DNA from: Ostrea edulis
Taxonomy: Eukaryota
Assembly (NCBI RefSeq): GCF_947568905.1
Contig: NC_079167.1
Coordinates: forward strand, 61,690,001 to 61,754,000
Direction: 5' to 3'
DNA: 64,000 bases
The notes under the pieces are model-generated. The model saw nothing but the letters and a program-made list of their open reading frames with translations, searched no databases and was not told the origin of the DNA. The first letter of the stretch is position 1, and the number at the start of each line of letters is the position of its first letter. Positions 1-64,000 of this stretch are shown piece after piece. Both the position numbers and the translations under genes were made by a program.

Positions 1-477
1 AGCATGTGACTGTACACCGACTAGTCCCCCACCACACACAAACCATCCTTTTAAAATTAGATTTGATAGAGGGCTCATTGCCCATTATAATCATGTAAAC
101 ATTTTGACTCCAATTGATGTTCAGAAGTAAAGGAAAATATTTTCTGAGATACAAAGCATTTTCAATGTATGACCAACTTAGCCCCACCCTTAGTAGGATT
201 TGAACCCAAGAGTCATGAATTTCATTTGGTTTTTTGTTTGTTTTTTGGTAGAGGGTTCAATGTTCATTATGATGCAAACATTTTGCCTCCTTGATGTCCA
301 CAAGTTAAGAAACCTATTTTCTATTATATAATCCCTGATTGTTATCTTCACCTTTCATAATGCATTTATGATATATGTTCACCTTGGGGCATAAACCCTG
401 ACCCCAGGAGTCGTGTGGATTTCACAGTTTTGGTAAAGGGCTCATTGTTCATTATATAAAATCATATCATATATGTG

Positions 478-533
478 GATTTGAACTTGAGATCTGCGGT
501 TCACCAGCCCAATACTTTAACCCCTGAGCTACG
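478..533 (-). mobile_element. tRNA-like (Pol III A/B box) head within an interspersed repeat
   Basis: The minus strand reads TAGCTCAGGGGTTAAAGT...AGTTCAAATC. Degenerate, so a SINE-type head rather than a tRNA gene. Confidence 0.5.
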
Positions 534-644
534 ATGATAGACAAACAAATCGATCGATACAAATAATTTCACAAAACATTTAAATTGCCATCTTGTGACG
601 TAGTGTCATAAAGAGTATAAGCTTTAGTGTATTGAGCTACCTTA

Positions 645-1005
645 ATTATGGCCAAACTTCTACATTCAAAGGGACATAACTCCCAGAATAAAATTTTCTG
701 CAAATGTGCACATCTACACAGTATGCCCTTATCAACTACATAGTTTCATGAAGTTCGGTTAAGCAAATTCAGAAAAGTTGAGCTAACAAGTAAAGAACTA
801 TTCTAAATTCAAATGGGGCATAAGTCCCAGAAAAAAAAAATCAGGATTTCCTGCAAATATGCACATCTAGACAATAAGTCCTTAGGAACAACAAGATTTC
901 ATGAAATTCTGTTGAGCGGTTAAGAAAAATTGTGCTGACAAGAACATGACTGATGGATGAATGGGTAAAAAGCATACCCTCCACAACTTGTTGCATGGGG
1001 GAATA
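645..1005. repeat. Helentron/HINE-type non-autonomous repeat fragment with terminal hairpin
   Basis: Internal duplicated GCAAATRTGCACATCTA units and a terminal imperfect palindrome CCCTCCACAACTTGTTGCATGGGGG (977-1001). Family assignment is from recall of oyster repeats. Confidence 0.4.
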
Positions 1006-1499
1006 ATTAGCTGCAAAATTGTAGTTCTTTGAGGGGAAAATTGGAATTCGGTCTATCCAATTCTTTTTCCAGAAAGATACCGGTTCTGTAGCTATGTTCA
1101 GTACATCTTTCAAAAGCCATTTGCTGCATGTGAATTATTTAAAAACCCACATCTACAGGTTTTCAGTATGTAGCATAAGGAATGAATCCTCATCAACATG
1201 TATGTACATTATGTAATTAAAAGACTGAAGTATATATGTATATGTACATTCCAAGTAAGCATGTCATGTGCATGTGTTGTACTGAACTTAGATATCAGTG
1301 GAAAGATGAGATGTTATCTCAATAAGTCAGGAAGAAGGTGTAAATGATTTGCTTTTCTTCAATGCCTAAATGTCTGTGAGGATAATAGGCAAAGCATAGG
1401 GCACTAATGGACAGAATAGTGACATTCTGTGTTCTAGCATAGCACTGCTTTCCAGATAGAGTTAAAAATTTCAGTAAGAAACAAGTAAGACATACATAC

Positions 1500-4449
1500 C
1501 ACCATATCTTCACAGCTAGCGGTTGACGGTGTTTTATTACCCATCTGTAAAAACATGTCCTCTGATGACACTGCTTGTTTAAATATGATGTCATACCTAA
1601 AAATAGGAACATTAATCTAAATATTATTTGAAATTTTTCTATGGTAACTGTCTCTTTTGCTTTATTATCAACATTGCACTTGGAACAGAGTATTCCTAAT
1701 GAGGATTCATGATAATATCATTCCACTTAAGAAATGGAAAATTGGCAATAAAACACAATTTCAGAATAAAAAGGGACTTTCATGGATTTGATAGAAAATG
1801 TACATACAGTCATATACAAGTTTGAGCTAAACCTCTTGTAAATAAATTATCAGCGTAAATTTATCATTGATCTCTTCTGAGGATTGTCTGCACTCATACT
1901 GTAGAGTCTGCCATTTTTGTGGGGTTTTATATGCTGTGGTCTAAGAATGAATAGCATATTCAAGGGATCAAATCTTCTCATGGCTTGAGAAAAAATACAC
2001 ATGAAGCATGTTCATGGGGTGAAATTTTCCTGTACTGAGAAAAAAAATAGTATGATCATGAGATAAAATTTTCATACTCTGAGAAAAAAATAGCATGTTT
2101 TTGGGATTAAATTTTCTTAGTTTACCTTTTGCTATGCCTACATGTTTGTGGATTTAAAACCCATTCAAGAATGTTTCGGTCATTATGAGATGCGACCAGC
2201 TGCAGGTGAAATGTCACAAATCTTTTACATTCACATGGTTCTCAAGGCCATACATGTAACAGTGAGGGTTATCTATCATGTCAAAAACTACAGTGACAAT
2301 TGGCATTTGAAGTTTCATTTGTGGCAGTCGGACAGATTCAATTGCTGGTGGCCAGATACACTAGCTCAGTCGGTAGAGCACATGATTGGAGATTCAACAG
2401 GCCCAGGTTCGCATCCCATTCTGGTTCATTGCATTTTCTCCCTTAATTCCTGCTACATTTGGTGCTGTGGACCAGCCCTTGGAACTGACAGGTGAAAATG
2501 CCTGCCAGGGGATTAAGATCCTGGGTTGATGTCTTCAAGGTGTGAGGACATTTAAGAAGGGGGGGATGTGGTGCACAGACAGGTTCAATACACTAGCTCA
2601 GTTTGTAGAGAACCTGATTGGAGATTCAGACGACCTGGGTTCGAATCCCAGTCTGGTCTGTTACATTTTCTCCCTGTCTGTTACACATTCAAAACACCCA
2701 TGATTTTCACTTCGAGTGCCTGCTTCTTTAAGAAGGAAAAGTCACCAGTTGCCACCTATTTTAAGCATCTTACATTTGAATTGGTCACTGGTATGTGAAG
2801 GCAAGCAAACTAACCATTAGGGTGTTGTGTCTGCTTTTGTCTACATAAACTTAATAAACTAACACTCTTACTAATCTGGGTCTTCACAGTTAATACTTCA
2901 ACAATTTTTAATTGAAAGTCAGTGAACACAGATGATAAACAAATGTGCATGTGGTACAATCTCTAAAATACAGTCAAACCTCATTATCTCGAACTTGATG
3001 GGACTGAGAAAAAATTTCAAGATATCCAAGGATTCGAGATATCTAGGGTAAAATACTTTAAGAGTAAGTGGTTGGGAATTCTGAATCTCTTCGACATATC
3101 CATGGTATTTGAGATATTGGTGTTTGAGATACCAAAGTTCCACTATAGTAAACATACTCTGGTTGAGGTCTTGGGTCAAATGTTGTATCAAATTCTGCTC
3201 CTTCTGGAACCTCATCTTCTCCCCATATGTCTTTAGCATTTCCCTTTGATTCTGGTACTTTCAATACATACATAAAATTGTACACAATATTTAAGTCACA
3301 TTATCAATCATAATGAAAGAAACACAAAACCTCCATGATAAGTTTACAACATTTACAAAATACACATAATTCAGTGTTTTCCCTAAGAACCGGCCGCCGG
3401 CCAAATTGACCGTTTCAAACGATTTTCTGGCCGGTTCAAATATAAAAAATCAAAAAATAATATGTTGTCAATTTCAGTGATGTTGATTTACACGATCGAT
3501 CTTTGCAAAGAATGTATGCGGTAGCAATTGGTTGGCTATAAATATCTTTCATATTTCTTCCTTGTTTATGTTTTTATCGAGAGCTTTTTGAAACGGCGAT
3601 TTTGATTGGACGATATTTTAAACTCTCACCTTGCGCGTGAGAAGCACATGGCAGTGAAAAATAATGAAGCGTCGAACGAATACATTACATGATTTCTTCC
3701 AGTCAAAACATCGCAAAGGTGTGTATTTAACACCACTGTGACTAACTTGTCTGAGGTAAAAATGTTCAACCCTTTGGTATATATTTAAAAATGTAGGTTA
3801 AAAAGTGGCATATGAACAAGGGTCATTTTGCCCCCTGAAATGCCTCAGAATGCAGGATTTTGCGTCTAATTTTCCAAACTTTCCATACCCCCCCTGGCCT
3901 GTTACAATTCTAAATGGGCCTGTTCAAATGAAATGAATGGAAAACACTGATAATTTAATATCTTTTGACTCTTTTTCCTTCCATCAATATTTCTTCTTTT
4001 TCAATTTTCTGATATTCATATGATACAAAATAAACATTTTTGTCAAATTGTCTGAAGAATTTTTCTTGCTCTGGTAGCTTGAGTTAAAAGGTTACAAAAT
4101 TTGATTGGATGCTGTTACCTTTGCCGGGTTTCTGGTCTTTCTTCACTGAAGGACCAATCTGACCTGGTCCAATTTTCCCATATGCAGAGGGCTAAAATGG
4201 TCAATTTATAACTGATATGTAACATCACTATGACTTTTACATATAATTGTAACAGCAAATGTTATTAAAATTTATGGCAAACAGGCATAGATCAATATAT
4301 ACACATATAAGAATACAAATTATTTATCCAGATTTTAAAAAATAATTTGAAATTACCCTTTCATCTAGTTCACAGTCAGAATCACTGTCTTCATTTGGTG
4401 GTTTTAGCATATGTGCTAAGGAATTTATCTGGTCTGTTGTGAATTCCAT
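1500..4449 (-). CDS. DNAAF6: Dynein axonemal assembly factor 6 (PIH1D3/twister), 5' part; coding exons 4449-4357, 4191-4119, 3257-3158, 1596-1500; remaining exon(s) not found in the window
   Basis: All introns are GT-AG with compatible phases (0,1,2,0). Joined product: MEFTTDQINSLAHMLKPPNEDSDSDCELDER-PSAYGKIGPGQIGPSVKKDQKPGK-VPESKGNAKDIWGEDEVPEGAEFDTTFDPRPQPE-YDIIFKQAVSSEDMFLQMGNKTPSTASCEDMV. The KDIW..EVPEG, R..PEY..FKQ.V and PSTA.CEDMV motifs match PIH1D3 as recalled, not searched. Confidence 0.85.
2350..2658 (+). mobile_element. Two tandem tRNA-derived heads (2350-2425, 2585-2658) in a DNAAF6 intron
   Basis: Both copies read CACTAGCTCAGTYKGTAGAG..C.TGATTGGAGATTCA...GGTTCG.ATCCCA.TCTGGT, i.e. 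A box plus B box. Acceptor stems are poor. Confidence 0.55.
2971..3145. mobile_element. TA-flanked MITE (Tc1/mariner/pogo-like)
   Basis: TA|CAGTCAAACCTCATTATCTCGAAC ... GAGATACCAAAGTTCCACTA|TA; imperfect TIRs with TA on both sides. Confidence 0.6.
3372..3949. mobile_element. Non-autonomous TIR element with apparent 6-bp TSD
   Basis: Perfect 11-bp TIR CAGTGTTTTCC...GGAAAACACTG; ATAATT immediately flanks both ends (3366-3371, 3950-3955). Confidence 0.65.
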
Positions 4450-5697
4450 TGTCAAAAATATTACCACCTACAAGCAATATTGTAGTTACACAATAAAATT
4501 TCAATATACATGTAACATAAGAAACAGAGATGGAGAGAGCAAGAATCTGGCAGTTAGACAGCATAAGGAGTTGTCACATATATTTATTTTATATAGATAT
4601 ACTCTTTAGATCTTTAAAGCAAATGCTATATCTATTTTGTTGAACAGCTCACAGACCCAGAACATGACCAACCGAGATAAAAAAAAACAAAAAAAAAACA
4701 ACTCCTTAACACCTTCCTCCACAAGTGTATTAAAAAGATATTGAGAATATTCTGACCTGAAAAGACTACAAATGAAAAAGTAAGAGAATTAGCCAATATA
4801 GAAAAGATCAGTAACATCATAAAATGAAGAGATGGAAATGGGAAGGACATGTACATGTACTAATGTATTAAGAATGAGTTCTTAGCCATATCAGAGCAGC
4901 CCTAGACTGAATACCCAAAGGGTGAAGGCCGAAGACCAATCAAAATAAACAAGGAAAGGAAACAACTGGGAGGCAGGTCGTGGGATAAAACCGCCAGGAA
5001 AGCTAAAACCACAACAGAATGAAGAGGATCTATCCATGGCCCAATTCTCCACAAGGAGAGACGAAACTGATGATGATTATTATAGTGTTAATAAAAATAA
5101 ATCTCAGGGACAAATACTATAAAGTTATAGTTGAGCTGAACGACATACATATAATGAAACGTATTCATGCATATGAATACTCATGGATGTTAAATGACCC
5201 TTAAACTTGGTCTGTCCTCTCCCTAACTAACCCTTGAACTGGAGCTCCACCCTCGTCCACCTACCTGTCCAGCAAGGTGAATCGTCCAGCAGTCGACCAC
5301 CTACCCTTTTGTGTGTGATTGTTGTATGTCCTTTGAAGCCTTGCCACGTTTAAGGTAAGGTATTTATATCCCTTGTGTTTAATTATCATTCATATAAGAA
5401 ATCAGGGACAGCGACATACACATAGACAAATTTCCATTGACTTTTTTACTATTTACGAGTAGAAACATATTTCATGAACTTTTTTACTATTTATATTCTA
5501 TGGACTTTTTCACTATTTACAAGAAGAAATTTATATTCTATGGACTTTTTCGCCATTTACAAGTAGAAATTTACACATACCGTTGCTCTGTTTTTCTGTT
5601 TACACAGGTTTCCACATGCAGTTGTTTACTTCCGGTACATTGCATTATAAATATCAAAACCTCACCGTTTCCTCCGATATTTCCCGGTATTTATTAC

Positions 5698-5725
5698 CTC
5701 TGTGTAAAGGCCATCGGCAACGGGG
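5698..5725 (-). promoter_or_regulatory. Candidate DNAAF6 non-coding first-exon end with RFX X-box-like half site
   Basis: Minus-strand donor GAG|GTAATA at 5698/5697 and GTTGCCGATGG at 5721-5711; matching UTR acceptor TTGTAG|G at 4468/4467. RFX control of cilia genes is established, but this particular site is inferred. Confidence 0.3.
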
Positions 5726-6944
5726 TTTGTTTTTCTCTGTATCTTGAACATGAAGTGAGGTATAAATCGCAATTTCTTATTTTTCGGATATTTCTTACGA
5801 ATTTTGTGATTACCGCAGAACTAATCTATTTTCTTTCTGTTTTTCGTTAACACTAGCAGAAACATACATGTAGGGCCTATATAACATATTATGTTTTATA
5901 TGTTTCTGATATTAGCGACTAGTATTAAAGTGAAAAGTACTTTACTTTATGAAAAAGAATATTTCAAATGCATAAATCAATTGATGAAGCAATTAATAAT
6001 TTTGTTCAGGGTCGACATTTTGCTGTGACGCACAGTACATGTATAATCTTGAACCTTTTTTCACTCATTTTAAAACAATGTATCATCATTAGTGTATATG
6101 TTGCCACATCTTTAAAGATGTCAGACATATAAAAACAGAAGTGTATGTTATCATCAGAAAATCACATTTTCGTTATACAGAATAATTAAAATAAATAAAA
6201 GCTTGTTGAAATGACAAATTTTAAATGTCGATAGTTTTTTTTTTTTTTAAATGCTAATCTATAAATATGTATGAATTAATTGTGGATATTAGAGAGACAT
6301 GCAGTAGAAGAAATATCAGTATAGGACTTATTGCCCTTGACAACATTTTTTAAAATTATGAATAATTGATTATCTATGGAAAATTTAAACTTTTTCAGTC
6401 TTATTATTTTACCAGATTTTTTTTATTTCATTCAGTGATTAAAATTCCTCTGAAAGATATATTTCAATCATCTACATAGTTTAATTTGATAAAGATTTTT
6501 GCAAAAATCTGACATCACATGAGGATCGATCTTCCTTAATGAAGCTTGGGCGGAATAAAGTTCAGGCACGTACAATCGAGGGGGGGGGGGGGTGTCATGA
6601 TCAATATAGATATATATTATTTTAATATAGAAAAATTGGGTGACTGGCACCCCAGTATTTTTATAGTATTAGTAAATGATAAAAATGTATAAGATTAATT
6701 TAAAGTTACAAGATATGAACTGAAGAACTTATGTAGGAAGGGTTACCCCCCCCCCCCCTCCCCCAAACGATTTAAGAAAAATAAAATAAAAATTGGGAAA
6801 TAATTTTTAAGCGATTTTAGGTATGAAGTCTCCAAATTCCCCCATCCCCCTCTCCATTACGATTTAGGATTTTAAAGATTGGACAATATTTTTTACATTT
6901 GTTGATTGTCAAGAATTTTAGACACGTCAACTAACACTTCTTCC

Positions 6945-7470
6945 GACATCCCCTCCGGCTGCCCCCTCCCCCATTCATCTCCTCCGGCTGCCCCCTCCCC
7001 CATTCATCTCCTCCGACTGCCCCCTCCCCCATTCATCTCCTCCGACTGCCCCCTCCCCCATTCATCTCCTCCGGCTGCCCCCTCCGCCATTCATCTCCTC
7101 CGGCTGCCCCCTCCGCCATTCATCTCCTCCGGCTGCCCCCTCCGCCATTCATCTCCTGCTGCCCCCTCCGCCATTCATCTCCTCCGGCTGCCCCCTCCGC
7201 CATTCATCTCCTCCGGCTGCCCCCTCCCCCATTCATCTCCTCCGGCTGCCCCCTCCGCCATTCATCTCCTCCGGCTGCCCCCTCCCCATTCATCTCCTCC
7301 GGCTGCCCCCTCCCCCATTCATCTCCTCCGGCTGCCCCTCCCCCATTCATCTCCTCCGGCTGCCCCCTCCGCCATTCCGACATCTCCTCCGGCTGCCCCC
7401 TCCCCCATTCATCTCCTCCGGCTGCCCCCTCCGCCATTCCGACATCTCCTCCGGCTGCCCCCTCCCCCAT
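6945..7470. repeat. C-rich minisatellite, 28-29-bp unit CATTCATCTCCTCCGGCTGCCCC(C)TCC(C/G)C, roughly 18 copies
   Basis: Directly visible tandem array; it generates the spurious ORFs 6906-7706 and 7204-7470. Confidence 0.95.
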
Positions 7471-8632
7471 TTCCCTTGAAAAATGATGCCACGTGCCTGC
7501 ATTACTGTCACTTAGAATTTTCTGAATTTACATCTGTCACAAATCATTGTACGCCTATTAGAAGACCTAGATACAGAGCATGTCTTCTAAACGATACTAC
7601 AGGAAAAGTGCAGTACCAAACGAAGAGACATTGGTATCATGTCAGATATAAATATACACAGGTAGAACAGATTAAAGTTTCTTCACATCATGGAACTGAA
7701 GTGTAGGGAATCAAAGTTTTACAAGGTAATTATGGGGGAAATCGTCTTCCCTAGCAGGACCATGATTCAATATCAAGCATCATCAGGTAGTGTAGATTCC
7801 AATTTATTCAAATTATGATCGCCCTAGGCTAGAGGGTAAGATGAGGCCTCAATAGGGAGTATTTATTTTTACATGGCAATATATGAGGAAATTAATTGCA
7901 TCATTGATACTTGTGCTCATGCAAAATTAACATTTCATACGGTCATTGAAATGAAACAAATCATTTTACACTTGCGTCAATTATATGTTCCATAATTGAT
8001 AACATTGGCATGAAACAGGACGCGAATGTGCAAGTTGACGCTGGAGTATACAAATACATGTATAATGTTGTGGTTTTTAACGGATTGTAGTAAATTATGG
8101 GGGGGAAATTACAACACGAAACCAATCCCCCTCCACACCTTATATTTGATTTTGAGTCAAACAATCAAAATGATGTCGACTATAAATATACCCAATAGCT
8201 TATATTCAGTTCTCCGATTGCAATTTTTGCATTATACGATCGCTTTGCAAGCAATTTGTTTCGTTGCCGATCGCCTTTTTTTGGAGTAAATATTTTCATA
8301 TAAAAACCATTTCCAGACGATAATAAATACAGCTTTAGGTGATACATGTAAAGACTTAATTCGTAAAATCAAAATATTTTTGGAATTATTGAAACATTAC
8401 GAAAAAAAAAGTTATTTAATGACAAGAAATTTTGGAATTTGGACGCATGTCTATTAAATGGATTACATATACACTAAAGTTCGTGGGAATAACTTCTAAT
8501 TGCAGTGTAAGGCTAATAGATTGTCCCTATTATATCAATATCTTGTAAAATTTTAAACTCGATAAAGCATCGACACATAAATAACATCAAAACTTACCCG
8601 CTATTAAAATGTCGTTCTGCATAACTGCTTCC

Positions 8633-8737
8633 GAGTTAATGCCGATCGAGTCTGAGTTAATGCCGATCGAGTCTGAGTTAATGTTGATCGAGTCTGAGTT
8701 CATGCCGATCGAGTCTGAGTTCATGCCGATCGAGTCC
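8633..8737. repeat. 21-bp tandem repeat GAGTT(A/C)ATGCCGATCGAGTCT x5
   Basis: Five units starting at 8633, 8654, 8675, 8696 and 8717. Confidence 0.9.
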
Positions 8738-8960
8738 GAGATTTACAGGGGTGTTTATTGCGTTTAATTTTTACATAGCAAAAATATAGATTTTGAGCTT
8801 CAGTATTCGTAAACTAATTAGTATTCAAACTCTCATAATTAATTTTGCTTTAACTGTTGCATAGTTATGTTACATGCATGTCAACACAAAAGCCACTCAC
8901 ATAAAACGGCTTCTGCTTATTCATACAATTCATTATAGTGTATCTTCAGGCATAGATACA

Positions 8961-8966
8961 TATAAA
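8961..8966 (+). promoter_or_regulatory. Candidate TATA box of HSP70
   Basis: TATAAA about 200 nt upstream of the ATG; positional evidence only. Confidence 0.3.
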
Positions 8967-9163
8967 TGAATCTTTGGCAAAAGTTCACACACAGATTAAA
9001 ACCTTTACGCGATGTCCCCTTAGGCATGGGCGACACACGTGGAAATGACAGAGTCAACGTTTTCTTACCTGTGAGCGCACGTAACATTCATTATTGTGTT
9101 TTTCACTTGAAAAACACACCAGTTTGCTAAATATAATATCAAGAAACCCCTGAACAGTTAAAA

Positions 9164-11047
9164 ATGAAGGTTCCTGTAATTGGAATTGATCTTGGAACGA
9201 CTTATTCGTGCGTGGGTGTTTTCCAGCATGGGAAAGTGGAAATAATCGCCAACGACCAAGGTAATAGGACAACGCCGAGTTATGTTGCCTTTACAGAAGC
9301 CGAGCGCATCATCGGAGATGCTGCAAAAAACCAGGTAGCAATGAATCCGAAAAATACTATTTTTGATGCCAAAAGACTTATCGGAAGAAAATTTGAAGAG
9401 CCGTCTGTCCAAAGTGACATGAAACATTGGCCATTCAAAGTTACTAACAAGCAGGGAAAGCCAATGATACAAGTTGAATACAAGAATGAAATAAAGTCCT
9501 TTAGTCCTGAGGAAATTAGTTCGATGGTACTGACCAAAATGCGCGAGACTGCGGAAGCGTTTCTAGGAGAGAAAGTAACTAAGGCTGTCATCACAGTTCC
9601 GGCGTACTTTAACGATTCACAGCGCCAGGCAACAAAAGATGCGGGTATCATCGCAGGATTAGAGGTATTACGAATGGTAAACGAACCTACGGCTGCAGCC
9701 CTTGCGTACGGTCTTGACAAGAATTTATCGGGCGAAAAGAATGTTCTAATTTACGATCTAGGCGGGGGCACGTTCGATGTATCGATTCTTAACATCGACG
9801 AAGGTTCAGTCTTTGAAGTGCAGTCGACAGCGGGTGACACCCATCTTGGAGGAGAAGATTTTGACAACAGAATGGTTGATCACTTTGTAAAAGAATTCAA
9901 GAGGAAATATCAAAGGGAAATAACTTCAAACAAACGAGCCCTTAGAAGACTAAGAACTGCGTGTGAAAGAGCCAAGAGGACATTGTCCAGCAGCACAGAG
10001 GCTAGTATAGAAATAGATTCCCTTTGCGACGGGGTTGACTTCTATACAAAAATAACCCGCGCCAGATTCGAGGAACTGTGTTCTGACTTGTTCAAAAGTA
10101 CAATGGAGCCTGTCGAAAGAGCAATAAAGGATGCCAAATTAGACAAGTCTAAAATCCACGACATCGTTCTGGTTGGCGGATCAACACGAATACCAAAGAT
10201 ACAAAAACTGCTTTCTGATTTCATGGGAGGAAAAGACTTAAACCGCTCTATTAATCCAGATGAGGCTGTAGCCTACGGCGCTGCTGTTCAGGCTGCCATT
10301 TTGTCGGGTGATTCCAGTGATGTTATCAAAGATTTGCTTTTGATTGACGTTGCGCCTTTATCCCTTGGAATTGAGACGGCGGGTGGTGTTATGACAAATC
10401 TTATTGATAGAAACAGCCGAATTCCGTGTAAAATTGGCAAAACTTTCACGACATACTCTGATAATCAACCAGGCGTCCATATTCAAGTTTTTGAAGGAGA
10501 ACGCGCCATGACAAAGGACAACCATAAACTCGGAAACTTCGATCTTACGGGTATTCCTCCTGCGCCTAGAGGTGTTCCACAAATCGATGTTGAATTTGAT
10601 TTAGACGCCAACTGCATTTTGAATGTTTCTGCAGTAGACAAGAGTACGGGTAAGTCTAATAAGGTGACCATTACCAACGACAAAGGTCGGCTTAGCAAGG
10701 CTGAAATTGATAGAATGGTTTCGGACGCAGAAAAATACCAGGAGGCGGACGAAAAACAGAAGCAACGCGTACAATCTAAGAACCAGTTAGAAAACTACGT
10801 TTACGGCATCCGCAATGCAGTGGATGAGGAAAGGGGAAAACTCCAGCCCTCAGAGAAGACAGAGGCACTAAATGCCTGCGAGGAAGCCTTGAAATGGTTA
10901 GATCTTAACGCCGATGCTGAAACGTCTGAATTTGAAGGTAAATTGAAGATGGTCCAGGAGACCTGTAGTCCAATTATGACAAAGCTTCACAGCGAACAAA
11001 AAGAAAGTAGTACAGCAGGTGGACCAAAGGTGGAAGAAGTGGATTAA
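9164..11047 (+). CDS. hsp70: Intronless cytosolic heat shock protein 70 (inducible Hsp68/Hsp70-B2 type), 627 aa
   Basis: [22 protein letters not shown] and [15 protein letters not shown] signatures; RARFEEL; C-terminal GPKVEEVD; no GGMP repeats; single uninterrupted ORF. Confidence 0.98.
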
Positions 11048-11297
11048 TGATGTTTCAAAACACGTGACTATCAGATTACTCAAAGAAATGACGAATATAT
11101 GTAGCAGGTGACGATGCGAGTTTTTTGTTCGTTTTTTTTATTTTCTTCAAAGAATTAAATGAATAATCACTTATAGAAATAATGTGTGTACATGTACCGT
11201 TTTATGTATAAACATTGATATATCCCCCAATATGCATTCAATCAAAATTAAAAACAAAGTTATGGCCATACATGAATTATAATTCATATTCTACAAC

Positions 11298-11548
11298 CTG
11301 TCATTGGATTAATGCTGTCTGACGTGTTTCATACCAATTTTTAGGCCGTTCTTTACACACTAATTTTGACTGCTGATTATTCCGTTTAATTGATCGAGAT
11401 GTAGGGCTCACGGCAGGTGTGACCGGTCGACAGGGGATACTTACTCCTCCTAGGAACCAGATCCCACCTCTGGTGTGTCCAGGGATCCGCGTTTGCCCAA
11501 CTCCCAATTTCGTATTCCTTGTAAGAGTTTTGAGATTGATCACTGTTC
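11298..11548 (+). mobile_element. Penelope-like element 3' end fragment
   Basis: Matches the reverse complement of the 13122 copy (GCTGTCTGACGTGTTTCATACC...GGGCTCACGG...GAGATTGATCACTGTTC). Confidence 0.8.
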
Positions 11549-13121
11549 ATGTATGCGATACAATATGTTGTAAAATACGAGTACGATTTATAACGTAATT
11601 TGAAACGAGACAAAAATGATATTCCCGAGATATAGAATAGAATTTAAGAACTGTGCATAAAACGTTAAATGTAGTACAGTGTAAGGAATGCACGCTTTTC
11701 ACTGGATTCGGTAGTGTCTGTAAGATCTAGCCGGTTCCCCGCTATCAGTTATTAACGTCTTCGCTAGCCAAGTATCCAATTTGATTGGCTTGTTTTTTGG
11801 GAGATGAGAGAAAATGAATTGGAAACTTTGCTAGCGGAAGATAATTATGTGTTGCAATTCTCTCACAAGAGTTAGAAATGTGAATAGTAAATACACGTGT
11901 TCAAAACCGAAGTTGTAGCTTGAAAACTGTGAAAGCAAGTGTTAATAGTCCAGACACCGCACGTACTAAAAATAACAACTAAGTTTGACAACTAGGCATT
12001 TGTGGTATTAAAAAAAAGTTACAAAAAATCTTATTTCTGATAACTTACACAAATTGACTATATATAATGATATATCAAAGGTAACAAAAACTCTAACTTG
12101 CAACAACCCCCCCCCCCCTTTCCCTGCATACTGGTAGTATATCATTTTTGCTTGAAAACTGTTAAGGGTACATGGAGTGTCAAATGAGTATAAAAACATT
12201 TGAAGAAATCATCAATTCAATTATTGTGCGCAATAATTGAATCAATGCGCGCATCAATTCAACCCATTAGAGCAATAATTTAGTTGATGCGAGCAATAAT
12301 TATTCATTCGATGATATACGCACATTAATTAAATTGATGCGCGCATGAAATCAATTATTGCTCTCGTCAATTCAAATGATACGCGCATCAATATGGTGGA
12401 AATATTAACTAGTGAATTTTGAGCTCGGTATAAATGATTTGATGATCTCTTGATCATCAAATTGAGTTAGACATGGAAGTGTAGAAAGAAACTAAAACGA
12501 AATATAGACCACTCTGTAAATTATGATTCGATTATTGTACTTTAGGAAGACTCTTGGGCTATATGTTTGTTAAACTGGTTATAGATTATGATTTATAAAC
12601 TAATGTTGGGTGCAGTTTCTGAAGTCTGTTTTATGTATGTTGTTTGAAATGTACATAATTTTTGTTTTTATATTTTAATACGCGTTCGGCTTAATTTTCA
12701 GTCGTTTCCGCAAGACAAACCGGGTCAAAAGGTCATGTGATAAAAGTGAACAGGTCCGTTTCCCGGATGCCCGACACAAACGCGCCAAAAGATGCAAAAA
12801 TGCAAAATACATTGTATATATTCATATGATTTCATCGTATCCGGTATCATCAGCCGAAATGACGTACACTATTGTACAACATTACAACTGAATTAGTCAA
12901 ATGTTATCAGTTCTCCCTAAATCATACGCCTGAAAATATTTGCATCTCAGAGAAAATAGTGAAAAAAATATTCATAGAATAGATATACTGTGTAGTGAAG
13001 ACGATGGGAACTACTTGTAAATAGCGAAGAATGGAGACAACAGAAAAAGTTTATTCTTTGGAATGGTCACGTGACTGTCACATGAATTACCGATGGTCAA
13101 GTCAAAGTTGTTTGTAAAAAG

Positions 13122-14335
13122 AAAGGTGAAGATAACGAACATTGATCAATCTCATAAATCCCATAAGCAATACACACACAAAAAAATACTTGGGCAAACA
13201 CGGACCCCTAGGTGCCTAGGAGGAGTAAGCATCCCCTGTCGACAGGTCACGCCCGCCGTGAGCCCTATATCTTGATCAGGTAAACGGAGCTATCCGTAGT
13301 CAAAATCAGTGTGCCATGAACGGTCTAACAATCGGTATGAAACACGTCAGACAGCATTTGACCCAATGATAGATTGTATTGGCAAACTAGATCGTTATAA
13401 CGACCATAGAATTTGCGAAATGCTGACTTTAAATTAGACTGTTGAAACGCCTGTACCATCAACTTGCTTGTCAGTAGCTTACCTCGATTTAAAAACTGAC
13501 AATACGCAGAACAAGCTCTTGCGTATCGAATCAGCTGAGAGATATAAATTCCATATGCAGGGAATATTGTTGTATAAATATGGGAAGTTGACAATGGAGA
13601 AGCTGAAATTATCCCGTTTGTCATAAAGTTGAATTGTTAGTTTGCCGTTAATATCTACTTTCAATAAGATATCTAAGTATGAAGCAAAAGTGGACGACTC
13701 TGTGGTGTATTTTATTTCGAGCTTGCAGGGATATATCGAATCGACATATGAATGAAAGTTATTATTGTTAATAGATAAAACGTCGTCGATGTATTTAAAT
13801 GCCTTTCTTTTTTCTTCTTTTGATGTTTTCTGCCACACTCAACAATTTGTCAGTTATATGGTGGCGCCCAGTTTTTTTTTTTAGTGGAAGAGAGAACCCA
13901 GATACAATGTACCTGGGAAGAGACCGCCGACCTTCCGAAAGTAAACTGGGAAACTTTCTCACTTACCGGCGCGAGCGGGATTCGAACCCGCGCCGTCAGA
14001 GGTGAGAGGCCGTGTGATATTGAGCTCAACACTCTAACCACTCGGCCACGGAGGCCCATATTTAAATGTCGAATTGAAGGCCACACTTAGCAAGATATTT
14101 TTCTTTCTCACGTAGAAGTTTGTGAATAAATTCTGCTTCATATGAATATAAAAACAGGTAAGCTAACAAAGGAGCACAATTTGTTTCCATGGGATTTCTG
14201 ACAGACTGTTGGAAGACTTGATCACCAAAGACCATGAAGATATTGTCAATGAGGAACGAACTCTAGCATATTATTTTATTTCAACTTCAGAATACTTGTG
14301 CGTGGAGTCAGAGTGGTGTTTAACAAAGTAATATA
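13122..14335 (-). mobile_element. 5'-truncated Penelope-like retroelement (probably Naiad clade), RT core and thumb plus 3' UTR, interrupted by a SINE
   Basis: Degenerate RT: IDNIF.VFGDQVFQQSV..PM.TNCAPLL..LFLYSYEAEF (about 14100-14250), then KYIDDVLSINN...YLDI...LYDKRDNF...YISQLIRYARACS...FRKFYGRY...DVFHTDC*. No endonuclease follows the RT. Confidence 0.8.
13802..14058 (-). mobile_element. Full-length tRNA-derived SINE inserted in the Penelope-like RT
   Basis: Head GGGCCTCCGTGGCCGAGTGGTTAGAG...GGTTCGAATCCC, A-rich tail, 10-bp TSD TATTTAAATG (13792-13801 and 14059-14068). Confidence 0.85.
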
Positions 14336-15125
14336 TAAAAAACGATTTTCAAAAAACCAAATAATCTTGGTTAAAGCAGTCTGATAATATAAGGGATGTC
14401 TGATATTCTTATACATGTAAATGCAATACATGCGAAGAGTTAACAGTATTTACATCAAGTACACAAAAGTTGTCGAAACATCAGACCATACAGAGTTTGC
14501 TTTAAGTTTGATAGTTGATTTTTCCATTTTGGAGTTTGATATCATTTGTGGGAGGTGAAGTTCTAATTCGTTTTTAAAAATTAAGATTTCTTTTACATCC
14601 CAATAGAAATGTCTTAATGATTATAAATGTATCTACTTGGTTGTATTTTGGTTTTTTTTATTGGTTTTTTTTTTTTTTTTTTTTTTTTATCGTTTGGTGT
14701 GGGTTTTTTTAATGTTTTGTTGTTTGTTTATTTTCTTTCAATGTTTGCTTATAGGAACGACATTTACGACATCTAGCTAGTTTGTGATATGAAATTTAAA
14801 ACATGTCGTGAAATGTTCTATAAATATGACTTCACAAATGACACCATATTACGTGACATAATGTTTTGCATGGGGCGATAAGAAAATTAAGCTTTTCAAA
14901 CTGAATTTCGCTAAACACACTTAACATGATGCCATCTTGAGAATACAGCGACTAGAGAACTCGAATATTTACAAAGTAAGCCGCTTATGTTGTCACTCCA
15001 ACATCTCATTCCGTGTAGAAGGCAAATTAATATAAATACTAATCGGATGGCATTTATTGTCAACTCAAAATCAATGACACAAGAATTTCAAGAATAGCAA
15101 ATGCCATAAACAATATGGTGCTACA

Positions 15126-18100
15126 ATGGAGAAGATAGAATGTAGGATGTTTCGAAGTGACACTGCCTACCTTTTGTATCTTCAACAAAAGACGAAAGCA
15201 GAACGTAAAGACGGTAGGGCAATGAACACTCGTTTCTTTGAATGCTTGCTAATATCTGACAGAATCGTACGACTGTGTGCATATGAATAATCTTTTCATG
15301 TCTTTAGCATTGCCATGTATAGTGTATCGCTTAAAACTTTCAGCTGTAGCTTGACAGATTTTAAAGCGTTATGTACATCAATAAAAATATATTTCTATAC
15401 TTGAAAAAAAACCCATATCATTAAATAATGCGTAAAACATTCTATCTGACAGAATCTAGCATTATTCTAATCCATTGCTTTTAGGGCTCGATCTTAATTA
15501 AGTCTCGCAGATTTTTTTTCCCTTCTTATTCAAGAACTCGAAAAAAACACATCGAAGGAGAAAAAGGCTGTGGTTTATAAGGACGAGTGCCGTCGACATG
15601 GGGTTTCTTGCCTCTCTAGGTTTATCCGCCAGATCGAATTTTCCAACATTGATATGTCTAATGCACGCCTTAACAGTTTGGAGGTTCTGACCATCTTCAA
15701 CACGATAAAGGTATCGAAAACTAGCAATAAATACAAGTGACCACAGTGATTATACCGAGCATATACATGGGTATGTGTGGATCCAGAAATTTTCTTAAGA
15801 AGTGGGTTCCACCCCATGTTTTTGTAGGGACCCAGTCAAAACTAAGGAACAGCATTTATATTTTACCACTGGAAGTGCATAAAATAGACAAATATGTTCA
15901 TTTTTACGAATCTCATGGGATCCTGGGTTCGGATCCTCATTCCACCAACTATAGGCGCTCCTAACAGCCTTAAGATATTTTTGAATTTAAAAAGAAAATG
16001 GGGAAAATTTGTACTGTAATGAAAATTGCACGGTACGATAATGAAAATCTCCAAACATTTTTGTTGATAGAAGGCGGTGATCATTCAGAAAATTTATATA
16101 CATGTAATAATCTCCATGTACCAATGACGTAAAATTAAGACGATATATCGGTAATATTCTACAGAATGAAAATATAAAACCGCTATTTATTTGCTAGACT
16201 GATCACACATTACGGGAACTCAACCTCTCTGGAACTAACATGGATTGTCCCTCATACAAATATCTTTCCAATTTTCTGAGAAAAAATCATACTCTGTCAA
16301 ACCTGGTAAGTCTTTTCAAATTGCGAATATTTTCACTCTTCAATTTGTTTATTTAGGGTAAGATCTATGAACATTCTATTAAACATTATTTTAAAGGTAA
16401 AGAATTCAAAAAGTGACAATTAGTATATTACAGATAGTACAAAAATGTGCCATACATGGAGAGACCTTAAAGGCAATTGTTGCCAGCCTAATGACGTCAC
16501 ACATTACATTTCTGGATTTAGGAAGTAAGTGATTTGTATTGAAATCTTCTAAAACTTTGTTGATGAAGTAGTGCATGTATTTCGTAACCTATACGAATAT
16601 ATGCATGTGTATATTTCACTCTACGAGTGTAAAATAATGAATTGTATCAATAAATCACTGATAATATAAAATATTTGAGCACATGTTATGTATTTCCCAG
16701 ACAATGGCATACAAGACAACGACAGCGAAATATTGGCGGAAATACTGGTAAGCTTTGCAAGTTTTAAAATTCTAAACTAGTGTTGGAGAATTGTCATTGA
16801 AGTGAGAAAAGTGCGTAGAAGAGAAACAAAATCAAAGTTTGATAATACTAGGGAATCTCCAGAAGTGATTCTCTGTTTGATATGATCTTTAACACTAATT
16901 GATATAAAAGGTTAACGGCTTTAAAAGACAGTGGTTTTTTTTTTGTTCATTCAAGACCATGAAAACACTGAAAGAACTTTATTTAAGTCACAACAGATTG
17001 GAAACAAGAAATACAAAATCAATTGGGACTTCACTGGGTGAGTGAGATGGCTTCGTTAAACTTTATATGTTGAAATTGAGAGAATTTGCTTACTCTGACA
17101 ATCATTGATTTAAATTGCAAATGAAAAAGTACATAGTTTGATCCCAATCGCCAACTTTCTGCATGAAATTATAATTGATGTGCAAATGAATGACTTCGCA
17201 TGAAATTGTATCGCATATCACGGAATGATTTTCTCTTCCTATTCAAACTGCCTCAGCCTACAGCGCCTTGGAAACTTTAGACCTTTCTTGGAATCACATT
17301 CGTTTCATTGGAGCCATAGAAATTGCAAAAGGAATCAAAGTACGTACATCTATATAATAAGCAAAGACTCAATATTTGAAATTTCTTACTGAAAAATGCA
17401 TTTACAATGTCTATGCATCGCTGTTTTTGTCGTGGTAATGCTTTACTGAAATGAACTCAATTTAAATGTCTAACAGAAAAACCGGAAGTTACGACGACTA
17501 AATTTGTCATGGAATGGTTTCGGATTCGAGGGATGTGTTTCTCTTGCGGAAATGCTGGAAACTAACGATGTTCTCACAGATCTCGATCTCACAAACAACA
17601 GAATTCATCCACCAGCGTTGATAGCACTTATTCGAGGAGTAACACAAAATAGTTCCCTGAAAGTATTGAACGTATGCATACTTTATATACATTGTTCTTA
17701 AAGCAAGTCTATAATAGTAGAAGTATATATGGATAGTATTCAAAAATTGACATTTTGTTTTGTTATAGCTGAGTATGAATCCAATTCCCGCCTCGTACAC
17801 TTGCACGCTGCTTGGCACTATTCTGAAGAACACGTCCATTTATAAGTTGATATTAAAGGTATGGATTGTTTTCATCAATTCGAGTTATATTGACAAAATG
17901 TGTGGATATCATTGTTTCTGAAACGTTCAGATTGAAATAAAGAGCTATTGCGACTTTGTTATGGATGAACAAGTGAAGATAACGTTCAGTGATCAATTAA
18001 AAAGTGAACTTTATGTACGACGACTTTTTATAGCGAATTTATTCACTAGGTACAATAAAAAAAAAAGTACACTATTTGATGTTAGAAAGATTTGATTTTA

Positions 18101-19709
18101 TATCTATATTTTTAAAACATTTGTCAAGGACAAGGGGTTCTTTGCTGACGTTTAGTCTATTGTCCGTCTATTATACAATTATTTCCTTAACATCCACAAT
18201 TAATTTACGTATATCTTTAAATTAGCAGAATTTTGAACCTGTTGTAATTTTTAAAAAATCATTTCAACCAGTTTTTAGATATTTTTTATTTTACTGTTTG
18301 ATGGAAATGTGTTATTTTCTGATGTTGACATATACTTCTGTTTATGTATGTCTGACATCTTTAAAAAGTGACAACAAACACATTTTCTTTGATTATTGAT
18401 TTTTAAAATAAACCACATGTATAAAAAAGTGAAGATAACGAACATTGATTAATTTCATAAATCCTGTAAAGAATACAAAATTAAGAAAAGGGCAAACACG
18501 GACCTCAGGGCATACCAGAGGTGGAATCAGGAGCCTAGGAGTAAGCATCCCCTGGTCAGACCCACCATGAGCCCTATATCTTGATCAGGTAAACGGAGTA
18601 ATCCGTAGTCAAAATCATTACGTAAAAAACGGCCTAACATGCACGTCAGACAGCATTGGACCCAGTGATAGCATTGACAAATTAGATCATTATAACGACC
18701 ATAGAATTTTTGAAAAATTTGTTTAGACTAGAAAAACTACTGGATAGATACATGGATGTGTATTTTAGATATATCGTGAACTCTTTTGCAACTCTCAAAC
18801 TTTGAAAAATATACTTGTGTAAGGTGAGAGCTATATCATGAACTACAAATTGTACTACTAGATTGCGTACTAGTATTCAAAGAATTCCTGAAAGCCTTGA
18901 ACCAAATATTGCAATATTGGGTGTAAATGGATACTAGTACATTTACAGAAAAAAAAATCCTACTGCAAGTTTAACATGCTCTTCCCCTGCATTATCATAA
19001 TTTAATATACGATGGGCTTGAAATTTCAATAAATATCAAAATTTCAGAAAATAGTTGTAAATGAGGAGTTCGTGGACATTCTAAGAACTGTCAAACAGAC
19101 GAGACGGATTCACGTGGAGTACGAAATATGCCTTCCTGTTTCATCGGTAGACAGCCAGACGATGTCTAAACAGGTCAGGCCACCTAGGCTCTTCAACCTT
19201 GACCCACTTAATCTTCTTTTCATGCTGAAGGAGAAGAACAGAGCGCAGGACTTCTTTAACAAGATAAACAGAAACGGGGACGATGTGTTGTCTTATGAGG
19301 AATTCAGGGAGCTTTTCAAGGCAAGTTAGATATAAATCATGAATAGAATTAAAATAAACTTGAAAATGAAAATTATATGATAAAATGAATAAGGACAATA
19401 TTTCACGAATGCCCCACGGAAAGGTCTTGTCACAAGGGCTACTCATGTGAAATATCAAAGCTCTATCACTTACTGTTCAAAAGGTATTAGCAAGGTTAAA
19501 CTTTTGAAAAAGTAGGTCAAATTCCAAGGTCAAGGGTAAAAAATGTTGGTACCCACGGAAAGGTCTTGTCACAAGGAATTCTCATGTGAAATATCAAAAG
19601 CTCTATCACTTACTGTTCAAAAAGTATTTGCAAGGTTAAAGTTTTCAAAAAGTAGGTCAAACGTCAAGGTCACGGGGTCAAAAATGTTGGTACCCACGGA
19701 AAGGTCTTG

Positions 19710-19745
<36 letters not shown>

Positions 19746-19838
19746 TCACTAACTGTTCAAAAGTTATTAAGCAAGGTTAAAATTTCAAAAAGTAGGTCAG
19801 ACTCCAAGGTCAAGGTCACGGGGTCAAAAATGTATATA

Positions 19839-19893
<55 letters not shown>

Positions 19894-21934
19894 CTCACGG
19901 TGGGTGTGACCGGTCGACAGGTGATGCTTACTCCTCCTAGGAACCTGATCCCACCCCTGGTGAGTCCAGGGGTCCGTGTTTGCTCGGCTGTCTGTCTGTT
20001 TTGTATTGCTTATAGGAGTTATGGGATTGATCACTGTTCGTTATCTTCGCCTTTCATACTAGTAATAGTTACCTCCCAAAAACCAGGTCAACATTTACAA
20101 GTGCGAAAAATGTTCAGAGAATTATTAAGACTTGGAAAGTATAAAGGCGGATAAATATGATGAAAGTAGCTTAACTGGAACGATGGAAACTTGAGGAGGA
20201 ATGCTACAACAAAGAAACTTGATATGGATGAAAAGTGGAGGATATGTACAACAATATTTTGAAATTGAAACTTTCAAATTTACTTAATTTAGACAAAAAT
20301 ATAGTTGTAGCAGAAAGTAATCTGGATTGTTTTTTAACAACTCCTGTTGGGCTCGAAACCGCAATCGACAGATCTGCAGTAAGCACGACGGGGCTACTCT
20401 GCAATTAAAGGCAAATATTGTTGATATTTATATTTCAATTCTTGTTTTAAAAGGAGGTCAGCCATTATTACGTTTTACGAGGGCTGTTCGATATGTTATG
20501 TATCGATATCTCAAAAGCATTCGACTCAAACAGTGAAATGAACATTACATCCCTTCAAAGTATTCTCCGCGGTCTAAAATACATAATTTCAATCTCTGAA
20601 TCCATTTCTGAAATGCGTCACGGTACGCTGATTTAGGTAGACCTCTGAGGCACTGGCTGATGGCTGAGCCAAGGGCTTGTCGGAACTTGTAACGATGACC
20701 AGATAAAAACTTTTAAAGTTTTGGAAAAAGGAAAAAGTCGCATGAGCAAGATCTGGAGAGTATGATGGTTGTGGCAAAACGGTAACATTCTCCCGCTTCA
20801 AAAAGTCCTTCACAAGCTCAGATGTATGTGATGGAGCATTATCATGAAGTAGACGAACATGCCTAAATCCTGACACAGGGCGTCGTTTATGATAATATTT
20901 CTTTAACTGGGGCAAGAGGAGTTTCTTGAGTTCGCGATCGTATGGGCAAATATGAGGAAAGCTTGCATGGGTTTACCAGTGACATCCTCCATCAGTCAGT
21001 GCCTCAGAGGTCTACCTAAATCAGCGTACCGTGACGCATTTCAGAAATGGATTCAGAGATTGAAATTATGTATTTCAAACCGCGGAGAATACTTTGAAGG
21101 GATGTAATATTCACTATTTGAATCGAATGCGTTTGAGATATCATACCATACACATTACGTATCGAACATCCCTCGTACAAAGTTTCAATGCACATCCTCA
21201 TTATGCAAGGTGAAGATAACGAACAGTGATCAATCTCATAACTCCCACAAGCAATATAAAATAGAAGAAGTTCCAGTGAAAAGCTTTCATAGGAATTCGA
21301 TACTCTTCGCTCATTATTCTGACCCCCTGGACCTAAATCGAAAATGCTAAACCGTATTGCACATTTATGCCCAATCATATGTAAAAGGAACTTTGTTACC
21401 CCTTAAAATGACAGAGGGACAACAACAATAACAACGTTCTATATGATTTTAGAAACTTTTAAGGTTTTGTTAATACTGTTTGTGTGAAAAGTAATGATTA
21501 CTAAAACTAAAGGTAGTGCAAGACTTCAAATTGTATGTAATGTCTTGTTCAGAAAGCTGGTATTCCTGTGTCCCAATTAGTTCTGGATAAAATAATAGAA
21601 TTCATGGACCAAAACAAAGATGGAAACATTGATTTAAGGTAAGGATATCAACAATGTTTGTTTCCAAAACCTTGTTTATACGTACGTTTAATAACTAATT
21701 AAAGAAATGTAATACTGTATTAACAGTATTAAAAGAAATGTACAGATATGTAAATATAGATTCCAATTATTTTACAGCGAGTTTTTGGATGGCGATAAGA
21801 GAATTAAGAAAATTTCACGAGGGCAGGCAAAGGAAAACATGAGAAGAGAAAGTTACACAAAGTATTCACGCTCTTTCAGAAAAGCCAAGATTGATTCACA
21901 AACATTTCGTCTCAACATTGAAACCGACCAATAA
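15126..21934 (+). CDS. LRRC74A: LRRC74A-like leucine-rich repeat protein with C-terminal EF-hand pair, about 491 aa; exons 15126-15213, 15535-15710, 16198-16305, 16434-16524, 16701-16747, 16956-17037, 17257-17339, 17477-17671, 17769-17858, 19048-19320, 21553-21638, 21778-21934
   Basis: All exon phases join into one open frame. RI-type LRRs (LRELNLSGTN, ITFLDLGNNGI, LKELYLSHNRL, LETLDLSWNHI, LRRLNLSWNGF, LTDLDLTNNRI); EF-hand-like loops NRNGDDVLSYEEF and DQNKDGNIDLSEF. The start codon and the exact ortholog are less certain. Confidence 0.75.
18429..18715 (-). mobile_element. Penelope-like element 3' end fragment
   Basis: GTGAAGATAACGAAC...CACGTCAGACAGCA...TATAACGACCATAGAATTT, the same family as 13122. 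Confidence 0.75.
19412..19830. repeat. About 140-bp tandem satellite-like repeat x3 (Helentron-associated type)
   Basis: Units begin CCCACGGAAAGGTCTTGTCACAAGG at about 19412, 19552 and 19693. Confidence 0.8.
19890..20055 (+). mobile_element. Penelope-like 3' end abutting a (TA)n microsatellite (19842-19889)
   Basis: GGGCTCACGGTGGGTGTGACCGGTCGACAGG...GATCACTGTTCGTTATCTTCGCCTTT directly after the TA run. Confidence 0.8.
20478..21175. mobile_element. Fold-back mariner (D34D) derivative made of two inverted 3' ends with a captured HSPA12 exon fragment
   Basis: TA|CGAGGG...CCCTCG|TA. Arm 20478-20663 is the reverse complement of arm 20989-21175. Minus-strand transposase remnant KKYYHKRRP..VRLLHDNAP...YSPDLA(P)CDF gives D34D spacing once a 1-nt frameshift is repaired. 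Confidence 0.9.
20899..20991 (-). pseudogene. Captured fragment of HSPA12 exon 2
   Basis: Aligns to 24849-24942 with 5 substitutions and a 1-nt deletion (88 of 94 positions). Confidence 0.9.
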
Positions 21935-22309
21935 ATGGACTGGAAAAAATTGTTTATTTCGTAATTACAGCAATACTGTAATTACAAGAATAACTTGAAA
22001 AATACCATACAAACTAAATTCAATATTTAGGTTAACTAAAGTTTAGAAGAACTTAGTACGTTCATTTAAGGATTGACTTTCTTATGTTTTGGGTTGATGG
22101 GGGTGATTAATAAATTAGAATGCAATACACGTGGTAATTTTATATAATTATGTACAAGCATGCAATATTTACCACGTGCTCCAATCGATTGATCGCTCCC
22201 ATCTATAACAAAGGCTTGATTGTATTATTCATCACTTGAATACATTTGTTCATTTATATATATGTATATGTACACAAATATTAAACCGTTTTCAACATTT
22301 TCAAGTCAG

Positions 22310-22460
22310 CATGTATCACAGGTAACCTAGACGTCACGTGCAGTGAACATGTATCGCAGGTAATCTCAACATCATATGCAGTGAACATGTATGACAGGTA
22401 ACCTCAACGTCATGTGCAGTCAACATGTATGACAGGTAATCTCAACGTCATGTGCAGTTG
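22310..22460. repeat. 38-bp tandem repeat x4 between the convergent gene 3' ends
   Basis: CATGTATSRCAGGTAA... units at 22310, 22348, 22386 and 22424. Confidence 0.75.
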
Positions 22461-22571
22461 ATATGCATTATGCTGCGTTTATATCAGTGTATTCATATAT
22501 TGTGAAGTCAATGATTTATTGTAGACATGGCATTGAGAACTACATGTACATGTAATAGTCATTGCATATAT

Positions 22572-25500
22572 TCAGTATCTTGTGGTTAGTTCTTTGGAAA
22601 CTGTGTATTCCACCCCCGTCTTACTGTCTACCGCTGTTATTCTTAATTCTGTCTCTCCAAATACTAGTGTTTCTTCTATTTCCACGATTTCTCTGTTTCT
22701 GAAATTTTCTAAAGGAATGTTCAGTGTGATGAGAGGAGTGCAGTCATCGACAAATTTCGGATCGTCTTCTTCAGAAATATATACAACGCATTCCAAAAAG
22801 GATTGCTTTGTATCCAAAACCTGAAAAGCCTGAGATTTTGAACAGCCTGGTTCTATCGGATCCCCTATCGTGACAAATTTATGGAAGACATCTTTGCAAC
22901 GTACTTTACCGTTGATAATTACTCTCTTGTTGCTAGGATGAAGACGGGGGTCGAACGGAGGCCAAGATTGCATACCGAATGTATATGGAGCACAACGAAT
23001 TGAAATAGCTTCCGGTAGGTACCCAAAGTAGACCGCGCCTTTTAGGACGATGAGTCCCGAGTCGTGTGGTGCAATTACAGTTTTTGATTCAAAATGTTCT
23101 TTTATTCTTTGGCGAACAATTTCACATTCAGAAAACCCTCCAACCAATAGGATGTACGGAATTTCAGATGACACATGTTCAAAAACGTCATCCATTTTCT
23201 TCATAATTTCTCTCACGATAGGTTCAAAGAGTTTCATCGTCAAGTTCTCATTTAACGTCAATTTGTTTCTTCGAAATACCAGATCGGAGGAATACTTCGA
23301 AGATTTGATGGCTGTTTCGAAGTCTTTGTCTGCTGAATGTTCTTTCATAACTTCGTTTATTGATACAGGAATATTTATTGTGATAGAGGGTTTGTTTATC
23401 TTGACCTGTCGCTTTTTTACTTCAAAGTCTCTAAGAAGTTCCAAGTAATCTTCCATTTCCTCATCAATAAATGATTTCATGACTTTCCCACCAACAATCT
23501 CTTCCACGAATCGTTGGAATTTATCCGTCACTGCTTTTCCACCCCATGGGCCACCAGATGCTCTCCAAAGTTCTTGCAACTTATTATTCTGGGTTCTTCT
23601 ATGGACGGTCAAATCTGCAGTACCCCCTGTAATTAATTTGTATTAATATGTAATTGTAGTGGTACACAAGAACTGAATATACGTTGACAACGTCTATTTT
23701 ATATTCATTAGAGATATCAAGAATGCCACCAAATAATTTTACTCAAATTCATTTGTTGACAGTGTATCAAATACCTCCCAAGTCTGCAACCATGTATTGA
23801 ACTCCTGGTTTTGCAAGCTGAGACTGTCCAATATCTTCCACATTGAATGGCAGGGTTTGACAAAACACAGAGGCTGCTTCAGGCTCCAACGCCACAACTA
23901 ACAAATTTGGGTGTATACCAGCCTGGAAAAGGAAGACATGTTGAAGTCAAAACTAACAAATCTGAGTGTATACTTGTAATGAATCCGGAATTTATAACGT
24001 TGTATGTGATTGGTTTTGAATATATAGAGGTAGCACGGAATAAAATGGCGGAACCCATGAATGCGTGTTTTGATTGATTAGCGAGTATACAGCTAATAAT
24101 CTACAAAGACAGTACAATACTAGCCTGGAAAAGGACGATATGCTGAAGTTAAAACTAACAAATCTGGGTGCATGTCAGCTTGGAAAAGGACAACAAGCTG
24201 AAGTCAAAACTAACATTTCCAGCCTGGAAAAGGACGATATGTTGAAGTTAAAACCAAATATTTTGATTGTATACCCGCCTGGAAAAGGGAGAAATATGAT
24301 GAACTCCTTTGAAGTCCAGTTTGTTTGATTTTTTAAAAATATTATTATTCCCTATGTGGAACTAAAGAAATTTTTCACAAAGGTAGCGCTAGCCTAGTGG
24401 TTTGGGCACACACCACACACTTTGTAACTGTGAGGTCTCGGATTCAATTCTAAATCCTGTCTGCGTTAAAAGGCAACGATTTTTATTCGCCAATCGCCCG
24501 GTATTAGAAGAGAACGACAAAGGGGTCTTTCGGGTGTGACAAGACCGAGTGTGCCACGCACAGGTCAAAATCTGTTGCCCTTCCATAAGGGTGAAAAACG
24601 GAAAACAATATATAACACACAAAACAATCTCTTGCAACGATAAAAAGATACTACATGTTTTATAAACTTATAATAGAGAAATCTAAACGATAGCATAAAT
24701 ACATTCATGTATTCATGTTGGAGCTTCGTTGAAGACTGGTCTTACCTTAATAGCAGCTTTTCGCATAAAAAGTTTGGCTCTTTCATCCCAAATAGCAGGA
24801 ACAGTGAGTACAAACAAAACATCTTCATCCTTTGCCCCTGTTATTGCATTCTTTAACTGGGCCAAGAGGAGTTTCTTGAGTTCGCGAATCGCATGGGCAA
24901 ATACGAGGAAAGCCTGCATGGGTTTACCAATGACATCCTCCACAACCGAGCCATCGGTAACATTCTAACAAAAACACAAAATCCCATTGCTTTTACTGTA
25001 ATTATTTCAAATACAATATAAATGCTGTATAATATCTTTCTAATAAAACTATTCCAATAGAACATGGGACCATAGTAGTGTGGTTGAGGACCATATCGAA
25101 AGTGGAAATATTGTGACAGCATCTTTCCGTGGGATTTAACAATACTGATTTGAAAATTTGATAGTTTATTTTTATAGTTACTTGAATAATGGCAGTTCAT
25201 TGCATCGTGTTCGTGAAAGGCGAAAATAACGAACAGTGATCTATCTTGATTTCGTGGACAAGTCAACTCCACAAATAAATTTTTTAAAAAATACCACGAT
25301 AAATAGACCATGTTTAAGTTAAATTTCAAGTGCATAAAATAATCTTACCTTGGAGATATGGAGTTTCATTTTGAAATTGTTGAAATAATAGTAGTCTCGG
25401 TACTTTTTTCCTGGAAGTTTTGCTAGTTCACTGTATTCATTCTCTGCCGTATAACCAAAGGAATTAAACGATTGGTCTGGGTTCAAAAGAACTACCGTAG

Positions 25501-25675
25501 GCGCTTTCTCAGACATCAGGTTACCGCCGGTCCATTTATTAGTACGTACAATTTCCCACGAGTCTTTAGAGGAAAATGCATAGCCTGAATATGTCGTTCC
25601 AAAATCGATTGCAGCAACAAACAAAAATGGTGGTCTGGGGGGTTTCTTTGGAATTCTTGACGAAAGCATGCTCAT
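22572..25675 (-). CDS. HSPA12: HSPA12-like atypical HSP70 (gene 1), 582 aa; exons 25675-25349, 24964-24746, 23922-23775, 23626-22572
   Basis: VAAIDFGTTYSGYAFS, LTVPAIWDE, ALEPEAAS, ADLGGGTADLTVH, ASGGPWGG and LLVGGFSEC motifs; GT-AG introns in phases 0,0,1; no EEVD. Confidence 0.92.
23900..24290 (-). repeat. Tandem duplications (about 45-55 bp) of the HSPA12 exon-3 acceptor and exon start
   Basis: GCCTGGAAAAGG (minus CCTTTTCCAG|GC) at 23921 (true site), 24123, 24222 and 24277, with a degenerate copy at 24178. Confidence 0.85.
24385..24620 (+). mobile_element. Degenerate tRNA-derived SINE-like repeat
   Basis: GCTAGCCTAGTGGTTTGGG...GGATTCAATTC A/B-box-like head followed by a non-coding body. 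Confidence 0.4.
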
Positions 25676-25963
25676 AAAACGTGTTCAATGCTACAAAACA
25701 AATAAATAAATGGACTAACGCAGAACGCTTCTCCATAAACTACAAGGTATTTTTTATGAAGTAGTCAAGAACATTTATCTATATCCATCATTAACCATCC
25801 TTCTATGCACTTTCTTTTGAAATGCAGTTTTGGTATCTATTACCATTGGTATCACCGATCCAAGTAAAAAGTAGTCACCTATTTGAATGGGTTAATATCA
25901 CCAACTCATATTGAGATTATATTATTCACCTGTATCCCGTTTGTACTTTGGTTGCGTCAAATG

Positions 25964-26330
25964 AAAGGTGAAGATAACGAACAGTGATCAATCTCATAAC
26001 TCCTGTAAGCAATACAAAATAGAGAGTTAGGCAAACACGGACCACTGGACACACCAGAGGTGGGATCAGGTGTCTGGGAGGAGTAGGCATCCCCTGTCGA
26101 CCGGTTACACCCGCCGAGAGCCCTATATCCTGATCAGGTAAACGGAGTTACCTGTAGTCAAAATCAGTGTGCCAAGAACGACCTAACAATCGGTATGAAA
26201 CACGTCAGACAGCATTTGACCCAATGATAGGTTGTATTGACGAACTAGATTGTTATAACGAACATAGAATTTGCGAAATGCTGACTTCAATCGAGACTGT
26301 AGAAACCCCTGTACCATCAACTTGTTTGTA
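25964..26330 (-). mobile_element. Penelope-like element 3' fragment
   Basis: AAAGGTGAAGATAACGAACAGTGATC...; encodes KLMVQGFLQSRLKSAFRKFY...DVFHTDC*. Confidence 0.85.
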
Positions 26331-26557
26331 AGAATGTAAGAATTAAAAATATTAAGCAACAGCTCTTTCATCAAATGCTTGGCAGTCGCGGGTCTATGGG
26401 ACAAGATATCAGATATCGAGGTGCTGTAGTATTGAAGGTGTCAGCATTATAGAGAATCCCCACTGCTAATACCAAGTATCTAGATTTATATATCAATTAC
26501 TTTCACAACACCGGTTCTCTCTTTCTATCTCTATACTGTATTACAGCTATAGTCCAT

Positions 26558-26835
26558 ATCCGGGTTAGAATAGGTCCTCAATACTCCTTGCTTGTCATAA
26601 AAGGCGACCAAATGGAGAGGTCCTTCGGATGAAACTGCAAAAAAAAAAACACCAAAAAAAAAAAACAAAACAAAAAAACCCCCAAAAACGAGGTGCCTGT
26701 CAAAACAGGTGTGGCACGATAAAGATCCATTCCCGCTCAAAGGCCGTAAGCGCAGAGCATAGGCCTAACAACGGCAATGGTGACGTATCCATATGAGTGA
26801 AAATTCTATGAGTGAAAATTAAGCAATATACAATC
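26558..26835 (+). mobile_element. SINE body and tail without a visible tRNA head
   Basis: Shares GGTGTGGCACG.TAAAGA, CTCAA.GGCCGTAA and GGTGACGT.TCCATATGAGTGAAAA with the split SINE at 46919-48372. Confidence 0.6.
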
Positions 26836-28014
26836 TACGAACCAACCCTTCTCAATACACGTGCAGTGTACATGTATATTGTTTTGTACTGATGTAGTGC
26901 ATTAAAAAAAAAATTGAAAGTCAATCAGCACACCATGCATTAATTGAATTATTCCTAAGATTGCGAAAATTTCTTAACCTAACTTTTCAAAGGGTATATA
27001 TCCCTTTTTGAGAATAAAAACTCCTGGAGAAACTTAATGTACCTATAATAATGCAACACAATGCTTTGACCATAGATCTGAAACATACCATGAAAATTCA
27101 ATGAAAACGACAATTTGGATAAAAATAATGCCTGTCAATTAAAATTGATTGTAACAGATTTTTTTTTTTTATACCTATGCTTAAAATGATTTCAAAATCT
27201 TCCCCAAACGAATAAGATACACTCCCAAATGTCTACTTTCGTTTTGCGAATAAAGTTTTAGAACTTAGAAATCAAAGCAAATATGTATAATGGTTGAATC
27301 GGGTCTTCTTAAACAAGTAACACACCATACGTATCACGTTACTTACAAATAATGTTCGAGGTTATATTACTTTCCAAAAAACATCACAACTCTTCTCAGA
27401 GGCAAATCAAACGTTAGTAATAATCAATAACGAACGACAACTAGTCCTAGACAATGCACAATCTATAGAGATTGGACAATACATTGATTCCCAGAATTAA
27501 AGGGAAGCGTACATGCGTATGGGTTGTCTGTTCCCTATTTAAGAAGGGATAACGCACCAGAGTAATCTGATATGATTGAAAACTGAAGGATATGTGCAAT
27601 TATATTTTGAAATTGAATAGTTACAAATTTACCTTATTTATGCAGCTTAAACACACGGGTAAACGCGTTGTCGGCTATTTGGTTGTTATCAGACCATGCA
27701 GACATTCGGTTTAAAATGGTTTCTGACTGGTAAGTTTATTTACTCAAAATCATTGTGATAACTGTTCTTAACAATTTAAATGTATATATTGATGTATTTA
27801 CGATTAACTACTTACTGTAATATTTCTTGTTTGTATTCACTTAGACCAGAAGTAAACACTTCTAAAATGTTGCTACATTACCAAATATTTAATTGTATGC
27901 ATATTTATATTTGAGGATGTGTCCACGAGGCCGGGTGAGTATTGTTCATTTTATCATTAGACTCTTACCTTTTTCAAATGTTTTTCGCGCAATATTAACT
28001 TTGAGTTACTTTTC

Positions 28015-28016
<2 letters not shown>

Positions 28017-28071
<55 letters not shown>
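28017..28071. repeat. (TA)n microsatellite (others at 19842-19889, 37467-37492, 38080-38118; (CT)n at 54942-54992, 55666-55710)
   Basis: Directly visible. Confidence 0.95.
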
Positions 28072-28075
<4 letters not shown>

Positions 28076-28559
28076 ATTTATATTCCATTCAAGTTTCAAA
28101 AGGAAGACGATTTATTGATTGTTCATCCTTAACACTTTGAGTATCAATATTTTATTGATATCTAATCAGTTATTGATATCAAGAAAATTAGAAAAAGAAT
28201 GCAGATCTCGGATATCAATTGTAAAACTTGTCTTAGAACAAGGACCTGTTCCATTTCAGAAATTCAAATGTTACGATGGATAGAAGATTATCCGGTTGAC
28301 AACATTGATCTCAGCGTCAAGAAAACAACTTATACTTCTGCTCCGAATTCCGAAATTAGTGACTCTGGTGAAGAAACAACAGGATATTACATGTATCGAC
28401 AACAGAAACAGATTGATGAACTAACTCGAATGTGTCATGGATGATCTGACAAACCCTCAAGTCAGCAATCAGAATCACGAAAGAGATCAAAACAGCGGCT
28501 CGGTTCGGTTCGAAATCGAACACAGGACAACTAAAGCTCCATGAAATTAGAACTGTTGA

Positions 28560-30564
28560 CATTGAAATGGTCTGTCACCGAATAATTTCGAGATTACTTG
28601 TTAGGATCCAAAGTCGTGTTTGCGGATAATAATCCACTAAGCTACTTGCAGACGGCTAAACTTGGTACAACAGAGATGAGATGATATAATCATCTAGGAC
28701 AGTTCTATTTTTCTATGAAATACAGATCAGGAAAAGTAAAACTGATGCTCTAAGTAGGAGACCCAATTCAATTGAAGATCCTGAGACCGTTATTCAGTCT
28801 GTGACAAAGAGCACATTGATATGTGATCTTATTGGTGAAAATGTACTTTGTTTAAACACTTGTTTAGTGAATATTGCATCAGTCGAAACAGCTGCTATGG
28901 TACCATGATTTCTCCCTGCAGATTTGATGCCTTTAAAAAACCCACATGCTCCCCTGTTTTAAGTTGTGTGATATATTCGATAAAAAGACCAGAGCAGTTG
29001 ACCAAAAGTGTGATTCGTAAGGAGAATATCGAAGAAAGATGTGTGAAAACTGTTAAATCAGAAGAGCAAACTATTCATGGAAAATTCAGTGCTATTCAAA
29101 AATGTGCAAGGATGAAACTGGAAAAATCAGACAACTCGTTTTACCAGAATCTCTGAAAGAGAAAGTGTTGGACATGCAGCATGCATGATCATGCTGGACA
29201 TCAAGGTGTGGAACGAACACTGGCATTACTACAGAAAAGATGTTTTTGGATACGAATGGCTTAGGATATGCAAAAGTGGTGTAAAAACTGCTTGCATCAA
29301 GCCACCAATGGGTAATATTATTGACAGACATGTTCTCAGGCAGTACCAACAAGAGATCAGAGAACTGTAACAGTGACTAAAACGCTTAAGGACTGGTTCG
29401 TGAAGTATGGTATACCTCATAGAATACACAGTGACCAGGGACGTAATTTTGAGAGTCGCGTTGTGCAAGAACTGTGCAAATTGTATGGCATAGAAAAATC
29501 GAGAACCACACCGTATCATGCTGAAGGAAACGGCCTGTGTGAACCTTTTAACCGAACAATGCATGATCGACTAAGAACTCTACTTCTGATCAAAAGAAGA
29601 GATGGGCTGCATTTCTTCCAGAGCTTATATATGTTTATAACTCTACTGTTCATTCGTCAACAGGATATTCTCCTTATTGTCTGTTTTGGACGGGAGCCTA
29701 CTTTGCCATCGATTTCATTCTAGAAACGCATGCTAATGCAGAGTTTAACGTTCCCACCATAGATGACTGGATTGACAAACACAAGAAAAGACTTGGTGAA
29801 GCTTTGCGTTCGGCAGCTATCAACACTGAAAAAATGCACTGTGTAGGAAATATTTCCAGAACAGGAATACCAAGGAAGCATAAATCAAAATTGGCACGGG
29901 AGTGTTATTGCGAAATCGTGTGATATGGAGAAACAAAATTCAGGATACTTGGTCGTCCATACCATATAAGGCGGTTGCAAGACCTGGAGAAAATGTATAT
30001 ATAATATTTAGCTTGCTGACGCGACTGGACCAACTCGGAGTGTTACACGTTCCGAACTTTTGGACACCGGCAATAAAGTCTAAGATGAAGTGGATAGTGA
30101 CATTAGCGATGCCAGTGATGTGATTGTTGGCCAGCTTGTAGACATCACACCACAAGAAGCGCATCCAATAGATGTGAATCACGCTGATGCAACTGGTGGA
30201 CAGAGTTGAGGAAGACTTGTGTGGCGACGTGCACCAAGACGCTCAGAACGTTCGACCAGAGGGGAACATTCAAATCCATTTCATTTACCAAAAGGTGCTG
30301 TTGTGAGAAATATTCTCCATTGAAAACAAAGGACTTTGCTACTTTGGGTGCGTCGTTGAGAGCTTCTTTAAGTGCAACACAACATTTAGCCAGTCATGGG
30401 CAAATGCACATACATGTATACCAAAGCAGTAGTTTTTAAAAAAAAAGTGTATACATGTATATGTGATACACAAAGACTATATAGATATTTTAGAATAGGT
30501 TATTAATGTTTCCAAAATTGTGTTTTCACATTGATAGGGACAGCAATATCAAAGGGGGGAGATA
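28560..30564 (+). mobile_element. Degenerate Gypsy/Ty3 pol remnant (RNase H C-terminus, integrase, tail) with PPT
   Basis: FRDYLLGSK..ADNNPLSYLQTAKLG (28585-28680); [17 protein letters not shown]...[12 protein letters not shown] (29373-29723); many stops and frameshifts; PPT AAAGGGGGGAGA at 30551-30562. Confidence 0.85.
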
Positions 30565-31050
30565 TGTAAGAAAGAGGAAACTTAATTTCAAATTGTAGGG
30601 AAAAAAGTATTGATATGATGATGGGATCTGAACCGGAGACCACTTGATTTGGGGTCGAGGTCGTTACCTCTTGTCCGTATCATTTTAAGTGTTGACATAT
30701 TGGGTGAAGTTATGTAACATTAAATAATAAAGACTTAGAAGGTTTGGAAATATAGGATTTATTTGGAATCATTTCTTATTTTCAGTATTTGTAAAAATCA
30801 CTTCGGGTTATGTTATATAAAGAAAACTTTGACATAAAACTAACTATTGATAAATATTATAAAGGGTTTGAGCACCACAGAAAGAGTCTGAGCACTGCAT
30901 TCTTACGATACACTGTCCGAAGGGAAGTGTCTAGCTGTGGTCACCACGTTTTCCCCTTACTTTGGGGAGCACTGTATACTCAGTACTTCACCTTGGAATA
31001 AAGAACCTTTGTACGTGTCAATACTTGTATTATATATGGGTATCTTTACA
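30565..31050 (+). mobile_element. 3' LTR of the degenerate Gypsy element
   Basis: Starts TGTAA just after the PPT, has AATAAA near 30998 and ends TTACA; no matching 5' LTR seen. Confidence 0.6.
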
Positions 31051-31170
31051 TAACATATATCTTTAAATTTTCAACTGTTTTCGCCTACATAATACTATTA
31101 CCAGCAATGCGTATTTATCACTGTATAAATACTTATCATGTCGAGGCTAAAAGACAACAAAACGATATTA

Positions 31171-31460
31171 ACGAAAAGACAACAAAACGATATTTAGCGA
31201 CCCGACATAACGAAAAGACAACAAAACGATATTTAGCGACCCGACATAACGAAAAGACAACAAAACGATATTTAGCGACCCGACATAACGAAAAGACAAC
31301 AAAATGATATTTAGCGACCCGACATAACGAAAAGACAACAAAACGATATTTAGCGACCCGACATAACGAAAAGACAAAAAAATGATATTTAGCGACCTGA
31401 CATAACGAAAAGACAACAAAACGATATTTAGCGACCCGACATAACGAAAAGACGACAAAA
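31171..31460. repeat. 39-bp minisatellite x7
   Basis: Unit ACGAAAAGACAACAAAACGATATTTAGCGACCCGACATA. Confidence 0.95.
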
Positions 31461-31742
31461 TGTTAATATATAACGTATTTCACACCTTGAGTCAGCCGTA
31501 ATGACAACACAGTTCAACAGACAACGACATTTATTCAACAACACCCATAGAAGAAAAATAAGTAAAAGGTTCAATAATATTACAAAAATGGTCAGGAAAA
31601 ATCCTGTCTCTGACTATAAAGTTTATAATGGTAATAATGATATTAATAATAAATCACTCCCAACCCAGGGTAGGGACAAGTTATCCTACCTAACTTAGAC
31701 GGGGGAAGGTCTAAGAAAAAGAAAACCCCTATTTGAATTATG

Positions 31743-32222
31743 AAAGGCGAAGATGACGAACATTTATCAATCTCATAACTCCTATAAGCAATACAAAATA
31801 GATAGTCGAGCAAACACGGACCCCTGGACACACCAGAGGTGGGATCAGATGCCTAGGGGGAGTAAACATCCCCTGTCGACCGGTCACACCCGCCGCGAGC
31901 CCTATATCCTGATCAGGTAAATCAGACAGCATTTGACCCAATGACATGTTGTATTGACGAACTAGATCGTTATAACGACCATAGAATTTGCGAAATGCTG
32001 ACTTCAATCGAGACCCTTGAAACCCCTGTACCATAAACTTGTTTGTCAGTAGCTTGCTTCGATTTAAAAACTGACTATGCGCAGAACAAGCTCTTGCGTA
32101 TCGAATCAGTTGAGAGATATAAACACGATAAGCAGGTGATAATGGAATATTGCTACATAAATATGAGAAGTTGACGATGGAGAAGCTGAAATCATCCCGT
32201 TTGTCATACAGTCGAGTTGTCA
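31743..32222 (-). mobile_element. Penelope-like element 3' fragment with internal deletion
   Basis: Same terminus; encodes QLIRYARACSA...VQGFQGSRLKSAFRKFYGRYNDLV. Confidence 0.85.
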
Positions 32223-32569
32223 GTTTTCATATATATATTTATTTACCTAGCTACTAACTTTTAGGTTGTGGGGTCTAAAATAACTTAACAGGAGCCATCA
32301 GAGAAAGACTGGTGCAACCTGGTAAATACCTAATAAATCTGAATCTAACGTGAGATACTTACAGCAAGTTAATGCTTTCTAAGTCCCCAACTAACTAACT
32401 AAAATCAGGGTATTTATACTAAATTGAGACAATAGAAAATCATAACTTTGAATATATTGAATAGAATACTGAGGGTATGAACTTTACCGTACTTGAGTAC
32501 CACCCATAGAGGTTAAATTATGTACTTCTGGATAATTATCCAATGAAAATTAAGGTTACGAAAGTTAAT

Positions 32570-33270
32570 ACCTTGATACCTCTTCTACAGGATGAAGGCT
32601 AATTCCTGTTCTGTTCTACTATAGTTAACTGTTGCATGCGTTGGTCTTATGGAACATCGTGACGTATGCCATTCCAAAACTTGTCTATTTTACTTTTAAA
32701 ATCGTCGGTGTCTTTGGCACACACTACCTAATCTGGCAATGCGTTCTACTCATTTACTACCCTCAAGCCAAACGAGTGCTTTCTGATATTTAAGCGACAG
32801 TGTCTCTTTGCAAGCGTCTTGCTATGTCCTCGTGTTCTGTTGGCCTTGGCTAGAGGCAGTAGTTTTTGGTCTACTCGATCCCTTCCTGTTGATATCTTGT
32901 ATGTCTAGATCTTATCTCCTCTTTGTGCAGGGATGACAGTCCTGATTTTCTGAGCCTTTCCTCGTACGGTAGATCTTTTAATTCTGTGTATAACCTTGTT
33001 ACTCGTCTTTGAACGCTCTCGGTCTTAACAATGTCGCCTAGCTGGGTACTGCTGGATCCGTGGAGCAGTACCATACTCAAGTATTGGTCTCACCATAGTT
33101 GTATCAAAAGTTTCTTTATCACAACCATGTCCCTGCAAATGAACGATCGCTTGATTAGCCCCAGGATACGGTTTGCTTTTCCAACAGCAGACTTCACATG
33201 CCGGTGAAAGGTCAGCTTGTTGTCAATCTGAACACCCAAGTCTCTTTCAGTTGTTTCCAATTCTCTCTTA
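32570..33270 (-). mobile_element. CR1/L2-clade LINE RT C-terminal fragment
   Basis: ERDLGVQIDNKLTF..H...VGKANRILGLI...VRPILEYG...ESVQRRVTRL..ELKDLPYEERL, degenerate. Confidence 0.75.
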
Positions 33271-36200
33271 TGTCCATTACTGATAGACCTCTACAGAAGA
33301 AAAAAAAAAAAAAGCTGCCGACTCTTGTGACTAGTAACGCTTGTTATCCCTACGTAAGGCTAGCCTTATATATCATAATTTTAAAATATCATAATTTTTA
33401 AAATATGTTTTTTATTTTATGCCTGATTATGTACTTACATGAACCTAATCATACATTGTATACTATCATAATTGTACATTATAACTAATATTATATTTTC
33501 TGTGGTACGACAATCTTTATTTGTACATGTATAGCATTATATATTTTGTATACGGGAGAGGTTGTCTAAGTTGCTAGAACTTGTAACCAATCCTTTTGTA
33601 TATTCATACAATAAAATATGTTCAAATGAAGGCTAGCCTGAATGTTCAAAGCACTACGTAGCCTCTATGATTTTGAACGCAGCCTGGGATCCTCTTCCAT
33701 TGAACTCCTTCCATCATGTACCAATCTCTCACCAGAGGGCGCATTACGCTGCGCTACAACACCTCTGTCAACGTCTAAATGTCAAGATTCTTGGCAAAAC
33801 TTATCTATACCTATAGCATCATGGATAATAATTTTATAAGTTTAAGTTTTATGCTTTAAATCTTTAAGTAGGTTCACAAAAACAACGAATTCCATGATTA
33901 TACTAGTATTATTGAATGAATGAATATTTATATAAACCTTCTAATTCGCTCAGGTGTCTCATATTTACCATCTTCTGATTTTAAAAAATTCAGAGAAGTG
34001 TTTGATTTGCCCAGATATTATCATTACAGTTCGATATGCTAAGTTAGTTTTTGTACGTTTTGATATAACTTTTTAGACGTTGACAGAGGTATTGGTGGAG
34101 CGTAGCGGGAACGATAACTCTGGGTAGAGATTGATCATGTACATGTAGGTTTTTTCAGCAATGGACCACGTGCCTTAGTTTCGCATTTGCACGCCATCGA
34201 GATATTCTGGGAACCTTGGTCATATACTCGCAGGGTACAATCTCAAACTTCCACCAGAGTTCGTTTGCTCACAAACCAAACTCTTCCACTTAGGCATTAT
34301 GGGATAGCGATTTCTTAGGCCGCGTATACTGTGACGTCACTGTAGAATGACGAAAAAACATAACGTCAAACGTAACCAACTTTCAAAACAAGAACGTAAA
34401 CATCAAATTCATTACTTTACCCAATAATTTGAACAGAGTCTCCCTACTTTTTAATGATCTTTTGATCATTTTATGTTTAAAATAAAACCCATACTTTTAT
34501 ATTAATGCTTTTAATATTAATATCTTCAGACTTTTAACTGCGAACTACTTCTTTAGTGTAATTTGTCTGCGTGATAATCGCGGACTCACAATATACAAAT
34601 CTGTATATTGTGGTGCGTCACATAGGAGAGGTCTATCGTAGGTGACGTAATGAGGCCTCGACGGGGAGTTTGGGTACAATCTAAGCAAATTGGTACATGT
34701 CGTATATAAATCTTTATTTACTCTGTGCACCAGTTTGTTGAAATTGTTTCAAAACCCTGTAGTGACACCAAGACATGTTCGATATTGCATATAAATTTTT
34801 TGTTAAATAGCACTCAGTTTCACTTGAAATGTATCCTAAAATTATTTTACACATTTTTACACACGTAATATCACTTCAAATATGGGGTATTTTCATTTCC
34901 GGGCCTCTAAGTGCGAAACTTTCCCCTGCTACCAAGGCCTATCTGCTCCTAGGACTATCGGGGAAAGTTTTTGCAATCTATTAGAATCAATGAATTATAT
35001 TATATTGATTTCAACTGTAAAAGTATTACGTGCAATTTAATATGTTATTGAAAATGAGCAGATGTTAGGGCTTTCGTAGCTTAGATTTAATTGGATCGAA
35101 GAGGGAAGTACATATACAGGCCCTCCATAGTTCCTCCTCAAGTGGACCAGGATTAAAATGTCGAATCTAGATAGTAAGTGACTGTATTTTGATATTTCGC
35201 TAGTGAGCAAAATTTACTTTTAGTGAAATATTGGAGGAAAATATTCGTAACACTATGATGTTGCATCCATTGCATGGCCCGGTTGCAAATTTTCTTTTTA
35301 ATTCTACTTTCGATTTTAGAAACCTAACCCGAATTTCCTTATCTCAATACTATGTAAAACTAACTGAAAGTCTTTCACACTCTCGCTTTTCCACTATTTA
35401 TTTTCAGTATGACTTGAAATTGTTGTAATATTTTTGTTAATGATTTTGGTATCAATTTGTTCTTTTTCTTTAAATCTTCTGAAACCTATGAGTGTATTCA
35501 TATTTGTATGCATATCTGAATGAGAAATGTGGCAGTATGTTATTTACAATGAATTATTTTGGTGAATAGAGGAAAGTGTGAAAGACATGGCTTTTTGCTG
35601 CAGATACTGTGTTTCCAAATGGTTGTTACTGTATACATTATGATATGTATTTGGAAGATGTATAAAATTGTTTAGAAAAAAACATGGCTTACTCAGTGCC
35701 AACAGCTTGCAACTAAATGTTGGCAGTTCTCATCAACTCATTATACTCATTATTTAGTTATGAGTGGAAGTATGTGCGATGTACTAGTCATTCTCTAGGC
35801 ATCCTTAGAAGTGGGACACGTTTTTCCAGTGCAAGGATGAAAATTAATGGTTGTTAGATTACCCTGGGCAAGTGAAATCTAATTGGTTTGGGCAAGTGGA
35901 ACTCTAGACATACTTGCCCGATTGGGCAAGTCAATATTTCAGTTAGGCATGTGATATCTAACCTAGAATTTAAATTCTATATTCTTTATTCCAGGATTTT
36001 CTCACACGTTTGTATGTTGGAAAATCCTCATTAGCAAGTGATCATGTCGGACTGAATATAATCGAGTCTCCGACATACAACTTACATAATCATGCATAGT
36101 TTCTTCTAAGCAAACTCAGGCTGAAGCTTTATAAGTGAAGGAAGCATGATTTCTCAGTTTTCTGTAAATCATATTTTGGGAGAAACAAACAGAAAAGACG

Positions 36201-36429
36201 AAAAGTCAGATTAGAAATAAATAAAAATATGAATTGACAAGGAAACAAGGGTTTCAAGCTGTATAGGAATCTGAATTTTCAGGGCTGTTTGACATGGACA
36301 CTGGTTGGTGTGTCAATGCTAGTGCATCATCATTTGTGATTTGCAATACAACTTACAGAATAAATAATATTCATTTACATTCTTCTTCTCCTAAACCTTC
36401 ATAACGTGAGACTGCTTTTCAAGCAGAAC

Positions 36430-37467
36430 AAGGCCAAAATTAAAATTAAGTTTGTTTCCCCTTACCCGACTAACCCGATTAAAATCCGCCAACTGAAATA
36501 ATTTTATCGCCAAAATTGCACAAAAGTTCGTTTTTTTAGTTTCGTTTCGTCGTGTGATCCGTAATCTTAGTAGTCTTTGAAAATCGTTGTTGCCAGCGCG
36601 TTTGAAACAATCGAAAAATACGTTTGTAATTGGAATTCAATTTAGAAAGGGATGTTTATTATGGACATTGATACGGCCTGCATACTGGTAAAAGAAAATT
36701 TGTACAGAAAGAATTCTTCGGCATTTGTGTCACAGCGGCCGCGAAGTGCGGCAACAAAAATACAACAATATGTAAAAAAAAATGGGATCTTCGAATATTC
36801 TGTGGACTGTACTTGGGATGATGTCTACCACGACATCACAAATGATTCGGACTTTTGTCCCCACAAAACTGATGTTGTTGAGGTAGTGGTGTTCCAATCA
36901 TCGATTATAATCGAAAATCAGTCGATTGTTGGCAAATTTTAAGCAGTCGATTATGAAAATTTTATTCCAATTAAAAGGTTTTTAGATTTTGTTTTCTCAG
37001 CAACTGTAGTTTTTGAAGAATATTCCTGCCGTGACTTATCAAGTAACCTAAAAGTTTTTTTCATCGTAATGACGGCGCACACGAAATCGGAAGTATCCAT
37101 ACACGGGGAATAAAGTATGTTCGCTTGGTCAGATACTGAGATAGACGTACTTTGATTCAAGCATATAAACGAAGGACCATTGATCAAAGAAAATCTTAAT
37201 ACTAGTAAATCCATGTGCGAATTACGCAGACAAAAACCGCTTTTAAGGGCCACTGTTACTCTGCACGTGCGTATCATGTTTTCAGTTGGTGACAATTAAT
37301 AGATCTGTTTTATTTTTTGTTTTTAATAAAATGAATTTCTTTCCTTATTTTACTTTGCTGAATGTTAATCATATTCTAATTAAGCCGGACCATCGTCAGT
37401 TAATGAACTGTAACTTTGATATACGGGGATATAACTGAAGCAAACGATATCCGTTTTGGGCGACTTT

Positions 37468-37500
<33 letters not shown>

Positions 37501-38074
37501 GAATAACAAATACACAAGAAAATATTCACTTACACTCTCTCAGCTATAGAAACAACAAATATGAACGTGGATAATATTTATTTACACTTTTTCAGTAGTT
37601 GAATTAACTTTAATCATTATATAATTTCTCTGTCTGATTATAATCGATAATTAGTTTTAGCAAACCAATCATCGATTATGAAATTCTCACCGATTCCCAT
37701 CACTAGTATTTATCTGACAAACTTGATGGAACTACAACTTTTTCTCATGACAAGTACGAAGGCCTTCATGTAGTGAAAGACTTTAAACAAGTGTCTCAAA
37801 TATGTGATATTCAAAGTAACATTGTTCTGAATATATATATATATAGATAATAGTTACTTTTCGCAATGATCGGTAAAAGTATAGGTAAAAAATAAAAATG
37901 AAACACGAAGACATTTAGTAAAGCTTTAGCGCTTTCATTTCAAATCTTCAGAAGCTTTACATTTAGTAACATAGTGACATAGTAACATTTGTTACTAAAT
38001 GTAAAGCTTCTGAAGATTTGAAATGAAAGTGCTGAAGCTTTACTAAACGTCTTCGTGTTTCATTTTTATTTTTA

Positions 38075-38122
<48 letters not shown>

Positions 38123-38610
38123 TGTACCTACAGAAACATTTCATTATCTAACTTGTATGGCCTTTAGGTCTTGATGATATCTAGTCAACACACAAAAGAC
38201 ATTGAATTTGAGATTATTACTTTATTTAGTAGCCTCATTATAAATGTATGTTGAAGTGATATTAACAAACAATTTCTAGTCAGAAAAAATCCTCTCTGCT
38301 CGGTGTTCAGTGTCAAATTTTATACTTTTAAGTATTTGATTCATGTTTTGAATTTTTACTAGTCAAAAAATACTCGGGGCTATTTTTACTTGCATAGCCC
38401 TTTTTCAAAGTTTTCTAGTCGTGCTAGTCACTCATAACTTGTTCATATGTTGTATTAGTACCAATAAATGATTTGTTTGTCTGTTTCTTGTGTGTTTGAT
38501 AAATTTCAGGAATTTCCAGGAAAAAAAAATAAAAAGCCTACCTACCTACCCACTTCTAAAAAGTTAGGTAGGGTAAGGGGAAACAAAAATATTTTTAATT
38601 GTAGCCCAAG
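36430..38610. mobile_element. Probable non-autonomous DNA element with imperfect TIRs and nested inserts
   Basis: Left AATTAAAATTAAGTTTGTTTCCCCTTACCCGAC versus the reverse complement of the right end AATTAAAAATATTTTTGTTTCCCCTTACCCTAC; no TSD confirmed. Confidence 0.5.
37887..38073. repeat. Near-perfect palindrome (about 84-bp arms, 18-nt loop) flanked by (TA)n
   Basis: Arms 37887-37971 and 37990-38073 differ at 3 positions, all transitions. Confidence 0.9.
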
Positions 38611-39588
38611 GGGAGTTGCTATATTGAATATGCAGGTTCCCATGGATATGGGCAGTGGAAAGGGTAAAAAAGACATTAATTAATACAAAACAAATAGCTA
38701 ATTTTCAAAAATACATTGAAATGCATTTGCCGGACAAGCTTAAAACAAAATCAGCAGACACGATTGCAAAATTAACAGACTCTGTTGCAAACAAACAATC
38801 ACTGAAAATTAGTTGTTTGTTTTGTATTAATGTCTTTTTTACCCTTTCTGCCATCCACACATGAATACTGTTCCATAATAACTAAGGAAGGAAAATGAAT
38901 TTTGATCTCTATTTTCAATACTTCATAAGTGTGTTATACAATCTGAACTGCCATATATCCTGCACACCCTACATTTCTGAAGTTATTTGTTTCTCATTTC
39001 ACTTTACTCTTCTTGGGTATTTATTTTAAAAACCAAATTATAATGTAATAAATTTTAAGTAGTATTTCTTTTTTCAACCAGGCAAGTCAAAATTTGGGTT
39101 CACTTGCTCAAAGAAAAGTTAATGTCTATCCCTGCAGTTGGCCTTTTTAGGCCACTTGAGTAAACTCAGGTGACCTATTGCAATTTGTCAGCATCCGTCG
39201 TCATTCGTTTAAAACATCTGAACATTTTTAACTTCTTTTTGATAACTACCATTTCAATTCTTTTCAAATTTGGTATGAAGCATCTTTGGGACAAGGGATT
39301 TAAATGTACAAGAATACCTGGTGAACAATTCACATACTATGGAAAAACCATATGATATTTGATTATTATGAAGATGAACTATGTAATATATACATAATTA
39401 ATTTAATTATGATTTATGACACACCTCCCCTTCTAAGATTAAGTTAAACGTAGTTCCACCCTCCTGTAATGTCATAAGATTTCGCAAAGTCACTGATCCG
39501 CGCCTGTCAACTCGACGTGATCCGACTCTTCGGATGAAGTTACTGTAGTAATAATATATATACATCTAGAGGGGTTGGATTACCTTAA

Positions 39589-40103
39589 AGGGACTGGTTC
39601 ACGATTTTTGATAAAAATATTTTTCATTTTTGATGTTACACATTAGAAATATAACTCATTTAATGTTGACAGCCAAAATTTTGACCTTCTGAATGCAAGA
39701 ATGAAAGCAATATTTTAGCCTTAAATATGTGTTATGTAAACAAAGACTCGAGTCTTTTTATGTAAACAAACAAACAAGTGAAATATTGATTTTGTAATAT
39801 AATGCATCTTAATTTTGCATAGTCTCAAATTTTAACTTTTAGATGACACATTTCACCCAAAAAATGCTTGAAATGTTAAAGATATGATAAACTTAGATCG
39901 ATATCCATTTTTTTTAAAATTTCGTAACCAATAGCATACCACAATCTTTGTTTACAGAACAAAGAATAAACTCTCTAAAATGAGCTTCTGTGATGATGTA
40001 TAACCTTGATTTTCATGTGAAATCGTTAAAACACATTAGACAGTAGATTTTGATCATTAAAAGTGAAAAACAAAATTTTGGGTAAAATCGTGAATCAGTC
40101 CCT
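39589..40103. mobile_element. Kolobok-like non-autonomous DNA transposon
   Basis: TTAA TSD (39585-39588, 40104-40107); TIR AGGGACTGGTTCACGATTTT / AAAATCGTGAATCAGTCCCT. AG termini rather than piggyBac CC. Confidence 0.8.
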
Positions 40104-40403
40104 TTAAATGTACTGTAATACAAAATGGACAAAAACAAGATTTTTAAAATTTTGTTTTATGCATTTTAAAGATAAAACAATCAGCAAACAGTTGATACAT
40201 TCTGTATATACACATTTACTGATACCATTTTGCTGTCTATTCAAATAGTCCGCTCCAACATTCTCCATTCCTTGGATCAAGATGATGTGGAATCTGTAAG
40301 TCTGTAAAGACAACACCCACCTCACAAGTCTGGAATTGATCAACTTTGTCTTATTGATGTACATCAATGGATAATGATCTTTCTCTAGATTTAAATATAT
40401 TAT

Positions 40404-40541
40404 TACTAAAGTAACTTGATCCGAAGAGTCGGATCACGTCCCATTGACAGGCGCGGATCATCAGATCACACAAGTTTGATCTGATGATCCGTGCCTGTCA
40501 ACGAGACGTGATCCAACTCTTCGGATCAAGTTACTGTAGTA
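40404..40541. mobile_element. Fold-back MITE inside the RNase H remnant (half copy at about 39490-39550)
   Basis: TACTAAAGTAACTTGATCCGAAGAG...CTCTTCGGATCAAGTTACTGTAGTA, inverted arms over the whole length. Confidence 0.8.
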
Positions 40542-41685
40542 ATGATAAATTTATTATATACCCCCATCTGCATTTTAAATCCACATTTCTAAGATAATAA
40601 ATGTAATCCAAACTATCAAAAACACAGAGATACCATGAAATTATAATTTGTGTACGCAGTTTTGTTTTGTGACGCGGTCAATATTTTCTACAAATAACAT
40701 TGCGTTGATGCATTGTGACAGCATCAGTTTCAGAGGATACTGATACGGAATCAGAAAACCACAGTGTGGTGATCCGTAAAACCGGATCACACGCTGTGAC
40801 ATCCACGGTATCAAAGACCGATACATTGATGGGTATATAATAAAACTCCTTTCCATAGAGATATCTTTTGGAATTTCTGAATAGGCCATACAATAACAAG
40901 GCATTCATTTTCAATGGTAGAGTACTGTTCTTCACTGGGCTTCAATGAGTTTCTTTCTTACTTGCATACACAACAGGGAGTTTATCTTTGCCTTCTTGTT
41001 GCAGTATCATGGCACCAACTCCTCTGTCTGATGATGCATTGGTCTGTAATATAAATATCTGAAATGTGACTTGGAAGGTTTAGGATACGTGAAGTTGTAA
41101 TGACTGATTTGAGACTTTTAAATGCAATTTTCTGAGATTCAGACCATTGTAATTGTCTGGTGCAAACTTGCAGGTCAGATCAGTTAAAGGGAGAGAATTA
41201 TCAGCAAAGTTTGGAATGAACGTTCGATAAAAGTTCACCAATCCCAAAAACAATTGTTGCTGTTGTTGGTTTCAGGGCGTTGACAGTATCACTGACACCT
41301 TATCAGAATATAGTTGTCCCGTACCATCACCAATTACGTACCCAAGCACTCAAGCTTCCGATAAACGACAGAGAACTTCATTGGCCAGGCTGTAAGGGGT
41401 GCTTCCCGAAGTCACCTTAAAACCTCAGAGAGTACTCAGACATGCTGTTCAAATGCATCAGTGTATCAAAATGTCATTTATAGAATTGTCCATATATTTG
41501 CAAGATTATGAAGAACTTGCTTCAGGCAAAAAAATGTTGCAAGGGCTGTAACTATCCTAAATGGCATCATAATGAACTGAAGTAGTCTCAAAGGAGTTTG
41601 AAAAGCTGTATGAGGTACATTGTACTTCCCAATACTGTTTTGACAAATCTAACCAAGAGAAGAACTTGTGTCCCGACAGTTTTGC

Positions 41686-42017
41686 AAACACAGCATCTAC
41701 ATCCGGTATAGGCTCTGCATTAAACACAGCGTCTACATCTGGCATAGGCTCTGCATTAAACACAGCGTCTACATCTGGCATAGGCTCTGCATTAAACACG
41801 GCGTCTACATCCGGTATAGGCTCTGCATTAAACACAGCGTCTACATCTGGCATAGGCTCTGCATTAAACACAGCGTCTACATCTGGCATAGGCTCTGCAT
41901 TAAACACAGCGTCTACATCTGGCATAGGCTCTGCATTAAACACAGCGTCTACATCCGGTATAGGCTCTGCATTAAACACAGCGTCTACATCTGGCATAGG
42001 CTCTGCATCAAACACAG
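41686..42017 (-). repeat. 36-bp tandem repeat x9 derived from the RT coding motif AEP(M/I)PDVDAVFN
   Basis: ORF 41557-42039 shows nine in-frame copies between ITVFD and AKLSGHKFFSWLDLSK. Confidence 0.95.
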
Positions 42018-44123
42018 TGATGTATCCTAAAATCAACACAGAACCTAAATGTGTTGTCCTTCTTGGCTACCAAGACTATTGGAGAGGAATATAGATTGTC
42101 TGACATCTCTATAACACCCATGTCTAACATCTTATTTATCTCTTCAGTAACAGTTTCTTCCATTGCAAATCGGGTATGTCTTGGACTTACTCATACAGGG
42201 TTGTCTGTAGTTGTGCGAATATCGTGTTGCATCATGTGTGTATGCCCTGGCTTCTGAGTGAAAACATTACTAAAGCTCATAAAGAGTCCTTTCATGGTTT
42301 ATATTTCTTCCTCATCAAGATCTTGGTTGATATCTACAGCCTTGTAACTTGCTACACTGATGCTTACATCAACATATCCTTCCTGGTCATAATCAGATTC
42401 TGCAAAGTCGATCTGTTTACAATAGACATTAGAATACCGTAAATATTCCCTGGAAATTCTGATTCAATAATTTCTCTGGGAGTTATGCCCCTTTTGTACT
42501 TAGAATTTTGAGCCTGTCTGTCCTGTTCTTGCAATAATGCATAGCATTACCATTCATTATGTGAGGCATATTGTCAAACAATGTTGGAGCATGAGGTATT
42601 TGAGCTTTTATTTTGTGTGTGTGAATTTGCTACGGCAAGTTATGATAATCCTCATATTTGAGGATGTAAATTCAAGGCAGCAAACTGCATGTGCATTTCC
42701 TGATTATGAGAATTTTACCTGGAAAAGCGACATGTTGATCTTTTGTTTACTGACTGACCTCGGGGCTGTCACTAAAGTTTTTGGGACAGCTAGAGTCCAA
42801 ATCCCTGTAGATTGAGAAATTTATCATTTTTGTCCATATCAAATAAAAAAAAATTGATTGACATACAATCATCCAGGTTTTTGTTTTAATTAAAAGCAGA
42901 TTTTTTCTTATAATTTGACAATAGTTGATCATTAAGGAAATGCATCTTACTTTTACATTGTCTCAAAATTAGGAATTTCAAGACTATTTGAAAATTTTTG
43001 CTTATTTTCCTATCGTTAAGGGTCCTTTTATTGAACTCAATTTAGAGAGATTGCCAGTCCTGTCATTTGTAGCTGCAGAACTCTAGCTCTCTGAGAAAAT
43101 ATTGGGACAGATCAGAGATCTGACCAGTCCCAATACATGTATTAAATTTTTCTTCTTTTTTTTTTTTTTTGTTGGTCATTTGTTGATATATATTTTAGTA
43201 ATGAATTTTTTTGTTTATTTAATATGATTGTAGCATTGTTTTAATTCATTAAGCAGTTCTTTTGGGTTGTATAGGTATATAATATTCTCATTGGTTAATG
43301 TCCAAATGGAAGTATGTATGTGGCGTATTAGTCATTCATTAGACATCCATGCCTGGTTGTGGACAACATGCATCAAAGGGATGATGATGATTATGTTGAT
43401 GATCGTGGGTTTTACCACCCACTCACCCACCCTTTATATATGTTTTGGTTCTTGAGAAACAGGCCAGTCATTAATACATCCATAGTAAACGCCAGGGTAC
43501 AACCAATCATTAAACGAGTAAGTGAGCAGATCTAACATCTAATTAGGTTGGGGTACAACATAATCATAGTTTGTGAAGTATCTATAGTACCAGAAGCTAC
43601 TGTTTACAATGGATGCAGTGATTAGTATCATCCTGTATTCAGATTTCCATTATGTGCAGTCTTCTATACCCCCTTATGAGATTGATCGATGTTCGTTATC
43701 TTCACCTTGCTAAAGACAAGATTTGATCAAAATGTTTATTATAGTGGGAAAAAATTTGTATGAGGTAGTCTTCCCATACATGTATTAATATGATCGTGAA
43801 AATATCATCAAAGAATCAAGGACATCACATGGACCTCTGATCCCATGACAGGTGCAGTCAGATTCTGAAAATAGTCTTGATTCATATATAACAACCTCTT
43901 GGCTTTACTTTATTATTATAAGTATATAGTTCAATAAACAATGTGATATAAATGAATGAATCTATAATGCTACACGAACCCAATTTCAATAATGTGGAAA
44001 AGTGGTAGATCATCAAGTGTGCTACTACACCTACAAAGCTTTCCATTTCATTTCATGCAAATGTTGAAACAATAGGTTAAAACATGTACAACCATATGTA
44101 TATGTCATGATTAAAATTTTCAG

Positions 44124-46954
44124 GTTCTGTGAGATCGAAATGCAGAAAGCTCTTCGTTGCAGCCATTGATTTTGGAACTACTTACTCTGGTTATGCATTT
44201 TCCGCCACATCCGATTGGTCCAAAGTTTTGACCAGTAACTGGACTGGAGGGAAGGTCGTCACTTTGAAGACACCGACAGCTCTACTGCTGAATTCAGACA
44301 AGGAATTCCAGGCGTTTGGATATGAGGCAGAGGACCAGTATTTAGACTTGGCTCGAGATGAAGAACACGAGGATTATTATTTCTTTCATCGATTTAAAAT
44401 GATACTTCATTCCGAAAAAGCAAGTTCCAAAATACTTATTTGTATGGTTATATTAACACTGCTATGAATTATAGATGTACTCACGACTGATATGCAAATA
44501 ACAGGTGTATTTGTAATTTTGTTCATTTTTCTAACATATCCTGACTTGAAATATACAATAACGGAAACTGAAATGGACTAAAATGAAATTAGTCTTATAT
44601 TTACATTTTTACTTTTATTTCTGTCAGAATTCCCAGCAGTTACAATAGACATTCTGTATTATCAAAATCGATACGGGCATTGTTTATTAATGCAGCACGT
44701 TCATGAGGAAATGGCTATCTTTACAATTTGTAGTTTTAGATATTAAAGCCAGGACATTGGAAATGTAAATATTGAGATATGAACTATGATGCTAGTTAGT
44801 AGTTAAGTGTAATTTTTTGTTTTCCCCATTGGAAAAATGGTGGATACTTAATCTAGCAAGAATTATTTAGATAACTACTGCAAATCAAGACCAATGCATG
44901 TACATGTAACACAAGTTAAGTGAAATAATCATCTGTGGTTGTCTGTATAATCTTATAATAATTATGACGATAATTAATGCTCATGCTTTAATTTTTCATT
45001 CTACTAGGCAATCAGTCGAAAAACAAAACTGAAAGATGCCACAGGTAAAGAAATTGAAGCTATAAAAGTTTTTGAACTCTCAATAAAATATCTTGTGGGG
45101 GACTTGATGAAAACTTTGAAAAACAGCTACCCGGATTTAAAGGAATCGGATGTGGAGTATGTTATCACTGTTCCAGCTATTTGGGATGATCGATCGAAGC
45201 AATTCATGAGGGAAGCTGCGCGAGAGGTAGGAAGCATGGACTGAAACAATTTGACACAGGGTTATCTGCACTTTAATCATTTACAGACGGTACTCCAATT
45301 TGTTGGCAGAACAAATGTTTAACACAAATATTCCTTGGGAGGAATCTCTATTGTACATATTTGATTTACGTGGATTAAATATTTGTTCAGTGTAATCATG
45401 GTTAGTCACTGTAAGAACTGGAGGGGAAATTTTTTAAAACTTAATTTATTTGTTTGCAGATAAAATGTCAATCTTTTTATTTTTAAACACTTCTTTTATT
45501 CCATGAAACCCACTTCGGATTGATCACATTCCTATTTATACTTCTCGCTGTTGCAGGCTGGTATTGAGAAATCTTCCTTGACCATTGCCTTAGAACCGGA
45601 GGCTGCATCCATTCATTGCCAGTATTTACCAGCAAAAAACCTCAACCTGTCCACTTCCAAGTATCTTGGGGAGCTTGCTGTTGGGACCAAGTATTTAGTT
45701 GCTGATTTAGGAGGTTTGTATATCTGAGATTCATGTGCCCAGTCTGTTCTGGATTTTATATTACATGCTCACAGGGTTGTCGGTAGCTGCAGTAATGTAG
45801 CCCTCTCCGATTTTTTAAAATTTGTTTTTTTGGGGGGGGAGGGGGAATGGGCTCCTATCCTGAAAACGTAAGAATAAAAGAAAATCAGAAAGGGTTACAT
45901 TATTGCATCTAGGTTGTTGGCTGAAAACCGCAGTCCATTGAAATGGCATAAATTTTCAAATTAATAGAAAAGTACATGTATGTATTAATCATTAGCACAC
46001 TGCAAAAGACAAAATATACTGGGAAATTGTATGTTACAAAATTGTCAAGATCTAATTTGTGATGTATTTGTGACTTTTTTTAACTGGGGTATGTGCAGTC
46101 ATCAATTATACATCACTAGTAGCCTTATCAACTGATGATTAAAAGTCTATCATCAGATTATTAATAAAAAACAAAATCTACAGCAAAGAGTCATATCACC
46201 CAGTAACATTTCTAAATAACAGTAAACCGGGTTTAGTACTTTACTGGTATCTGAGTTATTATATTGCCTTCAAAATTTACTTTATTAAGAATTCAACAAA
46301 ATGTCACACAGATGTCTGTGATTGAAAAAACAACACCATGGTCCCAGTCTTAGCCAAGTCCGACATAGTGGCAAATTTGACCTTGACAGTAAACCCAATA
46401 TTTAACAAGTTTTTGTCCTGATCTTTCCATTTTATAAATACACCTCTGTCTTTACAGTGTTGCTAAAAGAGATGTCATTATGTCTCCCCTCTTCCAGGGG
46501 GAGTCATTGTTTTGGTACTTTCTGTCCATTCGTCTGTCTGTCACAAAATCTTGTTAATACCTTTCCTTCCATAATATATAGCTTATGAGATAGACTTGAA
46601 ACTTTGTACAATGCTTCATTACTATTTGTAGATGTGCATATTGTTGGGACAAGGGGATTGAATTATTTTCCTAAAAGTTATGGTGGATCTAAGAGGGGTG
46701 GAGGATGTATTAATAACTTGTGAACACCTCTCCTCTTATATGGCTTATCTGTTAGATTTGAAACTTTGTACAATGCTTCATTGCCATATGTAGATGTGCA
46801 TATTGTTGAGACAGTAGGATCCAATTATTTCCCTAAAAGTGATAGTGGATCTAACAGAGGTGGAGGATGTTTAATAGCTCATGAACACTTTTTCTCTTAT
46901 ATGGTTTATCCAATAGACTTGATTGATTGATTGATTGAATCTTGCTTAACATTT

Positions 46955-46991
<37 letters not shown>

Positions 46992-57542: not shown

Positions 57543-60392
57543 TCTGGCGCTCCAGCTGCTTTTCAAACCTTCATGAATGACTGCCTAGAGGGGATAAGGG
57601 ATCGGTTTTGCCTGCCTTATCTGGACGACACTCTAGTTTACTCATCCACGATTGAGCAGCACTTGTCACATCTAGAACAGGTTTTCCAGCGTTTCCGAGA
57701 GAGAGGGGTAAAACTGAAACCTTCCAAGTGTCATCTGTTTAAGCAGGAGGTGAGGTACTTGGGTCATTTAGCTACTGGTGAGGGCTACACTATGGACCCA
57801 GAGGACAAAAGAGCAGTTTTGATGCTAAAAGAGAGGAAACCGACTTGTATTGGAGATATGAGAAAACTTCTTGGATTTCTAGGGTTCTATCGGAAGTATA
57901 TACCAGACTTTGCACGTCGTGCCCGACTACTTTATGACTTAGTAAAGAATCCAAAAATCAAGAATCCTCTTGCAGGCAAAGGAAAGTCGAGGGTAAAGAT
58001 GAAGAATGGACAAGTATCTTCCCAGGTGAAGATCAGCTGGACGAGAGCCCACCAAGAGGCATTGAGTGACCTTGTGGATGCTCTTACAAACCCACCTGTC
58101 ATGGCTTATCCACTTTTTGACAAACCATTTGATCTACATGTGGATGCATCAGGAGAAGGATTAGGGGCCATACTCTACCAGAGGGATGACCAAGGGATAC
58201 CTCGAGTGGTTGCTTACGCTTCAAGAACACTGTCACCAGCGGAGAAAAACTACCACATGCACTCAGGAAAACTAGAGTTTTTGGCCATGAAGTGGGCTAT
58301 AGCCGATCGCTTTCGTGACTATCTGTATTATGCTCCACACTTCACAGTGTACAGTGATAACAATCCATTGTGCTATGTTCTCACCACACCTAGGCTAGAT
58401 GCCACTCGACTTCGGTGGATTAGTGAACTAGCAGACTTCAATTTTTCTGTGAAGTATAAACCAGGGCCAAGGAATAGGGATGCAGATGGACTGAGCCGTA
58501 TGTCTCTAGATTTTACCACCCTACAATCTGAGTGTACCATGGAGTCTACAAAGGATGAAGTAGAGGCTACAGTTAAAATGGTGGAAGCTCGTACCAGTAA
58601 CAAGCTGCAAGGATTTGTTTCACCTGTATGTCCAACACCAGAGTCCACTTCTAATGTACCTGATGATGTCAAGGTCAGCCATGAAGCTCTGCTAACAGCA
58701 CAAGAAAAGGATGAAACTATTTCATTGGTGATTAAGCTAGTAACAAAAGGGAAACAACCTAGTGCAAGAGAAAAGAAATCCTTCTCTGTTCAAGAAAAAC
58801 AACTGTTACGGAGCTGGAAGAAACTCTACATTGATGATCAAGGACTTCTAAAGCGCCGTGTTAAATTACTCACTGGCGAGATCAAACATCAAGTTGTCCT
58901 CCCACCTAGGTATAGGGATTATGTGTATGATGAACTCCACGCTAAGATGGGACATTTAGGAACTGACAGGGTTGTCGCACTTGCCCAGGAGCGATTTTAT
59001 TGGCCGCGGATGGCATCTGATATAGCAGAGTTTATACAAAAAAGGTGTCCATGTATCAAGGATCGAAAACCAAATGTTAAGCCGGTTGCACCTCTCGAGC
59101 CAATAATAACAACCTACCCTTTTGAGATGGTATCGATAGACTTCCTGCATTTGGAATCGTGCAGTGGCGGATACGAGTATATTCTGGTCGTGGTAGACCA
59201 TTTCACACGCTTTGCAACCGCTTACCCTACTAGGAACAAATCTGGACGCACTGCTGCCGAGAAAATGTTCAACGATTTCTTCATGCGGTTTGGGTTTCCT
59301 GATAGATTGCACCATGATCAGGGTCGGGAGTTTGAAAACAGTTTCTTTTCTAGATTACAGACCTTAACTGGGGTGAAACATTCTAGAACCACACCCTACC
59401 ATCCCCAAGGTAATGGTCAAACAGAGAGACTGAACCGTACACTGCTTGGTATGTTAAGAACTCTACCTAAAGATCACAAGCGCAATTGGAAGAATCATCT
59501 TAACAAGATGACCCATGCATACAATTGTACGAGGAATGACAGCACAGGATATTCTCCTTTCTATCTGGTATTTGGTCGTCATCCAAGATTACCAATAGAC
59601 CTCATATTTGGACTGGATGATCAGTTAACAGCGAAGAAATCAGACTGGGTGACTGAGTGGAGAAATAGATTAGAAGAAGCTTATCGAATAGCAGCTAAAA
59701 CTGCAAGCAAAGCCAGTCAGCGTGCAAAGGATCGCTATGATAAGAAACCTCAAAGTGCTGCATTAGTCAAAGGGGATCGTGTTCTTGTAAGGAATCTATT
59801 GGAACGTGGTGGTCCTGGAAAACTGAGGTCTTACTGGGAATCTGAAGTTCACACAGTACTACGACGAATAGGAGATTTACCAGTCTATGAAGTCCAAGCA
59901 GAGGGCAACAGAGGGCGACTGCGTCGACTTCATCGTAATTTGTTATTACCGTGCAATGACCTACCTGTGATTGTAAAACCACAACCGAAGCGCAAAACAA
60001 GAAGTAAGATAACACATGGTCAGTCACCAAAAGAATTGTCGAGCGACTCCTCCGATTCTGATGAGGTGTGTTGGGGGCATCAGTCTGAAGCAGCAAGAAG
60101 CGATCCTAGACTAAATCCTACAGCAAAAGAGTTTGTGCCAATCACTCAGCAAGAAACATCCACAGTTACCACAGAAAGTTCCTCACAGTCGTCAATATTG
60201 ACTGAGAGCTCGCAAGGTCCTTCGAGTGAAGAGTTTATCTCGGTTTCAGATGATGATGGGGATCTACCTACCGGTCGACCTGCTCGTGTCATCCGACCTC
60301 CAAGAACCCTGACATATGATAAACCTGGAGAACCAACGATCCGTGCAGTTCAGAACAGTGTCAATACATATCTACACCCAATATATGTATAA
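57532..60392 (+). CDS. N-terminally truncated Gypsy Pol (RT C-half, RNase H, integrase, tail), open for about 950 codons
   Basis: FGLSGAP, YLDD, DASG, KLEFLA, DNNPL, DADGLSR; HHCC zinc finger; IDF/DQG/E core; GGPGKLRSYW. No gag, protease or usable start codon. Confidence 0.85.
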
Positions 60393-63169
60393 ACTCTAAG
60401 GAATGAATCTTATCTATTTTGTTAATATGATGTCAAAATATGTACATCTCATGCCAGCATTTATACGTTATGACGGGGTTTTAAGTTAAGAGTTAGTCAA
60501 AGTTAAATGTAAGGTGTAAGGTTGATTTGTTGTTTCGTCGGAGTCAGAGTAGATGTAATGTGTGTGGTATGATTTTGTATTAAAATGCTAGTCATTTTTA
60601 TTTTTGACATTGTTGAAAACCACTGTATGAAAACTCTTTATATTTACCATCTTAACATTTCGTTAAGGAACACAAATGCTTGGCCAGCTATGTGTTAGAT
60701 TTTGCATTCATGGAATGTATGTAGATTGTGAAGTATACTTATGGTATACAGTACTCTCATGATGAGATTTATTTAGTGGTAAACAACAGTATTGTTCTGA
60801 ATAGTTCATGTATCCTACTTGGAAAACTTTTATTTTTGCAAGTGCATGCAAGTAGATATCATTCATTAATATTTAATGTTCTAGTCTCAATCTGATCTAG
60901 TCAAAAGAAAAATGATTTCTGTGTTTTTTGTTAAATGTCGGGACGACATTTGTTGTTCGGGGGGAGAGTGTTACGTGTGGTATTGCGGGGGGTACCAAAT
61001 TTTTATTATGGGCGAAGAGCGATAACTCTATTTTCTTTTTATCGACTGTTTCACTGAACTCTTTTTCGCCAGAAGTTAGAATCTGGTGCCCTGCAGACAA
61101 TAAAGTTGTATAGACTATTACACTCTTTTCTCCAGGTAATTATTTTAGATTATCACACTTGTATGCTATGTATATCACCAAGGGTATTATTTGAGATCCA
61201 GTTAATATGTTTATTATCATTATATGTTAGGTCACACAATTATTTACTTGAATTATGAAAGTTACTTGTTTCGGTCAAGCACATGTGAAGCACATGTTCC
61301 CGCCATTTGTATTTTTCTATATTTTTCCATTTTGAATAGGAATGCAGTGTTAACATTTATCTATAATGCATAAGATGCCATTAAGTGTTAGGTTGTTTAT
61401 GCATAAGGAATTGTTATCATGCTTTATACACTTTTATGAATGAATTATGGAATTACCGTATATGTTCATATAAACTTCATACCATTTTATTACACTATAT
61501 CATGTACTTGTAAAATTACCGTAGTTCCTCTAGTAAACACAAAATTTGTAAACTTTGCCAGAAGTTAGAATCTGGTGCCCTGCAGACAATAAAGTTGTAT
61601 AGACTATTACACTCTTTTCTCCAGGTCAAGTGGCAAGTGTAACAGTAAGATAGTGGTTTAAAAAGAAAAAGTAAATAATATTGTTTTTATTGTCTATGAT
61701 TTAATTGCTAGTATGAATAAATGCGAATCATGATCACACTGTACCAGTTTAATTCAAAACAAAGTTGTGACTCGAATTTCCTCTATTGTGTTTTTTAGTA
61801 TCGAAAAGCCATCATCTATGTCAATGAAATATTTTTATGTAGGTGTTGAAATGCTTAGGTATTTAGTTTTAATTTTTTGCGCAATTACTTATGAATTATG
61901 AATTTAAAGCAGATTTTCGACATAGTTTGTGGTCAGAATAATCCAAGCCCCACGACTAATTTTCATTTGTAATTAAATGAGCACAAAGCACAACTAACCA
62001 ATCCAATAAACTTATCATGGTTATGTAACACTAACCTGACTAAGAAGATAGGTGCCTGTTTTTGACCGACTCAGGTTTACATTTCTAGGTAAACATCATA
62101 TCTATAGATATATCTAGTGTTTTTCAATGATGATCAGACATTCAGTATTTGAAAAGTGGATAATTTATGTTGAATTAATGTTATTTAGAGGTCAAAGGGC
62201 AAGTATTATGACATCATTTACTGATCCTTTTAATTCTTTCTGCATTGAATTTGTCAATTCTCCAAAACATCCCAATTTCCCTCATTGTGATACATTTTAA
62301 TCTGTGATCCATTTCAATCAGTCTGTTGATTTTTTTGTTGGATTTGAATTATACATTTTTTTTCGAAGTAATCTGTAGAGTAGCATAATTTCATGTGAAT
62401 TTGCAATTTTTGAGCTACGTCTGTTCTTTAATAACATCAGGTTGCACTCAAATACAGTGGCAAATCTATACCTTACTGTGGGGTTTGGGGGGAGGTTAAC
62501 CCATTTAAAATGAATGACTTAAAATGGTGCATTTTAATGCATTTCTTCCCTTCATTTGTAGTCACCACATCTTTTATATGTTTGGGTGTGGTAAAACAGA
62601 AAAGAAATATGCTGGTGTGACGTGTTGTCAGTATATTTTTCTGAATTAAAGTAACAGAAAAGCAGTTTTCGAAATTCGTTTAAAACTTAGTACAGACTGG
62701 GTTTATGCCAAAACTAGATGACATAGACCTCATCGAATTGGCATAGATCGCAACATTGAAAAAAATAACACAAATTTAAAACATTTTTATTGACTTTTAA
62801 AGTATTTATAAAGCATATTTTCTTTCCATTTCCAAAAAAGTGTTCTCTTTTCCTCATAACGTTTATCAGACGTTGACTTTTGGGATAACTCAATTGCTTT
62901 AAACTAAGAAAATTAACATACACATTTTGTTATATCCCAATTACAATTGTTATAGACCAGTGCCATTTGACATAGACTCGGTCTATGGTTAATTTCAAAC
63001 ACCAAGAAACGTCCTAAAGGTCAGTTATAAAACAGCATCACACATATTTGTAATATATCAACAAGTAATTTTGAAACAGTGCACTTTCTAATGTTGACTG
63101 TCTGGTATCACCCTCATCTTACTGGAGTTTGATAGGCTATATATCAAAATATCAAAACCGGCTGAAACC

Positions 63170-63990
63170 TCAAGTGAACTTTTATGATCACCTGTTGTCC
63201 GTTGTCTGTCTAAACTTTTTACATTTTCGACTTCTTCTCCAGAACCACTAAGCTAATTTCAACCAAACTTGGCCCAAAGCATCCTTGGGTAAAGGGCTTT
63301 CAAGTTTGTTCAAATGAAGGGCCATGAGCCTTTCAAAGGGGAGATAATCATAAAAATGCAAAAATAGGGTGGGTTTCATTTAAAAATCTTCGAGAACCAC
63401 TGGGCCAAAAAAGCTAAAATTTACATTGAAGCTTCCTGGCATATTGCAGACTCAAATTTGTTCAAATCATGGCCCCCGGGTGTTGAATGGGACCACAGTA
63501 GGGGGTCAAAGTTTTACATACAAATATATAGAATAAATCTTTAAGAATCTTCTTCTCAAGAACCACTGAGCTAGAAAAGCAGAGATTTACATGAAAGCTT
63601 CCTGACATAGTTGCAGATTCAAGTTTGCTCAAATCATGGCCCCCGGGTGTTGAATGGGACACAATAGGGGATCAAAGTTTTACATACAAATACATAGGAA
63701 GAAACTGTAAAAATCTTTTTCTCAAGAACAGCAAAGTCATGATTATTCATAGTTATATGTAAGCATCTTCAAGTAATGAAGCAGTTTGCTCAAATCTTAA
63801 CCCTCCAGGGGTAAGTGAGGAATACAATTGGCAATGGGCAATTTAGTTTTAGATAGGAGGAATGAAGAAATTTGTTTACAAACAGTGATCAGTCTTATTA
63901 ATATGGGATCATTCTCAGGTATTGTAGATTCAAGCTTTTTCAAATCATGACCTCTGATTTCCTTAATTAAATAATTGCCAAAACCATAAC
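63170..63990. repeat. HINE with about 167-bp Cg170-like satellite units
   Basis: GAACCACT/TTCAAATCATGGCCCCCGGG units repeated at about 167-bp spacing after a (GTCT)n/(GTCC)n-type start; family name from recall. Confidence 0.65.
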
Positions 63991-64000
63991 ATTGTCAATC

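What the first reader, a model, noticed from the sequence alone, without database searches (positions are those of the whole stretch)
20478..21175. Fold-back 'Pack-mariner' that captured an exon piece of the neighbouring HSPA12 gene
Seen: a TA-flanked 698-bp element built from two inverted copies of a mariner 3' end (about 185-bp arms). Between them lie a transposase remnant and 93 bp that match HSPA12 gene-1 exon 2, 4 kb away, at 88 of 94 positions. Both junctions show microhomology: CCA on the right, and TTCTTTAACT on the left, where the HSPA12 codons Q-L-K run in frame into transposase L-K-K-Y-Y. Known: gene-fragment capture is well described for Pack-MULEs, Helitrons and CACTA elements, much less so for mariner. 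Inference: template switching during gap repair after excision copied a nearby gene. The copy has Thr (TGK) where gene 1 has Ile, matching gene 2, so the donor could be an ancestral allele or a paralog.
Basis: partly seen in the sequence, partly recalled or inferred. Interest (0 to 1): 0.8.

Follow-up and report, generated by a model that had tools for sequence, protein, structure and literature searches.

The report
Fold-back mariner relic with HSPA12 filler
A dead 698-base jumping-gene remnant in the flat oyster genome was patched together during DNA repair from two mirrored copies of its own tail plus 93 bases copied from a heat-shock gene 4 kb away; it is a clean example of a known repair accident, with no sign that it does anything.

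Summary
The window is Ostrea edulis chromosome OX387707.1 (GCA_947568905.1). A TA-flanked 698-bp element (20478-21175) carries a genuine mariner 3' part of 431 bp on the minus strand. It also carries an inverted copy of the last 187 bp, and between them 93 bp that match exon 2 of the neighbouring HSPA12-like gene at 88 of 94 positions.

- **The parent lacks the insert.** A 92%-identical mariner copy from another data set (L001) has ordinary transposase sequence where the insert sits.
- **TIRs are naturally short.** A more distant copy (L002) has only about 22 nt of terminal inverted repeat, so the 187-bp arms are a rearrangement.
- **Both junctions show microhomology.** One is AGTTAAAGAA, 10 bp (9 of 10 in L001). 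The other is CCA.
- **The donor is the gene-1 lineage.** Using a related oyster's copy as outgroup, Thr is the ancestral state. Four substitutions and a 1-bp deletion arose in the copy and one substitution arose in gene 1. Gene 2 is only 46% identical and is irrelevant.

Best reading: interrupted gap repair with serial template switching, as proposed for the Aedes MITE Goblin, with filler DNA as in Ds and P derivatives. Copy number and mobility after capture could not be tested, so the 'Pack-mariner' label stays open. This is a new member of a known kind, of modest interest. The scan has no record of it on other DNA.

The parts
20476..20477 (.). TA target-site duplication, left
   Evidence: Read directly. 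It is paired with TA at 21176-21177.
20478..20663 (-). Left arm: the genuine 3' end of the mariner (TIR, 3' UTR and the last ~40 codons of the transposase), contiguous with the remnant to its right
   Evidence: A single collinear match of window 20908-20491 to L001:631-1050 at 92%.
20664..20898 (-). Transposase remnant (from about K-K-Y-Y-H-K-R-R-P through HDNAPSH and SPDLA), with a 1-bp frameshift and a stop
   Evidence: Translations. Mos1 transposase residues 230-290, E 4e-9. Sub-threshold Pfam DDE_3 hit, E 2e-5, 24.8 bits against a cut-off of 28.6.
20899..20908 (-). Junction microhomology AGTTAAAGAA, shared by HSPA12 exon 2 and the mariner
   Evidence: Three-way and four-way alignments. L001 has AGTTCAAGAA.
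20899..20991 (-). 93-bp filler copied from exon 2 of HSPA12-like gene 1, in sense orientation relative to the transposase remnant and in the same genomic orientation as the donor
   Evidence: 88 of 94 identity to 24849-24942. Differences polarised with L005.
20989..20991 (.). Junction microhomology CCA (TGG on the minus strand), shared by the exon and the mariner 3' part
20989..21175 (+). Right arm: inverted copy of the mariner 3' end, replacing the 5' TIR, 5' UTR and about 225 codons
   Evidence: Matches L001:879-1052 at 93.7% in inverted orientation. It matches the 3', not the 5', subterminal sequence of L002.
21176..21177 (.). TA target-site duplication, right
   Evidence: Read directly.
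24849..24942 (-). Donor segment inside exon 2 (24746-24964) of HSPA12-like gene 1. The gene has four exons at about 25349-25624, 24746-24964, 23773-23925 and 22578-23633.
   Evidence: tblastn of Saccostrea echinata HSPA12A-like P0012 maps four collinear exons at 63-76% aa. Exon 2 is identical in two independent O. edulis read sets, L006 and L007.

Best explanation
A full-length DD34D mariner once sat at this TA in minus orientation. It lay inside the range of an LRR/EF-hand gene and 4 kb from HSPA12-like gene 1. A double-strand break at the element, most likely its own excision, was repaired by synthesis copied from the sister copy, and the growing strand changed template three times. First, after copying the short 5' TIR it re-annealed to the near-identical 3' TIR and copied 187 bp of the 3' end inward, which made the inverted arm. 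Second, it jumped through a CCA match into exon 2 of gene 1 and copied 93 bp. Third, it returned through the 10-bp match AGTTAAAGAA to the transposase region, where repair was completed. The product is a 698-bp non-autonomous fold-back mariner with two 3'-type ends and an exon-derived filler. It has since decayed neutrally and has no evident function. Shown: the anatomy, the absence of the insert and of long TIRs in relatives, the microhomologies, and the donor lineage. Inferred: the trigger (excision), the order of the switches, and that the event happened in place.
For: Anatomy. L001, a 92%-identical mariner copy, is collinear with window 20908-20491. Just upstream of the microhomology it carries ordinary transposase sequence instead of the 93 bp. 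L002, a 75% relative, has 5' and 3' ends that share only about 22 nt. The right arm matches the 3' subterminal region, so the 187-bp arms are derived. Microhomology is 10 bp at one junction and 3 bp at the other, and the 10-mer occurs only 3 times in 64 kb. On the donor, the insert shares 8 states with gene 1 against the related-species copy L005. Four substitutions and a 1-bp deletion are insert-derived, and one (Thr to Ile) is gene-1-derived. Gene 2 is 46% identical. No other paralog above 47% aa apart from the 84% related-species copy was found, and the exon-2 search gave only self plus that relative. Timing is coherent: the arms differ by 12 substitutions in 181 nt, about 3.3% per lineage, against 4 of 93 (4.3%) on the insert lineage. 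Three of the four substitutions on the insert lineage change the amino acid, and a 1-bp deletion shifts its frame, so the copy is unconstrained. Precedent: the same TIR-to-TIR switch model was proposed for the Aedes MITE Goblin (PMC3814204).
Against: The parental copy at this site no longer exists, and no full consensus of the family from this genome was available. L001 has C where the element has A inside the 10-mer, so the true overlap may be 4+5 rather than 10. Copy number in the rest of the genome is unknown, so formation elsewhere followed by transposition here is not excluded. The arms diverge unevenly, 3 of 120 inner against 9 of 61 outer (p = 0.003), which a single clean duplication does not predict. 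No independent read set could be brought to span the junctions.
Confidence: 0.72

Rival explanations
1. The same product arose by replication-based template switching (FoSTeS/MMBIR-type fork stalling at the transposon) and not by repair of an excision gap.
For: Microhomologies of 3 and 10 bp, an inverted duplication and a nearby template are also the signature of replication-based switching. PMC3814204 lists both classes as compatible with such junctions.
Against: The rearrangement is confined exactly to the inside of a TA-flanked transposon with both outer ends intact. An excision gap predicts this, whereas a random fork collapse does not. The TIR-to-TIR switch needs synthesis starting from the flank.
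Confidence: 0.13
2. It is one copy of an amplified, mobilised Pack-mariner family, meaning the chimera transposed after capture and this copy is not the birthplace.
For: Both ends are complete 3'-type TIRs with a TA duplication. Pseudo-Mos1 constructs with two 3' ITRs transpose efficiently (PMC2642840). Pack-Mariner elements exist in rice (PMC8903248).
Against: There is no second copy in the 64-kb window. There is no homologous ORF at 90% identity or more in the protein collection, and the junction pattern is absent from JGI metagenome contigs, though both are weak negatives. The element sits 4 kb from its donor in the same orientation, which is expected for the birthplace and unlikely for a random re-insertion.
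Confidence: 0.1
3. Two mariners inserted independently, tail-outward, into a local HSPA12 pseudo-exon. Two later deletions then removed their 5' parts.
For: Each arm has its own substitutions and indels.
Against: Both mariner/HSPA12 junctions lie inside the transposase coding sequence and not at TIR+TA ends. No other HSPA12-like sequence flanks the element. The model needs four events plus a pseudo-exon for which there is no trace.
Confidence: 0.03
4. It is an assembly chimera that joins mariner and HSPA12 reads.
For: None directly. The junctions could not be confirmed in independent contigs.
Against: A chimera would carry the exon sequence unchanged. Here the insert differs from gene 1 by 5 substitutions and a 1-bp deletion, while two independent read sets give exon 2 identical to the window. 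The arms also differ from each other and from all other copies. The flank up to 21236 is confirmed at 99.9% by a Logan contig.
Confidence: 0.02

Closest known systems
Goblin, a Stowaway-like MITE derived from the Tc1/mariner element Ozma in Aedes aegypti (Yang et al. 2013, PMC3814204)
   Same: A non-autonomous Tc1/mariner derivative whose long TIRs are an inverted duplicate of the 3' subterminal region. It has microhomology at the breakpoints. The proposed origin is gap repair with a switch from the left TIR to the right TIR.
   Different: Goblin's extended TIR is 54 bp and the element carries no host gene sequence. It is an amplified family. Here the arms are 187 bp, a 93-bp exon piece is included, and only one copy is known.
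Filler-DNA deletion derivatives made by abortive gap repair (maize Ac to Ds, Rubin and Levy 1997 as cited in PMC3814204; P-element and Mutator internal deletions; from my own knowledge for the latter two)
   Same: An internal deletion of an autonomous cut-and-paste element. Short direct matches lie at the junctions, and stuffer sequence is copied from nearby DNA.
   Different: They belong to other superfamilies and hosts. The combination with a fold-back of one end is not typical.
Pack-Mariner / Pack-TYPE transposons of plants (Gisby and Catoni 2022, PMC8903248)
   Same: A non-autonomous element with Tc1/mariner-type TIRs and a TA duplication that contains a fragment of a host coding exon.
   Different: Pack-TYPE elements are recognised as families that move the captured DNA around. 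Here mobility after capture is untested and the fragment lies next to its source. This is an animal, not a plant.
Turmoil-1 transduplication in C. elegans (Sela et al. 2008, PMC2572040)
   Same: An animal DNA transposon that carries fragments of host protein-coding genes.
   Different: In Turmoil-1 the fragments sit inside the ITRs of a multi-copy element and one may be exonised. Here a single short fragment sits in the loop between the arms and is decayed.

Membership tests
mariner (Tc1/mariner superfamily, DD34D) | TA target-site duplication | tested here: met
   TA at 20476-20477 and 21176-21177.
mariner (Tc1/mariner superfamily, DD34D) | Short (~28 bp) terminal inverted repeats in the family | tested here: met
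   The relative L002 has 23-nt inverted ends at 96% and no further 5'/3' homology. The element's two termini match that TIR.
mariner (Tc1/mariner superfamily, DD34D) | Transposase homologous to Mos1, with 34 residues between the second and third catalytic Asp | tested here: met
   Mos1 transposase E 2e-9 to 4e-9 over residues 230-290. In P0001 (L001) exactly 34 residues lie between the D of HDN and the D of DFF. In the element the same spacing holds once the 1-bp frameshift is allowed for.
Abortive-gap-repair derivative with filler DNA (Ds/P/Goblin type) | Internal part of the autonomous element missing, ends retained | tested here: met
   Only L001:631-1050 equivalents are present. The 5' ~630 bp or more are absent.
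Abortive-gap-repair derivative with filler DNA (Ds/P/Goblin type) | Microhomology at each novel junction | tested here: met
   10 bp (9 of 10 in L001) and 3 bp.
Abortive-gap-repair derivative with filler DNA (Ds/P/Goblin type) | Filler traceable to another genomic template and absent from the parent | tested here: met
   93 bp from gene 1 exon 2, 3.95 kb away. It is absent from L001 and L017.
Pack-TYPE (Pack-Mariner) transposon | Non-autonomous TIR element with a TSD that contains host exon sequence | tested here: met
Pack-TYPE (Pack-Mariner) transposon | The chimera has transposed: two or more copies with the same captured piece at different sites, or an insertion polymorphism | not testable with these tools
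   The rest of the O. edulis genome is not searchable here. There is one copy in 64 kb. Exact-ORF look-ups and a junction scan gave nothing.
Foldback (FB-type) elements | Long arms built of tandem subrepeats, unrelated to a transposase gene | tested here: not met
   The arms are unique mariner 3' sequence that includes coding sequence. No direct subrepeats were found in them.

The most novel reading that the evidence does not exclude
The chimera is a live vehicle and not a relic. With two 3'-type ends, the configuration that transposes efficiently for Mos1, it may have been mobilised and spread an HSPA12 exon piece through the flat oyster genome. Alternatively, because it is transcribed within the plus-strand LRR/EF-hand gene, its 187-bp perfect-stem hairpin with antisense HSPA12 in the loop may feed small-RNA pathways that touch the stress gene next door.
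Probability: 0.07. Interest if true: 0.6.

Novelty: new member of a known kind. Interest (0 to 1): 0.33.

Why it matters
The locus preserves, in one place, the donor, the product and both junctions of a three-step template-switching repair event at a mariner in a mollusc. Such events are thought to create MITEs and Pack-type elements, but they are rarely caught with the donor still next door. It gives a concrete animal example for the origin of exon-carrying Tc1/mariner derivatives. It also offers a simple population marker (filled or empty site) in Ostrea edulis. It does not change what is known about how these elements form.

Tried and rejected
- **Gene 2 as donor.** Rejected: 46% aa identity in exon 2.
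- **Natural long TIRs in the family.** Rejected using the 5' end of L002.
- **Outer part of the right arm as the original 5' end.** Rejected: its changes relative to L001's 3' end are no more numerous than the left arm's, and it matches 3' subterminal sequence.
- **Independent support for the junctions, or an empty site.** I looked up the exact ORFs 20589-20915(-), 20327-20536(+) and 20204-20404(-) in public assemblies. None is on record, probably because short-read graphs break in the arms and in the flanking repeat. The Logan contig L003 stops at 21236.
- **Junction pattern in JGI metagenome contigs.** No match.
- **HSP70 look-up with a 10-kb flank.** It returned only the window's own assembly for the long contig.
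- **The 59-nt inverted pair 20000-20058 / 21202-21260.** It is not part of the element. It belongs to a ~173-bp interspersed repeat with at least six copies in the window.
- The big representative search, structure prediction and fold search were not used, because the family scans left nothing open. The N run at 54524-54669 was left as it is.

Full report
**Where the window comes from**

The intronless HSP70 ORF at 9164-11047 was looked up by exact sequence. It returned NCBI record GCA_947568905.1:OX387707.1, a 94.4-Mb contig, positions 61689164-61711047. That locus (L008) is letter-for-letter the first 21,047 bases of the window. The annotated 'heat shock 70 kDa protein 12A-like [Ostrea edulis]' P0016 sits on a contig of the same length and matches the window's gene 2 at 100% in its last exon. 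The window is therefore European flat oyster, Ostrea edulis. Earlier notes of this scan had already called the genome an oyster.

**Check of the observation**

All the stated features are present.

- The element runs 20478-21175 and is flanked by TA on both sides.
- BLASTN of the region against the window finds the two arms, 20470-20663 and 20989-21183, inverted, at 87.5% over 200 columns. The repeat finder gives an inner 125 nt at 97%.
- The same BLASTN finds one match to the HSPA12-like gene: 20899-20991 against 24849-24942, 93.6% over 94 columns, E 4e-35 (alignment).
- On the minus strand the stretch 20589-20915 translates to a mariner transposase C-terminal part with HDNAPSH and YSPDLA.
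- It matches Mos1 transposase residues 230-290 at E 2e-9 to 4e-9. It also gives a sub-threshold hit to Pfam DDE_3 at E 2e-5, 24.8 bits against a cut-off of 28.6.
- The remnant carries a 1-bp frameshift after SPDLA and a stop after FLFPKL.

**Is the fold-back a rearrangement, and does the parent already contain the 93 bp?**

A word search with the 108-aa ORF found short ORFs of related mariners, and I fetched three of their contigs.

- **L001** (ENA metagenome contig, 1121 bp) is collinear with window 20908-20491 at 92% in a single HSP. Its positions 879-1052 match the right arm in inverted orientation at 93.7%. Just upstream of the junction motif it continues with ordinary transposase sequence, and its upstream ORF carries the HTH and Transposase_1 regions. 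None of the 93 bp is there.
- **L017** (90-92% identical) lacks the 93 bp as well.
- **L002** (about 75% identical) has both ends. They share only a 23-nt inverted repeat. Inward of that repeat the 5' end is unrelated to the 3' end, while the window's right arm follows the 3' subterminal sequence.

The 187-bp arms are therefore derived and are not a natural long TIR. The right arm replaces the 5' TIR, the 5' UTR and about 225 codons.

**The junctions**

On the minus strand the HSPA12-derived stretch ends in CCCAGTTAAAGAA. The mariner homology begins with AGTT(C/A)AAGAAATATTAT. The 10-mer AGTTAAAGAA is shared by the element and the exon. L001 has one mismatch, TTC for TTA. A more distant relative, P0003, has Leu at that codon, so a full 10-bp match in the real parent is plausible but not shown. 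The 10-mer occurs three times in the window against 0.47 expected, and two of those three are the element and the donor. At the other junction, CCA is common to the exon and to the mariner 3' part.

**The donor**

tblastn with Saccostrea echinata HSPA12A-like (P0012) maps gene 1 as four collinear, uninterrupted exons on the minus strand. The copied segment lies wholly inside exon 2, 24746-24964. I searched the exons one at a time by reference and did not join the spliced model.

Gene 2 (44150-51141, plus strand) is only 46% identical in exon 2.

The search with the last-exon ORF of gene 1 returned:
- the same ORF from an O. edulis read set at 100%;
- one JGI metagenome ORF at 84%;
- S. echinata at 63%;
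- nothing else above 47%, including the annotated O. edulis proteins.

The exon-2 ORF search returned only itself and a 93% relative from the same JGI sample. That relative (L005) serves as an outgroup.
- It has Thr where the insert has Thr and gene 1 has Ile.
- At the other five differences between insert and gene 1 (four substitutions and the 1-bp deletion) it agrees with gene 1.
- At eight further sites the insert and gene 1 agree against it.

The insert is therefore a copy of the gene-1 lineage, taken before the Thr-to-Ile change in gene 1. Two independent O. edulis read sets (L006, L007) give exon 2 identical to the window. The differences in the insert are thus real divergence, which also argues against an assembly chimera.

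**Timing**

Polarised with L001 and L002, the arms differ by 12 substitutions in 181 aligned positions. Seven are on the left arm and five on the right, and each arm also has one private deletion of 5 or 6 nt. That is about 3.3% per lineage, close to the 4 of 93 (4.3%) on the insert lineage. One event could have made both the arm and the insert.

One oddity remains. The inner 120 nt of the arms carry 3 substitutions and the outer 61 nt carry 9 (Fisher p = 0.003). I have no tested explanation for this.

**Mechanism**

The anatomy fits interrupted repair synthesis with serial template switching. Synthesis would enter from the right flank through the short 5' TIR and switch to the near-identical 3' TIR. 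It would copy 187 bp inward, switch through CCA into the exon 3.95 kb away, copy 93 bp, and return through the 10-bp match to the transposase region.

The first switch is exactly the model published for the Aedes MITE Goblin, whose extended TIRs are an inverted copy of the 3' subterminal region of its parent Ozma (PMC3814204). The same paper cites Rubin and Levy 1997 for capture of stuffer sequence during abortive gap repair.

Sequence alone cannot tell an excision gap from a stalled replication fork. The confinement of all changes to the inside of an otherwise intact TA-flanked element favours the excision gap. The closeness and shared orientation of donor and copy favour formation in place.

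**What could not be tested**

The rest of the O. edulis genome is not searchable with these tools, so copy number is unknown.
- The window holds one copy.
- Exact-ORF look-ups for three ORFs in and beside the element found nothing.
- A junction pattern was absent from JGI metagenome contigs.
- The Logan contig that covers the flank ends at 21236, inside an interspersed repeat.

These are weak negatives.

**Comparison with known kinds**

Pack-Mariner elements are described in rice (PMC8903248). Host-gene fragments in an animal DNA transposon are described for Turmoil-1 (PMC2572040). A search for this element or for mariner/HSPA12 chimeras in oysters found no report.

Elements with two 3' ITRs transpose well in the Mos1 system (PMC2642840), so the chimera could in principle be mobilised. 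There is no evidence that it was.

As RNA the element folds into a long hairpin, -364 kcal/mol, z = -30. It lies within the range of an annotated plus-strand LRR/EF-hand gene that runs from window 15126 past 21047. The HSPA12 piece sits in the loop and not in the stem, which weakens any small-RNA scenario against HSPA12.

**Verdict**

The element is a new, well-preserved member of a known kind: an abortive-repair, fold-back, filler-carrying mariner derivative. The Pack-mariner label is unproven and the interest is modest.

Noticed in passing
L017:1-974 versus L001:627: A second related mariner copy (ENA ERZ17174878) loses homology to the full-length relative within about 10 bp of the breakpoint used in the window's element, next to an A-run. 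The upstream 605 bp are unrelated AT-rich DNA. This is either a possible breakpoint hot spot or chance (about 1-2%).
   Followed up: partly
window 20478-20663 versus 20989-21175: The arms of the fold-back diverge unevenly: 3 of 120 substitutions in the inner (coding-derived) part against 9 of 61 plus two indels in the outer UTR/TIR part (p = 0.003). A natural long TIR does not explain it. Gene conversion of the inner stem or local mutability remain open.
   Followed up: partly
window 15126 to beyond 21047, + strand: An annotated gene of GCA_947568905.1 (491-aa product, LRR and EF-hand Pfam hits) spans the element. LRR and EF-hand-like ORFs lie at 17504-17701 and 19072-19329. The element would therefore be transcribed as a long hairpin (dG -364 kcal/mol) with antisense HSPA12 sequence in its loop.
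   Followed up: partly
window 9164-11047, + strand: An intronless canonical HSP70 gene (627 aa) lies 11 kb from the HSPA12-like gene. The identical protein is present in at least eight O. edulis resequencing runs.
   Followed up: partly
window 22572-25675, - strand: HSPA12-like gene 1 looks intact, with four exons at 63-76% aa to Saccostrea echinata HSPA12A-like. No annotated O. edulis protein matching it surfaced in the word search. Its nearest O. edulis relative found is gene 2 at 42%.
   Followed up: partly
window 19886-20058, 21199-21265, 25961-26128, 31739-31907, 11399-11548, 13121-13270, 18425-18579: A ~173-bp interspersed repeat family has many copies in the window. Two copies bracket the mariner relic in inverted orientation, and one abuts a (TA)n-type microsatellite at 19830-19890.
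   Followed up: partly
window 29373-29723, + strand: An ORF with a retroelement integrase-core look (HSDQG...FES...PYH..GNG motifs), probably a retrotransposon fragment.
   Followed up: no
window 31107-31458: A minisatellite-like tandem repeat gives repetitive ORFs on both strands (a unit of about 13 codons).
   Followed up: no
L004 and L005 (JGI 3300045951): A JGI metagenome sample holds host DNA of a related oyster: 84.5% nt identity in the last exon of gene 1 and 93% aa in exon 2. Collinearity with the window stops at 21539, before the element.
   Followed up: partly
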